From contig JBBRHU010000001.1 in the NCBI GenBank assembly GCA_038222255.1, forward strand, positions 8,031-72,030: a DNA stretch of 64,000 nucleotides, written 5' to 3'. This stretch comes from Fimbriimonadales bacterium. Its GTDB lineage: Bacteria > Armatimonadota > Fimbriimonadia > Fimbriimonadales > Fimbriimonadaceae. The number at the start of each line of letters is the position of its first letter. Within the stretch, counting starts at the first letter, position 1. The notes beneath the pieces are model-generated. The model was not told the DNA's origin, searched no databases, and saw nothing but the letters and a program-made list of their open reading frames with translations. Made by a program: the position numbers and the translations under genes. This document shows, in pieces, positions 1-64,000 of this stretch.

Positions 1-469
1 TTGTAAATGGAGTTCGGTCAAGCGTCACCTGTTCGCGAGGAATGATGCGCGAACTATGGTCAAGGGAGTAGCTGGTGTCGTCGATGGGTTGGAATTCAAT
101 CACGCGGGATTCATCCATCATCACATGGCCATCATGGCGCACCCACTCTAGTTGGAAAGTGATCCGAACTCCACCCGTCTTAGTGGGTTCAATCGTAGGT
201 GGCGCGGTTGCTCTCTGGGTGTTGTGTGGCCCTGATTCGCCTTCTTCCCAGAAGTTCTCTCCGTTCACAAACTTGATTGCAAACCACAGTCCACGATGCC
301 AATCGTGATCGCTCGGCTGAAAATTCGAAAGCACACGCCCCGTTACAGTGCAAAGAGGATGAAAGAAGGGTTTCGGCGCACTGGAGTAGTCCAGCGTGAA
401 CACTCGCGCCGCGTCGAGCGAGACGCTCAACGCCTTCCCGAATTCATGGTGGATCGAGATCGCAGCCAT
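1..469 (-). CDS. PmoA-family (DUF6807-like) protein, runs off the left edge
   Basis: Not in the ORF track. Manual translation from the ATG at 469 gives MAAISIHHEFG...KPFFHPLCTVTG...QPSDHDWHRGLWFAIKFVNGENFWEE. The KPxFHPL / DHxxHRGLWF / VNGxxFW pattern fits this family. Frame is open to position 1. Confidence 0.7.
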   Translation of the reverse strand, partial: MAAISIHHEFGKALSVSLDAARVFTLDYSSAPKPFFHPLCTVTGRVLSNFQPSDHDWHRGLWFAIKFVNGENFWEEGESGPHNTQRATAPPTIEPTKTGGVRITFQLEWVRHDGHVMMDESRVIEFQPIDDTSYSLDHSSRIIPREQVTLDRTPFT

Positions 470-533
470 CTTGGGTCACGGTACCCCACGCTTTTCTGTT
501 CGGGCTAAACTGACCAATCAGGATTGATCACCG

Positions 534-2027
534 ATGCTCACCCTAGCGCTTGCATTAACTGTCGCCCAAAGCAGTCGACCGAATATCGTCTTCATCTTCA
601 CAGATGACCACGCTCGACAGGCGATCTCTGCCTATGGCTCTCGGTTGATGCAGACTCCAGCCATAGATCGGCTAGCTCGAGAAGGGGTGCGGTTTGACCG
701 TCACTACACAACGAACCCGCTCTGCGCCCCGAGCCGTGCGACAATCCTTACTGGGAAGTTCAGCCACCTGAACGGACACAAGGACAACTCGCAGTCGTTC
801 AATGGTGCTCAAGAGACCTTTCCGAAACTCCTCCAAGCGGCTGGCTATGAGACCGCGTGGATCGGGAAATGGCATCTTCAGTCGAATCCAACGGGGTTTA
901 GCCACTGGGAGATCTTGCCGGGGCAAGGCAATTACTACAACCCTGACTTCATTACCCCAGCTGGCACCCACCGCGAAGAGGGTTATGCGACCGAATTGAT
1001 TACAGAAAAGGCAAAATCTTGGATCAAAGAGCAAGGTCGCAAGCCGTTCTTCTTGATGATTGGACACAAGGCTCCTCATAGAAATTGGGTCCCTTCCTTG
1101 AGCAAGATAGACCTCTTCAAAGACCAACGGTTTGCTCCTCCTGCTGACCTGAGACGAGACTACAGGGAGTTGAATTCTGGTGCAGCAAAGGCAAAGATGC
1201 GTATTGCAGACCACCTTTCGATGGACGGAGACTTATTGATCGACAAGGCGCCGCCGAGGATCACAGCTGAGCAGCGAAGTGTGTGGGACGTGAAGATGAA
1301 ACCGCAGGACGCCGAGATTAGGCGCAGGCTGGCGGCAGGTGAGTCAAAGACGGATGTTATTTACGATCGGTACATCAAGAACTACCTGCGTTGCGTGAGT
1401 TCCGTCGACGACAGCATCAGCGAGGTGCTGAAGACACTCCAAGAACTGAGGCTTGACAAGAACACCATCGTGATCTACAGTTCAGATCAGGGCTTCTTTC
1501 TTGGAGAATTTGGCTGGTACGACAAGCGGTGGTTCTATGAACCGTCCTCTGGAACTCCGCTGATTGTTCGTTGGCCAGGAGTGAAGCCTGGGGTTGTGGA
1601 TAGCTTGACAAGCAACATCGATCTCGCCCCCACGATCCTAGATGCCGCTGGAGTTCGAACACCGAAAGAGATGCAAGGCACCTCACTTCGAAACCTCATC
1701 AAGACCAAGAAGGCCGACCCAAATCAAGTGGTTTACGGCCACTTTTACGAGAGCGACGACTCCGACCACCAGGCACCCAAATACGTTTCAGTCATGCGGG
1801 GAAGCATGAAACTCATCTACTACTACGAACTCGATGAGTGGGAACTCTTCGACATAAAGACCGACAGTGGTGAGCACCACAACCTCTGGAACGCCCCCAA
1901 TAATCAGGACAAGCGCATGGAGTGGGCAAACTTGCTTCTAGCCACTCAGAAGCGGTATGCCGAAGACCCTCAACTCATCAAGAGAATTGGTGCTAAGGTC
2001 TCAAAATTGCTCTACCACCGCTCCTGA
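534..2027 (+). CDS. Secreted sulfatase (formylglycine-dependent, S1 type)
   Basis: Signal-peptide-like N-terminus; RPNIVFIFTDDH; CAPSRA signature; GKWHL; SDQG. Confidence 0.93.
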   Translation: MLTLALALTVAQSSRPNIVFIFTDDHARQAISAYGSRLMQTPAIDRLAREGVRFDRHYTTNPLCAPSRATILTGKFSHLNGHKDNSQSFNGAQETFPKLLQAAGYETAWIGKWHLQSNPTGFSHWEILPGQGNYYNPDFITPAGTHREEGYATELITEKAKSWIKEQGRKPFFLMIGHKAPHRNWVPSLSKIDLFKDQRFAPPADLRRDYRELNSGAAKAKMRIADHLSMDGDLLIDKAPPRITAEQRSVWDVKMKPQDAEIRRRLAAGESKTDVIYDRYIKNYLRCVSSVDDSISEVLKTLQELRLDKNTIVIYSSDQGFFLGEFGWYDKRWFYEPSSGTPLIVRWPGVKPGVVDSLTSNIDLAPTILDAAGVRTPKEMQGTSLRNLIKTKKADPNQVVYGHFYESDDSDHQAPKYVSVMRGSMKLIYYYELDEWELFDIKTDSGEHHNLWNAPNNQDKRMEWANLLLATQKRYAEDPQLIKRIGAKVSKLLYHRS

Positions 2028-2311
2028 TGTGTTGTGTTTCTTAGGGTGTCCATCGCATCTGAAACGGCGATATGAGCGTCCGGGTAAGCCCAAGCGGGGC
2101 CAAAGAATCAATCAGAAACTCGACTGGTCCTTTGCGTGGAATTCTTTAAGTTCGGTCGAGAAACCCTTACGCAAACGCCCAGAGCAAGCGGCGTCCATGT
2201 TCCTTTCGTCGTTTAGTCCGCTTCGTAATCAGGGCTCTGCTCATCGCAGCCTGTGAGTTCAGGAGCCCGACTACTTCGGCTCCCCTTCCCCTACTCGATC
2301 ATACTGGTGAG

Positions 2312-2950
2312 GTGCTGCTCCTCGCGCTTTTTCCACTCACCACTACTCGGACTCTGACCATTTCTGGTGGATTTCAAACCCAGGGAACCTTGGTGATTTC
2401 CAGGGCCATTAACGCGACGGGTGAGATTGAGTGGAGCGAAAAGACGACTTGGGCCGACAAGGACACCATCAACCTCGTGCGGCGGTACAGCAAAGAGGGG
2501 AATCTACTGTCCTGGACCTCCGAAAATGTCCATGGAACGCGGCAGCGAGTTCGCGAGACGGACGCCTGGTCCGTCAAGCCACAAGCCGAAGGATTCCGCA
2601 TCTCCATGGATCTCTTCAAGAATTCGAAGGTCGCGTATTCGAAGCTGGACAAAGTTGACGCCGTGGACACCAGCATTTTGTGGTGGAACGGAACTCTGCC
2701 CAAACTCGCAGACTCAGTCCGATCCGTCACTCTCATTACTGAGGTCGGATCCGGTCGCCTTGAGTCACTCCTCATCACCTATCGTTCCGACGAAATGATT
2801 CGCGGAATTCCTACTCACCGAGTCACTCGTGAAGGCAAAACAGTCAGCGTTACCTGGTGGCTAGATGATGAAGGGATGCCGATCCGGCGCACTTTCTGGA
2901 CGAGGAATGAAAAGGACCCGCACCGAGTTGACGTGCTAAAAGCTTTGTAA
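2312..2950 (+). CDS. Hypothetical exported protein
   Basis: 212-aa ORF with short hydrophobic N-terminus and beta-rich character; no motif recognised. Confidence 0.55.
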   Translation: MLLLALFPLTTTRTLTISGGFQTQGTLVISRAINATGEIEWSEKTTWADKDTINLVRRYSKEGNLLSWTSENVHGTRQRVRETDAWSVKPQAEGFRISMDLFKNSKVAYSKLDKVDAVDTSILWWNGTLPKLADSVRSVTLITEVGSGRLESLLITYRSDEMIRGIPTHRVTREGKTVSVTWWLDDEGMPIRRTFWTRNEKDPHRVDVLKAL

Positions 2951-3426
2951 CCGAGCACCTCAGGTCGGATCACTTTTGGTCATCAATGTGACGTCCAGAG
3001 CCGACAGTCTTCAACTCTGAAGAGAAGCTCGAAAAAACTGAGCAAGCTCAAAGATGAATTTCTGAGCACAGACATCTACTGATGTTGGCCGAGCCCACAA
3101 TGCCCAAACCCCTCACTAGACTTGTTTCGCTCACACAGAGTGAGCGAAACAAGTGGGCAAAGGAGCAAACCAAAAGGGAGACTCTCGAACACCCGCGGAT
3201 GTCGAAAAAGGGGCTAGCCAGCATGAATTATTTATGCGGACAGTTCCAAACTAGAAGCAAGGACCAGCCGTGCTGAAGGCCAAAGAAGACCTACAATTTG
3301 AACCTGTTGAACTAAGGCGGTCAGTATACTGCACTACGTGCTTGTGGTAGAGGTGAATCAAGACGTCTTCAGAACTCTGCCGTGCCTATGTGATCCGCCT
3401 GATATGATAGTTTCCAGGAGCTGTTA

Positions 3427-5388
3427 ATGGTGAATTTTGAGAGGATAAAGTCGTCATTTCATAAACCAGCCTGGCGATGGGTTGGATTCATCAAAGCCGC
3501 TGCAATCGACAGCAGCGTTCTCGTGGTCGCCTTGTTGCTCTCGATGCTCCTGATTTCGACAGCCGGTCAGCCGACTGTATCCGCTGGAGTCATCGTTGCC
3601 GGCTGCGCGATCAATGTCCTGGTTGGGATCTGGTGCCTTATTTGGCGCAACCAGTATTCAACCAATCTGCGCTACTTCGGATTTTATGATGTTCTAAACA
3701 TCGGGATCGCATCACTCTTTTTGGGAGCTGCTGGGGGCATCTTCTTTGCGCTCATGGGTTCGTCGCATCCATCGTTGCGGTTCCTTTATCCCATTCTTGA
3801 CATTCTTCTTTCGAGCTCAGGTCTTATTGGCGTCCGAATGATCCAGAGATATCTGGCATGGCAAGGCAAGCGTAGCGACGAGACCATCGCACGTGGAAAG
3901 CGAGTCCTGATTGTCGGTGCGGGAGATGCCGGTGAAGCGATTATTCGTGAAGTCCAGCGTGTCATCACAACAACGGTTGAGATCGTTGGTCTAGTGGATG
4001 ACCATCCACAGAAGCAATCCCTGCGTATTCACGGCGTACCAGTGCTGGGTCGGAGTGAGAACATTCCTGAGATTGCGGATCGTGTGGGCGTTGATGAGAT
4101 TTGGATCGCTATGCCGTCAGCATTTGGTCCAGAGATTCGGCGCGTTTTTGACATTGCGAACCAGGCTGACCTAAAGGTCCGAACCCTACCTGTAGTGAGT
4201 TCCCTTGTCAGCACTGCTCAAAAGCCGCTTATGAAGCAGCTTCGTGAAGTTGAAATCCAAGACCTGCTGCGACGCCAGCCGGTGAAAATCAATCTGGACG
4301 AGGTCGCAGAGTATCTTGCCGACGAACACGTTTTGGTCACTGGCGCGGGTGGATCAATCGGTAGTGAGATCGCGCGACAGGTCGCTCAGATGAACCCTGC
4401 CAGTCTGATACTGGTCGGTAAGGGCGAGAACAGCATCTATGAGATCGAGCAAGAACTCATTCAAACGCTGGGAATCACTCCTTACACTATCATCGCCGAC
4501 GTTCGTGATCGGAGCTCCATGGAGCTTATCTATGAGCGTTACCGGCCAACAGTTGTGTTTCATGCAGCAGCCCATAAGCATGTACCGCTGATGGAAAAGA
4601 ACCCTCGCGAGGCGATTCTCAATAACATTCAAGGAACCTTCGTGACGGCCGAGCTCGCCGTAAACTACGGAGTCAAGAAGTTCATCTTGATTTCAACCGA
4701 CAAGGCGGTCAAACCCTCCAGCGTAATGGGGGCCTCGAAGCGCATCTGCGAAATGATTGTTTGCGCCCTGGGTCAGTCCAGCGAAGTTGAATTTGCGGCT
4801 GTTCGATTCGGAAATGTACTTGGAAGTCGAGGCTCGCTGATCCCGCTTCTGCAGGCTCAAATTCGTCGAGGTGGTCCTGTCACGATCACGCACAAGGACA
4901 TGTCTCGGTTCTTCATGAGCATTCCTGAAGCGTCGCAGCTCGTCTTGCAAGCAGGAGCAATCGGTAAGCGAGGCGAGGTCTTCATCCTAGACATGGGCGA
5001 GCCCATCAAGATTCTTGACCTGGCGATCGAGCTGATTCGAATGCACGGACTTACGCCTGGTGATGACATTCAAATCAAATTCACAGGCATGCGGCCCGGC
5101 GAGAAGATGCATGAAGAGCTCGTTTACGATCGAGAAGATCTTCAACCTACGGCCCACAGCAAGATTCGAATGGTTGGAAACCTTCAGCCGATCAGCTTGG
5201 CCCAGCTGAAGCAAGACATTGAGCAGCTCAAGAGCCTGTTCGATCAACCAGATCGACTTGTCAAGTTCCTCCAAGCCATGGCATGGGAGCAAAAGGCCAG
5301 CCCTGATTCAATCGACCTTGATTCAATCGACGAACCAATAAGATCCGAAAAGCTCGAACTCGGTGCCGGCAAGAATTCACCCTGCTGA
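3427..5388 (+). CDS. Membrane-bound UDP-GlcNAc 4,6-dehydratase (CapD/PglF/WbpM family)
   Basis: N-terminal TM helices; GAGDAG; GAGGSIGSE; HAAAHKHVP; STDKAV; RFGNVLGSRGS; RPGEK. Confidence 0.95.
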   Translation: MVNFERIKSSFHKPAWRWVGFIKAAAIDSSVLVVALLLSMLLISTAGQPTVSAGVIVAGCAINVLVGIWCLIWRNQYSTNLRYFGFYDVLNIGIASLFLGAAGGIFFALMGSSHPSLRFLYPILDILLSSSGLIGVRMIQRYLAWQGKRSDETIARGKRVLIVGAGDAGEAIIREVQRVITTTVEIVGLVDDHPQKQSLRIHGVPVLGRSENIPEIADRVGVDEIWIAMPSAFGPEIRRVFDIANQADLKVRTLPVVSSLVSTAQKPLMKQLREVEIQDLLRRQPVKINLDEVAEYLADEHVLVTGAGGSIGSEIARQVAQMNPASLILVGKGENSIYEIEQELIQTLGITPYTIIADVRDRSSMELIYERYRPTVVFHAAAHKHVPLMEKNPREAILNNIQGTFVTAELAVNYGVKKFILISTDKAVKPSSVMGASKRICEMIVCALGQSSEVEFAAVRFGNVLGSRGSLIPLLQAQIRRGGPVTITHKDMSRFFMSIPEASQLVLQAGAIGKRGEVFILDMGEPIKILDLAIELIRMHGLTPGDDIQIKFTGMRPGEKMHEELVYDREDLQPTAHSKIRMVGNLQPISLAQLKQDIEQLKSLFDQPDRLVKFLQAMAWEQKASPDSIDLDSIDEPIRSEKLELGAGKNSPC

Positions 5389-5492
5389 GTCCATTAAGGC
5401 GAGCCCATGGGCTTTCCTCACTAGAATGCTTGGAATGGGCAGATGCTAAGTGAGCAGTCAAGAATCTTGCTCGGGGTCTTCGGTAAAATTCT

Positions 5493-6158
5493 TTGAGTGT
5501 GCTTGACGCTTGCGAAGTACCGGAACATACAGACGACGCTCTGGAGCAACGCAACTTGAGAACCTACGAAGTCATAAAGCGGTGCTTCGACTTCTGCGTT
5601 GCCTTGATCGCAATTCTCATCTTTGCGCTTCCGATGCTTGTCATCGCGATAATCATAAAAGCCACCTCTTCTGGCCCCATTCTTTACCGCGCAAAACGGA
5701 ATGGAAGGAATCAAGTTCCTTTTGAGCAATTGAAGTTTCGATCGATGATTGTCAACGCGCCCGACCTTCGAAATCCAGACGGGTCAACGCTAAGCACCAA
5801 GGACGATCCTCGAGTCACCAAGATCGGACGCATCATGCGTAAGCTCAGCCTTGATGAGCTCCCCCAGTTTTTCAATGTTCTAAAGGGTGAAATGAGCTTC
5901 GTCGGTCCCAGGCCGGATCCCCTCGCGGTTGTTGATCTTTATCGTCCGGAGGATTTCGGTCGGTTGACAGTGATGCCAGGAATCACGGGCTGGGCAATCG
6001 TTCACGGACGAAACCATATCCCCTGGGAGAAGCGGCGAGACTACGACCTTGAGTACGTCCAAATTCGCTCGCTCCGACTCGACCTCATCATCTTGGTCAA
6101 AACCGTTTGGATGGTCTTCAACCGAACCGGTGTGAACACTCCATCGGAGAATGCGTGA
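5493..6158 (+). CDS. Initiating phosphoglycosyl transferase (PglC-type monotopic sugar transferase)
   Basis: KRxFD; KFRSM; DDPRVT; SLDELPQFFNVLKGEMSFVGPRP; PGITGWA. Confidence 0.93.
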   Translation: MSVLDACEVPEHTDDALEQRNLRTYEVIKRCFDFCVALIAILIFALPMLVIAIIIKATSSGPILYRAKRNGRNQVPFEQLKFRSMIVNAPDLRNPDGSTLSTKDDPRVTKIGRIMRKLSLDELPQFFNVLKGEMSFVGPRPDPLAVVDLYRPEDFGRLTVMPGITGWAIVHGRNHIPWEKRRDYDLEYVQIRSLRLDLIILVKTVWMVFNRTGVNTPSENA

Positions 6159-7054
6159 TCTTTCTCGTTACCGGTGCCTCAGGTCTTCTCGGTAGTCAAG
6201 TTGTTCGAGACCTCAAGGCGGAAGGGCATGAGGTCGTCGCCCTCTCCCGAAAGCAGCGGCGAGATGTGCCTGCAGACACATGGATTGAGGCTGACCTTGT
6301 TGATGTTGACTGGGACGCGGTCATGCCCCAAGTCGATGGAATCGCTGCAATCGCGGGATCGCTTGACATGAGGAGTTCCGTAGAGGCATGGCAGTCCTGC
6401 CTCGATGTCAATGTTATTGGACTCAAGAGGCTTGTCGACTTTGCGATAGGTCGAAAGATCGAGCGGTTCGTTTTCACATCCTCGGCTGGACTCTATCGCC
6501 GCCCCGCTCGCCATCTACCTATTTCTGAGACTGATGAGATCCTCCCGCTCCGCCCCTATTGGACTTCCAAACTATTCGCGGAGCAACTGCTGCAGAGCGA
6601 TGAAGTACGTTCAAAGCTGAAGCCGTGGATTCTCCGACTGTCATCCCCCTACGGTCCAGAGTCAGCGACCCGTTCGGTCTTGCCAATTTTTGTTGATCGG
6701 GCAAAAAAAGGCGAGAGCCTCACGATCAAAGGCGAAGGCAGACGTTCTCAAGACTTTGTTTCTGTCTGGGATGCGTCTAGCGCACATGTTAAGTGCTTGA
6801 CGACGGAAGCAATTTCGAGTTCCCCCATGAATCTGGGAGGTGGGCAGGAGATATCAATGCTCGAGCTTGCTACGACCATCAACCAAGTTTTCGAGAATCA
6901 AGCCGAGACCCCCCTTCTTCGTGATGCCGCTGACGGCTCGGATGATGACCGCTTTGTTCTTGATATTTCGGCGTTAAGAGGTGCGATCGGACATAGTCCG
7001 ATGCCACTACTCAATGGCCTGGAGAGAATGCGAGAGGAGATGTTGCAAGTATGA
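6155..7054 (+). CDS. NAD-dependent epimerase/dehydratase (extended SDR)
   Basis: VTGASGLLG and YWTSK (YxxxK). Start moved to the GTG at 6155, which overlaps the upstream TGA (GTGA coupling). Confidence 0.85.
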   Translation: MIFLVTGASGLLGSQVVRDLKAEGHEVVALSRKQRRDVPADTWIEADLVDVDWDAVMPQVDGIAAIAGSLDMRSSVEAWQSCLDVNVIGLKRLVDFAIGRKIERFVFTSSAGLYRRPARHLPISETDEILPLRPYWTSKLFAEQLLQSDEVRSKLKPWILRLSSPYGPESATRSVLPIFVDRAKKGESLTIKGEGRRSQDFVSVWDASSAHVKCLTTEAISSSPMNLGGGQEISMLELATTINQVFENQAETPLLRDAADGSDDDRFVLDISALRGAIGHSPMPLLNGLERMREEMLQV

Positions 7055-8058
7055 AGACACGAGTAATGATCACGGGCACCGGCCCTCTAGGCGTAGGCGA
7101 GGGACTCGTTCGATGCCTCAAGTTGGTTAGTGATCAGTATGAGATCTGGGCAGGAAACATGGATGAATCTGCCGCCTCACTCTATGAGTGCGACTACGGT
7201 ATTGTCTTGCCAAAAGCGTCGGACCCTGGCTATTTAGAAAGCGTCTGTAAAGCTGTCGATCATTCGAGAGCAGAGTTTTTGATTCCCGGTTCCGAGCCCG
7301 AGTTGGTTGCCCTATCTCAGCACAGAGACGAATTCGAGAAGCGAAACTGCCACCTCCTTGCCAATCCTCCAAGCGTGGTCGAGATTGGTGATGATAAGTT
7401 CAAGACGTTCGAATTCCTCACGAAGGCGGGAATTCGAACTCCTCTCACCACGCTTGATATCACCCTCGAAAATGCAAAGAGCATGGGGTTCCCGGTCGTT
7501 TACAAGGCCCGCTCAGGTGGTGGTGGAAAGAACGTCTTCATCCTTAGAAGCGAAGAAGACTTCACCAATGCTCAGCAACAGATGGAGACGAAAGGCATCG
7601 CCATGATGCTCCAAGAGTACATCGGAGACGCTGACTCTGAGTTCACAGCAAGTGCGCTTACTGACCTTAAGGGCAACCTGATCGGGACGTTCGCAGCCCG
7701 ACGAACTTTGCTCGGTGGAGCGACCTCGACGGTACACATTGAAGACTTTCCAGTGATCAGAAAGATGGCGCTGGACGTCGCCCAAGCGATCGGTGCTTTG
7801 GGATCGATCAACATCCAATGCCGATTGACGCCAAGCGGGCCATCTCTGTTTGAGATCAACCCTCGGTTCAGTGGTAGCGCACCCTTCAGAGCTCTCGCAG
7901 GCTTCAATGAGGCCCATTTGCTGATCAGCTCGATCCTCAACGGCAGCCCAGTTGAAGTCCCCCCGATCAGTTACGGAACCTTTGGAATACGCTCGTTCTC
8001 TGAGAGCCTCTTCCCCATCACCGACAAGGATCGGCTCATGCGATTCTCAACACCGTGA
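7051..8058 (+). CDS. ATP-grasp fold ligase
   Basis: LIPGSEPEL; DDKFKT; FPVVYKARSGGG; LQEYI; FEINPRFSG. ATGA coupling to the upstream gene. Confidence 0.88.
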   Translation: MKTRVMITGTGPLGVGEGLVRCLKLVSDQYEIWAGNMDESAASLYECDYGIVLPKASDPGYLESVCKAVDHSRAEFLIPGSEPELVALSQHRDEFEKRNCHLLANPPSVVEIGDDKFKTFEFLTKAGIRTPLTTLDITLENAKSMGFPVVYKARSGGGGKNVFILRSEEDFTNAQQQMETKGIAMMLQEYIGDADSEFTASALTDLKGNLIGTFAARRTLLGGATSTVHIEDFPVIRKMALDVAQAIGALGSINIQCRLTPSGPSLFEINPRFSGSAPFRALAGFNEAHLLISSILNGSPVEVPPISYGTFGIRSFSESLFPITDKDRLMRFSTP

Positions 8059-8744
8059 AAGTAGCTTTCTTCTCCGACGTTCACGCAAACTTCGAGGCAC
8101 TCAAGGCGATGCTCGCGAGTTCGGAAGACTGTGCGGAGAGGTACTGCTGCGGGGACCTGGTCGGCTATGGAGATCGACCAAATGAGGTTGTGGATGAGAT
8201 TCGACAACTTCAGATCCCCACGGTCATTGGTAACCACGATCTCTTTGCTCTCGGCCGCCTGGAATACAATCAAGCCAGGGATTCCCTCTACCGGGCATCA
8301 TGGACCCGCTCAGTGCTAAATCAAGAGCACGCTGATTGGCTCGGCGCACTACCATCCAAGATTGAACTTGATGGACCGAGGATCACCCTCACCCATGCGT
8401 CGCCATGGGATGTTCAGACTTACCTGTATCCAGACTCAGAGCAATTGCTGAAGGCAATTCCAGAGGATGGTTCGACGCTTGTGGTTGGCCATTGTCACCA
8501 CGCCTACGTTTGTCCAGGGCCAAATGGAACGGTGGTTAACTGCGGTTCTGTAGGCTTCCCTCGCTCTGGAACGGCCGGAGCTCAATACATGGTGCTCGAG
8601 ACGGCGACAGGAGCCTGGAGCCACCGATGTGCGACCTACGACATCGAAGCCCTCGCCGAGCGGCTGACCGCTGAAGACTGGCACCCAGATGTCATTGCCA
8701 AGCTTTTGAGTCCGCAGGCTAAACCAACGCCGCGGTCTGACTGA
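8055..8744 (+). CDS. Calcineurin-like metallophosphoesterase
   Basis: SDVHAN; GDLVGYG; GNHD; HASP; GHCH; NCGSVG. Confidence 0.9.
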   Translation: MKVAFFSDVHANFEALKAMLASSEDCAERYCCGDLVGYGDRPNEVVDEIRQLQIPTVIGNHDLFALGRLEYNQARDSLYRASWTRSVLNQEHADWLGALPSKIELDGPRITLTHASPWDVQTYLYPDSEQLLKAIPEDGSTLVVGHCHHAYVCPGPNGTVVNCGSVGFPRSGTAGAQYMVLETATGAWSHRCATYDIEALAERLTAEDWHPDVIAKLLSPQAKPTPRSD

Positions 8745-8756
8745 AACGGGGTCGTT

Positions 8757-9080
8757 TCAGTCAGACAAAGCTAGCACGGACATAAATTCCTCTGGAGCAT
8801 CGAAGATTTGCAACAACCTCATCGTCGGCTTGCTTGGCTTCCTCGCGCCTTGCTCCCAACTTTGAAGAGTCTTCACATTGACCGCAAGAAGATTTGCAAA
8901 CTGCGCTTGGCTCATGTGGCGTCGGGTTCTGATCGCGACAACCTCGTCACTGGAATATGAGCGTCCGGTTGGCACAACGGTCGTGGCGAGGTTCATATCT
9001 CCTCGCGCATATTCGATTCCTTCGAGCAGACCATGCTTGAGTCGGAGGGCAAGTGGGCTTCGATTATTTGGGGTGCTCAT
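8757..9080 (-). CDS. Xre/HTH antitoxin (HigA-like)
   Basis: MSQAQFANLLAVNVKTLQSWEQG HTH; 4-bp overlap with the upstream toxin gene. Confidence 0.85.
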   Translation of the reverse strand: MSTPNNRSPLALRLKHGLLEGIEYARGDMNLATTVVPTGRSYSSDEVVAIRTRRHMSQAQFANLLAVNVKTLQSWEQGARKPSKPTMRLLQIFDAPEEFMSVLALSD

Positions 9081-9448
9081 AGCTTTCCTCGATTGTGACG
9101 TTCTCTCAATTCCTCAATAAGGTGCCTCGCCAGTGCTTGCAACTCCTTCTTTTCGTCTGTTGTCAAGTCGTCTACTTCGTCTTTTCCGTACACGTCCAGC
9201 ATAAACAGGACGGTGAGTTCAGGGATATGGAGGTAGATCACTCGCAATCCGCCGCGCTTTCCCATTCCACGCCTTTTGTCTCCCCACCTCAGTTTCCGTA
9301 GTGGTGAGGCACCGGGAATAGCATGGCCCTTGTCGGGATGCTCAGCCAACTCCGCTTGGAAGCCAGTGTAAGCCTCGTCACTTCCGAAGTAGACCTTGAC
9401 TGCCCTTGAGAAGCCGACAGCCTCGATGAAGAGGTAGGTCCTGCTCAT
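9077..9448 (-). CDS. RelE/HigB-family toxin
   Basis: FIE...PDKGHAIPG...LRKLRW...GKRGGLRVIY...YGK...DL pattern; toxin-first gene order. Confidence 0.85.
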   Translation of the reverse strand: MSRTYLFIEAVGFSRAVKVYFGSDEAYTGFQAELAEHPDKGHAIPGASPLRKLRWGDKRRGMGKRGGLRVIYLHIPELTVLFMLDVYGKDEVDDLTTDEKKELQALARHLIEELRERHNRGKL

Positions 9449-9454
9449 GGGGCC

Positions 9455-9471
9455 ATCCTACTTTGTAGGAT
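9455..9471. promoter_or_regulatory. Palindromic operator of the TA operon
   Basis: ATCCTAC-TTT-GTAGGAT perfect inverted repeat 6 bp upstream of the toxin ATG, overlapping a -10-like TAGGAT on the minus strand. Confidence 0.6.
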
Positions 9472-9566
9472 ACCACGCGATGCGGATTTGTTCCTGCCGA
9501 GGCAAAGACATAGAACGGATGAGTCATAGCCTTCCGGTCGAGGTTCGGCCAGAAGGCGTCTTCAAC

Positions 9567-10655
9567 CTAGGCTGCAAATCTCTTTCGCATATCTGCGGCT
9601 GGCTTCTCGATGAAGCGGAACATCAGGCTGCAGATGGGGAGTGTGATCGCGAACGTCAGCACCGTCAACATCAGCGCGCCTTTCATGCCGGGAGGGAAAG
9701 TCATGCCCTGCTTCAGCACTGTGACCACAACATAGTGAACAAGATAGACACCGTAGGAGATCCGCCCAACCCAAGTCATCACCTTCGAATTCAATACCTT
9801 GAAGGCAATGGAATTCTTCTGCATCATGACGTAGGTGAAGATTGGGAAGAAGCAAAGGCATTGAAGGTCATAGCGGAACGTGTGCCAATACCACTGCCCC
9901 TTATACATCTGGGAAGCTAGCAAGACAACCACTGCGGCTCCGGCGAGCCAACCGTTGTTCAGCTTTTGGGCGCGTCCCTCTTCGAAGTAGGGGTTGACGA
10001 ACATGGCCATGAAGCAACCGAAGAGGATGCTGTCCAGCCGAGTATCCGATCCTCGATTTGCCCACAGATTGTCGAACTCTGTGCTACTGCGTACGACTCC
10101 GATTCTCCAGAGCAACACGACGGCGCAGATGCCAAGCAAAACTCCGGCCTGGGCTTTCGTAGACTTGAGCTTTAAGATCAAGGCAAACGCCAACGGGAAG
10201 ATCAAATAGAAATGCTCTTCAACGCAGAGTGACCAATACACTTCGGTTCCATCCAAGACTGGAAGCTGCGTTCCGCCGAAGATCTGGACATAGTTGGAGA
10301 GGTGTGCATACTGAAGAACCACGGCAGTCGGTACGACAGGTCCATGAAGTATCCCGATGACATTAAGGATTAACGCTACCGTCAAGACAATGTACATCGG
10401 AGGCAGGATTCGAAGACAGCGCCGTATATAGAATTTCTTAAAGCTGATTCCATTTCCCTTTGCAGCTTCTTTTCTGAGAAGTGTAGTAATCAGAAATCCG
10501 CTTAGGAAGAAGAAGATGTTTACGCCGACTGTCCCTGAGGCGAACGCAAAACCACCGTGTGTGAGCACCACCAGCCCGACTGCGACTGCTCGCATCCCGT
10601 CTAGTGATGGAATTACAAACCCGTGGGCTCCCTGATTATTTTGCGCAACCGACAT
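9567..10655 (-). CDS. Acyltransferase family 3 (OafA-like O-acetyltransferase)
   Basis: SLDGMRAVAV; FFFLSGFLIT; FYIRRCLRILP; WSLCVEEHFY; multiple TM helices. Confidence 0.92.
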   Translation of the reverse strand: MSVAQNNQGAHGFVIPSLDGMRAVAVGLVVLTHGGFAFASGTVGVNIFFFLSGFLITTLLRKEAAKGNGISFKKFYIRRCLRILPPMYIVLTVALILNVIGILHGPVVPTAVVLQYAHLSNYVQIFGGTQLPVLDGTEVYWSLCVEEHFYLIFPLAFALILKLKSTKAQAGVLLGICAVVLLWRIGVVRSSTEFDNLWANRGSDTRLDSILFGCFMAMFVNPYFEEGRAQKLNNGWLAGAAVVVLLASQMYKGQWYWHTFRYDLQCLCFFPIFTYVMMQKNSIAFKVLNSKVMTWVGRISYGVYLVHYVVVTVLKQGMTFPPGMKGALMLTVLTFAITLPICSLMFRFIEKPAADMRKRFAA

Positions 10656-10691
10656 CGGGTTTATATTACCAACACGAAAGGGCGTAGACGG

Positions 10692-10717
10692 CTAGTTGCC
10701 ACAAACGTGGCAACTAG
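10692..10717. terminator. Hairpin, probable terminator of the kinase gene
   Basis: CTAGTTGCCAC-AAAC-GTGGCAACTAG, perfect 11-bp stem. Confidence 0.55.
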
Positions 10718-10760
10718 ATTTTGAAGAGATAAGATTCGTTCAAATGCAATCCAGCGCGGA

Positions 10761-11744
10761 TTACATGATCTGCGGGATCTGGTTCAATTCTGCCAGTCGA
10801 GGACCAAATTGGCCGACAACCTGAGATGAAGCGTAGGAGGCGACTCGTCCGATGTGCTCGGTTCTCCAGCCTTGGGTCATGCCGTATAGTGCTGCGCCTG
10901 CGAAAGCATCGCCAGCGCCGGTCGTGTCGACTGCATTAACAAGGAAGGGCTCGATTTCGTGTAACTTTCCTTCCTTAGCAATGATCGATCCCTTGGAACC
11001 CATTGTGATCATGATGTTGCTCACATTTGAAGTAAGCGTCTTGATCGCAGCCACAGTGTCTTCTTCACCCGTGAGCGAAGTGACTTCAGCCGCGTTTCCA
11101 AAGAGTACATCGACGTGCTCGTGGATCAACTCAAGGAAGTCAGCCTTGTTTCGATCAACGCAGAAGGTGTCAGACAGGCTAAGTGCAACCTGAACCCCCG
11201 CCTTTTTCGCTTCGTGCATCGCTGCTCGAACAGCTTCCTTTTGGGTCTCTGTATCCCAAAGGTATCCGGTGAGATAGAGATACTTGCTGTTGCGCAGGTC
11301 GTCCCAGCGAATGTGATCCACGCTGAGCTGAGTTGATGCGCCCAGGTAGGTGCACATGGTTCGCTCGGAGTCAGGGGTCACAAGGACGACGCAGATCCCA
11401 GTCGCACCTTCAACCACTCCAAGATTCGGCTTGACGCCCTTTTCCAGCAGGCTGTTGTGGTACATCGTTGCATGATCGTCAATCCCAACGCAACCGGTGT
11501 AGCAAGCCTTACCGCCCAGCATCGACACCATGATCATGGTGTTCGCGCCTGAACCACCAGATTCCGCGTTTACGAGCGACTCGTAGACGCTGGCGACAAT
11601 CTTTCGCTGCTCTTCATCTGAAACCAAGAGGGTTGAACCCTTGGCGTAACCGAACTGATGAAGAACGCTGTCAGAGACCTCCGCCTGAAGGTCGAACAGC
11701 GGGTTACACATTCCATACACGTCAAAGTTGGACATTCTGCTCAC
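10761..11744 (-). CDS. PfkB-family kinase, adenosine kinase-like
   Basis: NPLFD; SGGSGANT; ERTMCTYLGA; DTTGAGDAF. Confidence 0.85.
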   Translation of the reverse strand: MSRMSNFDVYGMCNPLFDLQAEVSDSVLHQFGYAKGSTLLVSDEEQRKIVASVYESLVNAESGGSGANTMIMVSMLGGKACYTGCVGIDDHATMYHNSLLEKGVKPNLGVVEGATGICVVLVTPDSERTMCTYLGASTQLSVDHIRWDDLRNSKYLYLTGYLWDTETQKEAVRAAMHEAKKAGVQVALSLSDTFCVDRNKADFLELIHEHVDVLFGNAAEVTSLTGEEDTVAAIKTLTSNVSNIMITMGSKGSIIAKEGKLHEIEPFLVNAVDTTGAGDAFAGAALYGMTQGWRTEHIGRVASYASSQVVGQFGPRLAELNQIPQIM

Positions 11745-11830
11745 TGCGGCATCACAAACAAATGCTCGGAAGCTAGTATTATGATCGATCCACAGGTTGA
11801 CACCCCGGGCACTCTTTGGGGAGTAATCCT

Positions 11831-12910
11831 CTAATCCGCGAGTTCTCGCACTGCTTGTGCAATCTCTTTAACACGCTGGGCGTCTCCCTTTGGGCAGACA
11901 AACATCGCGTGCTTGGTGTTCACCACAAGCATCCCGTGCATGCCAAGCACTCCAATTTTCACGTCGGCACTATCATTAAAGACAATGCAGTTGCTCGACT
12001 CGAGTACGGCCGCTGGACCCTGAATGACATTGCCATTGGCGTCTGGCTCGATCGATCTAGCCAAGGCGTCCCACGATCCAACATCATCCCATGGGAAGTT
12101 CGCGGGCACCATGTGTACTCTGGAAGCTTTCTCCATGACCGCAAAGTCAAACGAGATGCTCGTAAGTTTGTGAAAAGTATGCTCGGCTCGCTGGGCATCA
12201 TCATCTCGAAAGGCTCGTGCGATCTCCGTGAAGATATGAAACGCCTCGGGTTGGCATTGCTCAAGTGCCTCCAAAAAGCTTGAGATTTTGAAGAAGAACA
12301 TTCCCGCGTTCCACGAAAAGGAAGGATCAGCGATGAACTCCAACGCAGTGGGAAGGTCCGGCTTTTCACGAAACCGCTTGATGCTGTAGCAGACGGCGTT
12401 TCCTGGTCCATTGATCGCCGTCTCCATATCTGCCTCAAGGTAGCCAAACCCTGTATCGGGCCGAATGGGGGGGATACCGATCGTGACTAAACTGTCGAGT
12501 TCCTCGGCCGCCCAAAACGCTGATTCAACCGTCGCTCGGAACTTTTCCGGCTGCTCAATTTTGTGATCCGCCGTCAAAATTGCAATTGTATGTTCGCTCA
12601 GACCTCTGTTCACTAGGGAAGCCACAACCCAGATCAAGGCGCCAAGTGTGTTTCGCTTCGCGGGCTCAGCGAGCACGTGATCCTTTGGCACGACATTGAT
12701 TTCGGAGATCGGGCCGCTTAATGCCACCGAGGTGCTCACGAAGACGTTATCAGCCCCCACAGTTGGCACGATCCGCAGCACGGCCTCCTCCAGCATGTTT
12801 CTTGTTGGATGAGTAAGCCGTAGAAGCTGTTTTGGTCTCTCTGGCGTGGAGACTGGCCAAAACCTTTCCCCAGATCCTCCAGCCATGATAACGGCAAGAC
12901 GCGAGCTCAT
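11831..12910 (-). CDS. manC: Mannose-1-phosphate guanylyltransferase
   Basis: IMAGGSGERFWPVS; PKQ; EPAKRNT; FREKP; WNAGMF; WDDVGSW. Confidence 0.92.
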   Translation of the reverse strand: MSSRLAVIMAGGSGERFWPVSTPERPKQLLRLTHPTRNMLEEAVLRIVPTVGADNVFVSTSVALSGPISEINVVPKDHVLAEPAKRNTLGALIWVVASLVNRGLSEHTIAILTADHKIEQPEKFRATVESAFWAAEELDSLVTIGIPPIRPDTGFGYLEADMETAINGPGNAVCYSIKRFREKPDLPTALEFIADPSFSWNAGMFFFKISSFLEALEQCQPEAFHIFTEIARAFRDDDAQRAEHTFHKLTSISFDFAVMEKASRVHMVPANFPWDDVGSWDALARSIEPDANGNVIQGPAAVLESSNCIVFNDSADVKIGVLGMHGMLVVNTKHAMFVCPKGDAQRVKEIAQAVRELAD

Positions 12911-12967
12911 ATCAGTATTGTGCTTTGATTCTCATCAGCAGGAGGCAAATGAACTACTTCTGAAAGT

Positions 12968-14272
12968 TCAGGACGCAGGCTCAAGGATTTTGGCAGTAGC
13001 GTTGATGCTCGTAAATTCTGGAGATGGCCAACGAGCCCCGGCAAGTGCAGCAATGGCAAGTCCCCATAGCTCAAAGCTATTTGAAAGTGAGCCTGACGTA
13101 AGGCTCTGCCAGAAATAGACATAAAACAGTGCCGTGATCAAGCTAAGCCGACCTCTGGTGACCTGCTGAAAACTACTGAACAAGCAAAACGCCATGAAGA
13201 CGACATAGAAGGCTAGCAATAGGATTCCGCCCACCATTAAGCATTCTACGAACACGTTGTGAGGATAGGGAATATCGCCATTCACAAATATGCTTCGACC
13301 AAAAAAGGGATTCTTCCAAAAGTGATCTAGCGCTTCTTCAAAAAAGTTTATTCGGAGAGTTCCAGTAGCGTTTGCGCTGTCTTCGGAGCCAAACGCAGTT
13401 GTAAATCGGCTGAAGGATTTGAAGCCAAACGCGAACTCAGAAACAATAAGCGTCACAACAAGTAGCGCTGGCGTAATCAAGCTCCCCAGCGCAATCCAAC
13501 GGCGCCTTTTCACTCTATCGCCAGTTTGAGAAAACCATGCGCCGATAAAGATCGTGGCGATTCCAACAAGGAGACTCAAGATCGGGCCCTTTGAGGCCGA
13601 GCCACCCAGAAGGAAAAGGGACAATACGATTACAGGTACCGCCAGTAATCGCGTTCCGATCCGAACAGATTTTCGCGGCTCGTCAGAGACCACGAGGAAG
13701 ATCATCGCTGTACAAATGCCAACTGCAAGGTAGCCAATTCCGATCGGGTTAGCGGTGCCGGCCGCAAGTCGCCCTGTGCCTACAAGGTAGGCAGCATCAG
13801 ACTCCGACAGCGAGTTCACCGCCATGAGCAAGAGCCCGCCTGCGAAGGTTCCGTATCCAACGATCAGCCAAGCCAGATATTTCTCAAGCGCATCCGGGAT
13901 TGGCTTCAGAAAGGCCAGGGCTGGAATCACACAGATGAATAGTGTGTAAAGAGCGTATTGCGTGGTATCGATTGTGGTCGGAACTTCCATGACGTAAATG
14001 TCATAGAAGAGCCGCATGATATAAATGCCCCAAATCCCCCCAAACACGCTGATGAGTGTTTGGTCTAGTTTTGATAGCTTGGACACGACTTTGAATCCCG
14101 TCCACAAAAATGGGAGGGACGCAAGACAGATGAGTGCCCGGTAGGGCACTGAGATCAAACGGTTATCTTGGGTTACAAAGGGCGTGATGCTGGAGATTAT
14201 TGGAAATCCAATAAGCAACAGCATCAACAGATATGCCTGTGCTTTCGCAGGCTCTATCTTGCGCTTTTTCAT
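12968..14272 (-). CDS. O-antigen polymerase/ligase-family membrane protein (Wzy-like)
   Basis: About ten or more TM helices; SxSKG motif; periplasmic loop with YPHNVF. Confidence 0.75.
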   Translation of the reverse strand: MKKRKIEPAKAQAYLLMLLLIGFPIISSITPFVTQDNRLISVPYRALICLASLPFLWTGFKVVSKLSKLDQTLISVFGGIWGIYIMRLFYDIYVMEVPTTIDTTQYALYTLFICVIPALAFLKPIPDALEKYLAWLIVGYGTFAGGLLLMAVNSLSESDAAYLVGTGRLAAGTANPIGIGYLAVGICTAMIFLVVSDEPRKSVRIGTRLLAVPVIVLSLFLLGGSASKGPILSLLVGIATIFIGAWFSQTGDRVKRRRWIALGSLITPALLVVTLIVSEFAFGFKSFSRFTTAFGSEDSANATGTLRINFFEEALDHFWKNPFFGRSIFVNGDIPYPHNVFVECLMVGGILLLAFYVVFMAFCLFSSFQQVTRGRLSLITALFYVYFWQSLTSGSLSNSFELWGLAIAALAGARWPSPEFTSINATAKILEPAS

Positions 14273-15456
14273 TGTTTGGAACCGACGAGAAACTTCAGAG
14301 CCTTAATGACCATGAAGACCGTAACATAAAGGCCCATAAAGAGACCGGCATACTTGATCAACCTCTCTGAGAGACCTTGTTGCTCCTTCACGTAAGGAGC
14401 GTCTAAGACTGCGTAGTTGATCGCGCGATTGATTGCCGCAGTTCTGGCCTTTTCGTAATCGGTTCGAAGCCCCTTAAGCACCGCGCCGAGAGAGTCCACT
14501 TCTCTCCGCAGGACCGTCATTTGCTGCGATTCTGAAGCAGAGTTTTTGGCGAGCAACTTCGCTTGATCAAGTTCCATCGACACGACAAGTAGCTCGTAGT
14601 TCGCTTTGGCAATTGAGGGCTCCAACTGAGATTCAATAGCATTCTTATAAGTCGCGATGCTTTCATCAAGGCTCAATCGCGTGAGCTTGACCTTCTCCTT
14701 TAGAAACTGAACTCGTGCGGCAGTCGGTGCCATTGAGATTTCAGTCTCTCGAAGGGATGAGAGTGCCTCAAGATAGGCACGGCGTTTGCCATTAAGGACA
14801 GAGTCAGATGAGTCAAATGAGTCTGCGATCTTGGCGGATTGTCTCGCAATAGATAACGCGGATTGATACTTGCCCTTTGCTAGTTCGAGTGCTCCAGTGA
14901 GCGAAAGAACTCTAGCACGTGCCACTTCAGGCTCAAGCGCAGACGAGAATGTCTCCTGGAATACCTTGAGCTTATCCTGGGCGATGTCGAGTTCTGCCTG
15001 GCGCTCGTCAATGAGCTTTTTCAGCAATTCCGCCTGTTGCGTCCCCAACATGTAGCTAAGCTGTCCGGTTTCCAGCCCCAAATACTCAATCTGCTTGTTG
15101 AGAATGGTGACCCCTTCCTTCGGGTCTGTCGTCCTAATAGACATCTCAAGACGCAGCTCCTTGTTGATAGGTTTGAGCTGAATCAAGGTGCGCAGCGCAC
15201 TTTCAGACCGTTTGGTGGCCTTCTCAACCTTCGCAAGGCAAGCGTGACTCTCAAGGATTCCTTTTAGAATGTGAATCGGTGATGGTGCATCTGGAGAGAA
15301 TCCTCCCTTGATCGAATCTCCAGAATCAGCAATGTTGGGCGAGAGCATGATCGATGCAAAAGCAGTGCTCTGGCTCGGCTGGGCCATGCCGTATACGGCA
15401 CCTAGTGCGATTGCAACGGTGGCGCCAACCGCGATTTTAATGATTTCTTTTGCCAT
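14269..15456 (-). CDS. Polysaccharide co-polymerase / chain-length determinant (Wzz/GumC-like)
   Basis: TM helix at each end with a long coiled-coil between; VLDAP before the C-terminal TM; coupled to the wzy-like gene. Confidence 0.65.
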   Translation of the reverse strand: MAKEIIKIAVGATVAIALGAVYGMAQPSQSTAFASIMLSPNIADSGDSIKGGFSPDAPSPIHILKGILESHACLAKVEKATKRSESALRTLIQLKPINKELRLEMSIRTTDPKEGVTILNKQIEYLGLETGQLSYMLGTQQAELLKKLIDERQAELDIAQDKLKVFQETFSSALEPEVARARVLSLTGALELAKGKYQSALSIARQSAKIADSFDSSDSVLNGKRRAYLEALSSLRETEISMAPTAARVQFLKEKVKLTRLSLDESIATYKNAIESQLEPSIAKANYELLVVSMELDQAKLLAKNSASESQQMTVLRREVDSLGAVLKGLRTDYEKARTAAINRAINYAVLDAPYVKEQQGLSERLIKYAGLFMGLYVTVFMVIKALKFLVGSKQ

Positions 15457-15515
15457 CTGTTTGTTAAGTCACCTTACTGTCCGGCACTTGACTTTGCCAA
15501 GCGCCGACGCTGCTT

Positions 15516-16562
15516 CTATCCTTTCTTCGAATCATCCTTCGCTCTCGCTTTGAGATTGGCAATCCACTGTTGGTTCTGCTGATACCAAGCTACGGTTTCT
15601 GCGATGCCTTCCCTAAATGCCTTGGTTGGTGCCCAATCAAGTTCTCTCTGCGCTCGTTCGATATTCATTGCATATCGAAGATCGTGTCCAAGTCGGTCAG
15701 TCACATAAGTGATCAAGGACTCGGGCTTCCCGAGGATGCTCAGAATGGTCTTGATGACGTCAATATTCTGGTGCTCCTCAAGACCGCCGAGGTTATAAAC
15801 TTCGCCCGGGGTTCCCTTGCTCAAGACTGCAGCCACTCCGAGTGAGTGGTCATCTACGTAGATCCAATCTCGAATGTTCGTGCCTTGCCCATAGACTGGT
15901 ATCGGCTTATCTTCCATCGCGTTGGAGATCACCACTGGGATTAACTTCTCAGGATACTGGAACGGGCCGTAGTTGTTCGAGCATCGCGTAATGAGCACCG
16001 GGAAGTGGTACGTCTCAAAGTAGGCTCTGGCGATGAGATCTGACCCGGCCTTACTGGCTGAATACGGGCTGTTCGGGGCGATGGGCGTCGTCTCTTCGAA
16101 TGCCGGATCTTCATTGGTGAGCGATCCGTAAACCTCATCGGTTGAAACGTGAAGGAATCTTTGGACACTGTTTCGACTTGCAACGCGAAGCATCACTTCG
16201 GTGCCGAGCACGTTCGTCAACAAGAACTGTGTCGGGTTTTCGATACTTCGATCAACGTGGGATTCTGCAGCGAAGTGGACTACTGCATCGACTGGTCTTC
16301 CAAAAGCTGAATGCGCCTGATCAAAAGCCGCCTGAACTTCGGCCTCATCAACGATGTCTCCCTTAAAGAAAGAGTATCGAGGGGAGTTTTCAAGGGAAGC
16401 AAGGTTTTCGAGATTACCGGCGTAAGTGAGCTTATCGAGGTTGAGGATGCAGAGATGTGGATTCTGAGCAATCATCAAACGAACAAAGCTGCTACCGATA
16501 AACCCGGCAGCTCCAGTCACGAGAATGACCTTCTTTTCTGAACTGAAGTCGAACTGTATCAC
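15516..16562 (-). CDS. rfbB: dTDP-glucose 4,6-dehydratase
   Basis: GAAGFIG; LDKLTYAGN; HFAAESHVDRSI; STDEVYG; PYSASK; DRLGHDLRY. Confidence 0.97.
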   Translation of the reverse strand: MIQFDFSSEKKVILVTGAAGFIGSSFVRLMIAQNPHLCILNLDKLTYAGNLENLASLENSPRYSFFKGDIVDEAEVQAAFDQAHSAFGRPVDAVVHFAAESHVDRSIENPTQFLLTNVLGTEVMLRVASRNSVQRFLHVSTDEVYGSLTNEDPAFEETTPIAPNSPYSASKAGSDLIARAYFETYHFPVLITRCSNNYGPFQYPEKLIPVVISNAMEDKPIPVYGQGTNIRDWIYVDDHSLGVAAVLSKGTPGEVYNLGGLEEHQNIDVIKTILSILGKPESLITYVTDRLGHDLRYAMNIERAQRELDWAPTKAFREGIAETVAWYQQNQQWIANLKARAKDDSKKG

Positions 16563-16567
16563 TGTGC

Positions 16568-17452
16568 TTATCCAATCTCCATTGGCGGCTCGTTTGCGAT
16601 TCGGTGTAGATATTGCCCGTACTCGCTCTTACCAAACATGTGAGCGCGAGTCAGGAGTTGCTCTCGATTAATCAAGCCGTTGTTGTATGCAATCTCTTCA
16701 AGGCAAGCGATTTTGACGTCCTGAAGCTCCTCAACTGTCGAAACGAAGATACTCGCTCTCAAGAGCGATTCGTGGGTGCCGGTGTCAAGCCAGGCCGTTC
16801 CCCGACCAATCTTTTGGGCGTAGAGCGTGCCCTTCTCTAGATACAGTCGATTGAGGTCGGTGATTTCGAGTTCGTTGCGCAAAGAGGGTTTAACTTGCGC
16901 TGCCAGTTCGCAGACGTCTCGGTCATAAAAGTACAACCCAACCGCCGCGTAATCAGACTTAGGATGTTGGGGTTTTTCCTCGATCGACAACACTCGATCG
17001 CCTTCCCCAAACTCAATCACGCCGTATCGATGCGGATCCTTTACTCGGTACCCAAAGATCGTGGCGCCTTCAGTGATCTGAGTGCATTCCTTGAGCATGC
17101 TCGTCAAGCCGTTACTGTAGAAGATGTTATCGCCTAAGATCAGACAAGCTGAGTCGCCATCTAAAAAGTCTTTACCTATCAGAAATGCCTGCGCAAGGCC
17201 GTCTGGGGATGGCTGCTCAGCATACTGAAGCCGAATACCAAAAGCACTTCCATCCCCCAACAGATTTCGGAACGACGGCAAATCTGTTGGTGTAGAAATG
17301 ATCAGAATGTCTTCTAGCCCTGCAAGCATCAGGGTTGAAAGCGGATAGAAAATCATCGGCTTGCCACCTATGGGAAGCAACTGCTTGGAAACGATTTGGG
17401 TCGCTGGGAATAGGCGAGTTCCACTGCCACCGGCAAGAATAATTCCTTTCAT
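16568..17452 (-). CDS. rfbA: Glucose-1-phosphate thymidylyltransferase
   Basis: [14 protein letters not shown]; SKQLLP; ELEITD; WLDTGT. Confidence 0.97.
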
Positions 17453-17660
17453 AACGTGGGCCTTGACGCTTGAACGGAGTATATCCTTTCATCGCTCTGG
17501 TTCGACGAGCGTGAGTTTGAGGTAAGGCCTTTGACTTTTTGACCCATGAGTATGTCTTGAAGTGGTTCGGATCTAAGACTTTCTTCCATGCCGCGTCCCC
17601 AAATCCAATGTGCTGAATCGAGCCAGCTTGGTCACGTTGGGCTAATATCATGTTTGGCTT

Positions 17661-18611
17661 ATGACAATTTTGCTCACTGGCGCAGCCGGTTTTCTTGGAA
17701 GTAATTTGACTGATCGGCTCATCGCAGATGGGCATGATGTTATCGGAGTAGACAACCTATGCACCGGTGACGCAAGGAATCTGAGTCACTTAAAGGATCA
17801 TCCGCAGTTCCGGTTCATCGAACACGACGCCACATTGCCGCTCTCAGAAGAACAACTAAATGGTCAAGAGCTCGATTGGGTCATGCACTTTGCTAGCCCC
17901 GCGTCTCCGCCGAAATATTTGAAGCTTGCGATTGAAACACTTCGAGTCAATTCCGAGGGCACGTACCACCTTCTTGAGCTGACGAAGAAGCACCAGGCGA
18001 GTTTCTTCATCGCGAGCACGAGTGAGTGCTACGGTGATCCTGAGATCCACCCCCAACCAGAATCGTACTGGGGCAACGTCAACCCGATTGGACCACGAAG
18101 TGTATACGACGAGGCCAAGCGATATGCTGAATCCATTACTGCGCTGTACAACCGAGATTTTGGTGTTTCAATCCGGCACATTCGAATCTTCAACACGTAT
18201 GGTCCTCGAATGGACCCTGACGATGGGCGAATCGTCACCAACTTCATCAACCAAGCCCTTCGAGGTCAAGACCTTACGATCTTTGGCGATGGTTCTCAAA
18301 CGCGAAGCTTTCAGTACGTCGATGACCTGGTCGAAGGGATTGTTCGGCTCATGGCCGTTGAATACCATGGCCCTGTCAATCTCGGGAACCCTGAGGAGTA
18401 CACCGTGCTGGAATTTGCCGAACTGATCAACGAAGCGATGGGCGGACAACACAAGATCGTTTTCCATCCGCTCCCTCAAGACGATCCCAAACGCCGACGC
18501 CCAGATAATTCCCTCGCGAAACGGCTGCTTGACTGGGAGCCGAAGGTGCCCGTTCGTGAGGGTGTTCAACGCACCATCGAATACTTCACGAAGCTCCAAA
18601 GTGAGCGGTAG
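17661..18611 (+). CDS. UDP-glucuronate decarboxylase (UDP-xylose synthase)
   Basis: ASPASP; STSECYGDP; [19 protein letters not shown]; [10 protein letters not shown]; DDPKRRRPD. Confidence 0.93.
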
Positions 18612-18620
18612 CAAACAATA

Positions 18621-18651
18621 AATCCGACGATGGAGTCTCCATCGTCGGATT
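18621..18651. terminator. Bidirectional terminator hairpin between convergent genes
   Basis: AATCCGACGATGGAG-T-CTCCATCGTCGGATT, perfect 15-bp inverted repeat between two stop codons. Confidence 0.7.
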
Positions 18652-18661
18652 AGGTGAAGCC

Positions 18662-20020
18662 TTAGCCGCGAATCAGCGCGAGCAATTCTTCCGTCTTCTG
18701 CTGCATCAAAGCAACATCACCCCGAGTTTCGACATTGAGCCGAATGACAGGTTCGGTGTTTGAACCACGAAGGTTGAATCTCCAGGTTGGGAACTCGACG
18801 CTGAGACCATCGATCTTCGTCACGACGCCATGCGCGTACAACTCCTCAACCTTTGCAATGACACCTTTCACGTCTTCAACATGAGAGTTCACTTCGCCCG
18901 AGCAAGGGTATTTCGCCATCATGTCGCGAACGAGTTCACCTAACGACTTGCCGGTCTTGCCCATGAGTTTGAGAGTGAGCAACATCGGAATCATTCCGCT
19001 GTCGCAATACCAGTGGCTCTTGAAATAGTGATGTGCGCTCATTTCGCCACCGTAAATGGCTTTCTCGGCACGCATCTTTTCTTTGATGAACGCATGTCCA
19101 GACTTGCACATTACGGCTCGACCACCCATCTGCTCGACGATCTCAAGCGTGTTCCAGGTTAGCCGAGGATCATAGATGATCGTTGCACCCGGGTTATCCT
19201 GCAGTAGTGCCTGAGCGAGGAGCCCAACAAGGTAATAGCCTTCAATAAAGAGGCCGGTCTCATCGAAGAAGAAGCATCGGTCATAGTCTCCGTCCCATGC
19301 GACTCCAAGGTCGTAGCCGCCCTTTTTCATCTCGGCTTCGATTGGGGCTCTGCTTTCTTCGAGAATCGGGTTAGGTACGCCGTGCGGGAAGTGGCCGTCT
19401 GGTTCAAACATCATCCGCGTGACTTCAATGGGCAAGTGCGGGCTAAGGGCATCCATCGCAATACCGGCTGCACCGTTGCCTGGACAGGCCAAAACCTTGA
19501 ATGCTTTGAGTTCGGACGCAGGGCAGACATTGAGAAGGTGCTGAATGAATTCTGGATAAGCATCCTTCGTCTCGTTAGCGGCAGCCTCGATATTTGGCAA
19601 CTCGATTCTGTTTGCCAGGAGATCTGCCGCCGTCTTCTCAATGTCGTTTAGACCAGTGTCTCCACTGATGGGTCGGCTCTCCGACCGCACCATCTTCATG
19701 CCGTTGTATTCGGGAGGGTTGTGGCTTGCGGTGATCATCACGCCACCGTCCAGCTCATAGAACGCGGTGGCGAAGTAGACCATTTCAGTGCCGATGAGCC
19801 CGAGATCAACCACCGAGCAACCGCCCTCATTGAGCCCCTTTGTCAGCGCAACTGCGAGCTCTGGTCCACTGAGTCGAATGTCGTAGCCAACACACACCTT
19901 TTTGGCATTAGTGTGGTGGGCATAGGCTTTGCCGATCGCATATGCAATCTCGGGATTGAGTTCTGACGGCACCTTGCCACGAACATCATAAGCCTTGAAA
20001 CACGCGAGAAACTCACCCAT
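18662..20020 (-). CDS. manB: Phosphomannomutase
   Basis: FKAYDVRG; TASHNP; DGDYDR; GEMSAH; RGSNTEP. Confidence 0.93.
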   Translation of the reverse strand: MGEFLACFKAYDVRGKVPSELNPEIAYAIGKAYAHHTNAKKVCVGYDIRLSGPELAVALTKGLNEGGCSVVDLGLIGTEMVYFATAFYELDGGVMITASHNPPEYNGMKMVRSESRPISGDTGLNDIEKTAADLLANRIELPNIEAAANETKDAYPEFIQHLLNVCPASELKAFKVLACPGNGAAGIAMDALSPHLPIEVTRMMFEPDGHFPHGVPNPILEESRAPIEAEMKKGGYDLGVAWDGDYDRCFFFDETGLFIEGYYLVGLLAQALLQDNPGATIIYDPRLTWNTLEIVEQMGGRAVMCKSGHAFIKEKMRAEKAIYGGEMSAHHYFKSHWYCDSGMIPMLLTLKLMGKTGKSLGELVRDMMAKYPCSGEVNSHVEDVKGVIAKVEELYAHGVVTKIDGLSVEFPTWRFNLRGSNTEPVIRLNVETRGDVALMQQKTEELLALIRG

Positions 20021-20091
20021 GACGTAAAGCTACCCGAAGCTAAAGCGGTTCTTCACTCACTTAATGTTCGGGTTGCGAATGAGGATTCGAA

Positions 20092-20955
20092 CTAGTGCTG
20101 AAGGCTCCAATACACCACTCGAGTTGCGAGCGATTTGTTAAGAGTGTAGAAGTGAATGCCAGGAGCACCCTTATCTAGCAATTCGCGACATTGTCGTGTT
20201 GCCCACTCGATCCCAGTCGCCATCACCGCCTGATCGTCTTCTCTCACTCGGTTGAGTCGGAGGAGCAAGTCCTCAGGAATCGTTGCACCACACATCGAGG
20301 TGAACCGCTCAACCTGGCTCACGTTTGTCACCGGCATGATTCCTGGAACGATCGGAACGGTTACGCCTAGCGCCCGTGCTCGGTCAACAAATGCGAAATA
20401 GGCCGCATTGTCAAAGAATAACTGAGTCACCAAGAATCCGGCTCCGGCATTCACTTTGGTGACGAGGTGTGACAGGTCTGCTTCCTTGTCTGGGTTCTCA
20501 GGATGCCCTTCCGGATAGCAAGCGCCGCCAATGCAAAACTTTCCAGTCTGATTAACGAACTCGGTCAATTCAGATGCGTAGGCGAAACCGTTTTCTACGG
20601 CAATGAAACTGTCGTCTCCCTTTGGAGGGTCGCCTCTCAGGGCCAAGATATTCTCAACCCCAACATCTTCGAGCCGATTCAGCACATCCTGAATCTCGCC
20701 TCGCTCATGTCCCACGCACGTGAGATGCGCCATAGCTTCGATCCCGATCTTGTTTTTGATATGGGATGCCACTTCAACGCTAGTGTCTCGGGAGCTTCCT
20801 CCTGCCCCGTAGGTTACAGAGACAAAGTCGGGGTTAAGCTCGGCCAGATGCTCAATCGTCGAGTAGAGCTTTTCAATTCCTGCCTCAGTCTTTGGAGGAA
20901 AGAACTCGAACGAAAAAACAGGGCCTGGCTTTGAAAATCGATCAACTATGCGCAT
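20092..20955 (-). CDS. metF: 5,10-methylenetetrahydrofolate reductase
   Basis: SFEFFPPK; SVTYGAGG; AHLTCV; ALRGDPP; YPEGHP; TQLFF; HFYTLN. Confidence 0.97.
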   Translation of the reverse strand: MRIVDRFSKPGPVFSFEFFPPKTEAGIEKLYSTIEHLAELNPDFVSVTYGAGGSSRDTSVEVASHIKNKIGIEAMAHLTCVGHERGEIQDVLNRLEDVGVENILALRGDPPKGDDSFIAVENGFAYASELTEFVNQTGKFCIGGACYPEGHPENPDKEADLSHLVTKVNAGAGFLVTQLFFDNAAYFAFVDRARALGVTVPIVPGIMPVTNVSQVERFTSMCGATIPEDLLLRLNRVREDDQAVMATGIEWATRQCRELLDKGAPGIHFYTLNKSLATRVVYWSLQH

Positions 20956-21214
20956 ACGACTGAGTCCGGGCGAAAGTGTACCGACCTCTTCGATGGCAAC
21001 TCAACCAATCGGCTTAGTCAAGGCGTGTCCACAGAGACCCCGGAACCCAGTTCGAGCTTAGGTTCTGCGACATTGCTGCAATAGTTAGGCGTGATGAATT
21101 TGCAAGCTGGTCCTGTTGGCTCGGTTTAGAAGGCTGCCTTGGCTAGTTTCGAAAGGTACAATGCATCCTTAACGAGACTTGGTTTCGTTCCTTTTGAGTG
21201 TTTGGATATAGTGC

Positions 21215-22411
21215 ATGCGTGTAGTTCTTTTCGCTGAAACCTTCTCCAAAAAAATGGGCTACCTGCAGAACTGTCTGCCGCGATCCATGGCGCGTCTGGG
21301 GATAGACATGCACGTCGTGACCCTCGATCTGCCCCCCTATTACCAGAACGAGGCATACCGCAAGGCATTCGATACCCTTGCTCCGAACGACCTTGTTGCT
21401 GGGACAACGGAAGATCTCGATGGATACAAGCTCCACGTCATTGGCCACACAAAACAACTTGGCTACATGCGCGGGGTCGGGCTGGAAGAGAAGATTCGAG
21501 AGCTGAAACCGGACATTGTCCAGACCATGGCCCCCATCGGTTGGATTCCGATGGATCTTGCCATCCTGCAGCCCAAACTCAATTTTAAGCTTTTCACGGC
21601 AAGTCACTACACGGCCTACGCTTTTCCTCTTTCTACCGCCAACCTTCCGAAGTGGCACCCCCAGATGATAAAGTGCTTCCTCCTGCGGACGCTTCCTGGG
21701 CGGTTCGTTTCGAAGCGGACGGTCAAGTTCTACGGAGCAACCGTGGACTGTACAGAGGTTGCTGTCGGCTACTTTGGCGTTGCCGCAGAGAAGGCATTTC
21801 AGTCAGAACTCGGCGTTGACACGGATATCCTTTACCCGGTCACTTCAGAAGCTGACCAAGCATCAAGAGCAAATGAGCGAGCAGAGCTAGGAGTTCAAGA
21901 CCACGAAGTCCTCTGCATCTACACCGGTCGCTTCTTTGAAGAGAAGAACCCGCTCGTACTCGCGAAAGCCATTGATCGATTGCAAAAAGCCGGAGAGCCG
22001 TTCCGTGGTTTGTTCATTGGCGATGGCGACCAGCGTGCCGAAATTGAGGCCTGCAAAGGTTGCGTTGTCCGCCCCTTCCGCCCGTTTAAGGAACTCGGTC
22101 ATGTCTACCGCAGTGCGGAGCTTGGCTGCTGGCCACAATCGGACTCGATGGCCGTTCTAGACTGCGCAGCCTGTGGGCTCCCTGTAGTCGTAATGGACCG
22201 ACTACCCTCAACCGAGCGCTATGAAGGCAACGGCGTGACCTACGAGATGGGTAACGACGAAGACCTTGCGCGTGTGCTGGTCACCTTGAAAGACCCCGCT
22301 CGCCGCAAAGAACTTGGCGACTTTGGCGCGAAGAAGATGCGAGAGAAGTTCAGCTGGGACAGCATGGCCCAACAGCGCATCGCCGATTACAAAAAAGCCC
22401 TCGGAAAGTAG
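21215..22411 (+). CDS. Glycosyltransferase family 4
   Basis: GT-B features: YTGRFFEEKN; AACGLPVV; FSW near the C-terminus. Confidence 0.85.
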   Translation: MRVVLFAETFSKKMGYLQNCLPRSMARLGIDMHVVTLDLPPYYQNEAYRKAFDTLAPNDLVAGTTEDLDGYKLHVIGHTKQLGYMRGVGLEEKIRELKPDIVQTMAPIGWIPMDLAILQPKLNFKLFTASHYTAYAFPLSTANLPKWHPQMIKCFLLRTLPGRFVSKRTVKFYGATVDCTEVAVGYFGVAAEKAFQSELGVDTDILYPVTSEADQASRANERAELGVQDHEVLCIYTGRFFEEKNPLVLAKAIDRLQKAGEPFRGLFIGDGDQRAEIEACKGCVVRPFRPFKELGHVYRSAELGCWPQSDSMAVLDCAACGLPVVVMDRLPSTERYEGNGVTYEMGNDEDLARVLVTLKDPARRKELGDFGAKKMREKFSWDSMAQQRIADYKKALGK

Positions 22412-22434
22412 TCTTCTCCAAGGGCTTGACTGGC

Positions 22435-23712
22435 TTAGCTGCGACCGACGCTAAGATAGAACAATCCAGCAGCTCGTACCGCTTCTGGATTCCAGAACGC
22501 TCGACCGTCGAGAATTGCTTCAACCCCGCTGGCCTTGAGCGTAGCGAAATCCAAGTCAGCAAACTCCGGATGCTGAGTCACGAGGACAAGTACCTCTCCT
22601 GCGATACCGCTCGGTGTGAATCCGTGGCCCCGAATCTCGTCATCGCTGTACAGCGAATCATTCAAGCTGACCACTGCCCCATGAGCCTTGAGGACTTCTT
22701 GGACGATGAACGCTGGGGATAGCGTGTGTTCTTTCACGCCAGGGCGAAATCCGAGGCCAAGGATAGTGACTCGCTTTCCACTCAACGATTGCCAAGCGCG
22801 CTCAAGACGAGAAACCAGGTGCTCGGCCTGACCATCATTGATCTTTCGCGCAAGGACAGGAATATCCGCCGTCAGACCTCTTTCCTCGGCATCGCGGATG
22901 AGGAAGTAGGGGTAAAGCGGGGTGCAGTGACCACCCACTCCAATACCAGGCGAGAGCAGATAGGCTTCTCCGTCGGTATTGGTCGCTTTGGCCACACGTG
23001 CATAGTCAATTCCGAGCGCCTCAGCGTATCGAGACAGCTCGTTCGCGATCGCAATGTTTGCATCTCGGTAAACCATGCCCGAAAGCTTGGCAAACTCCGA
23101 AGCTTCAAGCGACCCGACATCCATAGCTTCAGCGCCAAGGTAGGTCGTGTAGAATTCAGCGGCGCGGGTACCGGCGGCTTCGGTGAGACCGCCCACAATC
23201 TTCGGCGTCTTAGCGAGGTGATCTAAAACGAGTTTGCTCTTCACGCGTTCTGGAGAGAAAACGAGATCAAAATCTACGCCTGCCTTAAGTCCGCTCTCTT
23301 CGAGCAGTGGGATGAAACCACGGGTGGTGCCGACCGGGAGCGTCGTTTCGTAAGTCACCATTGCGCCCTTCTGCAACCCAGCGGCGATCGCGCGGGTGAC
23401 GTCTTCGATGATGCCAAGATCGGCGTGGCGAGATTCGGTGAGGTGGACGGGCACGATAATGATGATCATGTCCGCCGTGCGTACGGCTTCGGTCGTGTTC
23501 GTGGAAGCCTTGAGGCGACCCGCTTCGACCTGTACTTTGAGGAGTTCGGGAACGCCAGGCTCCTCAAAGGGACACTCGCCGCGGTTGATGATATCAACTA
23601 CGCGTTGGCTGACGTCACAGGCAGTGACATGACCGCCCATACTGGCGATCTGGCAGGCAAGAGGCAGGCCCATCTTGCCCGCGCCGATGACGACGACGGA
23701 TTGATCTTTCAT
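22435..23712 (-). CDS. UDP-N-acetylhexosamine 6-dehydrogenase (WbpA/WecC family)
   Basis: GAGKMGLP; ETTLPVGTT; FSPERV; PGIGVGGHC. Confidence 0.9.
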   Translation of the reverse strand: MKDQSVVVIGAGKMGLPLACQIASMGGHVTACDVSQRVVDIINRGECPFEEPGVPELLKVQVEAGRLKASTNTTEAVRTADMIIIIVPVHLTESRHADLGIIEDVTRAIAAGLQKGAMVTYETTLPVGTTRGFIPLLEESGLKAGVDFDLVFSPERVKSKLVLDHLAKTPKIVGGLTEAAGTRAAEFYTTYLGAEAMDVGSLEASEFAKLSGMVYRDANIAIANELSRYAEALGIDYARVAKATNTDGEAYLLSPGIGVGGHCTPLYPYFLIRDAEERGLTADIPVLARKINDGQAEHLVSRLERAWQSLSGKRVTILGLGFRPGVKEHTLSPAFIVQEVLKAHGAVVSLNDSLYSDDEIRGHGFTPSGIAGEVLVLVTQHPEFADLDFATLKASGVEAILDGRAFWNPEAVRAAGLFYLSVGRS

Positions 23713-23722
23713 TGGTGGTTGT

Positions 23723-24832
23723 TTAGCTCAGGCTGGCGTCGTATTTCTTCACGGCGGCGATGACGGCAACGACCATCTCATCGGTCATTTCTGGGAACAT
23801 CGGGATAGAAACTACTTCCGAAGCGACCTGTTCGGCCACCGGGAAATCGCCTACCTTGAAGCCCATATCCGAATAACCGCCAAGCGTATGGATGGCAAAC
23901 GGGTAGTGAATCGCTGTACCAACGCCTTCATCGGACATGAACTTCATGAACCCATCTCGATCCTTCACACGGACAGCATAGATGTGATAGACGTGTCTAC
24001 GATCGGAGTAAGCCTTGGGCAAGACGACGTGCTTGAGGCCAGCGAGCTCTGCGTCATAGCGCTTAGCAACCGCTCGGCGCGCTTCCGTCCAGCCTTCCAA
24101 AAGTGGAAGTTTGACCCGTAAGATTGCACCTTGGATGCCCTCAAGTCGAGCATTAAAGCCAACCATCACGTGGTGATACTTCTTCTCTTGCCCCCAGTCT
24201 CGGAGCATTCTCAACTTCTGAGCAAGCTCGTCGGATTGGGTCGTCACGAGACCGCCTTCGCCATAAGCACCTAGGTTCTTTCCGGGATAGAAGCTGAAGC
24301 CGGACATGTCGCCCATGCTGCCGCAGCGTCGTCCCTTGTACTCAGCGCCATGTGCTTGGGCAGAGTCTTCAATCACGAACAGGTTGTGCTTCTTCGCAAT
24401 CTCTAGGATCGGGTCCATGTCTGCGGGCTGACCGTAGAGGTGAACGGGCATGATCGCCTTCGTCTTCGGCGTGATTGCTGCCTCGAGCTTTGTAGGGTCG
24501 AGCGTGTAAGACTCAGGGTCGATATCGACGAGAATCGGGTGGGCGCCTATGTAGCGAATGGCCGCCACGGTGGCAACAAATGTGTGTGCAACGGTGATGA
24601 CTTCGTCGCCTGGTCCAACTCCACACGCTAGCAAGGCTAGGTGGAGTGCACTCGTTCCCGAGTTCATTCCAATGCCGTGCTTGGCTTGGCTGAACGCCGC
24701 AAACTCATTTTCAAACTGTTTGACTTCATCACCCAGAACGAACTGGCCGGAATCGAGAACCTTCTCGATCGCGGCCATAATCTCTGGCTTGATGGATTGA
24801 TACTGCTGCTTTAGGTCAAGGAAGGGAATCAT
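23723..24832 (-). CDS. DegT/DnrJ/EryC1/StrS aminotransferase (WbpE-like)
   Basis: NSGTSAL; PVHLYGQ; EDSAQAHG; SFYPGKNLGAYGEGG. Confidence 0.92.
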   Translation of the reverse strand: MIPFLDLKQQYQSIKPEIMAAIEKVLDSGQFVLGDEVKQFENEFAAFSQAKHGIGMNSGTSALHLALLACGVGPGDEVITVAHTFVATVAAIRYIGAHPILVDIDPESYTLDPTKLEAAITPKTKAIMPVHLYGQPADMDPILEIAKKHNLFVIEDSAQAHGAEYKGRRCGSMGDMSGFSFYPGKNLGAYGEGGLVTTQSDELAQKLRMLRDWGQEKKYHHVMVGFNARLEGIQGAILRVKLPLLEGWTEARRAVAKRYDAELAGLKHVVLPKAYSDRRHVYHIYAVRVKDRDGFMKFMSDEGVGTAIHYPFAIHTLGGYSDMGFKVGDFPVAEQVASEVVSIPMFPEMTDEMVVAVIAAVKKYDASLS

Positions 24833-24838
24833 GAGTTT

Positions 24839-25849
24839 TTAGAAGTCGACGGATGCGCCTTGAGCCTTCATAGAGCGCTCGGCAGCTTCGAGAATACGAA
24901 CGATACGCAAAGCAGCCCGACCACCGGTCAGTGGTTGCTCACCTTGCTCAATACAGCGAACGAAATGAGCGGCTTCCGCTTTCAGAGCTTCGGTCATATC
25001 GAATTGAGGCATCCAGATATCACCGGTTCGGCGATATGCAAGCGGAATCTGGTTTGGTCCAGTCATCTCTTCCCGCTTGACGACACCTCGGTCATAAACC
25101 TTGATCTTCTCAACGGGGTCAAGATCGTCGAACACGACCATCTTTTGACTCCCGCCGACGAGCGTCGTTCGCAGCTTGACGGGTGAGAGCCAGTTCACAT
25201 GAATGTGAGCGATGAGGTTGTTCGGATAGAACAGGGTCATGTAGGCCACGTCTTCTGGGAGGCCCTCGATGTGGCCACAGCCAGTGCAGGACACCCGAAG
25301 CGGATCCTGTGGAACCCAGAAACCAAAGATGGAAAGATCGTGTACCGCCAGATCCCAGATGACGCTCACATCGTGCTGAATTAGGCCGAGGTTGACCCGA
25401 ACTGAGTCGAGGTAGTAAAGCTCACCGAGTACACCGGTGTCGATCAGTTCCTTAACCTTTTGAACAGCGCCCATGTAGCAGAAGGTGTGATCAACCAGGA
25501 GCACCTTGCCAGACTTTTCTGCGGCTTCAACGACGTCTTGCGCTTCTTTAACTGAACCAGCAAGAGGCTTTTCGACGAGCACGTGCTTCCCAGCGGCAAG
25601 AGCTTTGAGGGCGAGCGGTGCGTGGGTTGAGACCGGAGTTGCGATAACGATCGCGTCAATCGTCGGGTCTTCCAGCAACGAATCAAAGCTATCCGTGACT
25701 CGGGCATGCGGGTAGCGAGATTGTGCTACTTCCCGATTTTTGGGGCTCAGGTCACAAATTGCTGCGAGCACCGCGCCAGGGGTCTCATTAAAGTTTCGAC
25801 ATAGATTGGGACCCCAGTATCCAAATCCAACGACCGCTATTCTTGCCAT
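24839..25849 (-). CDS. Gfo/Idh/MocA oxidoreductase (WbpB-like sugar 3-dehydrogenase)
   Basis: GFGYWG; HVLVEKP; WDLAVHD. Confidence 0.88.
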   Translation of the reverse strand: MARIAVVGFGYWGPNLCRNFNETPGAVLAAICDLSPKNREVAQSRYPHARVTDSFDSLLEDPTIDAIVIATPVSTHAPLALKALAAGKHVLVEKPLAGSVKEAQDVVEAAEKSGKVLLVDHTFCYMGAVQKVKELIDTGVLGELYYLDSVRVNLGLIQHDVSVIWDLAVHDLSIFGFWVPQDPLRVSCTGCGHIEGLPEDVAYMTLFYPNNLIAHIHVNWLSPVKLRTTLVGGSQKMVVFDDLDPVEKIKVYDRGVVKREEMTGPNQIPLAYRRTGDIWMPQFDMTEALKAEAAHFVRCIEQGEQPLTGGRAALRIVRILEAAERSMKAQGASVDF

Positions 25850-25852
25850 AAG

Positions 25853-26350
25853 TTATTCTGCCTCCGCGAGCTTCGCCTTGAGATCGTCGACATTGCCGCG
25901 CAACCTAGCAGGGACACCCGCGACGACAGCACCATCTGGCACATCCTTCGTCACAACAGCACCCGCACCGATGAGGGCTCTTTCGCCGATTGTCACACCA
26001 CCCATGATCACTGCGCCACTTCCGATAGAAGCGCCTTTTTTAACCAAGGTGGGGACGACTGACCAATCGGCCTCTGATTGGAGGCCACCCGAATCTGCAG
26101 TCGCACGAGGAAGGATGTCATTAATGAACATCACCCCGTGTCCAACAAAAACTTCGTCTTCGATCGTCACTCCTTCACAGATAAACGTGTGAGAAGAAAT
26201 CTTGCAAAACTCGCCAACGCTGGCGTTTTTCTGGATTTCGACGAAGGTTCCGATTCGGGAATTACTGCCTATTTTGCAACCGTAAAGGTTGACTAGGCTT
26301 TCGTGATAGATGGAGACGTTCTCGCCTCGATCAATGTCTCTGAGCGGCAT
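25853..26350 (-). CDS. Hexapeptide-repeat N-acyltransferase (WbpD-like)
   Basis: VNLYGCKIG; EIQKNA; SSHTFICEGV; GAGAVVTKDVP; GVPAR. Confidence 0.9.
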   Translation of the reverse strand: MPLRDIDRGENVSIYHESLVNLYGCKIGSNSRIGTFVEIQKNASVGEFCKISSHTFICEGVTIEDEVFVGHGVMFINDILPRATADSGGLQSEADWSVVPTLVKKGASIGSGAVIMGGVTIGERALIGAGAVVTKDVPDGAVVAGVPARLRGNVDDLKAKLAEAE

Positions 26351-26473
26351 CTCAACAGGATTATACTCGCCAGCCTATGAGCGCAAGCTAGGTCCCTGCT
26401 CGTTCGTTGAATTGGTCCGAGTCAGTTAACTTCCCTCTCCGCTGATCAAACCGGTTAGTCGCAATTTCTAGAA

Positions 26474-27046
26474 TCAGAATTTAGGTAGGCGGTCGAGCGG
26501 AACATCCCGGAGCCTAGGGCAAGCAGCATCCTTTGCGGCCAAAATCGGCGGCGCGGCGGGCCATTTGATTCCAAGGTCAGGATCTGACCAAAGAATGCCA
26601 CCCTCGCACTCTGGACGATATGTCTCCGAACATTTGTAGATCACCACTGCCTTATCGCTCAGCACATAAAACCCGTGGGCAAACCCGGTGGCAATCGATA
26701 GATGAAGGTTGTTTGTATGAGAGAGCACGTATGCAACGTGCTGACCAAACGTCGGAGACCCCAACCGGATATCAACCGCAACATCCAGAACCTCACCTTC
26801 CAAGACGCTGACCAATTTTGCCTGCGCATATGGCTCCTGATAGTGAAGGCCCCGCAACACGTTCTGCTTGGAAACCGAAACGTTGTCTTGGACATAGGGG
26901 CCGACGATTCCGCACTTCTCGTAGGCGGGCTCATTCCATATCTCACGGAAGAATCCGCGATCATCAGGAAATGATCGACCCTCGATCAAGTGGATACCCA
27001 CCAAGCTAGTTTCAGAAACTTTAATCAAATACAGAACCTCGCGCAA
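26474..27046 (-). CDS. rfbC: dTDP-4-dehydrorhamnose 3,5-epimerase
   Basis: DDRGFF; QDNVS; LRGLHYQ; DVAVDIR; GFAHGF; WSDPDLGIKWP. Exact start uncertain. Confidence 0.95.
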   Translation of the reverse strand: MREVLYLIKVSETSLVGIHLIEGRSFPDDRGFFREIWNEPAYEKCGIVGPYVQDNVSVSKQNVLRGLHYQEPYAQAKLVSVLEGEVLDVAVDIRLGSPTFGQHVAYVLSHTNNLHLSIATGFAHGFYVLSDKAVVIYKCSETYRPECEGGILWSDPDLGIKWPAAPPILAAKDAACPRLRDVPLDRLPKF

Positions 27047-27119
27047 AATGCAAACACACCAGATACCCCAGAACTGACCACCGGGATCTAAGAGTCATTT
27101 AATCAGACTTGTCAGACCA

Positions 27120-28376
27120 TCATGCTACTGTGTACCGAATCACAAGAAAATAGAAAGAATAGATGGCAGTTTGCGCGAGAGAATACGCCGCCATCGCCCA
27201 CATGAACGAGCCGCCTAGGTAGTAGGCCGCCGTGAGAGAGGCAACCGACAAGATTAGGTTTGCAAAGTCGTACCAGAGCTTACGCTCAACGCGGTTAATA
27301 ACGATCAAAATCCTAGAGATCGGGCTTGAAACGACTCCTGCGATCAGTGCAGGCGCAAGCATCGCGATGATTGAACCAACCCCTACCCACTTGCTCCCAA
27401 AGATGATCTTCTCAAGAAACGGGGCGAGAATTGCCATCGGGATATAAATCAACAAGGCGGCTTGGAAGAGCTTCTTGGCTGCTTTCACCGTGAAGGCAAG
27501 CATCTCCTCCGGTGTGTCTCTCTGAATTTCAGAGATGCGGTTGTGAAAGACGTCGGCTACGCTACCCGAGATCAAGGCTGCAGGAATGGTCACGATTCGC
27601 TGCGACAACATGAAGAGTCCCGCGGCTTCGATTCCGTAAAAGTGAGAGATAATCGGAAACGGAATCGCAGAAGAAAGCGCATCAATCATCGACGATGGAA
27701 GCAAGATTAGAGGCATTTTCTTATACTTCTTGATCACCTCGACAAAAATCGGGTAGTTGCTTCTTCGGACGACTTCCCGCATGCGACCTTGCGCTCCGGC
27801 AAAGAGTCGTGCAATGCCAAATATCCGTCCACCTATCTCGCCACAGAGTAGGCCAAGCCAGCTCGTGTTGATAATTCCAACGGCGACTGGAATGAGTGCT
27901 CTCGCAAATCCCTGACTCACAAGTGCTTTGCTAATGAGCGAGAAATTGGCAGCTCTAACATGCCAAAAGCGAAAGGCTGTAAATGTTCCTGTTGAGATTA
28001 AGATCAAGAACGCAGGCAAAATCGACCAGAGCGGTAGCAACTCATAGCTGAGCAATCGCCCTAGGATCAGCATCGCCATGACGATGCACGCAATGATTGC
28101 TACCGGAATGGAGAGCAGAACAGTAGTTGCGAGCAAGTAGTCGGCATCTTCCTCCGTCTCGGCAGAAGGAATGGCTGAGTCGAACCGCAGCCCAACCGCC
28201 ATAGCTCCAAACGAAACAAAAGCCATGAAGACCGAAACAAGGCCTAGTGCAGCAGGCGAGTACTGTCTCGTAATTATTGGGGTCGTCGCGATAACGACGA
28301 TCTGACCAATTGCGGTTCCACCGCCAAGCTTGAGTGAATTTGCGATGGTCGGCGACGATAGCCACTTCATTTTCAA
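27120..28376 (-). CDS. Wzx oligosaccharide flippase
   Basis: About 12 TM helices; TPIITRQYSP and LRFDxAIP motifs of MOP-family flippases. Confidence 0.85.
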   Translation of the reverse strand: MKMKWLSSPTIANSLKLGGGTAIGQIVVIATTPIITRQYSPAALGLVSVFMAFVSFGAMAVGLRFDSAIPSAETEEDADYLLATTVLLSIPVAIIACIVMAMLILGRLLSYELLPLWSILPAFLILISTGTFTAFRFWHVRAANFSLISKALVSQGFARALIPVAVGIINTSWLGLLCGEIGGRIFGIARLFAGAQGRMREVVRRSNYPIFVEVIKKYKKMPLILLPSSMIDALSSAIPFPIISHFYGIEAAGLFMLSQRIVTIPAALISGSVADVFHNRISEIQRDTPEEMLAFTVKAAKKLFQAALLIYIPMAILAPFLEKIIFGSKWVGVGSIIAMLAPALIAGVVSSPISRILIVINRVERKLWYDFANLILSVASLTAAYYLGGSFMWAMAAYSLAQTAIYSFYFLVIRYTVA

Positions 28377-28524
28377 TGTAGGGCCACCACGTTAATTTGC
28401 AATCTGGACTTCGAGGGAGGGCACATTAGATGGCAAGCGCTCGCTTTCCGCTGCAAAAGCACTTTATGAAATTACCAGAATTCAAACCCGCTCCCTGGAC
28501 CTTCGAGCGAACCCCAAGGGCTCC

Positions 28525-29757
28525 TCATTGATTCTTCGCAGCGGACTTCATTGCAGCTTCTATCTGAAGAAAACATCCAGAGCGACTGCAGTTCTTCACA
28601 ACAAAGTCTCGCGCATTCATGCCCATTTCCTTGCCAAGGTTCGGTTCTTTCATCAGTTTCCGAATAGCATTGCAAACATCATCGTGCGATTCTGTGGAAA
28701 CGACGACGCCACAGTTTGCGTCATGGACCAGGCTCGTCAATTCATTTTCCGACGACGTGATCGCCAAGATCGGCCGACCGGCGGCCATCTGTTTATAGAC
28801 CTTGCTGGGAACGGAGACTTGCGCAGCTTGCTTGTTGAGCGCGACGACGCTCATATCGCTCGCGCGGAGCACGTCTGGATAAAGCGCAAGCGGCTGGAAG
28901 GGATGGAAATTCACATTAGTGAGCCCCTTTTCTGCCACGTCCTGCTTCAAATCTTGTTCGCGAACACCACCACCGATGATCACAAACCTGACTGGCTCGT
29001 CCTGCATCCTTGCTGCAGCTTCGATCAATCGCTCGATACAACTGTTATTGCTCAGGCTTCCTGAGTAAATCACGGCGAACTCACCCGGCTGGATGCCAAG
29101 CTTCTTTCGGAATTCAGGATCGGGATCACCGGGCTGGATAAAGTCGGTATCGGCCCAGTTCCAAACAACATCAACCTTTTCAGCTACAACGCCCTTCGCC
29201 ATGAGATTTCGCTTGAATCCATCGGAAATCACGACAACGCGTGATGATTTTCGATAGACGTAGTTTTCCATGCGCTTAAAAAAGTGAATCAATTTAGGAT
29301 TTCGGAGGAAACCCATATCGATGGCGGCATCTGGATAGATGTCCTGAATGTTCGTTATGAGCGGAGTTCGCTTCCAGAAGCTCAGCCACGCCCCAACGAC
29401 ACCCAAGGGCAACGGCGGGAGGATGGCATAGATGACATCATGCTTCTTTCGTCGGAAAAGGCACCCGAAGAACGTCGATGCACAGAAGGATCCCCAATTC
29501 AAGAGTCTTGATTTCGATGAATCTGACGGATTAGCGTAGATATACGAGCGCCACACATCGACCTTATCGAGCTTCTCCTTCTGAAAGAACTTGCCTTTGT
29601 ATCCATCAAAAACAATCCGTGCGGGGTAGTGCGGAAATGCAGTTCCTACTGTCACATCGTGGCCTAGAGCCACCATGCCCCGGGCAAGCTCAGCCACCCA
29701 CACCCCAGATCCAAATTCTTCTGGCGGGTAATACTGACAAAGAATTAGGATTCTCAT
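28525..29757 (-). CDS. Glycosyltransferase family 4 (WbuB-like)
   Basis: QYYPPE; FPHYP; QDIYPD; VPSKVY; MAAGRPI. Confidence 0.9.
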   Translation of the reverse strand: MRILILCQYYPPEEFGSGVWVAELARGMVALGHDVTVGTAFPHYPARIVFDGYKGKFFQKEKLDKVDVWRSYIYANPSDSSKSRLLNWGSFCASTFFGCLFRRKKHDVIYAILPPLPLGVVGAWLSFWKRTPLITNIQDIYPDAAIDMGFLRNPKLIHFFKRMENYVYRKSSRVVVISDGFKRNLMAKGVVAEKVDVVWNWADTDFIQPGDPDPEFRKKLGIQPGEFAVIYSGSLSNNSCIERLIEAAARMQDEPVRFVIIGGGVREQDLKQDVAEKGLTNVNFHPFQPLALYPDVLRASDMSVVALNKQAAQVSVPSKVYKQMAAGRPILAITSSENELTSLVHDANCGVVVSTESHDDVCNAIRKLMKEPNLGKEMGMNARDFVVKNCSRSGCFLQIEAAMKSAAKNQ

Positions 29758-29792
29758 AGTGTGATCAGATTTTGAGGCGACATTACGGTCAG

Positions 29793-30785
29793 CTACTTAG
29801 CTGAATCCTTTGTAGAAAGGATCCCTTTTCTTAAGTATGCCAAGGCGATCCGTCGCATAAACCGCAAGCCCACGCCGCTGAAAAGTGCAAGTCCCTTGGG
29901 CAAACGTAGACTTCTCGGAAGAGTTCGGCCGTGGGCGGTCAATACGGCGAGATAGACCTGGTAGACGTTCTCTCGAAGAGGTCCTTCAAGCACAATTCCT
30001 GATAGTGCTGTACCTGCCAAATAGAGGTCATTGTGAAAGTGAGCTAACGTAGAAAAGTGATAGAGCACCAGAGGCTGGTCGTCTAAGAAAACTTGACCGT
30101 TCTTGACGCTCACAGTATATTGCTCAACATTCCAAGGGGCAGCATTTACCCCCACATGGTTTATGTCGACAACACCCTTAAAGCGTTTGGAAAACTGGTT
30201 CAAATACTTCTGATCTGCGAACTTCTCCCCTTCATAGCGGTCGTAGCACCATTCGATGCAGCTTTCTAGCCACCAGTTGCAGCAAGCAATTCCATTCTCA
30301 TCAGATCTAAATGAAACCCATCCAACATTATAAATGCCTGCCTTTTCTTCTAACCGCTTAGTTTTCTTCGTATACCGGTGGGGAGTGATTCCGACAGAAG
30401 CACCTTTCAAACTCTCGATCACAGGAGTAGGATCGCTAAAGAAGTACATGTCGCTGTCAACATAGGTGACGAGTTCAACAGGTGTATGGTCAAGCATATA
30501 TTTGACCACCGCTGGAGTTATAGTAAAGAGATATTCGCTGGCAGAGCGATTCTTCTTCGCTTCCTTTAGCGCCGGATAGGCCTCTTCAATGCTTGTCTTT
30601 GAGAAGCCATAAACGTTCGGAATGTGAAGATTTTCAACCTCTTTCTCGCACTGTTCTGTCATACAGGCGATGTAGAGAACTGCATCTGGCGCATAGCGCG
30701 TCAATGATACTTGCAACGCTACGGCGCGCGGTAAGTATCTTTCATCGCACAACGTTACAAAGACGCATTGTTCTGTGCTTGCCAT
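29793..30785 (-). CDS. Putative GT-A fold glycosyltransferase
   Basis: TLCDERYL; YVDSD (DxD); YNVGWV; FADQKYL; APWN. Confidence 0.65.
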   Translation of the reverse strand: MASTEQCVFVTLCDERYLPRAVALQVSLTRYAPDAVLYIACMTEQCEKEVENLHIPNVYGFSKTSIEEAYPALKEAKKNRSASEYLFTITPAVVKYMLDHTPVELVTYVDSDMYFFSDPTPVIESLKGASVGITPHRYTKKTKRLEEKAGIYNVGWVSFRSDENGIACCNWWLESCIEWCYDRYEGEKFADQKYLNQFSKRFKGVVDINHVGVNAAPWNVEQYTVSVKNGQVFLDDQPLVLYHFSTLAHFHNDLYLAGTALSGIVLEGPLRENVYQVYLAVLTAHGRTLPRSLRLPKGLALFSGVGLRFMRRIALAYLRKGILSTKDSAK

Positions 30786-30793
30786 CTTCGTGC

Positions 30794-31906
30794 TTAGACC
30801 TTAAACTCCATTAAGCACTCAACAACATACTCGCAGTCTTCATTCGTGAGCTCCGGATAGATCGGCAAACAAGAAATTCGCTCACTGTGCTTGACCGTTT
30901 CCGACATGTCAGAGCCGGTCTTGACAAGCTCGCTGTAACCAGGTTGAAGATGAACCGGCATCGGATAGAGCAAGCCTGTTGTAATTCCCTTCTCTGCTAG
31001 GAATGCGACAAGCGCATCACGGTGCTCGGACTGAAGCCCGTATTGATGATATACGTGGTAGCACCCTTCGGCTTCGGTTGGGTGGATAAGGAGGGGGTTC
31101 TGTGCCTTTTGATAGATCGCGGCGATCTCCCGTCGTCGGGCATTATCCTCTGAGAGGAAGGGGAGCTTCGCAGACAAGATCGCTGCTTGCATCTCGTCAA
31201 GACGTGAATTCATACCACTGATCTCGCTGATGTAGCGCTTGCGCCAGCCGTACTGCCTAATTAGCCGGCACCGGTCAATCAGCTCGTCATCGTCGGTTCC
31301 AACTGCTCCACCATCTCCAATTGCACCGAGGTTCTTGGTCGGGTAGAAGCTGTAAGAAGCGATTTTCCCCCATGTGCCAACGGTCTTTCCATTGACTTGC
31401 GCCCCGTGAGCTTGCGCACAGTCTTCGACGACGGGAATTCCATACTCGGCGGCGATGCTTAGAATTGCCTCAATATCCGCTGGGTGACCGTAGAGGTGAA
31501 CGACTACAATGGCTTTGATCGCCAAATCCTTGTACTGCTCAAGGGCTTCCTTGAGAGCAGCCGGGCTCATCGTCATTCTCTTCGGATCGATGTCGACAAG
31601 AATTGCCCGTGCGCCGACGAGGTCAACCGCAGACACTGTCGCAACCGCAGTGCTTGAAACTGTGACCACCCAATCGCCTGGACCAACTCCGAGAGCACGG
31701 AGCGACAAGATGATGGCGTCCGTCCCGTTTGCAACACCGACTGAATACTTGCTTCCAAGCCAACTCGCAAAGTTCGCTTCGAAGCTTTTGACCTCTTCAC
31801 CGAGGATATACCACCCGCTATCGAGCACTCGAGTAATGGCGGCATCAATCGACTTGCGATACTTCGCCGTGGAGGCACCGGGTTTTGCAAACGGGATTGT
31901 CTTCAT
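30794..31906 (-). CDS. DegT/DnrJ/EryC1/StrS aminotransferase
   Basis: ANGTDAI; EDCAQAHG; SFYPTKNLGAIGDGG; NSRLDE. Confidence 0.92.
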   Translation of the reverse strand: MKTIPFAKPGASTAKYRKSIDAAITRVLDSGWYILGEEVKSFEANFASWLGSKYSVGVANGTDAIILSLRALGVGPGDWVVTVSSTAVATVSAVDLVGARAILVDIDPKRMTMSPAALKEALEQYKDLAIKAIVVVHLYGHPADIEAILSIAAEYGIPVVEDCAQAHGAQVNGKTVGTWGKIASYSFYPTKNLGAIGDGGAVGTDDDELIDRCRLIRQYGWRKRYISEISGMNSRLDEMQAAILSAKLPFLSEDNARRREIAAIYQKAQNPLLIHPTEAEGCYHVYHQYGLQSEHRDALVAFLAEKGITTGLLYPMPVHLQPGYSELVKTGSDMSETVKHSERISCLPIYPELTNEDCEYVVECLMEFKV

Positions 31907-31915
31907 AACTGTTAA

Positions 31916-32905
31916 CTAAAGGTAATACGGAAGGCGTTCTTCAAAATACTTGACTGTCTTTTCCAAGCCAGCCTTGATGCTCGTGCGTGGAGCCCAGCCA
32001 GTTTCGGCCTTAAAAAGAGAGTCGTCTGAGTAATAATCGCCGATGTCAATCTTCTTTCGATCCTCCGGATATTCCCGAATCGAGTATTCCCCACCGGGAA
32101 CCACTTCCAGAAGGATATCAGCAAGCTGCTTAAGCGATAGGATCTCTAGCCCACCAAGGTTGTAGACCTTGCCGTTCGTGACATCAGAAGCCGCCGCAAG
32201 CAACAGAGCTTCAACGCAGTCCTCAACATAGGTGAAGTCTCGCAATTGATCGCCACCCCAGACCTCAAATGGCTTGCCGTGAAGAACCTGTTTGATCCAG
32301 ATACCAACGAACGTCTGGCGGGCGTCTTTGATTCTCATATGCGGCCCATAGGTATTCGTCAGTCGAATACACGTAGATCGCAGGTTATAGACGTTGCTAT
32401 AGAGAATGTGATAACCCTCTCCTGCCAGCTTGTTCACGCCATTTACATCAACTGGGTTCAGGGGATGTTTCTCGTCAACGGGAAGGTAGTTCGGTCGACC
32501 GTAGATTTGCCGCGTGCTCGCGTAGACTGTCCTTGCCTCGGGAGCGTACACTCGGAGGGCCTCAAGGATAGAGAGCTGGGCGGAGCAGTTGATCTCTAAG
32601 TCCGTGTAAGGATCGGACATTGAGTCCATATGGCTCGTCTGACCCGCGAGGTTAAAAACGTAGTCCTGACCTCTTACTAATTCACGAAAGCTATAAGGAT
32701 CGCGGACATCTGAGATATTGACTCGAACTTTATCCTTTATCGCTCGAATATTCTCAAGCGATCCGCCGTATTGAGGGATCAAACTGTCTACAAGGAGCAC
32801 ATTGGCTCCCAATTCGACCAAAACAGCGGCTAAGTTTGAACCAATAAATCCCAAACCACCAGTGATGAGAACATTTTTACGACTGTAGTTCTGGGTATGC
32901 GGCAT
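31916..32905 (-). CDS. NAD-dependent sugar epimerase/dehydratase
   Basis: TGGLGFIGSNL; NLAGQTSH; STRQIYG; RLTNTYGP. Confidence 0.88.
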   Translation of the reverse strand: MPHTQNYSRKNVLITGGLGFIGSNLAAVLVELGANVLLVDSLIPQYGGSLENIRAIKDKVRVNISDVRDPYSFRELVRGQDYVFNLAGQTSHMDSMSDPYTDLEINCSAQLSILEALRVYAPEARTVYASTRQIYGRPNYLPVDEKHPLNPVDVNGVNKLAGEGYHILYSNVYNLRSTCIRLTNTYGPHMRIKDARQTFVGIWIKQVLHGKPFEVWGGDQLRDFTYVEDCVEALLLAAASDVTNGKVYNLGGLEILSLKQLADILLEVVPGGEYSIREYPEDRKKIDIGDYYSDDSLFKAETGWAPRTSIKAGLEKTVKYFEERLPYYL

Positions 32906-33096
32906 TTACAATCCTTCAGCAATCTTAATTCATTGAGAATACGCCTTTTGAAGGGCTTGATAAATCTCAATGGTATCGGCGAACCAGCTAATCCACCGAC
33001 GAAGACGCCAAATTATACCTACAATTGAGAGCTTGCTCCGGGAACTGTATCCCGCGTTGTTCAAGATTTCTGGAGAAATGCGTTAAGGTATTCACA

Positions 33097-34086
33097 CTAA
33101 AACCTCACCCTTTCCAGGTCCTCGATGCTTGCCCGAAGGGCCCTTCGATCGTAGAGCTTGGTGGTTCGTGAGTCCGCATGTCCAGCAATCCACTGAGCCT
33201 TCTCCAGACTTCCTCCATTCTCAAGGAAATTTGTGATTCCGGTGGCTCTGAAACTGTGACATGAAAATTTTCCCACAATTCCACACCGACTTACGCGCCT
33301 CTGAACCATCGCATACACATCAGTTCTTTGCATCTTTTTGGATTCTAGGAGGCCCGTTCTGCCCCTCGCGGATCTAAACAGTGGTGCATCGTTAGCACTT
33401 TCGCCGAGCGCCACGACGTACGAATCCAAGAACTCTTCGAGCCTGTGATTACAAGGGATATCTCGCTGCATTCCGCCCTTTTCGTTCAACTGAAGGTAGG
33501 ATCGTCGACCCTGCGCATAGTAGTCCTTCATCTTCAATTTACAGACAGCTTCAACTCGGGCAAAGCTGAATGCCATGACGCCGATCAACGCTCGATCCCT
33601 CAGGTCAATAAGGAGTGTCGGATCAAAAGAAGCAAATAGAACCTGCATATCTTCGTGATCGAAGGCAGGGGTCTTCCCTTCTGACCGTGAGAACTTCTCC
33701 GTCCGAACTTCTCGCACGGGGTTCCGTTCGAGCACCCCCTTTTCAACCCACCAGGCAAACAGCCGCCTTAAGGCAGAAAAATGCCGCTTGACAGAGGGTG
33801 GCGAGAGTTCTTTACGAAGCACTTCTCTATAGGCGGCAAGATGAAGGGTCGATACTTGGTCGACCGCAAACCCTCGCTCGACACACCACTGAGAAAATCG
33901 AGTCACATCCCTCAGATAGCTCTCTCGTGTGTTGCGGTTGGTGATCTCCGCCGCAAAAAACTCGAAGAAGGTCTCCTGGGTTCTCCCACTCGACCTGAGA
34001 ATGATGGCCGGCCACACCACTTGACCCTCTCGGATGGGAAAAAGTTGTGCCGGTTCGGTCTCATCCATCATTTGCATCTTACCCAC
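33097..34086 (-). CDS. Tyrosine recombinase/integrase
   Basis: N-terminal core-binding region (TRESYLRDV). Catalytic R (FARV), K (EKGG), HxxR (HSFR), H (AGHA), Y (KLYD). True start may be an ATG at 34068-34077. Confidence 0.93.
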   Translation of the reverse strand: MGKMQMMDETEPAQLFPIREGQVVWPAIILRSSGRTQETFFEFFAAEITNRNTRESYLRDVTRFSQWCVERGFAVDQVSTLHLAAYREVLRKELSPPSVKRHFSALRRLFAWWVEKGVLERNPVREVRTEKFSRSEGKTPAFDHEDMQVLFASFDPTLLIDLRDRALIGVMAFSFARVEAVCKLKMKDYYAQGRRSYLQLNEKGGMQRDIPCNHRLEEFLDSYVVALGESANDAPLFRSARGRTGLLESKKMQRTDVYAMVQRRVSRCGIVGKFSCHSFRATGITNFLENGGSLEKAQWIAGHADSRTTKLYDRRALRASIEDLERVRF

Positions 34087-34112
34087 ACATAAAAGGGGTT
34101 ATGTGTGGGTAA
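34079..34112. other. Candidate recombination site (14-bp arms, 6-bp spacer)
   Basis: TTACCCACACATAA-AAGGGG-TTATGTGTGGGTAA: perfect inverted arms with a CATAA-N6-TTATG core, abutting the recombinase start. Confidence 0.75.
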
Positions 34113-34211
34113 TCAAGGCGTTCAAAGAAAGCTGGGTATCACTTCAAACGGTTCACCTATGGGAGGGGGTTCGCGCGCCTGCACTGACCCACCATTGGCA
34201 TTAGGCCAGCA

Positions 34212-35123
34212 TCAATCTTTGATCGAAGGCCAAAACTCGCGCGCAATTTCCGGGTCGGCGGTTATTCGCCAGTCGGTCTCCTTCTTGGCGTCAAACCACA
34301 CGATCGTGTCTAGGCGCGGCATCCCTGGTAGGGTAGCGAACATTTCCGCGATCCAGGTGGCGCGGTTACCGCCCTCCGGCGCGCAACCCATTTCCGCCAC
34401 CCAGACCGGTTGTGAGCCGAGGGCGGCGATGCGATCGTAGTAAGGACGCGCGATATCCTCGAACGACCGCCACCGGCTCCAGTGGCGGGCGGTACCCCAG
34501 TTGTAGACACTTAGACCCAACACATCCACCACGTCGCCCCCAGGGTAATAGCCTTCCATTCGGTTCTCGTCGGGCATGTCGCCCGCGTTGGGGTTCCAGA
34601 CCCAACGCACGTTCGTCGCGCCCTCCTGCTGGAAGATATGGTGGAGTCTGCGCCACGCGTCCACGTAAGCGCTTGGCTCGTGACCTCCGACGGGGGTGCT
34701 CCAGCCATGCCAAAAGCCGTTCGGTTCCGGGAGCGGGCATAGGTGGATGGTGCGCCCCCATTCGCGCGTACGCGCCGCCCACCGGCGCACGTAGTCGTCG
34801 TGCGCTCCCTGCGCAATGGTGGCAACGGAGAATTGATGTTGAAGGACTTGCCGGCCCGGCCTCCACGGCTCCCACTTGACCAGGACATCGCGGTCCCCAG
34901 CGGACTTTACCCAACGGGGCTGGAACTCCCGAGCTCTCCGCGGAAGCGGGAAGCCGGTGTCCCACCACTGGTACCACATAGCCACGTCAACGCGGCGGTG
35001 CAGGATCTTTTCGGCCCTGTCAAGATGCTTGCCGCTGGCCCAGAGGGGAAATGGCGGAAAGTAGCCACCGAAGCGAAGCGGTCTCCCTTGCAAGAAGTGT
35101 AGCGTTGCCAACCTTTGGATCAC
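34212..35123 (-). CDS. Glycoside hydrolase family 26-like protein
   Basis: WEPW; EPNG (acid/base); YVDAWRR; NVRWVWNPN; YYPGGDVVDVLG; WVAEMG (nucleophile). Visibly more GC-rich than the flanks. Confidence 0.82.
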   Translation of the reverse strand: MIQRLATLHFLQGRPLRFGGYFPPFPLWASGKHLDRAEKILHRRVDVAMWYQWWDTGFPLPRRAREFQPRWVKSAGDRDVLVKWEPWRPGRQVLQHQFSVATIAQGAHDDYVRRWAARTREWGRTIHLCPLPEPNGFWHGWSTPVGGHEPSAYVDAWRRLHHIFQQEGATNVRWVWNPNAGDMPDENRMEGYYPGGDVVDVLGLSVYNWGTARHWSRWRSFEDIARPYYDRIAALGSQPVWVAEMGCAPEGGNRATWIAEMFATLPGMPRLDTIVWFDAKKETDWRITADPEIAREFWPSIKD

Positions 35124-35142
35124 AATTTACCGTCGGGGTGTT

Positions 35143-35193
35143 TCACTTTGCAAATTATTTTGCGTAATTATCTGGGCGCTATTTGGCGTAACC
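35143..35193 (+). repeat. 51-bp repeat copy A (transposon-end-like)
   Basis: 46/51 identical to 37279-37329 by manual alignment. Confidence 0.85.
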
Positions 35194-35470
35194 TCTCGCG
35201 GTGGACCAACTGGCAACATTGTCAGAGGAGACCCGAGATCTCGCACTCGGGCGATTCCGCTTGTTGCAGCCGCACGTGGAAAATGACGTTACTTCCTGCA
35301 CGAACCAGGCTGCTTTCCCCCCTCAAGCAAATGTCGAAATTCTGCGATGCCCTCGCTAGCGCTGCATAATCCAAGATTTTTGGGAGAAGCAGCCTAAAAA
35401 CGAGGCTCTGTGACCGCCGTAGCGGGTCTTGTTCCGGTCCAATGACTCCCGAGACTTGGAAATTTCAACC

Positions 35471-35626
35471 AAACAGCGAAGCTGCCAGGCGAATCCGCAG
35501 TGCAGAACGGTGGGTACCGAGGCGAGAAGCGCCCGTCGGCAGCCGTAAAGAGCGAAGCGGGACCATTTACCTGTGGAGCGAAGCGGAATTGGCATCGGTC
35601 AGGCGTCCGGCGGCGGAGTGCTTCCG
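35471..35626 (+). repeat. 156-bp direct repeat, copy 1
   Basis: 144/156 identical, ungapped, to 38045-38200 by manual alignment. Confidence 0.92.
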
Positions 35627-35633
35627 AGAACCC

Positions 35634-36236
35634 TTAGCCTTTCGCAAATTCCCCAAGTCCTTTCGCGTAGTAGCGCCAGGGGCCGCCTTGCACCACCTCA
35701 CTCTCCTCAATGAGCGCAAAGCCGAGCCTTTCGACTAGGAGTGCAACCGCCGGTTTCCTTTCAAGAACAACTCCGACACATACGCGGACGCCCTGGCGCA
35801 CAAGCCAACTCTCGGCAAACCTGAATACCCTCACGAACAGGCCGATTCCTCGGCGTTCCTTCCACACAACCGCTCGCTCCGCTACAGCTATTGAGGCCTG
35901 ATCCGCGCCGTAGCGAGCACAGACCTTGCTATAGGGGTACCCATGGTCGCCGATGAACGGTCCATCCCTTCTCAAACTAAGACGAAGGGTAGCTGCGCAA
36001 ACGCCGCCGTCGTCAAGCGCGACCACAATTCTCGAGCGCCTATCCCGCTCGTCACCGAATGTCTTGACCGCATGATCTGCATAGCGCTCATCACCTTCTT
36101 CGAGAAAGAACACGTCGTAGCGCAAGCGCTGCGCCAGTAGGACTTCAGCCTCAGTCTCCGCGAATCCAATCCGAAAGGTTTGTCCGTTCAGCGTAAGGTT
36201 CTCAACTTCGCGCATGGGAATAGTATAAGAGAACAA
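35634..36236 (-). CDS. GNAT-fold N-acyltransferase (LuxI/FeeM/OlsB-like)
   Basis: AQRLRYDVF...E; DERD; ATLRL; RRGIG. Resembles acyl-ACP-dependent GNAT N-acyl synthases. Confidence 0.65.
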   Translation of the reverse strand: MFSYTIPMREVENLTLNGQTFRIGFAETEAEVLLAQRLRYDVFFLEEGDERYADHAVKTFGDERDRRSRIVVALDDGGVCAATLRLSLRRDGPFIGDHGYPYSKVCARYGADQASIAVAERAVVWKERRGIGLFVRVFRFAESWLVRQGVRVCVGVVLERKPAVALLVERLGFALIEESEVVQGGPWRYYAKGLGEFAKG

Positions 36237-36292
36237 CTGCCAATCTCGGGATTCGAGTTCAATCTCAACGCTAGATTTGTCAAACTCTGCGA

Positions 36293-37303
36293 ATGCGGTT
36301 TAGCTTCGGCGTGGAACACGAGCGGTTTTTGTCCCGCCGGAATGGAGATGCGCCCGGACTTGGCGACCTGAAGCGTCTTGCCCAGATACTAGAGAAGCGA
36401 GGATGGGATTCGCTCCCAGCGGGCGCCGCGTTTGACTTAGCCGGTCCTGCGGAAATTACCGGAACGCGACTCAAGACTGACTTTTGCACAAACCTATTAG
36501 AGGTTGTCCTGCCCCCCTTGTCTTCGCTCGATACCGCCAAGAACTTCCTGCTGAGCGCGTGGAGGGACGTTGAAGACTCGGCGGGCCAACTGGACCTCGT
36601 GGTATCTACATATTCGGCTCTCAGCCAAATGCCAACCAACGTTGTTTTTGCGCCTTCGTCTAGCGACAAAGACGGAGCCCGAATTAGTAAGACGCTCGGA
36701 CGGCCAATGCCTCGGTGCGGATGGGGGATTCCGGAGTATCCAGCAACGATTGCTGCCACGCATGTGCATATTGAATCGGATATCGCTGCTGATATTTCCT
36801 TGCTTCCTAGCCTGTACGCCGTCGAATACATGGTGCCCCTGTTATTTGGGAACAGCACCGATTGGCTAGGCAGGACCGCCCATTGTGTCCATCCGATGGT
36901 TTACCGATGGAATTACCGGCCAAGTCAATTGAACATCGGTTTCCCACGCAAGATTCCGACGTATGTTTCTGAAACCGATGCCTTGGACCGCGACTACTCA
37001 CTGATCGTGCCCCGGCGAGAATTCGGCACCCTAGAGTTCCGGTCAGCTTGCTCTCAGCCAACAATCGATCGAGTAATAAGCTTGGTCGCCTTTAGGTTGG
37101 CCGCCGTCCTGGCGGCGCGGGATGGACTAATCAGCCCGTTGGCGGGCATGCGCCAGCGCTTTTATAGGGTGGCCCTATCAGGACAATTCGAGCGCGAGCT
37201 AGTCGAAGAGCATTGGTCCATTCTCCTTGACTTTGCGGGCGCGCTGGGAATTGCAGACTATCTTAACCACAGTAGGTATCACTTTGCAAATTATCTGGCG
37301 TAA
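36293..37303 (+). CDS. Glutamate-cysteine ligase family (GCS2-like) carboxylate-amine ligase; C-terminus possibly truncated
   Basis: FGVEHE; LEV; ATHVHI; PRREFGTLEFR. The last codons and the stop lie inside repeat B. Confidence 0.7.
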   Translation: MRFSFGVEHERFLSRRNGDAPGLGDLKRLAQILEKRGWDSLPAGAAFDLAGPAEITGTRLKTDFCTNLLEVVLPPLSSLDTAKNFLLSAWRDVEDSAGQLDLVVSTYSALSQMPTNVVFAPSSSDKDGARISKTLGRPMPRCGWGIPEYPATIAATHVHIESDIAADISLLPSLYAVEYMVPLLFGNSTDWLGRTAHCVHPMVYRWNYRPSQLNIGFPRKIPTYVSETDALDRDYSLIVPRREFGTLEFRSACSQPTIDRVISLVAFRLAAVLAARDGLISPLAGMRQRFYRVALSGQFERELVEEHWSILLDFAGALGIADYLNHSRYHFANYLA

Positions 37304-37432
37304 ATATTTGCGCGCTATTTGGCGTAACCGGAGACGGGATTGGCTTCTGTTGAACCTACGAACGGATCCCGGCAGGACAACTTACGCCATTTAATTCGCA
37401 AATATTTATGCCGAGTATCTCGCAAAATGACA
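37277..37432. mobile_element. MITE-like element with imperfect ~50-bp terminal inverted repeats
   Basis: 37279-37327 versus the reverse complement of 37382-37430 is 36/49 identical. Ends read TATCACTTTGC and TGTCATTTTGC. No target-site duplication seen. Confidence 0.6.
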
Positions 37433-37896
37433 GACTTGCCTTGTCGATCAATCAAACCTGAGTCGATTTGAAGGGCGAGCACGTTCCTACTCCAGCCGTT
37501 CTCGGTCGTTTTTTGGGCATACCATAGCCTCTGCTCCCGCGTGGCAATCTTCTTAAGCAGGGCGAGATTGTGATACCAAGTGATTTGTGCAAGCGGCCCT
37601 TGCACAATTTCCTCTTCGGGCCAGGCCTCCGCAAACGACCTCATGTATTTCAGGTTTCGAGGTGAGAACCCCTTCATGGCCGGATATTCCGCCTTCAGGT
37701 CTTGAGCAAGCCTGTCAATGACCCGAGCGCCCCACCCCTCTTTGGTCTGCCGCTCCAGAATATCTCGTCCGATGCTCCAATACAGGAGAACCATTTCGCT
37801 GTTCACCGAAAGACTGGCACGCATCTGCGCATCTCGGATCCGGGCCTTAAGGCTCCCGAGAAGTTCGGCATATCCGGTCGGGACAATTTCGCTCAT
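37433..37896 (-). pseudogene. Truncated DUF1016/YhcG-family protein (N-terminal domain only)
   Basis: MSEIVPTGY...VNSEMVLLYWSIG...WGARVIDRLAQDL...GFSPRNLKYMR...ITWYHN...WSRNVL...RQGK. Family similarity stops at the MITE end; the PD-(D/E)XK domain is missing. Confidence 0.85.
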
Positions 37897-38044
37897 TCGT
37901 TTTCCGTCGGTCGGCGCGCGTTGCACTTGGCTCCATCCATATCTCAATTCCAGAACCGTTCCAAGTAGCTCTCCAGAAAAATTATGACGGGCTGAGTCGT
38001 CCTCGTTTTCGGATCCACTTCGGGTAGGGCCTCCGATTGCCGCA

Positions 38045-38200
38045 AAACAGCGAAGCTGGCGGTCGAATCCGGAGTGCGGAACGGTGGGTACCGAGGCGGG
38101 AAGCGCCTGTCGGCAGCCGTAAAGAGCGAAGCGGGACCATTTGCCTGTGGAGCGAAGCGGAATGGGCATCGGTCAGGCGTTCGCCGGCGGAGCGCTTCCG
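38045..38200 (+). repeat. 156-bp direct repeat, copy 2
   Basis: Matches 35471-35626. Confidence 0.92.
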
Positions 38201-38392
38201 CCTTGGGCGGAGACCGTTCATGCGAAGTGTTCGACTGGCGTCGAGCGTGGGATAGCACAACGAAAGCAGGTGAAGGACCATTCGCTCTTCGCGATCGCGG
38301 ACGCCCGTTAGGGAGGGGACCCGCGAAGTGGGGAGGGAGCGGAAAGATAAGTCGGTGACAATCACATGGTCTAGGAGTGGAATGCCCAGAAG

Positions 38393-38620
38393 TTAACCAG
38401 CCTCTTTGAGCGTCCGAGTTGCCTTCAGGTCTTCAGCGCTTGGGGCCGTTTGTCCTGACGGATGAATGTGGCAAAAAACCAGCGAAGTGGCCCAGCACGC
38501 TATTGCCCGCTGAATCACCTCTCTTGGGTGAACGAGGGCGCTGTTGGCCGTGCCGATGGACACGATTGAGTAGCTGATAATGGAGTTGCTGCTGTCGACG
38601 AGTCCGGAGACCTTGGTGCT
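38393..38620 (-). pseudogene. RadC/JAB-domain fragment
   Basis: VSIGTANSALVHPREV...HIHPSG...PSAED; stops before the usual LLDH motif and has no proper N-terminus. Confidence 0.78.
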
Positions 38621-38729
38621 CTCCCGATTACACCCTTGGCCACTGGAAATGACCAACCCGTTTCGTGAGCAGACCACTATGATGTTGGCGCATCGCGTGT
38701 GCTAACGTAGTTCCGTGTTAGAGAATCGT

Positions 38730-39812
38730 ATGGAACGAAAAAGGATCACGTACAGATCTCTCGATGCCTTGAGAGGCCTTGCGTGCCTTTGGGTTGTGCT
38801 GCTCCATAGCGAGGCAGCGCTCAGCGCCAAGGTCCATCTAGACGCCATCCCTGGTTTCACGCCATTCGCCAAACATGGGTGGCTTGGTGTACAGATTTTC
38901 TTCGTGATCAGCGGCTTTTGTATTGCTGCCTCGGCCATGCACAAGACTCCGAAGGAGTTTGCAAAGGCTCGCGCCCTGCGAATTTGCCCGCCTTACTTCG
39001 TGGCGCTTATAATCGGAGCAATCGTCGAGGCGATTGCGTATCGCGCCACCCAATCAGGGATCGCACACGGCGGAGTGGTCCATCTAGATATCCTTCACGA
39101 AGGCCCGCAATTCTGGATTTCGAACTTCCTGTTCCTCAACTTCTGGGACCATACTCATGTGCTTCTGAGTGTCGGTTGGTCGCTTGTCTACGAGGCTTGG
39201 TTTTACGTCGTTATGGGGCTGCTGCTTTTGCTACCCCTCGCCGCCGATAGGTCGAAATATCTTTGGGCTTGCCATGCGCTAACGCTAGCATGCGCTATTG
39301 GAATTGGCTTTGGGCTCCCATTTCCCGCAGACCTGTGGACGCAATTCGGGCTTGGAATATTACTTTTCGACCTGTTGTCCCGACCCCAAAACAAGGCCGT
39401 CGGGGCATTCGCCGTTGTTGTTTGTTTGGTTTGCCTGGCCCAGGGTCTCAGGATCTTCTCGCTCCCCGCCTATGAGCACCAACATAGCGGAGCAGCATGG
39501 TTTATGGTCGTCGCGACCTTTGTGGGGCTTTTCCTTATGCACCGCATCGACACAAAGATTTCAAGCACCAAGTTAATGACAAGACTTGGTCAGGTTGGCC
39601 TGTTCTCCTATAGCCTCTATTTGATTCACGGCATAGTTCTTCAACCAGTGAACTATGTTTTCTCGAAGCTGCCGGCAACGGGCTTGCTTGCCTATATCTT
39701 GCTCCCGAGCATGATAGCGGTCTGCGTTGGCGCAGGCTACGTCTTCTACCTCCTAGTTGAGAGCAAGAATCAGAACAAGCATCCAGGAGCAAAGGGGCAA
39801 AGTCGTTCGTGA
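38730..39812 (+). CDS. Acyltransferase family 3 (OafA-like)
   Basis: SLDALRGLA; GVQIFFVISGF; WSLVYE; SYSLYLIH. Confidence 0.9.
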   Translation: MERKRITYRSLDALRGLACLWVVLLHSEAALSAKVHLDAIPGFTPFAKHGWLGVQIFFVISGFCIAASAMHKTPKEFAKARALRICPPYFVALIIGAIVEAIAYRATQSGIAHGGVVHLDILHEGPQFWISNFLFLNFWDHTHVLLSVGWSLVYEAWFYVVMGLLLLLPLAADRSKYLWACHALTLACAIGIGFGLPFPADLWTQFGLGILLFDLLSRPQNKAVGAFAVVVCLVCLAQGLRIFSLPAYEHQHSGAAWFMVVATFVGLFLMHRIDTKISSTKLMTRLGQVGLFSYSLYLIHGIVLQPVNYVFSKLPATGLLAYILLPSMIAVCVGAGYVFYLLVESKNQNKHPGAKGQSRS

Positions 39813-39920
39813 TCTTCGAGGAGCATCCCGATGGGATCATGGTGAGACCTGCGATCGTCACTCCGATCGAGCGAGTTAAAGAAGCCCCAACTGAAGAAGC
39901 CTGATAACTCAGAGAGGAGT

Positions 39921-39936
39921 GTTCGGACATCCGAAC
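39921..39936. promoter_or_regulatory. Candidate parS site 1 (GTTCGGACATCCGAAC)
   Basis: One mismatch to the perfect palindromes at 49349 and 51715. Extended arms span 39916-39941. Lies between convergent genes, so it may also act as a terminator. Confidence 0.6.
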
Positions 39937-39968
39937 ACTCCCCATCCGTGGATTTGATTCGTCGAGGG

Positions 39969-41141
39969 CTATTTGCTGTTGAGCGCGACGATGTCGAGAA
40001 CCGCGTCCGCCACGTAGGCAATTTCCTCGTCGGAAATCTTCGTGCTGAGCGGAAGACTGATGATGCGATAGAAGTTCGCATCGGTGACCGGAACCGTGTC
40101 TCCAGTGAGCTGATACTTGTCTCGATAATAAGGGTGCAAGTGAATCGGAATGTAGTGAACCGAAACACCGATGTTGCGAGCCTTCAGCTCTTCGATGAAT
40201 TCGTCTCGCCCGATCCTAAGCTCATCTAGGTTCAACCTCAGCACATAGAGGTGCCACGAGCTTCGGACATCTGGCGACTCGTATGGGGTCTCGAGCGCGG
40301 CGCATCCAGCGAATCTAGCGCTGTAATAATCCGAAATGTGCTTTCTACGCGCATAGATTGCGTCCATCTTGCCGAGCTGCACCAAGCCCAATGCAGCCTG
40401 AATGTCGGTCATGTTGCACTTGTATCCGGCAGACACAACCTCATACTTCCAACTTCCGCCCTTTTGATATCGAGTGATGGCATCGCGGTTCATACCGTGC
40501 AATGAAAGCTCTTTGGCGATCTTGATCAACTCAGGGTCGCCTGTCAGCATCCCGCCCTCTGCGGTGGTCAAATTCTTCGTGGCGTAGAAGCTGAAGGAAG
40601 TAAGGTTTGGGCCGCTCCCAATAAATCGACCCTTGTAAGTCGCACCAACCGGGTGAGCGGCATCCTCAATGACAGGAATTCCGTGTGCGTCCGCAATCGC
40701 TTGAATGGCATCCATATCCGCCGGGTGGCCAGCATAGTGGACAGGCATGATCGCCTTGGTCTTGGATGTAATTGCAGCCTCGATCAATTTGGGATCCATG
40801 CACATCGTCTGGGGCTCGATGTCGATCAGGACCGGCTTGGCGTGAAGGTGTTCGATCACGTTGCATGTGGAGCAGAAGGTGTGAGCCACAGTGATGACTT
40901 CATCACCGCTACCAACGCCCAAAGTTGCGAGCGAGATGTGGAGTCCCGCGGTGCAAGAATTCAGTGCAAGACTAGCAGGCGAACCATAGGCTGCCGCAAA
41001 TGCCTCTTCGAACTTGCGAGTCTTTGGCCCGGTCGTTATCCAATCAGATTTTAGAGTCTCAACAACGGCTTCGATCTCTTCACTACCAATAGATGGAGGC
41101 GAAAATGGAATGTAATCTTCCCTGATTTTGAACGTAGGCAC
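39969..41141 (-). CDS. DegT-family aminotransferase (ArnB/PseC/PglE-like 4-aminotransferase)
   Basis: WITTGPK; NSCTAGLH; EDAAH; SFYATKNLTTAEGG; GYKCNMTDIQAA. Confidence 0.92.
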   Translation of the reverse strand: MPTFKIREDYIPFSPPSIGSEEIEAVVETLKSDWITTGPKTRKFEEAFAAAYGSPASLALNSCTAGLHISLATLGVGSGDEVITVAHTFCSTCNVIEHLHAKPVLIDIEPQTMCMDPKLIEAAITSKTKAIMPVHYAGHPADMDAIQAIADAHGIPVIEDAAHPVGATYKGRFIGSGPNLTSFSFYATKNLTTAEGGMLTGDPELIKIAKELSLHGMNRDAITRYQKGGSWKYEVVSAGYKCNMTDIQAALGLVQLGKMDAIYARRKHISDYYSARFAGCAALETPYESPDVRSSWHLYVLRLNLDELRIGRDEFIEELKARNIGVSVHYIPIHLHPYYRDKYQLTGDTVPVTDANFYRIISLPLSTKISDEEIAYVADAVLDIVALNSK

Positions 41142-41288
41142 CCGGCTATTTTACTTTCGATCCAAGCGCTCAGGGCATGTGTGAGCATAAATACCAAAAG
41201 CGCTCTAGTTGCGACGTGAGCACCCTAACCATCCCAAAGGCAGACTAGACCTAACCTGTTTCGAGGTACACCATCTCAAAAGCACGTT

Positions 41289-42440
41289 ATGGAAAAGATG
41301 AATATCCCTATCCTTGACCTTCGCCCAGAGCTGCAAGAGATCGGCCCCGAGATCATGCAAGCGATCGAGAAGGTTGTCTATTCCGGCCAGTTCATCTTAG
41401 GTCCAGAAGGCGTCGCGTTCGAAAACGAGTGCGCAGAATTTCTGGGAGTCAAGCATGCAATCGGGCTTAACTCCGGCACAGATGCGCTCATCATCGGCCT
41501 TAGAGCGTTGGGCGTTGGACCAGGAGATGAAGTCATTACTTCACCCTTTTCATTCTTCGCGAGTGCAGAAGCAATCAGCTTGGTCGGAGCCACACCAGTG
41601 TTCGCCGACGTTGACCCCGTTTCGATGAACATCGATCCAAACCTGATCGAGGCTGCAATTACATCGAAGACTAAGGCGATCATGCCCGTCCACATTTTTG
41701 GCAATCCCGCTGCGATGACTCAGATCGAAGCAATTGCAAAGAAGCACAATCTGAAGATCATCGAGGACTGCGCCCAGTCATTCGGAGCCCGATACCAGGG
41801 GATTTGTGAAGGGTGTAGTGGCACTTGTGGTTGGGGAACAAACAAGGGCAAAGCGCTTGGCACAATCGGCAATTTAGGGGCATTCTCGTTCTTTCCGACC
41901 AAGAACCTCGGTGCCTACGGAGATGCCGGACTGATCGTGACAAATGATGACCACCTTGCCGAGCTCGCCAGAAAGCTCCGAACTCACGGCTCGATCAAGC
42001 GCTATGAAAACGAAATGCTCGGCTACAATTCTCGGCTCGACTCAATCCAGGCCGCGATCCTGAGGATTAAGTTGAGGCGAATCGACCAATACAACACAGC
42101 CCGACGCGTGGTAGCCGAAAGATACAATGCGCTACTCGCAGGAGTTGCCGGACTCGAAACTCCTGGCATTGCACCAGGCCACATCTTCCACCAATACACG
42201 GTACGGGTTAAGAACGGGCGGCGCGATGAGGTTCAGTCACGTTTGCTCGAGAAGGGTGTGACGACCGTTGTTTACTATCCGATCCCTCAGCATTTGCTCC
42301 CTGTTTATCGGGGTCAATTCCCGAGCTTTGAGATCTCTGAAGGGATTGCGAAAGAGGTGTTGAGCCTTCCGATTTGGCCACAAATCTCTGAAGACCAGCA
42401 GGGCTACGTTGCACAATCGCTGCGCGACATTTTGAGCTGA
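41289..42440 (+). CDS. DegT-family aminotransferase with a Cys-rich insertion
   Basis: NSGTDAL; EDCAQSFG; SFFPTKNLGAYGDAG; GYNSRLD; insertion ICEGCSGTCGWG. Confidence 0.92.
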   Translation: MEKMNIPILDLRPELQEIGPEIMQAIEKVVYSGQFILGPEGVAFENECAEFLGVKHAIGLNSGTDALIIGLRALGVGPGDEVITSPFSFFASAEAISLVGATPVFADVDPVSMNIDPNLIEAAITSKTKAIMPVHIFGNPAAMTQIEAIAKKHNLKIIEDCAQSFGARYQGICEGCSGTCGWGTNKGKALGTIGNLGAFSFFPTKNLGAYGDAGLIVTNDDHLAELARKLRTHGSIKRYENEMLGYNSRLDSIQAAILRIKLRRIDQYNTARRVVAERYNALLAGVAGLETPGIAPGHIFHQYTVRVKNGRRDEVQSRLLEKGVTTVVYYPIPQHLLPVYRGQFPSFEISEGIAKEVLSLPIWPQISEDQQGYVAQSLRDILS

Positions 42441-43351
42441 TGAAGATAGGTCTCGTCGGTTATGGTTCGTTTGGCCGGAAGCACGCCAAGGTTTTGAGCG
42501 AACTTCAAGGAGTCGAGTTGGTCGCGATAGCCAACGACGTTCCCGTCGCCCCAGAGGAACTTCCCGAGGGAGTTAGATTCTTCGGAAACCATACGGAATT
42601 GCTGGATTCTGATGTAGAGGCAGTTGTGGTCGTGGTGCCGACGGTTGCGCACTATGTAGTGGCGAAGGCTGCGATAGAGCGTGGGATTCCGACGCTAATC
42701 GAAAAACCAGTCACCCAAACTCTCGATGAAGGGCTGAAGCTCCTGGCCTTGGCGGAGAAGAAGCAAGTCGTTGTCCGCGTGGGGCACATCGAACGATTTA
42801 ACCCAGTTGCTCAAGCCCTTAAATGTGAGCTAGATTTAGGGCGGTGTGGCGAAATGTACCGCTTCGACGCAGGCCGAGTGTTTCCATATAACGGCCGTAT
42901 CCTTGATGTCGGAATCGCCCTTGACCTAAGCATTCACGACGTCGACTTGCTTCTTTGGATTTCCGGACGTAAGCCGACTCGGGTCGCTGCAGAGCGTCGA
43001 AGGAGCATTCATCCGTATCACGAGGATCACGTGGAAGCGCTGATTCGATTCGATGACGGCGTCTTTGGCCACGTTCTCACAAGCTGGACATTGCCTCGTC
43101 GAGGTCGCTGGTTACGGGCCGAGGGCTCTTTAGGTTCACTCCAAGGAGATCTCAGCTCACACGAAGTCCGCTTCACCCCAGTCGGTGGACAAGCGGAAGT
43201 GATCTCGGTCAAACCCGTAAATCAACTCGCGTCTGAACACCTTGCCTTCGTTGATGCGATCCACGGCCTCGATGCTCCAGGAACAACCCTAGAAGAAAGT
43301 TTGCACGCGCTTAGCCTGGTGCTTCAACTCGCCCATGCACCGCTGGGCTAA
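42440..43351 (+). CDS. Gfo/Idh/MocA oxidoreductase
   Basis: GYGSFG; IEKP; GHIERFNP; DLSIHD. Confidence 0.9.
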   Translation: MKIGLVGYGSFGRKHAKVLSELQGVELVAIANDVPVAPEELPEGVRFFGNHTELLDSDVEAVVVVVPTVAHYVVAKAAIERGIPTLIEKPVTQTLDEGLKLLALAEKKQVVVRVGHIERFNPVAQALKCELDLGRCGEMYRFDAGRVFPYNGRILDVGIALDLSIHDVDLLLWISGRKPTRVAAERRRSIHPYHEDHVEALIRFDDGVFGHVLTSWTLPRRGRWLRAEGSLGSLQGDLSSHEVRFTPVGGQAEVISVKPVNQLASEHLAFVDAIHGLDAPGTTLEESLHALSLVLQLAHAPLG

Positions 43352-43358
43352 TCAAGGC

Positions 43359-43616
43359 TTACTTCTTGGTCTCCTCTTTCCACTTTCCTGACTTGAGTCG
43401 GTCCAGTGCTTCGGGGTCGGGAACTGGTTTTGACATCTGAACTGCGCTCAGAGTCATTCTAAGCCGATCGAGAAACCGCCCACATCTTCCACATTGGCCA
43501 GCGTGGGAAAGGGCGTACCACTTTTTCCAGCCTTTAGCAGAGCCGTCGGCGGCTTGATGGAGAAGGTTTTCCATATGAGAGCATGGAGGGCCCTCGGTGT
43601 CTTCATGTAGTTTCAT
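43359..43616 (-). CDS. Zinc-binding anti-sigma factor (ZAS/zf-HC2-like), soluble
   Basis: HAGQCGRC (HxxxCxxC) directly downstream of the ECF sigma factor. Confidence 0.72.
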   Translation of the reverse strand: MKLHEDTEGPPCSHMENLLHQAADGSAKGWKKWYALSHAGQCGRCGRFLDRLRMTLSAVQMSKPVPDPEALDRLKSGKWKEETKK

Positions 43617-43628
43617 AAATCTGTCTTC

Positions 43629-44165
43629 CTAGTGTATGTCTTCGCTCATCGCATGGGCGAGCTGCGCTCGAAGGAGGTTCCGTCCTCGATGAAGTCGAGA
43701 GTTGATTGTTCCTTCAGAAATCTCAAGAGCAGCGGCTGCTTCTTGCCGAGTGAGGCCTTCAATGTCGCACAACGCTACTGCGAGTCTGTACTCCTCGGGG
43801 AGTCTATCGATGGCCGCAAGCACTTGGATGTGATCTAGTTGCTGGTCGATCTTCATCCAATAGCCCTCTTCGCTGAGTTCGTGTACCTCTTCGAGGGTCA
43901 CTTCGGGTTGGCGGGCGCTTTTACGAATTTGACCAAGATGTTCGTTTCGAAGAATCTGAATCAGCCAGCTTCGGACATGTCTTCCATCGAATTGATCCCA
44001 GGATCTTGCTGCCAAATAGAGCGTCTGGCTGACCACATCTTCCGCTCGTGTTTCGTTCAACGTGAGTCGAACAGCAACTCGATAGAGGATGGGAAGTTCT
44101 TGATCCACAACGGTCTCGAACCGCGGCTTGGATATCCGGCTCCCCTGAAATATTGAAAATGGCAT
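43629..44165 (-). CDS. ECF RNA polymerase sigma factor
   Basis: Region 2 AEDVVSQT...SWLIQI; region 4 LPEEYR...EGTINSRLHRGR. Confidence 0.92.
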   Translation of the reverse strand: MPFSIFQGSRISKPRFETVVDQELPILYRVAVRLTLNETRAEDVVSQTLYLAARSWDQFDGRHVRSWLIQILRNEHLGQIRKSARQPEVTLEEVHELSEEGYWMKIDQQLDHIQVLAAIDRLPEEYRLAVALCDIEGLTRQEAAAALEISEGTINSRLHRGRNLLRAQLAHAMSEDIH

Positions 44166-44181
44166 TGGCTTAGGCTTGTAT

Positions 44182-44215
44182 CCCCTTGTTCGTGAGGTGT
44201 GTTCCGAACAAGGGG
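44182..44215. terminator. Hairpin between the DM13-like gene and the sigma gene
   Basis: CCCCTTGTTCG...CGAACAAGGGG, 11-bp stem. Confidence 0.45.
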
Positions 44216-44238
44216 TTGAGGCAATCCGTCGGGAATCC

Positions 44239-44682
44239 TTAGTGGCCCTTCTCCATCATCGTGAAGGAAACTTCACCAAGATTGACCTCGGCGAACGAAC
44301 ACCAGATCTGGACCTTTGCAACATCCATGATGTAGCTCGGAAGCGTCACAGTCTTGTTCAGCTTGTCGCCGGCGATCTTTAATTGCTTTAGAAGGTACGT
44401 GTTGCCCTTGGAATCAACGACCTGCCAGTGCGGTGCCGGAGTTTTTGGAAGGACAAAGTCTTGGCTGAGCGTCAGAGTGATCTTGTTGTTCTCCTTGCTC
44501 ATCATGACGTGGCCCTTGTTGACTTCGATGCCCTTGAACATGCTCGAGTGCGAAGCCATCTTCATTGACATCTCTGGAGCTTGGGCTCCGTTCTGAGTAT
44601 GCGCGTACGAGGTGGCTGGCACCATCAGCGCAGAGCTGAGGGCGAGAGAAACGACGAGAGTGGTGAGGGTGGTGAGTTTCAT
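44239..44682 (-). CDS. Secreted DM13-like protein
   Basis: Signal peptide; PAPHWQV; VQIWC...FAEVNLG resembles the DM13 C-terminal VxIWC motif. Confidence 0.55.
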   Translation of the reverse strand: MKLTTLTTLVVSLALSSALMVPATSYAHTQNGAQAPEMSMKMASHSSMFKGIEVNKGHVMMSKENNKITLTLSQDFVLPKTPAPHWQVVDSKGNTYLLKQLKIAGDKLNKTVTLPSYIMDVAKVQIWCSFAEVNLGEVSFTMMEKGH

Positions 44683-44725
44683 GGTTGTTGTTTCCTGTGG
44701 TGAGTTGGTTAAAGTTGGGTTCGTA

Positions 44726-45622
44726 TCAGATGAATTCGAGAGTCTTTTTGCGTTCTTGGTCGGCGCGAAGTTCGGCGAAGCTCACGATCTTTTTAAGCTT
44801 GGGATTCCACACGGCTACGGTTCGGTAGAGCCAGACGTCAAGCTCTTTGCTGACTTCGAGGGCTTGAGTTTTTGCCTTGCGGTCCCACTTTCCGAGCTTC
44901 ACTTTGGTGAGAGGCTCTAGGTTTGAAGACTTCATCAGCGTCTCTGCCTTCACAAAGTAGAGTTCAAGATCGGCGCTATCCGTGAAGCTGAATCCAGATA
45001 GCTTGAGAAATCGTTTGCCATCTCGCTCGACCAGATCAGCATTTCCCTTTGCTCCTGCCTGAAAGGGACCGCTTGTTACGCGGATCTCATCGGTGTTGAA
45101 ATGAAAGCTTGCGGGGTGGATGAACGTCGTGTTTCGAATGGCCGTGCTCTTCATCGCGGGCTTGAGTTCTGCCCCTCCGAAGCCCACGGAGAATCGCTTG
45201 CACCAAACAGTTACGGCGTTGTATTCGTCGAGCTTTGTCCCGGTCGGGATGGTGTAGTTCTGGTCGCCAATGTTTCCCTTGAGCGTGCCAAGGTCAATGA
45301 AGCTACCGTCCTTGACCATCTTTGGGTCCATTCCCTTTACTAGATAGACGTGAACATCTGGGCCGTTAGAAGTCTTAAGATTTTCGAGTCGCAGCGTGCT
45401 TTGGCCGTTCTCGTCAAAAACAATCGCCTTCCCACTCGTCTCGTGAGAGTAAGAAGCAAACTGGCCACCCGCAACTTCCTTTGCCCCTGGAGTCGAAAGG
45501 TTTGGTGCCTTTTCAGCAACCTTTTGGTCGATGAAGAGAAGCTCTGGTCGAAACAGATACCAACCGATTCCTAGCAGTGGGAGCGTCGCAAGGGCGATGT
45601 TCTTCTTGTTGATTGTTCGCAT
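44726..45622 (-). CDS. Tandem DM13-domain protein
   Basis: HETSG; TSNGPDVHVYL; DLGTLKGNIGDQNY; VTVWCKRFSVGFG; a second divergent DM13 follows. Start taken as the ATG at 45622. Confidence 0.82.
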   Translation of the reverse strand: MRTINKKNIALATLPLLGIGWYLFRPELLFIDQKVAEKAPNLSTPGAKEVAGGQFASYSHETSGKAIVFDENGQSTLRLENLKTSNGPDVHVYLVKGMDPKMVKDGSFIDLGTLKGNIGDQNYTIPTGTKLDEYNAVTVWCKRFSVGFGGAELKPAMKSTAIRNTTFIHPASFHFNTDEIRVTSGPFQAGAKGNADLVERDGKRFLKLSGFSFTDSADLELYFVKAETLMKSSNLEPLTKVKLGKWDRKAKTQALEVSKELDVWLYRTVAVWNPKLKKIVSFAELRADQERKKTLEFI

Positions 45623-45890
45623 ACCGTCGGAATGCAAACCTGCGAAGTTTCCATCCAGGAATTTCAAGACACTTTCAACTTAATGCGTACAGTCACCATT
45701 CTTAGTTGGTGTGAGAGCCTCTGCACGTAGGAGCCATGTGGCTTCGAAGGCTGTGGATCTAGGCAATGATGCCTCTTTCAGCTAGAGGACATCGCAGCGT
45801 GCTTGCCGACTGGACGACGGAGACTTCCCCACTTCCCTTTTATCCCCTCCCGATTCCCTCGTGGTGGTATTATCCATCTTCACTTATTGG

Positions 45891-45950
45891 GTTGACAGCG
45901 GAAATCAACTAGGTTTTAATAACTTGGTGACCACAAAGTTGATCACCCAA
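45891..45950 (+). promoter_or_regulatory. Sigma70-type promoter and operator-like inverted repeats of the cop-rep-parAB operon
   Basis: TTGACA (45892), 17-bp spacer, TTTAAT (45915). GTTGA-N9-TCAAC overlaps the -35. Imperfect TTGGTGA...TCACCCAA repeat precedes the AGGAG RBS. Confidence 0.65.
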
Positions 45951-45959
45951 AGGAGAAAA

Positions 45960-46175
45960 ATGGCCCGAGGAAGAAAACCAACAACTGGAAGAACTGTAAC
46001 ACCTGCCGGCGTAACATTTGAACCCGGCGTTTTGGAATATCTCGAGTTTCTCCGTGAGCGCGACGAGCGTTCTAGGAGTTGGCTCATCAACCGGATGGTT
46101 AAAGAGCACGCGGCGCAATCAGGGATCGATATTGCTGCATTGGTTACAAAACAAGCAACGCATATGATCGACTGA
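45960..46175 (+). CDS. Small ribbon-helix-helix (CopG-like) regulator
   Basis: AGGAG RBS; 71 aa; beta-strand GVTF followed by two helices including RSRSWLIN; immediately upstream of the initiator. Confidence 0.7.
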   Translation: MARGRKPTTGRTVTPAGVTFEPGVLEYLEFLRERDERSRSWLINRMVKEHAAQSGIDIAALVTKQATHMID

Positions 46176-46176
46176 T

Positions 46177-48066
46177 TTGAAGCCTAACGAAGCCGAAGAC
46201 CATATTGGGAACCCGACGGGAGCGACAGCCTTTCTTGGCTATGCCCCTCCTACGTCGAGTACTACCTACACGCCGAATCAATTTTTTGACGTGGTCCTTC
46301 CTGTTGCATCTCGCGGATGCCTCCGGCTCGTTGCGTATTTAATTCGAAAAACTTTGGGGTGGAGCGATGAACATGGCAATCCACAAAACCCAGAAACCAC
46401 CGTCACCTACCGAGAACTGATTGAAAAAGCAGGTATCGGCCGAGGTCGGATCAAAGAAGCGATTGAAGAAGCAATCTCCTCTCGCTACATCAACTGCCTA
46501 AGACTTGGACAGCCCCACAAGGCTGGAGAAGAAGGCTTTAGTGCGCTCTATTCGTTGAGGTGGGATGAACGTGAAAGCTACATTACTAACCCCGATGAAT
46601 TCGATGGATTCTACGCTGGCAACGGAAACCTGACCCACATCCCCAATGACTTCTTTGACTACACCATTCCGAACGAAACGCTCGCGTTAGTTAAGGTGGT
46701 TGGAGTCATCATTCGGCACACAATCGGCTTCCAGACGAAATATGGCTTTCGTCGACAGCAAGTCGAAATGTCCTTCTCTGAGATCATGAGAAGGGCTGGC
46801 ATCGCTTCACGTTCAACGATGAACATAGCCATCAAAGAAGCTCTCGATAAGAACCACGTTTGTAAGGTAGCCGAAGGATTTTTTGATCCGAACGCTGGCG
46901 TTACAAGTTGCGCTGCATCCTATGGAATCAGGTGGCTTGATCAAACACTTGAAAAACCTCAAGTTGAACCTAAATCTGCCAACGGTTCCAAAATCGAACC
47001 GGCTAATCGGTTCCGAAATCGAACCGAGAAAGTCGAGACGGTTCCAAAATCGAACCGCGGGATAGGTTCCGAAATCGAACCGGCCAACGGTTCCAAAATC
47101 GAACCGGAAAGCGTTCCGAAATCGAACCGGGATGAGTTCCGAAATCGAACCGCTAGTAAAACAACAGATTTAAACAACCCATCAAAACAACAACAAATTG
47201 TTGCCGATGCTGTTGTTGTTCGCACAGAACTTCTGGCTTCTTTCAAGATGCTCCAGGAAGTCGGCTTCGACGAAGATGCCGCGAAAGCTCTTGCCTCGAA
47301 GTCTACAGAGCAGGTGATTCTTAAGCAGATCGAAGCATTGGAGCTTCGAAAGGTCTCAAGGAACAAACTTGGCATGCTTCGCAAGTCGATCGAGGAGGAT
47401 TGGCCATTACCAGATGCCGATGACTTGGGCGAGCATTCTGATGGCGGCCAAGAATTCGTAGGAAATTTCTATGCGGCCCTTGCTGGTCGTCAAGGAGAAC
47501 CATCGGTTACGGCTACGAAACACGAGCTAGAGCAAGCCTCTCGTTTTGTCGAAAGCATTAACCGCCAACTGGGAGAGGAACTTGACGAGTCAACGTTGGG
47601 TAGGAAGCTAGGACAGTTTGTCAGGCAGAACCAAGACCCATCTAAGGGCCCCATTCGAAGTCTTTCATATGCGATGAGGGCGTTTGGAGATCGCTTCTTT
47701 ATTAAGGTAGAGGAAGAAGAGAAGGCCAGAAAGCGTGAGGTTACGGATCGAGCTCGGCGAGCACACGAAGAGAAGTATTCAGAAGAATTTGCTCAATATC
47801 ATCGTGGCCTGCTTCAGCAATTCTCAGATCAGGATCCTCTCGTTGTAGAGAGATTTGAGCAAGGTGTTCAAACTCGTATCGACCGGATGGTCAATATGAG
47901 CCCGCGATACGTCGAGCGGATGAATCAGTCCTTCAGCGATCCGAATGAGCGGGCGCAGATGTTTGTTGAGTTTCTGAAGACAGATACAGAGTTCGAGGTG
48001 CTTGAATTCTGGGCTTGGGATGCCAAGATGAATCCAGCACCATTTTCCATGGAAGGAAATATATGA
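46177..48066 (+). CDS. Replication initiator with two tandem lambda-O-like (Phage_rep_O-type) winged-helix domains
   Basis: Internal duplication: TYTPNQFFD...YLIRKTLGW...TYRELIEKAGI and THIPNDFFD...IIRHTIGF...SFSEIMRRAGI. Iterons in the linker; NKLGMLRKSIEEDW in the C-terminal part; coupled to parA. Confidence 0.8.
   Translation: MKPNEAEDHIGNPTGATAFLGYAPPTSSTTYTPNQFFDVVLPVASRGCLRLVAYLIRKTLGWSDEHGNPQNPETTVTYRELIEKAGIGRGRIKEAIEEAISSRYINCLRLGQPHKAGEEGFSALYSLRWDERESYITNPDEFDGFYAGNGNLTHIPNDFFDYTIPNETLALVKVVGVIIRHTIGFQTKYGFRRQQVEMSFSEIMRRAGIASRSTMNIAIKEALDKNHVCKVAEGFFDPNAGVTSCAASYGIRWLDQTLEKPQVEPKSANGSKIEPANRFRNRTEKVETVPKSNRGIGSEIEPANGSKIEPESVPKSNRDEFRNRTASKTTDLNNPSKQQQIVADAVVVRTELLASFKMLQEVGFDEDAAKALASKSTEQVILKQIEALELRKVSRNKLGMLRKSIEEDWPLPDADDLGEHSDGGQEFVGNFYAALAGRQGEPSVTATKHELEQASRFVESINRQLGEELDESTLGRKLGQFVRQNQDPSKGPIRSLSYAMRAFGDRFFIKVEEEEKARKREVTDRARRAHEEKYSEEFAQYHRGLLQQFSDQDPLVVERFEQGVQTRIDRMVNMSPRYVERMNQSFSDPNERAQMFVEFLKTDTEFEVLEFWAWDAKMNPAPFSMEGNI
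46983..47220 (+). repeat. Seven 19-bp iterons (core GTTCCRAAATCGAACCG) plus an A-rich tract: candidate replication origin
   Basis: Copies start at 46983, 47008, 47039, 47064, 47088, 47111 and 47134. Followed by an A/C-rich, G-poor tract at 47153-47200. Confidence 0.88.
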
Positions 48067-48839
48067 GCACAACCATTGCAGTCATCAACCACAAAGGTGG
48101 TGTTGGGAAGACGACCACCGCCGTAAACCTGGCCGCCGGAATCGCACGAAGTGGTCACAAGGTGCTCCTCGTCGATCTAGATCCTCAAGGAAATGCGACC
48201 TACGGTTTGGGTGTGGACTTCGTTCCCGGCGAGTCTAAATCTATCGCCGACGCCCTCGTGAATCCTGAAATGGACCTAAACGAGATCATGTTAGGCACCG
48301 GCGAGGCGAATCTAAAGCTGTTGCCCTCTGATATTCGACTTGCGCACACTGCGGTTCAGCTGAGCTCAGCAGTGTTCCGCGAGACCCGGTTGTCGAAGAT
48401 TCTCAACAACATCGTGGGTTTTGACTACATCATCATTGATGCACAGCCGACTCTTGATCTTCTTCCAGTGAACGCGATCTATGCTGCGAGCAAGCTGCTC
48501 GTACCAACCGAATTGACTGGGTATGCGCTCTGCGGTTTGAGCGATCTGATTACATCCATGAAGATCACGAAGAGCGGGAGTGACTACGATTGGCGAATCG
48601 TTCTCACCAAAGTGACGGGACACGGAGAAGAGCGACAAACGCAGGCAACAAAGTATCTCGAGGGGTTTGCTGATCGAATTCTAGCTGCCAAGATTCGACA
48701 CAACGAGGCAATTCCACGAAGTCAAATCGAGACGAACGAGGAGGACCCAATTCCAGTGATCATGCAGAAGTCTTATAGCCGCGGTGCTCAAGATTATCGG
48801 GCGTTGGTGAAGGAGGTTCTTGAACTATGGCCCGCTTAA
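48063..48839 (+). CDS. parA: ParA partition ATPase
   Basis: KGGVGKTT deviant Walker A; VDLDPQGN; YIIID. ATG overlaps the rep stop (ATGA). Confidence 0.95.
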   Translation: MSTTIAVINHKGGVGKTTTAVNLAAGIARSGHKVLLVDLDPQGNATYGLGVDFVPGESKSIADALVNPEMDLNEIMLGTGEANLKLLPSDIRLAHTAVQLSSAVFRETRLSKILNNIVGFDYIIIDAQPTLDLLPVNAIYAASKLLVPTELTGYALCGLSDLITSMKITKSGSDYDWRIVLTKVTGHGEERQTQATKYLEGFADRILAAKIRHNEAIPRSQIETNEEDPIPVIMQKSYSRGAQDYRALVKEVLELWPA

Positions 48840-49630
48840 CTCAACGACTCGCAAAAGCTGCAGGTGAAAAGCCTGAGGGCATCGTTAGCTTTTTGGGGGA
48901 GGGAAGTGAGCGATTTGCACGAGTCCCTGTGGTCAGCATTGAGCCAGACCCTGATCAGCCACGCAAACACGTAGGTGATATTGAGGGCCTCAAAGCATCT
49001 ATTCGCGAACACGGAATCATTCAGCCGATCGTTGTTTCACCGCACGGCGAAGAACTCTTTAGGATCATTGCTGGTGAGCGCCGATTCACGGCGGCCAAAG
49101 AGATTGGTCTTGAGACTGTCCCTGCGATCATTCGGACCATCGAAGAGCATCGCCGACTTGAAATCCAGATCATTGAGAATATTCACCGGCAAGAACTTAG
49201 CCCCTTTGAAGAAGCCCAAGCCTATCGCCGCCTGCTAGAAGAATTCAAGCTCTCACAGCGTGACTTGGGAACAAGGGTAGGGAAGTCAGCGGCGAGTATC
49301 AACGAGACCCTTCGAATTCTGAGCCTGCCAGAAGATTTGCATGAAAGTGTTCGGACGTCCGAACGCCTTACGCGGTCTGTGTTGCTTGAGATTGCCAAAG
49401 AAGAGGTTCCAGAAACTCAACGTGCACTACTCCACCGAGCGCTGACGGGCCAACTTACGGTGAAGACTCTGAGGGAGTCAAAGCAAAAGCAGATCGAAAT
49501 TCAAGAGACGAGTAGCACGTCGCTCAAACTTTCAAACGCCACAATCACGATTCGATTTCGTAGTCCGGAATTCACCCAAGAAGACATCCGCAAGGCGCTG
49601 AACGAAGCACTCGAATCACTAAACAGTTAA
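48827..49630 (+). CDS. parB: ParB partition protein (CTPase + HTH)
   Basis: PDQPRK; GIIQPI; IAGERRF; ENIHRQEL; HTH SQRDLGTRVGKS. Confidence 0.95.
   Translation: MARLTQRLAKAAGEKPEGIVSFLGEGSERFARVPVVSIEPDPDQPRKHVGDIEGLKASIREHGIIQPIVVSPHGEELFRIIAGERRFTAAKEIGLETVPAIIRTIEEHRRLEIQIIENIHRQELSPFEEAQAYRRLLEEFKLSQRDLGTRVGKSAASINETLRILSLPEDLHESVRTSERLTRSVLLEIAKEEVPETQRALLHRALTGQLTVKTLRESKQKQIEIQETSSTSLKLSNATITIRFRSPEFTQEDIRKALNEALESLNS
49349..49364. promoter_or_regulatory. Candidate parS site 2, inside parB
   Basis: Perfect palindrome GTTCGGACGTCCGAAC. Confidence 0.65.
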
Positions 49631-49742
49631 GCCTAAACGTTAACGGTCAAAGTCAACGTTCTTGCTTGACCTTGCGACCAGGGAGACTAAGCCTTGAACT
49701 AGTACCCAAAAGTGCAAGGTGTATAATCGTTTGAATTCAACT

Positions 49743-59237: not shown

Positions 59238-60368
59238 ATGAGCACAAAAATATACACTTCAGAAAGTGTTAGCGAAGGGCACCCAGACAAGCTCGCCGAT
59301 CAGATTTCGGACGCGCTGTTAGATGATTGTTTGCGTCAAGATCCTATGGCGCGAGTTGCAATCGAGACCTTCCTAACTCGAGGTATCGCTGTCGTTGCTG
59401 GTGAAGTCACCGTCAACGGTTATGTGGATGTCACGCGGATTGTTCGCGAAACCGTTAACGCCGTTGGGTATACGGATACCGAACTTGGATTCGACGGACA
59501 TACCTGCGGAGTGATGGTTGCCATCCAAGAGCAGTCTCCGGATATCGCCATGGGTGTTGACACCGGTGGCGCTGGCGACCAAGGCATGATGTTCGGCTTG
59601 GCCACAAACGAAACCGCCGAATTGATGCCACTTCCCATCGCGATCGCTCACGCAATCACCCGCGTAGCAGCTGATGTGCGACATAAGCACCCGTCGCTCG
59701 GTCTTCGCCCAGATGCGAAGAGCCAGGTTTCGGTTGTTTACGAAAACGGCGTGCCTAAGAAGATCGATACCATCGTTCTCTCGCACCAGCATGGTCCGCA
59801 ACTCACCCAGGAAGCTGTTTCCCAGATCGTCCACGATCGAATTTTGACCCCCGTGCTCGCAGAATATGCGAAGTACGTTGATGGGCCGATCACCTACCAC
59901 ATCAACCCAACGGGCAACTTCGTGGTTGGCGGACCTCAGGGCGACACCGGCTTGACCGGTCGAAAGATCATTGTCGACACCTACGGTGGCCTCTGCCCCC
60001 ACGGCGGCGGTGCATTCAGCGGAAAGGACCCGACGAAGGTTGACCGAAGCGCAGCCTACATGGCTCGCCACGTTGCAAAGTGCATCGTAGCTGCTGGATT
60101 GGCTGATCGAGCGCAGATTGCGCTTGCCTACGCCATCGGCGTTGCCCAGCCGGTTTCGATCAACATCGATACCTTTGGGACTGAGAAGATCGATCCGATG
60201 GAGATCGAAAAGCGAGTCCTTGCAAGCTTCGACCTTTCGCCGGCTGGCATCATCAGCCACCTTAACCTTCGACGGCCGATCTACCTCAGCACGGCTAAGA
60301 ACGGTCACTTCGGCAATGCGTCTTTCCCGTGGGAAAGCACCGCAGCTGCAGAGAGACTCCAGGGCTGA
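59238..60368 (+). CDS. metK: S-adenosylmethionine synthetase
   Basis: TSESVSEGHPDK; GAGDQG; GGPQGDTGLTGRKIIVDTYGG; GGAFSGKD. Confidence 0.98.
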   Translation: MSTKIYTSESVSEGHPDKLADQISDALLDDCLRQDPMARVAIETFLTRGIAVVAGEVTVNGYVDVTRIVRETVNAVGYTDTELGFDGHTCGVMVAIQEQSPDIAMGVDTGGAGDQGMMFGLATNETAELMPLPIAIAHAITRVAADVRHKHPSLGLRPDAKSQVSVVYENGVPKKIDTIVLSHQHGPQLTQEAVSQIVHDRILTPVLAEYAKYVDGPITYHINPTGNFVVGGPQGDTGLTGRKIIVDTYGGLCPHGGGAFSGKDPTKVDRSAAYMARHVAKCIVAAGLADRAQIALAYAIGVAQPVSINIDTFGTEKIDPMEIEKRVLASFDLSPAGIISHLNLRRPIYLSTAKNGHFGNASFPWESTAAAERLQG

Positions 60369-60421
60369 TCTTTGCTCTAATATCGAGGGCCTCGTTTCGA
60401 GGCCCTCAGTGCCATTGAATC

Positions 60422-62092
60422 ATGAGTAATGATCGAGAATGTATCTATGACCCGCTGCATGTCCTCATGGCGCGGTTTGAGAACACCAAAGCAATCGACA
60501 CTTCAGTCGACCCGTTCGAGGGTCTTTCGGTTGAAGAAGTTCTCAAAAAGCATATTGTCGACGGCATCAAGAAAAACCTTGAGCGCCATATCGACGATGC
60601 GCTGAAATCTTACGAACCTCTAGCCATCATCAACGACATCCTTCTCGATGGGATGAAGACGGTTGGTGAACTCTTTGGCTCAGGCAAGATGCAGCTTCCT
60701 TTCGTGCTTCAAAGCGCGGAAGTAATGAAAGCTTCTGTTAAGGTGCTTGAACCTAAGATGGAGAAGACAGAGGGCAACGAGAAGGGATCCATTCTCCTTG
60801 CGACAGTTGCTGGAGACGTGCATGACATTGGCAAGAACCTTGTCGATATCATCTTGAGCAACAACGGCTACCGAGTCGTAAATATCGGTATCAAGCAGCC
60901 CGTCAACACGATTCTCGAGAAGTGCCGCGAGCACCAGTGCGACGTGATCGGCATGAGTGGTTTGCTCGTGAAGAGCACCGTCATCATGCGAGAGAACCTG
61001 CTGGAGATGAACTCGCGGTCTCTCAGCGATATCCCCGTTATTCTTGGTGGAGCGGCTCTCACCCGATCGTACGTTGAGGAAGATCTTCGAGCCGTTTACG
61101 ATGGCTCAGTCTTCTACGCACAAGACGCTTTTGAAGGGCTCCGCTTGATGGCCGAGATTCGCGAGGCTAAAGATTCAGGCCGACCTCTCATCGCAGAAGC
61201 CTCTGAAGCGCAGCGAACCAAGTCACACCGGCTGCCAGACTCAAACCCGGCCCTCTACGTTTTTGATGGAACCAAGAGCGATGTTAGAACCGACATCGAG
61301 CCGCCGAAGCTGCCCTTCTACGGAGCCAAGAAGCAGACCAAATTCGACATCTTTGAGCTGTACAAGTACATCAACAAGATTTCGCTCTTCCGTGGCCAGT
61401 GGCAATTCAAGCGCCAAGAAGGGATGGACAATCTAGCCTTCAACGCATGGCTTGACGAGAACGTCGAACCCATCTTTACGCGATTTAAGCGCGACCTCGC
61501 GACCTACATGCAGCCCAAGGTCAAATGGGGTTACTTCTGGTGCCAGTCCGAAGGCAACGACCTCATCATCTACCAAGAAGATGCCAAAACCGAGCGATGC
61601 CGTTTCCGGTTCCCCCGGCAATCTGACATGCGACGTTCCTGCCTCAGCGACTTCTTTAAGTCGACTGATTCAGGCGTGATGGACGTTGTCGGATTCCACA
61701 TCGTAACGGTAGGCGAAGAGATCTCCAAGTACGAACGATCACTGTTCCAAGCTGGCAATTTCCAAGACTATCTCTTCACCCACGGAATGGGCGTTGAGAC
61801 CGCAGAAGCACTCGCTGAATACTGGCACCGCCAGATTAGATTCGAACTCGGCATTGCCGATCAAGAGCCTGACGAGATGCGGTTCTTGTTCAGCGCGAAG
61901 TATCACGGCTCCCGCTACTCCTTCGGCTATCCGGCTTGTCCGAACCTAGAGGATCAGGCGATGCTCATGGAATTGCTAAGCCCACAAGACATTGGGATTG
62001 AGCTCAGCGAAGAGTTTATGCTTGTCCCAGAGCAGTCGACCACCGCGATCGTCGTTCATCACCCCGAGGCCAAGTACTTCAACATTCGCTAG
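60422..62092 (+). CDS. metH: B12-dependent methionine synthase, C-terminal half (cap, cobalamin-binding and reactivation domains)
   Basis: MQLPFVLQSAE; GDVHDIGKNLV (DxHxxG); SGLL; GGAA; RYSFGYPACP; PEQST; HHPEAKYF. Confidence 0.93.
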   Translation: MSNDRECIYDPLHVLMARFENTKAIDTSVDPFEGLSVEEVLKKHIVDGIKKNLERHIDDALKSYEPLAIINDILLDGMKTVGELFGSGKMQLPFVLQSAEVMKASVKVLEPKMEKTEGNEKGSILLATVAGDVHDIGKNLVDIILSNNGYRVVNIGIKQPVNTILEKCREHQCDVIGMSGLLVKSTVIMRENLLEMNSRSLSDIPVILGGAALTRSYVEEDLRAVYDGSVFYAQDAFEGLRLMAEIREAKDSGRPLIAEASEAQRTKSHRLPDSNPALYVFDGTKSDVRTDIEPPKLPFYGAKKQTKFDIFELYKYINKISLFRGQWQFKRQEGMDNLAFNAWLDENVEPIFTRFKRDLATYMQPKVKWGYFWCQSEGNDLIIYQEDAKTERCRFRFPRQSDMRRSCLSDFFKSTDSGVMDVVGFHIVTVGEEISKYERSLFQAGNFQDYLFTHGMGVETAEALAEYWHRQIRFELGIADQEPDEMRFLFSAKYHGSRYSFGYPACPNLEDQAMLMELLSPQDIGIELSEEFMLVPEQSTTAIVVHHPEAKYFNIR

Positions 62093-62916
62093 GCTTCTTT
62101 TAGCCTAGCGAAGAATCCGTACATCGATGCCCACTCGGTCTGTACGTATCGGACGTGGCGATCTTCGTTAAACGTCAAACGAAGATCGTAGTTCTCCTTC
62201 AGAACTTCTTCAACTTGACTCTTCCGGCAGAACGTGACGGGATACTTAATGATCTGGTCGGGCAGGCCCGTTTCAACCTTGCTCGGGCCATTCGCGCTCA
62301 GCTTTGACTCGTGAATCATAATCGTCTCTTCACGATCAATCACGAGGTCAAACCGAGTGAGAAACACGTTTCGAGCCTGGATGTTGCAGAGTCGTCGTAT
62401 CGTCTCTAGTGGGTTGGGAATGTAGGGCAACGCGGCGCTAGTGCATACGAGTCCGACGCCGCCGGTTGAAGCAAATCGTTCGGCCGCGCTCTCGATGCTG
62501 GTGTGAAAGTGGAGGTCTTCGTCGGCGAGCATGTCGGCAGAAAATGCCATCGCTTCAGTCTCAACGACGCTCCAATTCAGCTTGACGCTGTCTCGGAATA
62601 GCTGTTTGGCGAAGAAATAGTGAGTTCCCGCGCCACCACCGAAGTCAAGGACATTGAGCTCACCGTTCTTTGCAGCGAGTCCAATCGCGATTGCAATCCG
62701 AGATCCATTCATGTCCGACTCAAGCGTCTCGAGCGTATTTAAATTATCTCGATAATGACGGGTCTTCTCAACGACAGACCTGGCCAGTAGATCTGTAGAG
62801 TAGCCCTCACCACACTGCCTTATGGCCTCTTCGTAGGTCTGGAAGACTTTGCCGTCTGCGGCGAGTCGACGCTTAATATCCAGAAGCGCAGGTGGAACGA
62901 GATCATGGATTTTCAT
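62089..62916 (-). CDS. Putative SAM-dependent methyltransferase (TIGR04325-like)
   Basis: VLDFGGGAG; WSVVET; LPY. Start taken as MKIHDLVPP. Confidence 0.75.
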   Translation of the reverse strand: MKIHDLVPPALLDIKRRLAADGKVFQTYEEAIRQCGEGYSTDLLARSVVEKTRHYRDNLNTLETLESDMNGSRIAIAIGLAAKNGELNVLDFGGGAGTHYFFAKQLFRDSVKLNWSVVETEAMAFSADMLADEDLHFHTSIESAAERFASTGGVGLVCTSAALPYIPNPLETIRRLCNIQARNVFLTRFDLVIDREETIMIHESKLSANGPSKVETGLPDQIIKYPVTFCRKSQVEEVLKENYDLRLTFNEDRHVRYVQTEWASMYGFFARLKEA

Positions 62917-63067
62917 GGAATTTGGTGGAGGGGAGTCGTAACAAAGATCGGCCAAAGGCATAGCCCGCGCTCCCAGATTTTACAGCATTCAAGAAACGCC
63001 TAAGGGCTCATGCCATTTGGACGGCTGGCGCCTGACGTCCAATCGGAATCTCGGTATCCTCCTTTCT

Positions 63068-64000
63068 GTGAGTGGAAAGCCCAGAATTGCGTGCATTATC
63101 GGGACTCGACCGGACGCGATTAAGACGGCACCTGTCATTCAGCAGCTCCATAGGCTGAGCGATTTAGTCGTCCCCATAACCTTGAGCACGGGCCAGCATC
63201 GTGAGATGCTAGACCAGGTGCTTGAGACCTTTCAGATCCAACCAGAAGAAGATCTTGGATTGATGCGTCATGGCCAGGGGCTTGCTGAGATGAGCGGGCG
63301 GGCGCTGATTGGTTTGACCGAAGCTTTTGAACGGCACAAACCCGACTACGTGATGGCTCAAGGCGACACGACCACGACCTTCATTGCGAGCTTGGCGGCC
63401 TTCTACGCACGCATTCCGTTTGGGCATATCGAAGCAGGGCTTCGAACGCACAACATCGACAACCCTTTTCCAGAGGAGTTCAACCGTCAAGCGAGTGCTC
63501 TGATCACGAAGCAGCACTTCGCCCCGACCTCCCTTTCTGCCGAGAATCTCTACCGCGAAGGGCACACCGAGAATGTCTTCGTCACGGGCAACACAGGAAT
63601 TGACGCCGTATTGCAGGTGGCCGAAAAGATGGAGCAAAGTTGGTTCCCCGAGCACTCTGGACGTGTCGTCTTGCTCACGACTCACCGCCGCGAGAATTGG
63701 GGAGATCCCCAGCGTGACATTGCGAACGCTTGCCGGGAGATCGTCGATCGATATCCAGACGTCTTGCTCGTTGTTGCGATGCACCGCAATCCAGTAGTCA
63801 GGCAAATCCTTCAAGAGGTCCTCGCCGATCATCCACAGGTGAGACTTATCGAGCCTCCAGATTACGCTCAGTTTGTGAAGCTGATGCAGCGCGCCACGCT
63901 TCTCCTGAGTGATTCTGGTGGCGTGCAAGAGGAGGCCCCAGCCTTTGGTGTTCCTGTCCTGGTGCTTCGGGAGACAACAGAACGCCCTGAAGGCGTAGCC
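63068..64000 (+). CDS. wecB: UDP-GlcNAc 2-epimerase (non-hydrolysing), runs off the right edge
   Basis: Not in the ORF track. Manual translation gives MSGKPRIACIIGTRPDAIKTAP...TGQHREML...QGDTTT...HIEAGLRT...PFPEE...HRREN...DSGGVQEE. Confidence 0.93.
   Translation, partial: MSGKPRIACIIGTRPDAIKTAPVIQQLHRLSDLVVPITLSTGQHREMLDQVLETFQIQPEEDLGLMRHGQGLAEMSGRALIGLTEAFERHKPDYVMAQGDTTTTFIASLAAFYARIPFGHIEAGLRTHNIDNPFPEEFNRQASALITKQHFAPTSLSAENLYREGHTENVFVTGNTGIDAVLQVAEKMEQSWFPEHSGRVVLLTTHRRENWGDPQRDIANACREIVDRYPDVLLVVAMHRNPVVRQILQEVLADHPQVRLIEPPDYAQFVKLMQRATLLLSDSGGVQEEAPAFGVPVLVLRETTERPEGVA

Follow-up and report, generated by a model that had tools for sequence, protein, structure and literature searches.

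The Rep protein of plasmid pSK41 has three parts: it binds DNA through its N-terminal domain and DnaG through its C-terminal domain, which is host-specific, and the linker in between is encoded by the origin. In RepA_N plasmids of this type the rep boxes are found in the middle of rep (PMC5703833). The iterons of RepA_N plasmids are semi-palindromes converging on an A-tract, and chromosomal copies of RepA_N are linked to recombinases (PMC7145576). Lambda O and pSK41-type RepA_N plasmids, in which it is the rule (PMC5703833), thus already provide examples of an initiator gene that contains the origin. The arrangement of the present locus, which an earlier note did not recognise as RepABC, RepA/Rep_3, RctB or DnaA-like, is therefore not without precedent. 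The locus lies in a window of 64,000 nucleotides, the whole stretch of DNA analysed here, which belongs to contig C1 of a Fimbriimonadales assembly (3.42 Mb, 458 contigs, 78% complete). With good confidence, we regard C1 as a complete circular plasmid of a Fimbriimonas-like Armatimonadota host, and 45.9-49.6 kb as its basic replicon together with an active partition system (Table 1).

Comparison of the contig ends revealed that the first 141 nt of C1 are identical to its last 141 nt, which closes it into a circle of 72,410 bp. An exact 141-nt overlap is the trace that an assembler with k=141 leaves on a circle, which argues against an assembly artefact. Because the circle closes, dnaA is located on another contig (C104, with a further ParB on C373) and the candidate parS sites are confined to C1, C1 is a secondary replicon with its own ParABS, as the earlier note had proposed. 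The size implied by its term "chromid/megaplasmid" was not confirmed: C1 is a plasmid of ordinary size, and relatives occupy contigs that measure about 40-73 kb; two of these were shown to be circular. A second contig of the genus (72.9 kb) closes by a 55-nt overlap, and its Rep homologue carries nine in-gene iterons. None of the three findings named earlier as refuting was obtained: dnaA/oriC on the contig with no skew or coverage inflection here, close relatives lacking just this 4-kb block as an inert integrated remnant, or a protein without a winged-helix or initiator fold. The cumulative GC skew, proposed earlier as a check, had a significant amplitude on C1 (larger than in block shuffles, p about 0.003). 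In four of five elements the minimum falls within 2-13% of the circle from the iterons, which supports an origin there, as does the divergence of gene orientation at 45667/45861. The distance of 9 kb between minimum and iterons on C1, and the location of the minimum on the opposite side in Yong-DA, count against it.

Table 1. Features of the replicon, its partition system and its recombinase (window coordinates unless indicated).
Feature	Position	Strand	Evidence or remark
Tyrosine recombinase	33097..34086	-	Phage_integrase E 4e-16
14-6-14 perfect inverted repeat, TTACCCACACATAA AAGGGG TTATGTGTGGGTAA	34079..34112		At recombinase start; candidate recombination site
Candidate parS GTTCGGACATCCGAAC, one mismatch	39921..39936		One of four copies, all on C1
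Promoter	45889..45920	+	-35 TTGACA 45892-45897, 17-nt spacer, -10 TTTAAT 45915-45920
RHH protein, 71 aa	45960..46175	+	RHH_1 E 0.004, RHH_5 E 0.019, both below Pfam cut-off
Rep initiator, 629 aa	46177..48066	+	TTG start; AlphaFold model, internal duplication, fold matches
Seven iterons GGTTCCRAAATCGAACCG	46984..47152	+	18 bp each, inside rep
A-rich tract, candidate DNA-unwinding element	47153..47205	+	Directly 3' of last iteron
ParA, 258 aa, Walker-type ATPase, Soj-like, no N-terminal HTH	48063..48839	+	AAA_31 E 1e-46, CbiA E 8e-20
ParB, 267 aa, Spo0J/Noc-like	48827..49630	+	ParB_N E 7e-27, HTH_ParB E 3e-17, TIGR00180 E 5e-44
Candidate parS GTTCGGACGTCCGAAC, perfect 16-bp palindrome	49349..49364		Inside parB
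Candidate parS, second perfect copy	51715..51730		One of four copies, all on C1
Candidate parS, fourth copy	contig position 72226		Just past window end

The RHH gene, the gene for the 629-aa protein, parA and parB form one operon, and the tight coupling described before was confirmed: one nucleotide separates the RHH stop from the start of rep, the rep stop overlaps the ATG of parA, and 13 nt are common to parA and parB. The TTGACA-17-TTTAAT promoter of the earlier note is present; it was missing from the list of a consensus scanner because its -10 hexamer has T instead of A at position 2. It is situated in a conserved box (GGGTTGACAGCGGAAATCA, 45889-45907) containing the half-iteron-like GAAATC.AAC, which overlaps the -35. 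The inverted pair of half-iterons, looked for here as a Rep_3-type autorepression operator, was not seen. Across four diverged relatives (the window, G002, PNMZ01 and Yong-DA), GGGTTGACA.C.GAAATCA shows no variation within the box, while the flanks diverge. Downstream of the -10, the operator-like inverted repeat GGTGACCA...TGATCACC (45926-45947) is indeed present in the window, but the closest relative does not preserve it as an inverted repeat. The 71-aa gene, recognised earlier as RHH, is present although its RHH_1 match is weak. Of 46 related loci, about 25 have a homologous gene immediately 5' of rep, and the order RHH-Rep-ParA-ParB recurs in Phycisphaerales. The RHH protein is likely a transcriptional repressor of the operon with a CopG-like role.

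The AlphaFold model of Rep consists of two winged-helix domains (WH1, about aa 20-130; WH2, about aa 150-255), a disordered linker (aa 259-348, pLDDT below 50 in the iteron-encoded part) and a helical C-terminal domain (aa 348-620). The two domain copies and two wHTH folds expected in the earlier note were thus recovered, and the winged helices are homologous to each other (residues 19-129 vs 142-253, 28% identity, BLASTP E 1e-15). No Pfam family was matched by Rep at E<=1, no NCBIfam model was reached, and the C-terminal domain had no informative match among solved structures. In structure comparison, the tandem winged-helix unit superposed as a whole (both domains, model residues 28-256) on iteron-bound Pi (2nra_C; VIA Z 10.4, 193 residues, rmsd 4.0) and on RepE54 chains (VIA Z 9-9.9), at about 10% identity in either case; Foldseek gave Rep_3-type structures a probability of about 0.98, yet E of 0.01-0.1. 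Among 49 relatives, none matched Rep_3 (PF01051) at E<=0.1. The statement that the initiator is not RepA/Rep_3-like therefore holds for its sequence but is wrong for its fold.

The resemblance to lambda O noted earlier is real but weak. The best profile match of Rep was PHROG 18020, "replication initiation O-like" (E 8.5e-7, second domain), hhalign paired YLIRKTLGW of Rep with AILRKTYGW of lambda O (E 0.005, probability 7%), and the origins are similar in layout. However, Phage_rep_O (PF04492) was not matched by this Rep and only weakly by 7 of the 49 relatives (best E 0.008). For RepA_N (PF06970) there was no sequence match, a language-model score of 0.92 being the sole lead. At least 318 homologues of Rep were found, and its N-terminal profile was matched by about 800 (809) clusters at 50% identity. 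The N-terminal part finds matches across phyla, and the C-terminal part only in Armatimonadota-type relatives. Rep is a member of a large family of proteins that has no name and whose predicted replication origin lies inside the initiator gene.

As the earlier note had stated, iterons are present inside the initiator's own gene. Each consists of 6-bp inverted arms on either side of an A-tract; two copies deviate by one mismatch and the other five are perfect, with spacings of 25, 31, 25, 24, 23 and 23. Seven copies are far above chance (expectation 0.16; 0 of 100 shuffles reached seven). The iteron word is read in all three frames (GSKIEP, RFRNRT and VPKSNR) within the low-pLDDT linker. The adjoining A-rich tract contains the lowest GC content of any 40-nt window within 45600-49700 (27.5% at 47160-47199). 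An equivalent array occupies the same position of the gene in seven relatives (G002, G010, G014, Yong-DA, L015, G001:C29 and L053), with nearly the same spacing and with different, clade-specific sequences. Two of the seven have no parAB, so that the repeats go with Rep and not with ParB. The in-gene placement is kept in Armatimonadota, Planctomycetota, Hydrogenedentota and Omnitrophota. No DnaA box was found near the iterons, so dependence on host DnaA is without support.

ParA was also matched by the ParA_partition and RepA partition models (E 1e-22). All four candidate parS copies of the assembly are on C1, and the relatives have 4-6 copies, one of which stays inside parB. In Yong-DA and G014, GTTCGGACGTCCGAAC is replaced by GTTCAGACGTCTGAAC, with both arms altered, the palindrome kept and one copy inside parB. 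The occurrence on C1 only, together with these compensatory changes, suggests that the 16-bp palindrome is likely parS. The canonical parS TGTTTCACGTGAAACA had no match in the window even with three mismatches.

C1 carries glycan and SAM-cycle genes, in agreement with the glycan and methionine-cycle neighbours described before. metF and both halves of metH are on C1, and so are the only metK and the only homocysteine-methyltransferase (N-terminal) half of metH in the assembly. Such genes would fit a chromid, in which the circle is an essential secondary chromosome carrying core genes that the chromosome lacks. metK was detected in all 30 relatives searched, mostly in single copy (a few have a weak second match) and mostly on larger contigs or a single closed contig without Rep, and metK of C1 is 65-78% identical to that of most relatives, within the range of the lineage. 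However, with an assembly completeness of 78%, a chromosomal metK may simply be missing. The GC content is 52.8% for C1 against an assembly-wide 54.8%, no tRNA is encoded in the window, which covers 88% of the circle, and the cargo is almost entirely different between related elements. The Rep family was matched in 8 of 24 genomes searched of the genus, and in none of the closed or near-closed ones among them. A chromid is therefore considered unlikely, and an ordinary plasmid is preferred.

Besides the rep-par operon, the tyrosine recombinase is the only backbone gene common to related elements, with homologues on G002:C56, G001:C29, G005:C30 and Yong-DA. It is likely a multimer resolvase and/or an integrase; a 13-6-13 analogue of its inverted repeat adjoins the Yong-DA recombinase. 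In C1 it is 12 kb from the module, and among roughly 50 ORFs scanned of the circle no phage structural or conjugation genes were detected, so the earlier statement that such genes and an adjacent integrase are lacking still stands. Helicase, primase and loader families were likewise absent from the ORFs scanned. In Planctomycetota loci the recombinase adjoins the module: RHH-Rep-ParA-ParB with an adjacent tyrosine recombinase was found inside 0.4-5 Mb Phycisphaerales contigs, twice in one 4.9-Mb chromosome, and scaffolds of about 445-500 kb carry a Rep homologue with TrwC and TraG as its neighbours (a conjugative element). These cases indicate that the Rep family is not confined to free plasmids. 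Together with the recombinase and candidate site of C1 itself, they could mean that C1 is an integrated or conjugative element, or an assembly artefact, with the circle derived from a repeat or an excised intermediate. We consider this improbable, given the k=141 signature of a circle at the contig ends, which are common to no other contig of the assembly. Although the assembly is very fragmented, C1 is its longest contig, which would suit a small separate replicon, and it has a complete partition system with candidate sites spread round the circle.

The same module is carried by three 42,586-bp GenBank records with a 47%-identical Rep, deposited as Aphanizomenon or Planktothrix phages. These names, and the PHROG family as best profile match of Rep, would make C1 a phage-plasmid or prophage. 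However, ON073792, the one record read of the three, is circular (42.6 kb), and its 36 annotated genes comprise polysaccharide enzymes, recombinase, RHH, Rep, ParA and ParB; genes for capsid, portal, terminase or tail are not among them. No structural or packaging family was present among the C1 ORFs scanned either, and a phage origin is very improbable.

For the plasmid that we favour, the following mode of replication can be proposed. Every iteron would be occupied by Rep monomers, with each of the two homologous winged helices reading a single half-site (GGTTC or GAACC, at a distance of about 12 bp), and the array of bound Rep would melt the A-rich tract. Differing from clade to clade, the C-terminal domain might recruit host replisome parts (helicase, primase or loader), a conjecture by analogy. 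Replication would follow the theta mode, probably in both directions. Repression of the operon by the RHH protein, possibly also by Rep on the half-iteron at the -35 box, would set the copy number. ParB would load at the four parS sites and ParA segregate the copies, while the tyrosine recombinase would resolve multimers at the 14-6-14 site, and in relatives may also integrate the element.

The partition system resembles the chromosome-type ParABS (Soj/Spo0J) in its small ParA without HTH, its ParB_N and HTH_ParB domains and its 16-bp palindromes, one of them inside parB; it differs in its site, which is GTTCGGACGTCCGAAC and not the canonical TGTTTCACGTGAAACA. With Rep_3 initiators (RepE of mini-F and Pi of R6K; PDB 1rep and 2nra), Rep shares two tandem winged-helix domains, as in the iteron-bound monomer, and both kinds of system have direct-repeat iterons beside an AT-rich tract, here as seen in the sequence. 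In contrast to Rep_3, the present Rep is 2.5 times longer, adding a 90-residue disordered linker and a 280-residue helical domain, and its winged helices are still recognisable as mutual duplicates; the iterons are inside the gene and dyad-symmetric, with no DnaA box.

As in lambda O, the predicted origin is inside the initiator gene, between the N-terminal wHTH part and a C-terminal part that here is presumed to recruit, and the RKTxGW motifs align. According to the annotated lambda record, ori-lambda likewise has inverted arms around an A-tract, a spacing of 20-25 bp and then an A-rich tract. However, two O-like domains are fused here where lambda O is a dimer of one, seven iterons stand against four, and rep is followed by parA and parB instead of a P-like loader gene. 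The domain layout is that of RepA_N initiators (pSK41, pTZ2162, Firmicutes), namely a three-part protein with an origin-encoded linker, dispensable in RepA_N, and a lineage-specific C-terminal domain. The two differ in that RepA_N has one oligomerising wHTH and this Rep a covalent tandem, and copy control relies on antisense RNA in pSK41, whereas a small RHH gene precedes rep here.

C1, the contig that carries the window at positions 8031-72030, is 72,551 bp in length and is the longest of the 458 contigs in this genome, which was assembled from sediment metagenome data (3.42 Mb, 78% complete). On C1 the first 141 nt are identical to the last 141 nt, which is the signature of a circle in a k=141 assembly, and its end sequences were found in no other contig of the assembly; C1 is a circle of 72,410 bp. 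The dnaA gene is located on contig C104, and two further ParB_N genes are on C373 and C26. Among about 50 scanned ORFs of C1 there was no gene for conjugation, phage structure, a helicase or a primase, and no tRNA gene was found in the window. A perfect 16-bp palindrome, GTTCGGACGTCCGAAC, is present on C1 in four copies at no more than one mismatch, one of which lies inside parB, and is absent from the other 457 contigs; it is a candidate parS. The proposal of the earlier note that the region belongs to a secondary replicon is therefore borne out by the closure of C1 on itself, the location of dnaA and the confinement of the candidate parS to C1, and none of the three findings named there as counting against it was obtained. 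The scale of a megaplasmid, which was also proposed, does not hold, as C1 has the size and the content of a plasmid.

The replication module consists of four tightly coupled genes in one orientation, identified by ORF listing and family scans. These genes, the promoter string and the iterons inside rep are all present as described in the earlier note, whose observation as a whole is confirmed. The coordinates of the features are listed below.

Features of C1 discussed in the text (window coordinates)
Feature	Position	Strand	Basis
RelE-like and HTH_3/MqsA-like gene pair	8757-9448	-	weak matches
metF	20092-20955
Tyrosine recombinase	33097-34086	-
Perfect 14-6-14 inverted repeat	34079-34112
DUF1016 gene	37315-38169
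RadC-like fragment	38393-38677
TTGACA-17-TTTAAT string	45892-45920
71-aa protein, weak ribbon-helix-helix (RHH) matches	45960-46175	+	family scan
Rep, 629 aa, without Pfam or NCBIfam family	46177-48066	+	ORF listing, family scan
Iteron array	46984-47152
A-rich tract (candidate unwinding tract)	47160-47199
ParA, small, Soj-like	48063-48839	+	family scan
ParB, ParB_N and HTH_ParB domains	48827-49630	+	family scan
metH, split	55288-57237 and 60422-62092
metK	59238-60368

A consensus promoter scanner passes over the promoter string, owing to a T in the second position of the -10 element. Around the string lies a box, GGGTTGACA.C.GAAATCA, that four diverged relatives share unchanged between differing flanks. 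An inverted repeat downstream of the -10 was rejected as operator, as it is not conserved in the related genome G002. The two closest relatives carry a perfect copy of the candidate parS about 60 nt upstream of the operon -35 (loci L029, 5639-5654, which is contig C56 of G002, and L030), and the window has only a degenerate remnant of it at the matching place. No canonical parS was detected in the window even allowing three mismatches. Six copies of GTTCGGACGTCCGAAC surround the module in G002:C56, and four to five copies of a variant, GTTCAGACGTCTGAAC, are found in G014 and in ON073792.1, a GenBank record named Aphanizomenon phage Yong-DA that has the same module, with one copy still inside parB; between GTTCGGACGTCCGAAC and GTTCAGACGTCTGAAC both half-sites have changed together and the palindrome is kept.

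Rep contains an internal duplication, since residues 19-129 and 142-253 are homologous (28% identity, E 1e-15). Its AlphaFold model, for which 49 homologues were used (mean pLDDT 77), predicts two winged-helix (WH) domains, a disordered segment (259-348) and a confident all-helical part (348-620). Foldseek placed two iteron-bound initiators, Pi and RepE54, first, though its E-values were weak (0.01-0.1); on structural re-alignment Pi reached a Z of 10.4 (193 residues, rmsd 4.0) and RepE54 a Z of 9-9.9, each alignment covering both WH domains (residues 28-256), whereas single-domain wHTH proteins gave Z of 8-9.4 over only about 85 residues. It is the match over the entire two-domain unit that points to the RepE/Pi class for Rep. 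The view that this initiator is unlike known ones is thus wrong, as its DNA-binding unit has the Rep_3-type fold of Pi and RepE54, while its proposed resemblance to lambda O is backed by two signals: the PHROG profile "replication initiation O-like" matches the second domain (E 8.5e-7), and hhalign pairs YLIRKTLGW of Rep with AILRKTYGW of lambda O in the RKTxGW region (E 0.005, probability only 7%). No sequence match of Rep to Pfam or NCBIfam was found. The 49 relatives gave only weak wHTH matches (MarR_2, HTH_24, HTH_36 and Phage_rep_O, the last in 7 of them with a best E of 0.008) and none to Rep_3 or RepA_N.

Solved structures offered no informative match to the C-terminal domain, which reached a pLDDT of 89.5 when modelled alone; its fold matches were short helical overlaps only, with a best Z of 5.6 (57 residues) in the wide re-alignment and a Foldseek E of at least 0.6. 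A sequence-profile search of solved structures returned only apolipoprotein-like helical noise. A gp59-like loader, L. lactis RepB_C and DnaB_2 were set aside for this domain, with language-model scores all below 0.9, and prediction of its complex with the host DnaB (L076), run without controls, scored 0.00, which counts neither for nor against such a contact.

Seven copies of the iteron GGTTCCRAAATCGAACCG, five perfect and two with one mismatch, lie inside rep, against a chance expectation of 0.16. Each has a 6-bp inverted repeat (CGGTTC / GAACCG) flanking an A-tract. The start-to-start spacings are 25, 31, 25, 24, 23 and 23 bp, mostly not multiples of three, and the same DNA word is translated in three ways (GSKIEP, RFRNRT and VPKSNR), so the constraint is on the DNA; the encoded peptide maps to the disordered linker. 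Directly 3' of the last iteron is the lowest GC of the module (27.5%), an A-rich stretch that is a candidate unwinding tract. Iteron arrays with nearly identical spacing series were found at the equivalent gene position in seven relatives, namely G002, G010, G014, Yong-DA, the circular 72.9-kb contig G001:C29, the conjugative element L015 and the Phycisphaerales chromosomal copy L053, and their sequences are clade-specific (e.g., GGTTCAAAAATCGAAGCG, GTTCAAAAAGTGGACCG and AACGGTCAGAAAACCCCACCGG). Two iteron-bearing relatives are without parAB, which ties the repeats to Rep and not to ParB. Binding of Rep to the iterons is inferred, and so are the operator, the copy number and what the C-terminal domain does.

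Gene orientation diverges at 45667/45861. In all but one of five elements (Yong-DA is the exception), the detrended cumulative GC skew has its minimum within 2-13% of the circle length from the iterons and its maximum roughly opposite, which gives modest support to bidirectional theta replication. In C1 the minimum is 9 kb from the iterons, at about 37,974, where it adjoins the DUF1016 gene and the RadC-like fragment. No DnaA box was found near the iterons; the window has one E. coli-type box, far from the origin, a count below chance expectation.

The tyrosine recombinase is the only further gene common to the related elements. The perfect inverted repeat at its start, whose counterpart in Yong-DA is a 13-6-13 repeat with different arms, would fit a multimer-resolution site by analogy with Cre/loxP or Xer/dif. 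In Planctomycetota the recombinase adjoins the module within contigs of Mb size, suggesting a second use in integration. Two small overlapping genes with weak matches, RelE-like (E 2e-4) and HTH_3/MqsA-like (E 2e-5), may form a plasmid toxin-antitoxin addiction pair.

Besides this weak RelE/HTH pair, the cargo of C1 includes genes for polysaccharide biosynthesis and export, a Fic protein, a sulfatase, an ECF sigma factor and SAM-cycle genes (metF, split metH, metK and a PfkB kinase). The last group argues, if only weakly, for a chromid, in which C1 would be an essential secondary chromosome: the sole copies of metK and of the N-terminal (Hcy/pterin) half of metH found in the assembly are on C1, metK is present in all 30 relatives searched, mostly in single copy, and that of C1 is 65-78% identical to most of theirs. 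Against this, the assembly lacks 22% of the genome.

A word-indexed protein search obtained 318 or more homologues of Rep, many on contigs of 30-50 kb. Searched against 1.84 billion representatives, the profile of the N-terminal unit matched 809 clusters (50% identity), of which 249 had E <= 1e-30. GTDB species genomes contained 42 loci, from Fimbriimonadaceae, Chthonomonadales, Hydrogenedentota, Omnitrophota, Phycisphaerae, Tepidisphaeraceae and Pirellulaceae, and of the loci that extend far enough to reveal gene order, most retain RHH-Rep-ParA-ParB. Of the 24 genomes of the genus that were searched, 8 had a match, none of them closed or near-closed, and PLSDB contained no relative. Three GenBank records of 42,586 bp encode a 47%-identical Rep: ON073792.1, PP438434.1 (Planktothrix phage Pag-JY44) and PP438404.1 (Aphanizomenon phage Afl-JY11). 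ON073792 is circular, encodes polysaccharide enzymes, a recombinase, RHH, a "replication protein", ParA and ParB but no virion genes, and judged by content is a plasmid of this family; its source was most likely a heterotroph in the cyanobacterial cultures, probably a Fimbriimonadaceae bacterium. On scaffolds of 445-500 kb (L015, L016 and L017 from ENA, and L014, JAHCHO010000003.1), homologues with 43% identity and their own in-gene iterons, without parAB, adjoin genes for the relaxase TrwC and the coupling protein TraG/TrwB, an arrangement that looks like a conjugative element or large conjugative plasmid with the same initiator family. In OY969903.1, the 4.89-Mb chromosome of a Phycisphaerales MAG, recombinase-RHH-Rep-ParA-ParB occurs twice, about 160 kb apart (L053, with four in-gene iterons, and L055), probably as integrated episomes. 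The literature searched contained no description of an Armatimonadota plasmid replicon and no mention of this family or of the three "phage" records.

A broader reading, which we regard as rather unlikely, is that Rep is a covalently fused lambda-O-like WH pair whose monomer, acting as a pseudo-dimer, reads each palindromic iteron, a living intermediate between dimeric O-type and tandem-WH RepE/Pi-type initiators; that in Armatimonadota, Planctomycetota and neighbouring phyla the RHH-Rep-ParAB-recombinase cassette would be the main backbone of episomes, able to switch between free plasmid, integrated and conjugative element; and that C1 may hold the host's only SAM-cycle genes. The replicon family itself is well defined, widespread and unannotated, in phyla without genetic tools; for Planctomycetota, we know of no replicating vectors. 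The cassette of about 3.8 kb, with its conserved iterons, candidate unwinding tract and cognate candidate parS, is a candidate shuttle-vector backbone for these hard-to-handle phyla. Recognition of the family (about 800 clusters at 50% identity, without a Pfam or NCBIfam model) would let plasmid-detection tools find missed or mislabelled episomes, such as the three records named as cyanophages. The family is also a natural testing ground for the kinship between tandem winged-helix initiators and lambda O, and in it iteron and parS specificity diverge through paired changes.

Compared with known systems, the DNA-binding unit of Rep has the fold of Rep_3-type initiators, and its gene plan, with an N-terminal DNA-binding part, an origin-encoded linker and a lineage-specific C-terminal part, is common to lambda O and pSK41-type RepA_N. 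In the annotated lambda record, four dyad iterons inside O are followed by an A-rich tract, a plan like that of C1. In pSK41 the Rep boxes are central within rep and the C-terminal domain of Rep binds DnaG (PMC5703833), and the iterons of RepA_N replicons, which are semi-palindromes, converge on an A-tract (PMC7145576). The sequence tests for Rep_3, lambda O and RepA_N are failed by Rep alike, and it is therefore filed as an unnamed family, a variant among iteron theta-replicons.
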